A DNA stretch of 8,890 nucleotides, taken from assembly GCA_023515725.1 (NCBI GenBank), contig JALDTO010000210.1, forward strand, positions 1-8,890, written 5' to 3'. Within the stretch, counting starts at the first letter, position 1, and the number at the start of each line of letters is the position of its first letter. This document shows, piece by piece, positions 1 through 8,890 of this stretch. Source of the stretch: Amoeboaphelidium protococcarum X5. Its lineage: Eukaryota; Fungi; Aphelidiomycota. The notes below the pieces were generated by a model that had not been told where the DNA came from, made no database searches, and saw nothing but the letters and a program-made list of their open reading frames with translations. Made by a program: the position numbers and the translations under genes.

Positions 1-497
1 TTAAGTAAATGATTTAAAGCTGATGTCATGGTATATACTACAAAAGATCATCGTTACAGCTGTTACTAGAATTGATATCACTCAACTTTAAAACCTGAAA
101 CAATTGATGAGACTGTCACCAACCTACAGCTGACCACGATTTGATTTACGATACAGATTCACAGGCTGCCCAACCCTCCCTGTATCCATCGTGACCACAT
201 CGGGTATTGAGCTATCAGAGACGCCTTCTTGGACGGAATTCGGCAGGTCTCTCTTCGTCATTAGCATTTCTGAAGAGGAAGATGTCACTGATGTTCCTCG
301 CAGCGTTGATAACACGATTTCATATAGTCATACTACAAAAGTTTAAGCTTAAAGTGCTCATCATTCAATCAATTACATTAGGGCATAAGATTATTAAGAG
401 AATATAAAACAGGGGTTGGGTAGATAAAATATAAATAGGAATAATGTAAAGAACAACTTTTCGTTTGATGTTAATAGAAAAACTGTGGTTGACAACT

Positions 498-1376
498 TCA
501 TTCTGCTGATAGTCTTTCCAGTTCTTCGACCTACAACTCGTCCATTACGCGGACCTTGGTGTAGATAGGCTACCCATCAATATATCCTGAAATAAATTAG
601 GGAATTCTCTTCCTTACAGAACCAGAACGAGCCTACTTCTTCGACGATGCGTCTTCCCTCTTCCTCTTCCGACCTTACTCCTTCTCACAGGTAAATGCGT
701 CAGTAGAGGATGCCTGGATACTCTTCAAAGGCGTCGCTTCCACAGCCATAGGATTCAAGGAAGAGATTAAATCGTCTTCTCCACAAGCCAGCAAGCATAT
801 CGTAATTACTTGCATAATGACACTGGTCATGACTTGGAGAGTATAAGAACGCGCCACCCTATCTCTAGAGTAAGGCTCATCATTCTAATAAGAATTGCCG
901 CTAACAAAAGGCCAGGTGAATATCGCATCTCGACTATCATTCTCAACGAACACTTTAAAACATTTCTACGAGAGAGTATAGTGGGACACCGAGTGCGATA
1001 TAAAGTGCAAAGCGTTTAGATCCCGCGAGAACCATGGTGCCATAATTTAGAGACTGGAAAGACGGCAGCTCTTTTGGCCTCAGTCGCTAACAAAGGATTA
1101 CCGGATAAACCTTTAAATATAGTGTCGGATTAACCACGAACATCATAGGTGGGATGTGCGAACAGGGCACCGACCACAAAAGGACTAGAATACGCGCGAG
1201 CGACGTGAATACCTAATGAAACTCCAATATTTATAACCACGTCCTCAAATGCGCTTTGGACCACAATCTCAGGTCTATTATTGTTGAAGTATGAGTGACG
1301 TCAGGATTAGAACGACTTGGAACTGAATGGATTAGTGGCGCAGCAATACACCATCATCATCATCGATTACGAACAT
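498..1376 (-). pseudogene. PD-(D/E)xK restriction-endonuclease-fold protein (Crinkler-type REase-like), frameshifted
   Basis: With TAR=Gln, the frame from about 1300 reads HSYFNNNRPEIVVQSAF...YDVRGQSDTIFKGLSGNPLLATEAKRAAVFPVSKLWHHGSRGIQTLCTLYRTRCPTIL. After a frameshift at the CTCTCT run (about 970-976) it continues SQKCFKVFVENDSRDAIFTWPF...GRKRKREDASSKK...PQFISGYIDGQPIYTKVRVMDELQVEELERLSAE to TGA at 498-500. SD...ATEAK fits a PD-(D/E)xK core and RKRKR looks like an NLS. The 5' part (1300-1376) needs further frameshifts and is uncertain. Confidence 0.65.
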
Positions 1377-1472
1377 TGATTATCATTGATTTAATATGTA
1401 ACTTTTGCCACCATATTATATCGTATATTATCGTATATCTATTATATTGAAAGATTACCAGTCGAAGTAAGC

Positions 1473-1886
1473 ATGTCTGATTCTCGAATGAAGTTTAAGG
1501 AGTTAAAAGATTTCGTGTTTTTCCCTGTCTGGTTCCAGAATATCTTAGGAGAAATGGAAGTTAAGAATGTGAGTAAGATGATCAAGGCGAATTACACTGT
1601 ACCAAAAGCGAATGAGCTGAAGTCATTGCCGCCGAACGCTTCTGATATTGAGAAGTAACAATACGCTAAGTATATTGCTCTCGAACTTATTACGGCAATG
1701 AGATATCAAGACTCTAATTGAACGTAGGTATAGACATTTGACGCGTAAATTAGTATTAATTAAGTACTAATAGAAATAATCAATGACTCAGAACAAAAGA
1801 GGGTTATGAGTTTGCCACCGGTGAAATCAGTAACACAGAAAAACACCGTTTTGGGGATGTATAGGTTAGATCTACTCAAAAGAAAA
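1473..1886 (+). pseudogene. Possible Ty1/copia-like Gag N-terminal fragment
   Basis: The listed ORFs at 1473 and 1806 share a frame and join under TAR=Gln, except for one TGA at 1719-1721. MSDSRMKFKELKDFVFFPVWFQNILGEMEVKNVSKMIKANYTVP...ISINQVLIEIINDSEQKRVMSL...TVLGMYRL loosely resembles copia Gag N-termini, and it lies directly upstream of a PPT-like tract and an LTR-like segment. Confidence 0.35.
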
Positions 1887-1916
1887 TGTCGGAGTCAGAG
1901 TCGGAGTCGGAGTCAG
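1887..1916 (+). repeat. Degenerate hexamer tandem repeat (GAGTCG/GAGTCA)
   Basis: The sequence is tgtcggagtcagagtcggagtcggagtcag. It begins with the same TGTCGGAG found at 1925 and 1952. Confidence 0.8.
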
Positions 1917-1924
1917 GGGGCACA

Positions 1925-2164
1925 TGTCGGAGCCGTCGCAAGAAATCATCGTGTCGGAGACAGGTCGCTGAAACAAATAGCTACAAGTCGCAACTATTCT
2001 ACTTTGCAGTAAAAGCTAGTGGTTAGAATACGTAAGCCACTGTTGTAGAATAAATCTAGTGGTACTTGGCGATGAGGTGAGGAGCGTAGTTTACAAATCC
2101 TCTGGCTAATGCAACAACTGAGCCACCTTCTACTAAGCCTCTTCCAGCGCATCTGCCAACGACA
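1925..2164 (+). mobile_element. Probable retrotransposon LTR (3' LTR, 240 bp)
   Basis: Starts TGTCG (1925) and ends CGACA (2160-2164), giving TG...CA with 5-bp inverted termini. It is preceded by a purine tract AGGGGG (1915-1920) resembling a PPT and contains AATAAA at 2049-2054. No partner LTR or TSD is visible in the window. Confidence 0.5.
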
Positions 2165-2356
2165 TAATTGTTATTACTATTTCCTATGCTTTATAAATAC
2201 AAATTTAACAACACAACTAGCACTGTAACAGCCTATAATCGATGAACGACTATTCGCGCGCTTCCTTGTTTAGGAAAGTGAAACAACAGGATTGAGCAAT
2301 GCAATTTAACTCACTGTATTGAAGATATACTGTAATCACAATCCCAATCTCAGCTA

Positions 2357-3934
2357 TCAATCAAGATCCAAGTCAACAAATTCAACAATTCTGCCGTCCG
2401 CTTTCTCAGCCATTTCAAAGTCAATAATGCGGACGCGTCCACTACTGTCGACGGTCATATTCGCAGGTCTCAAATCTCCATGTCTATAACCAAGAGCATG
2501 GATTTTATCAAGAGCCTCTTGAACATCAGCTTCGCGTTCACTACACTACTCAGTAGTCATAGATTATCCAACATTTTCCAACACGATAACCAGCAGCATA
2601 CTGCATAAAGTACCGTACGCGATAAACCGTGGAATCACCGTGCCTTGCAAAGATTCTAGAGCTTTGTACACTTCAACCTCATTATTAAACTATTCTAATG
2701 CATCTGGTTTCTTTGACAAGTCCACAGTCTTGAAAATGACTCCTACTTCATCTGCATAATTGCCTATAGCAACCGCACCAAATCTACCGCGATAAATTAT
2801 ATTCGTCCAATGGCAGTAAGCATTCAGATCGACTGACTAGTAATTAACTACACGAGCTTTTCTGATGAGAGCCGGACTAACGACCTTGCTGCTATGCGGT
2901 GAAGCGTGCATCCAATCATTAGCAGAGCTCTCAATCAAAGACAGCAAGTAGATCCATGCAGCTACTAATGTGTACGGCTATCTCTAAGAACATTTGATGA
3001 CAGGAGAACACTCCAACACTGATCTCCCTTCCTGTTCAGGATCTTCAACTCTGCGAAGAAACACCGTCTCGTTAAAGGTAGTAAGAACACCATAGCGGTG
3101 GCGATTTAGAGCCATGTAGACGTAGACCTACTCAACCGCTCTTATGATCTTGCCTTTTTCAACCTTATCAGCAGCGTCGGTGCGCTTTTATTTCCTTTAC
3201 TTCCTAGTCTCAAAGTCAACGTATTCTTAATTGTATCTCGGAATCAAATCAACAAGACTTTTAATCGCCCAAGGAGTCTTTAACTCCACTGTTAGTTTTG
3301 GAAGACCTTCATATCTATTGGTAGCCCAAACCAGATCTGGATCTCCCATTACTTTGGCGGCTGATTTAAATAGAAATCCGCAGTTACTGCCAAAATACGC
3401 GTAACTTTCATGGCCAGAGAGAGATTGACAGCATTCACTAATTATATCAAGTGGTCGTCTCACGTACTCTGATTAAACTTCAACCTCACTGTATACAAAC
3501 TGATCTTTTGCCAATGGTACATTTCTACCAAACTTTTAATCAGGTACCTGAGCAATGAAATCTACAGCCCCTTAGTCAAAGTCGGCCCAGACGCGTAAAT
3601 CAAGTTGCGTGATATCAGGATACTTTTTGCTAACACTTGTTGTAGTTTATTAGCCACTTCTTTGAACTCCAACACGGCATTCCTTAAGAGTGATATTGAC
3701 AGCATCATAGACAGTCTTCAGCGCCTTATTCTGTGACTCGACAAGATACTGAAAAATGTCATGCCCACGCAAACTATATTTCTGCGTCAGCTACTCCCTA
3801 GTTAAGAAAAACCAATTTTAATAAGCCAGCAACTGCTTTTCTTCAAGCTCATTGATCAACTATTCTGGTTTAGGTTGCAGAGAGTTCAGATACTCTAAAA
3901 GGCCCTAGACTTCTTCTTCATTAACCTCAGACAT
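2357..3934 (-). CDS. Intact 525-aa PD-(D/E)xK nuclease plus protein kinase-like fusion (Crinkler-effector-like REase-kinase), translation table 6
   Basis: A single frame runs from ATG 3934 to TGA 2357-2359 with about 19 internal TAA/TAG and no TGA or frameshift. It has a helical N-terminal header (MSEVNEEEVQGLLEYLNSL...LTREQLTQKYSLRGHDIFQYL) and nuclease motifs VMGDPDLV, VELKTPW and IRAVEQVYVYMALNRHRYGVLTT. Kinase motifs are RGRFGAV, VIFK, FNNEVEVYKALESLQGTVIPRF, HGDLRPAN and IIDFEMA. Confidence 0.9.
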
Positions 3935-4165
3935 TGCTTATATTTCAACAGATAAATCAGAAAATGACGCCAAGATGGAAGAAAAGTTACTCGTGATTCG
4001 AGGGCCAAATCGAAAATTGATCTCTGTCCAATCAGTGAAGTGGAGTAAGTCACGCGTAAAAATTGTGACTGTATACGATTATAATTTTGGCTGTCATAAC
4101 TAATAATATGGCAGAGCGCGTAAAATGTCATTGCACTTAAAAACAATGAATTTACGTAATGCAAT
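3935..4165. promoter_or_regulatory. Putative divergent promoter with a CCAAT box and CGCGTAAAA (MCB/E2F-like) motifs
   Basis: There are 231 bp between divergent ATGs. CCAAT lies at 4028-4032, ACGCGT at 4052-4057, and CGCGTAAAA at both 4053-4061 and 4117-4125. Confidence 0.35.
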
Positions 4166-4627
4166 ATGGCGGGTGGTGCTCAATGGCCAGAGTTTATTAA
4201 CGGCTCTAAAGACTTGCAGTGTAGAGACTTTGACCGTACAAAGAACAGTGATCAAGTTGATGCACGTGGTGAATTGAGAAAAGTTCTCGCCGATGGAAGG
4301 GAGGAGACTCGATATTTAGCAGTTGAGGCCAAATGCAAAAAAAGCATGGTTTCTATTGAAGAAATTTAAAAGGCTCTGTTACGCATACGCGATGATACAG
4401 ATGTAACGTTACTGGTTGGGACGTCTTTTGACAGTGATTACTTTAAAAACAAGTCATTTGCCGAATTTGCCTCTAAAAATGCAGCTCTGCAGGATTGTAA
4501 ATTCTTGAAAGTGTCTTTGACAAGTGAACCTCCTTCTTTTAGTTTCCTAAAGCGCTTTAAACTGTCATTTTAAGACGGTTTACCTCGTCGTTTAGTGGTC
4601 TTCATTGAAATTGGACAGTTAAAGTGA
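4166..4627 (+). CDS. 153-aa PD-(D/E)xK nuclease-fold protein, possibly the 5'-truncated C-terminal domain of a Crinkler-like gene
   Basis: The listed ORF 4166-4369 extends through two TAA codons to TGA 4625-4627. It reads MAGGAQWPEFING...RTKNSDQVDARG...YLAVEAKCKKSMVSIEEIQKALLRIRDDTDVTLLVG...RRLVVFIEIGQLK. The D...AVEAK motif followed by a helix and a strand fits the REase fold. Confidence 0.65.
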
Positions 4628-4959
4628 ATTTATGAGTGATTGCAATCAAATTATTATCATTGTTCAGTTTTTAATGTCGGATTCTACATTGACGCACTTT
4701 ACAATGTTTCAAGACTGCTCAATCAGTTCAACAATTTTAGATCTTCTTCATCTAGTGCTTTGAGCGCAACTCCAAGCAAAACAGAGCGAACGAAACTGTT
4801 ACTACAATAATAATGTGCTATCATTTTCTATTAGAATACTGATTTATTGCATTATATAAATAACTTAATCTATTTTATCAAGAAGCTGAATTGCAAAGTT
4901 GATCTCCTACTGATTGTGTGTGAGACGATTTAGGGCAAGCCCCGTGGCTGGAAGCAGTG

Positions 4960-6626
4960 CTACTCGAAAGATGGATGGTAAAGTTTACCAACTTAATCAG
5001 TCTGCGATTTTGATCTCTTTTCTCAACCTTCTCTAAAAACTGCCATTAATACATTTTATATCACAATTTGTGATTTCCAAAGATTAACTAGTAAACATTA
5101 TTAAAGCTTAGTTTATAATAGAATAATCGTGCTGTTAACCCACGCAGTGAGGATAGTACCAACCTGCTCAGATAAAATCTTTTAGATTTATACGAACGTA
5201 GAGGTGATTTTGGTGTTAGTCTTAATTTAAATCTGATGGATTTTGTGAAACTGTTCAACGTGAAAAAAGACTACAGTGGTCAAGAGTTTCCCTCAAGACT
5301 GTCTAATGCGGAGGAATTTGTTGTAATTTCTTATCCAAAGTTGTCATTTCATCCAACTTATAGAGCATTGCAGCTTTAGTATTGTCGTTTAATGCTAATG
5401 AAGTATCATTTTTTTGTCTGCCGCTGATGAAACTCAAATTTTAGATGTGGAAGAGCCTGGTAATGATGCAATTACGCGCTGGCATGCGTTTCTTAGAGAA
5501 TCTCCTCCTGAGGTCAGATCTGTGGTTGAATTTTAGAAGGATTTGAGTGAGTAGCTTGAGGAAGTACGCATAAATGGTTTGTTAACTCAAGATTAGTATT
5601 TGTTGGATGAAGTTGCTTATTACAGAGCTGAGTGGATGGGATTGTCTGAATTTCTCCCTAATGTAGCGCAAACTGATGAAGATGCGCCTTAAGTAGACGA
5701 TAATTTCGACTTTAATAAGGACAGAGCCAATTTCTGCGAGGTTGAGATTAGTGACATGGTATCGTGGTTGAGGCGTGTTAAACTGCATGCAGATGTTGAT
5801 TCCCACACTCCTGATGTCAATCCACACAGCCTTAATGAAAAGTAATTGGCCGACTTCAAAATAGTCTCTCAGCATCTCCGAGATAATTAACCTTATGCCC
5901 TCAGACTAATTATCAATGGTACTGCTGGAGTAGGTAAATCTCACACCATAAATGCTTTGTCCACTCTTCTTGGAGATTAGCTATTGCGCGCTGCTCCCTG
6001 TACCAAAGCTGCTTTTCTTATCTAAGGAGTAACTTTGCACTCCTTGCTCAAATTGCCTGTTCGCTCTAAATATCTGAAGCCGCTGTCCGCAAATATGCCG
6101 ACTGAACTGTATGATAAGTTTTGAAATGTTGATTTTTTATAGTAGATGAATACTCTATGTGTTCTTTGAAGATGATCCACTGGATAGATAGAAGGCTGCG
6201 CTAAATCAAGTCTAAGGATGAAATATTTGGCGCTATCAACTTGATATTTGTCGGAGATCTGGCTCAATTAGTGCCTGTTGGTGGAAGTCCGGTCTTCTCA
6301 TAATCTTGCTCCTCAACAAGTGCCATGGCTGGAAAGACTGCGTACCAGACTTTTGACCATATAGTCAATTTGACAGAAATGATGCGCGTACAGAACACGG
6401 ATAATGATTCTCTTTAGGCTCGTTTTATACAACTATTGCAAGGAACAGAGATGGGGACTGTACAGTAGATGATTGGCGTCTCTTACTTAGTAGAACACCT
6501 GCCAGTATCGGTATGGATGAGTTTCGTTAATTTGATAATGCGACCAGATTAGTTGTGCACAATGCATCTGTTAATAAGTATAACACCTAAAAATTGGTTT
6601 CTTTAAACCGGCCAGTTGTAAGAATC
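4960..6626 (+). mobile_element. Decayed Helitron-like RepHel fragment: inter-domain region plus PIF1-family SF1 helicase (N-terminal half)
   Basis: Linker motifs are NLLDLYERR...LNLMDFV and VVISYPKLS...QYCRLMLMKYH. PIF1 motifs are LNEKQ, GTAGVGKS (5918-5941), AAPCTKAAFLIQGVTLHSLL, IVDEYSM, IDRRLRQ, FGAINLIFVGDLAQLVPV, VNLTEMMR and RDGDCTVDDWRLLLSR. Lesions are frameshifts near 5415, 6137 and 6443 and a TGA at 6122-6124. It ends abruptly at PVVRI (6626). The 5' boundary is approximate and no HUH domain was seen. Confidence 0.8.
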
Positions 6627-7269
6627 TGTCCAAAACTTATTAAAAATAGCAGATTAAGTGGGTTTAGTCCCAAGATCTAGAGGGTCAGGAGTCCCTAAAC
6701 CAGCAAGGGAACTGCCTTCTTATTGATTAAACAAATTTAAACATTCAGAAGGCGTCTCATTAGCATCTTACTTACAAATAAGATGGTAAATATCAATCTC
6801 ATTAGCAACCAAACTTTCGTTAGTTAAATAAAACTCACCAGAAATGCTTTATAAATAATAATTAGTATTCCTTATATTATTAGAAGGAATAGCACCAGTA
6901 GTCAAGTGACCAGGATTAGGATTAGCAGATACAATTCTCCAAACTTTCGTTAGTTTAATTAGCCATACATTATAAACTTGTATAACTTTAATTGCCAGCA
7001 GGACTTCCAATTGAACTCGTAAAATTCTAAGTAAGATTGATCTTTTAGCTCAATATCTTGTAACCTTTGAATATGCGAGAAGGCTTATGAGAATAATTAT
7101 TATAAGCAGAGGCACCTGTGTCAAGATCGCGCTTGTAACCAGAAATCTGTACAGTTCTAGCTTTCCCTGGAGGACGCTTAGATTGTCTCTTTCGTTTATA
7201 GGTAGATAACTTGCGTCCATATTTACGTTTGCGTTGAAAACGCTGTTTTCGGTATCTGCTGCGGTACAT
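6627..7269 (-). pseudogene. cap: CRESS virus capsid protein, 3'-truncated, two frameshifts
   Basis: ATG 7269 begins a basic arm, MYRSRYRKQRFQRKRKYGRKLSTYKRKRQSKRPPGK, and the frame continues through TAR codons to ...SLQCMANQTNESL. After a shift near 6945 it reads ...NYYLQSISGEFYLTNESLVANEIDIYHLICKQDANETP..., and after a shift near 6680 LGTKPTQSAIFNKFW. About 9 TAR and no TGA lie along this path. Its position divergent from Rep supports the call. Confidence 0.75.
6809..6955 (+). repeat. Perfect 17-bp direct repeat CCAAACTTTCGTTAGTT, copies 130 bp apart
   Basis: The copies are at 6809-6825 and 6939-6955. Confidence 0.95.
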
Positions 7270-7370
7270 TTCTATGGAGAAAGAAGAAAGGAACAACAAA
7301 CAACCTCTTATAGGAGGTAGACGGAAGACGGTAGACGTCGATGTAGTAAGTAAGAATAAAAACCAACACA
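7270..7370. promoter_or_regulatory. Viral intergenic region with a small hairpin and iteron-like repeats
   Basis: ACCTC-ttatag-GAGGT lies at 7303-7318, and GGTAGACG occurs at 7316-7323 and 7330-7337. No NANTATTAC nonanucleotide was found here. Confidence 0.45.
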
Positions 7371-7673
7371 ATGACAGCTCCTCAAGCAAGATATTATGTG
7401 CTAACTATACCTTTTGCTAGTAGCTATGAGCCTAGTATTAGAGATGATCTGGTATATCTAAAAGGCCAACAGGAAATGGGAGAAGGAGGCTACCATCACT
7501 ATTAAATACTGGCAGTCTTTAAGAAGAAAGTGACTATGACCAGGGCGAAAACATACTTCAATGCTGAGACACACCTAGAAGCTTCTCGCTCTGACGCGGC
7601 TGATGCATATGTATGGAAGGAAGAGACCAGAGTAGAAGGTACCCAATTTGAACTTGGTAACAAACCCGCAAGA
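7371..7673 (+). CDS. rep: CRESS virus replication initiator, HUH endonuclease domain only (SF3 helicase missing); frame stays open to TGA 7893-7895
   Basis: It reads MTAPQARYYVLTIP (motif I)...YLKGQQEMGEGGYHHY[TAA=Q]ILAVF (motif II)...HLEASRSDAADAYVWKEETRVEGTQFELGNKPAR (motif III YxxK). No Walker A or B follows, and the downstream bases are antisense transposase sequence. Confidence 0.9.
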
Positions 7674-8890
7674 GCATTCCAATACTCAAATGACACAGAG
7701 TTAGACTTAACAAGAGCACCCGTCTCGTAAAATTACAGCAATGACTCGAACGCATCGAGATCTTCATCAACTTTGATAAACACATTAGGAATCGATTGGG
7801 TATCTAAGATCACGTTAAATTCCAAATCAGATTACTCTTGTATAGACAAGACACCTCAAGATAATTTCAGATAAATTATAAGAAGAATACTGTGACAACG
7901 CAGAGCAGGGTAGCCTCAAAGACTTTCTCCCCAGCAAGAAATGCACTGGGCCGAACTTTAGGTCATCTCCTTGATCAACTGATGAACTCGTCATTGAAAT
8001 TCCATGGATTTGGACTAATACTGCACATAAGACAGCAAATTCAATTGACAATGCGCACATATCGATGAAATGAGATTAGACAGGGAAAAGCCATATTTTT
8101 TGCCCGGGCTGCCCCATGATTGATCTACCCCTTCCAACGAAACTGGGAACCCATTTGTGCATGACTTTTGCTCTATGCTAAGGTCTAGCTAGACAAATGC
8201 AAAAGTGCTTAGATTATCGCGTAGATAGTCTATCAGGTCTTCTCCGTAATAACGACTGAGTTTCTCCAATTCACTGCGGTTATTTGCCACGCGTGATTAG
8301 GTCCATGAACTGGATTGTTCGAGGCCTTGACCAAAAGATATCTTGCTTATCTATTCAATGGAATTTACTAAGAAGGTTTTGTCGTTTGCCACTTTCTTAA
8401 CCTGGCTATTAAAAGATTCAGCAATGGATGAAGCGCTCATGTCCATGTCAAAATAATGCACTAAGTAGGCCTTGACCCAGAAAGCCCAAGTGTCTCGGCC
8501 AAGGTGTTCGTTCATGTATTGCTTCATGATTGGGAATTCCTCCGCCAGCGGCGATTAAAGTCGTCCGCATTAACAGAATAACGCGACGACCTGAAGTTTG
8601 CCATAAATATATATCTCTGCCCCTTGTCTTTAATGCTAAAAGAGCTTGTCTTTACATTCTGCAAGATGTGCCAAAAGCATAATGCATGGTTTACTCCATC
8701 GTATTCTTTCAATGATCGCTGCAGAGCCAAATCCTTGTCAGAGTAAACAGTTTAACTATTTGAGTGCAAAGCAGACTTTTTAATGAGTGGCGTTGGGAGT
8801 CCGTGCGCAACTTGTACCTCAAAGTGTTGACAAATATATAGTAACAAAAAGCATCGCGATTTAAGAGTCATATCAAGCAATATACTTTTA
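7674..8890 (-). mobile_element. Decayed Mutator-like (MULE) DDE transposase, running in from the window end
   Basis: Motifs are SILLDMTLK (possible first D), TVYSDKDLAL (second D) and HALCFWHILQNV (CxxH). After a frameshift near 8545 come YMNEHLGRDTWAFWVKAY and SASSIAESFNSQVK (catalytic E, about 8417-8419). TGA at 7991-7993 and further lesions follow, with a possible degraded SWIM-like Cys cluster near 7890-7945. Confidence 0.82.

Follow-up and report, generated by a model that had tools for sequence, protein, structure and literature searches.

Genes and features of the locus

The window, the whole 8,890-nt stretch of Amoeboaphelidium protococcarum DNA analysed here, contains a 1,047-bp viral insert (6627–7673) with two divergent genes, a Rep gene and a capsid gene, separated by a short intergenic region and bordered on both sides by host DNA. 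TAR and CAR denote TAA/TAG and CAA/CAG codons, respectively, and table 6 denotes the code in which TAA and TAG are read as Gln. The features are as follows.

2357–3934, minus strand: host kinase gene, serving as code control and host marker; TAR at 19/32 Gln codons
5074–6626, plus strand: left flank, a PIF1 helicase gene that is broken and spread over several frames; Pfam PIF1 E-values 2.5e-11 and 3.9e-4
6627–6950, minus strand: capsid core, predicted jelly-roll; TAA at 6851, 6770, 6722 and 6656; 48% identity to P0137; family HMM E-value 1e-15
6958–7269, minus strand: capsid N-terminal part, ATG at 7269; Arg/Lys-rich arm followed by four TAR (7047, 7029, 6990, 6972)
7270–7370: intergenic region between the divergent genes, delimited from the sequence
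7342–7358, minus strand: putative origin of replication, degenerate, with TATTCTTAC and then TTACTACA, 12 nt upstream of the Rep ATG
7371–7673, plus strand: Rep N-terminal HUH endonuclease domain, 101 codons, ATG at 7371; Pfam Viral_Rep E-value 1.9e-11 (table 6)
7503–7505, plus strand: TAA at Q45 of motif II (HHY-Q), a column that is Gln in 29/29 aligned Reps
7674–8890: right flank, multi-copy host repeat; depth rises from 65–90 to 210–510

The genes beside the insert establish that the window is table-6 DNA. The 525-aa kinase is open only if TAA and TAG encode Gln; its table-6 translation is identical to the NCBI entry and falls into one ≥90% cluster together with A. protococcarum KAI3640014.1 (MIR68_001960). 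In the PIF1 gene of the left flank, TAR occupies 13/22 Gln codons. The assignment of UAR to Gln is stated for A. protococcarum in PMC5304391.

The Rep gene and its placement

Read with table 6, the Rep gene encodes an HUH endonuclease with motifs I–III and keeps 15/15 of the invariant columns of the Rep alignment. It is 69% identical to P0004, a full Rep, and 83% identical over 63 aa to the environmental protein P0126. The SF3 helicase domain is missing because the gene is cut at 7673; the corresponding PF00910 helicase is present in P0004, the nearest full-length relative. Beyond the insert the Rep frame continues into host DNA for 73 codons, to a TGA at 7893–7895, and we found no evidence that this extension is used. 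The initial annotation had placed the in-frame TAA at 7503–7505 exactly at the Gln of motif II, and this placement is upheld by the invariance of the column, which is CAA or CAG in 168/172 locus alignments.

On sequence grounds, the insert belongs to a truncated CRESS DNA virus whose Rep probably belongs to the CRESS-Rec1 group, characterised by a smaco-like nuclease and a circo-like helicase. SaCV-27 (KM821762; P0086 here), which is classed as CRESS-Rec1 in supplement row 360 of Kazlauskas, Varsani and Krupovic (2018, PMC5923481), falls in the same nuclease tree as the window Rep, is 45% identical to it (E = 5e-16) and shares its LTIP / GQxE / HWQ / YVWKEETR / TQFELG pattern. CRESS-Rec1 genomes are described as small and ambisense or unisense (PMC5923481), as here, and the capsid ORF is likewise antisense to Rep in 50/95 relatives. 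The available portion of PMC5923481 names no host for CRESS-Rec1, and PMC10892194, in its accessible part, treats the group without a firm host.

The capsid gene

The reading of the locus as a divergent pair of capsid-like and Rep genes holds, with the Viral_Rep domain on the plus strand and the capsid core, through its homology to P0137, on the minus strand. The capsid reading needs one frameshift, between approximately 7049 and 6935 and likely near 6950–6960. The core frame (6935–6627) aligns with P0137 with an E-value of 2e-33 in a pairwise comparison and 3.4e-22 in a search of 1.84 billion proteins. It is also 41% identical (E = 5.8e-6) to full-length P0139 (335 aa), relative to which the window capsid is cut at about residue 211, losing about a third of its length. 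A word-based protein search with the capsid as query gave no match. P0139 has no Pfam match; its structure model has a mean pLDDT of 65 (above 90 in the core), and the matches listed for it are all viral capsids, including those of STNV and a geminivirus, at modest scores (best E = 9e-5). By way of this model of its homologue, the window capsid is predicted to be of a divergent single jelly-roll type.

The N-terminal part has no significant match, either by profile or against P0139. Past approximately 7050 its frame is set only by a motif, PAGN-TAA, compared by eye with AGNQ/AGDQ (GxQ) in L105 and L007. The TAR codons at 7047, 7029, 6990 and 6972 are less firm because they depend on the position of the frameshift. 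The initial annotation had counted about 9 TAR and no TGA in the capsid path; the absence of TGA stands, and the count becomes 8 TAR on the chosen path, with a further TAA at 6957 in the frameshift zone. A 21-nt direct repeat, 95% identical, lies within the capsid gene (6809–6829 and 6939–6959); its second copy falls in the frameshift zone and possibly reflects a template switch.

The intergenic region and the putative replication origin

In thirteen relatives, selected because a nonamer lies close to their Rep start, NAGTATTAC-TTA is found 7–22 nt from that start and on the same strand, within hairpins whose energies range from −5 to −14 kcal/mol. The window origin folds at only −0.8 kcal/mol, without a stable hairpin, and its nonamer departs from TAGTATTAC at 2/9 places, so that some decay has occurred. 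The TTACTAC tail of the clade is found at the expected place and strand; a nonamer with at most one mismatch arises by itself in 6% of shuffles. Another candidate, TAGTATTAG at 7433 within Rep, was rejected for want of a hairpin.

Relatives in the host genome and in environmental data

The top two of 108 longer Rep matches, P0004 and P0005, are both from A. protococcarum. P0004 is a full-length Rep of 295 aa and lies on a 570-kb contig. The A. protococcarum copies are recorded as hypothetical proteins, MIR68_009857 (KAI3632021.1) and MIR68_012372 (KAI3629593.1), and are 69–70% identical to the window Rep; MIR68_009857, full-length and with an intact helicase, derives from a different virus of the same subclade. 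In the nuclease tree, the window Rep groups with P0004 and P0005 (SH-aLRT 94); this tree and the helicase tree are quick trees with no bootstrap and no outgroup families, the latter built from 50 selected rows. P0005, on a 706-nt contig, is a partial copy that equals P0004 over approximately 185 residues and then diverges, which makes it the second truncated Rep of this species.

The remaining close relatives are environmental. A search of shorter proteins gave 25 matches, of which 12 are 66–90% identical to P0004; with cluster members included, 16 environmental fragments are at least 60% identical to P0004, a comparison in which none of the other 94 full-length Reps exceeds 52%. These 16 proteins (63–90% identical) are, without exception, stored as fragments. 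The helicase fragments of the subclade form one side of the helicase tree with P0004 (SH-aLRT 94), joined by P0119; P0010, full-length in the standard code, sits on a long branch inside the subclade in that tree. Most of the close fragments come from contigs of 2.36–2.64 kb in Logan, ENA, JGI and NCBI, several of them on 2–4 contigs, while P0112, P0131 and P0134 come from shorter contigs (1.0–1.4 kb). The contigs of 2.4–2.6 kb fit whole circles. The capsid homologue P0137/P0150 is likewise a fragment, of 158 aa, and a contig of 2,540 nt carries one of its copies. DNA of the close subclade was not found in IMG/VR, GTDB genomes or plasmids, nor in metagenome contigs (best match 51%) or phages (≤34%).

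More distant members of this Rep type, at most 54% identical to P0004, were recovered as DNA from IMG/VR and metagenomes, and 213/213 loci use the standard code (213 of 218 counted, four having been set aside as duplicate or chance matches and one having no match). Across Rep columns up to 258, these loci have 1,949 CAR and 2 TAR at P0004 Gln columns, the latter in L035 and in an intron of L164; 14 other TAR lie at gaps or frame edges. A host link had been proposed for the whole LTIP/GQQE Rep clade. Because the more distant loci use the standard code throughout, this link is limited to the subclade near the window and does not extend to the wider group. Set against these CRESS-Rec1 loci, the subclade of the window is tied to aphelids and has likely been recoded.

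Several loci in these searches resembled recoded genomes and were rejected as such. L035/L086, the sole locus from a TAR motif scan of IMG/VR, has a capsid gene that ends in TAA and contains no TAR; its lone TAG (L035:793–795), at the Gln of TQFE in a complete standard-code genome, is a nonsense change or a sequencing error. In L074 and L164, the TAR codons sit in GT–AG introns, as read from the sequence. These short introns in CRESS-Rec1 Reps (L074:720–744 and 963–983; L164:2124–2160) keep or shift the frame and mimic recoding in tblastn alignments.

TAA and TAG as glutamine, before or after integration

On the chosen path (7269–6958, 6950–6627 and Rep), 313 codons include 9 TAR, 9 CAR and no TGA; eight of the TAR lie in the capsid gene and one in Rep. 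With the TGA density of the remaining frames as reference, a path free of TGA has a probability of 0.003, a generous figure because it was computed after the path had been chosen. Significant homology fixes just the four TAA of the core frame and the Rep TAA, and the TAR share of Gln codons is 9/18 overall and 5/10 in the firmly aligned parts. When each of the 20 residues was tried at the TAR positions, Gln scored best against both the capsid and the Rep profiles. For Rep, the score was 158.7, versus 155.1 for the runner-up. The capsid profile, run with and without the two nearest capsids, gave 65.9, 59.4 and 51.2 bits with Gln and 63.7, 58.4 and 50.8 with Lys, the runner-up; without those two capsids the Gln margin is just 0.4 bit, and this comparison (51.2 versus 50.8) is the fair one because P0137 was found using the Gln reading. 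Alignment with P0137 places three of the four core TAA opposite Gln and one opposite Ser. The TAR positions thus do align with Gln, at the invariant Q45, at three of four core capsid positions and as the best of 20 residues. The Rep TAA is weak when taken alone, because the standard-code virus L035 also has a lone TAG at a Gln column.

We consider it very probable that the insert is a CRESS-Rec1-type fragment, present as a single copy in a table-6 aphelid genome, and that the virus already read TAR as Gln while it replicated in aphelid nuclei. The initial proposal of an endogenous CRESS virus using the table-6 code is therefore retained, on the strength of TAR at Gln columns, junctions that lie together in one unitig, and little decay.

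The codons might nevertheless postdate capture, because CAR-to-TAR changes are silent in this host. A standard-code virus, for example one of the algal prey or of another culture organism, would then have been captured, the TAR codons would have arisen later through C-to-T change, either neutral or targeted at CpA, and the link to the host would be incidental; we regard this as unlikely. Aphelids feed on algal cell contents, which would provide a route. Several signs of decay also point in this direction, namely the frameshift, the degenerate origin and a TpA/ApT ratio of 1.21 in the insert versus 0.87 ± 0.08 in 204 relatives; together with a low (CA+TG)/(AC+GT) ratio (1.02), the last could reflect some CpA-to-TpA decay. 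The lone TAG of L035 shows that a single such codon can occur in a standard-code virus. Against these stands the distribution of changes in Rep, where the window and P0004 differ at 1/37 conserved columns versus 22/35 variable ones (Fisher p = 1e-6), a pattern which, as far as aligned sequences can tell, is the mark of selection on two viruses and not of decay. His codons, equally open to C-to-T change, are retained at 5/5 aligned His sites, a small control, and silent C before A has not been lost (0.30 in the insert versus 0.29 in 95 relative capsids). Silent TpG leans towards later change, with a slightly reduced value of 0.35 in the insert versus 0.56 in relatives, a difference that does not reach significance against the internal control. 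With a C-to-T chance of 10% or 20%, the probability of at least 9 TAR among 18 is 2e-5 or 0.004, respectively, and that of 5 among 10 is 0.002 or 0.03. Furthermore, two different viruses of one subclade occur in the same host species, and no full-length standard-code member at ≥60% identity is present among the 108 matches. Post-integration decay thus looks too small to account for the TAR codons.

The host range of a probably recoded subclade

If the virus of the insert was recoded, its free relatives should be broken by standard gene calling, and the ends of their stored fragments bear on this. Five fragments end cleanly inside the Rep core, with homology that extends to their final residue; most of seven outgroup fragments do not show this. 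P0126 ends directly before Q66 of P0004, on three contigs from two sources; P0133 breaks off ahead of Q171 and P0131 at a Glu column, while the ends of P0113 and P0134 fall on columns where P0115 has Gln and where the family is 66% Gln, respectively. Four of the five thus end at Gln-bearing columns, which make up 12% of columns (P = 0.001). When the test is repeated for Glu, 5/5 ends agree (P = 1e-4), a better fit than for Gln; therefore the ends mark Gln/Glu columns and not Gln alone, which leaves room for TAR as Glu in some relatives. Under table 6 such ends would be explicable because GAR and TAR are one base apart. An intron start at G|TAA is excluded for P0126 because this fragment ends in Asn; the remaining four have E or G as their last residue and are compatible with such a start. 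The stops in relatives could also be TGA, contig ends or introns. TAR recoding of the free relatives, inferred from these protein fragments, is likely, and the closest environmental relatives were not found as full-length CAA/CAG genes ending in TAA or TAG but as fragments ending at Gln/Glu columns.

Accepting recoding, we think it likely, with some reservation, that a widespread and still-circulating CRESS-Rec1 subclade infects aphelids, reads TAR as Gln, is locked to recoded hosts and has undergone two or more integrations in Amoeboaphelidium, and that databases hold its genes as broken calls. The subclade might instead mainly infect another recoded eukaryote, such as ciliates with TAR as Gln or as Glu, aphelids being an occasional host or having picked up the DNA. 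The fragment ends, which match Glu columns as well as Gln columns, would agree with this, as would the existence of ciliate-code cruciviruses (PMC7468197) and the divergence of the subclade members, which are 30–37% apart and could span several hosts. We give this explanation little credence: the sole eukaryote-named cellular matches among the 108 + 25 Rep matches are A. protococcarum, and the one-base distance between GAR and TAR would make Glu–Gln exchange expected under table 6 itself.

Junctions, flanks and the integration site

A single unitig (4145/4219–7714) crosses both junctions with no differences in 4/4 separately assembled runs, which all come from one sample, likely the source of the window, and so are not independent. 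The right junction is bridged by merely 41 nt. The depth of this unitig, 65–90, is the lowest in the window; no joint is listed in the viral part, and there is no circular joint. The insert is contiguous with host DNA at single-copy depth and is an endogenous viral element. The support that had been sought for the junctions is accordingly at hand for this sample. In a second sample with the same species label (three runs), 4753–8019 is uncovered at 80% likeness with no joint across it, in a contig-based comparison that can show presence and cannot prove absence. An assembly chimera of host DNA and free virus in the culture would fit the restriction of the supporting runs to one sample, possibly the window's own source, and the uncovered interval in the second, but is scarcely credible given the error-free unitig in separately assembled runs, the single-copy depth, the lack of a circular joint and the truncation of both genes.

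On the left, the viral DNA cuts a single-copy, frameshifted helicase gene, which we take to be Helitron-like. The right flank is a different repeat with no continuation of the PIF1 gene; near 8524–8889, on the minus strand, it has a weak MULE transposase match (E = 0.002, which falls short of the curated threshold). Among the repeats listed, neither a target-site duplication nor a terminal repeat occurs at the junctions. The insert is centred on the 5′ intergenic region and amounts to about 40% of the 2.4–2.6 kb of its relatives.

These features can be assembled into the following scenario. A CRESS-Rec1 sublineage would replicate by rolling circle in aphelid nuclei, and ribosomes that decode UAR as Gln would translate its genes. 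Over a long residence in table-6 hosts, CAR-to-TAR and GAR-to-TAR drift would have brought the share of TAR to the host-like value of about half of the Gln codons. A virus bearing TAR codons would be untranslatable in standard-code cells and therefore tied to recoded hosts. An origin-centred piece, about two-fifths of such a circle, would then have been captured at a break among dead mobile elements, between the dead helicase gene and another repeat; capture was probably by non-homologous repair because the ends do not coincide with the nick site and a duplication was not found. Slight decay, including the frameshift and the degenerate origin, would have followed. The insert is most likely an inactive fossil.

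Significance and relation to known systems

We know of no host for most CRESS lineages. Aphelids are sister to fungi and are known as pests in mass cultures of algae. Two independent lines, the endogenous copies and a shared rare code, indicate them as the host here. If this is true, the subclade would be the first virus lineage for aphelids, and the genetic code alone would predict the host of a eukaryotic virus. It would also enable a general test, in which table-6 re-calling of small circular contigs yields recoded Rep clades for comparison with recoded protists. That 16/16 close environmental relatives are stored as fragments points to a blind spot of standard gene calling, and the subclade would be well suited to the study of code adoption acting as a barrier to host range in a DNA virus of eukaryotes.

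Comparable observations exist for other CRESS viruses. Among cruciviruses, at least five CRESS genomes give a complete Rep and capsid only if UAA and UAG are read as Gln (de la Higuera et al. 2020, PMC7468197), and CruV-502 has a UAA at a partly conserved Gln, similar to the window Rep with its TAA at a Gln column. The cruciviruses described there have a tombus-like capsid, no endogenous copy and a host called "elusive", whereas the window holds an endogenous copy. Protist hosts of cressdnaviruses have been established from endogenous or associated DNA for Naryaviridae, Nenyaviridae, Vilyaviridae, Redondoviridae, Kirkoviridae, CRESSV1 and CRESSV19 (PMC9615429). In those systems too, viral DNA assigns a protist host to an orphan CRESS lineage; they differ in lineage and host, and here the code and the endogenous element indicate the same host. 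The terms "genetic code", "aphelid" and "Amoeboaphelidium" have no occurrence in the main text of PMC9615429. PMC13533422 puts the known DNA viruses of fungi at just a handful, and aphelids go unmentioned in its accessible part. No report linking CRESS viruses with aphelids was found in the open-access literature and bioRxiv, subscription journals being outside the scope of the search. Ciliate-code cruciviruses and hosts based on endogenous elements are thus already published; what is added here is an endogenous element whose code and location agree on one host, linked with a free subclade that standard gene calling breaks up.

Additional observations

Four contigs of 4.3–4.9 kb (L011, L021, L076 and L125) contain two Rep or two capsid matches and are dimers or chimeras. 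P0042, a Rep of this group labelled as belonging to a Bacteroidota MAG, is probably from a mis-binned viral contig. Within the window, the kinase gene at 2357–3934 (minus strand) is multi-copy, with a nuclease-like N-terminal part and many variant copies in the sequencing runs; it resembles Crinkler-type kinase effectors. A 153-aa table-6 ORF at 4166–4624 (plus strand) is annotated in NCBI and has no Pfam match; we take its D...EAK motif to be suggestive of a PD-(D/E)xK nuclease, and relatives at approximately 85% DNA identity are present in the second sample.
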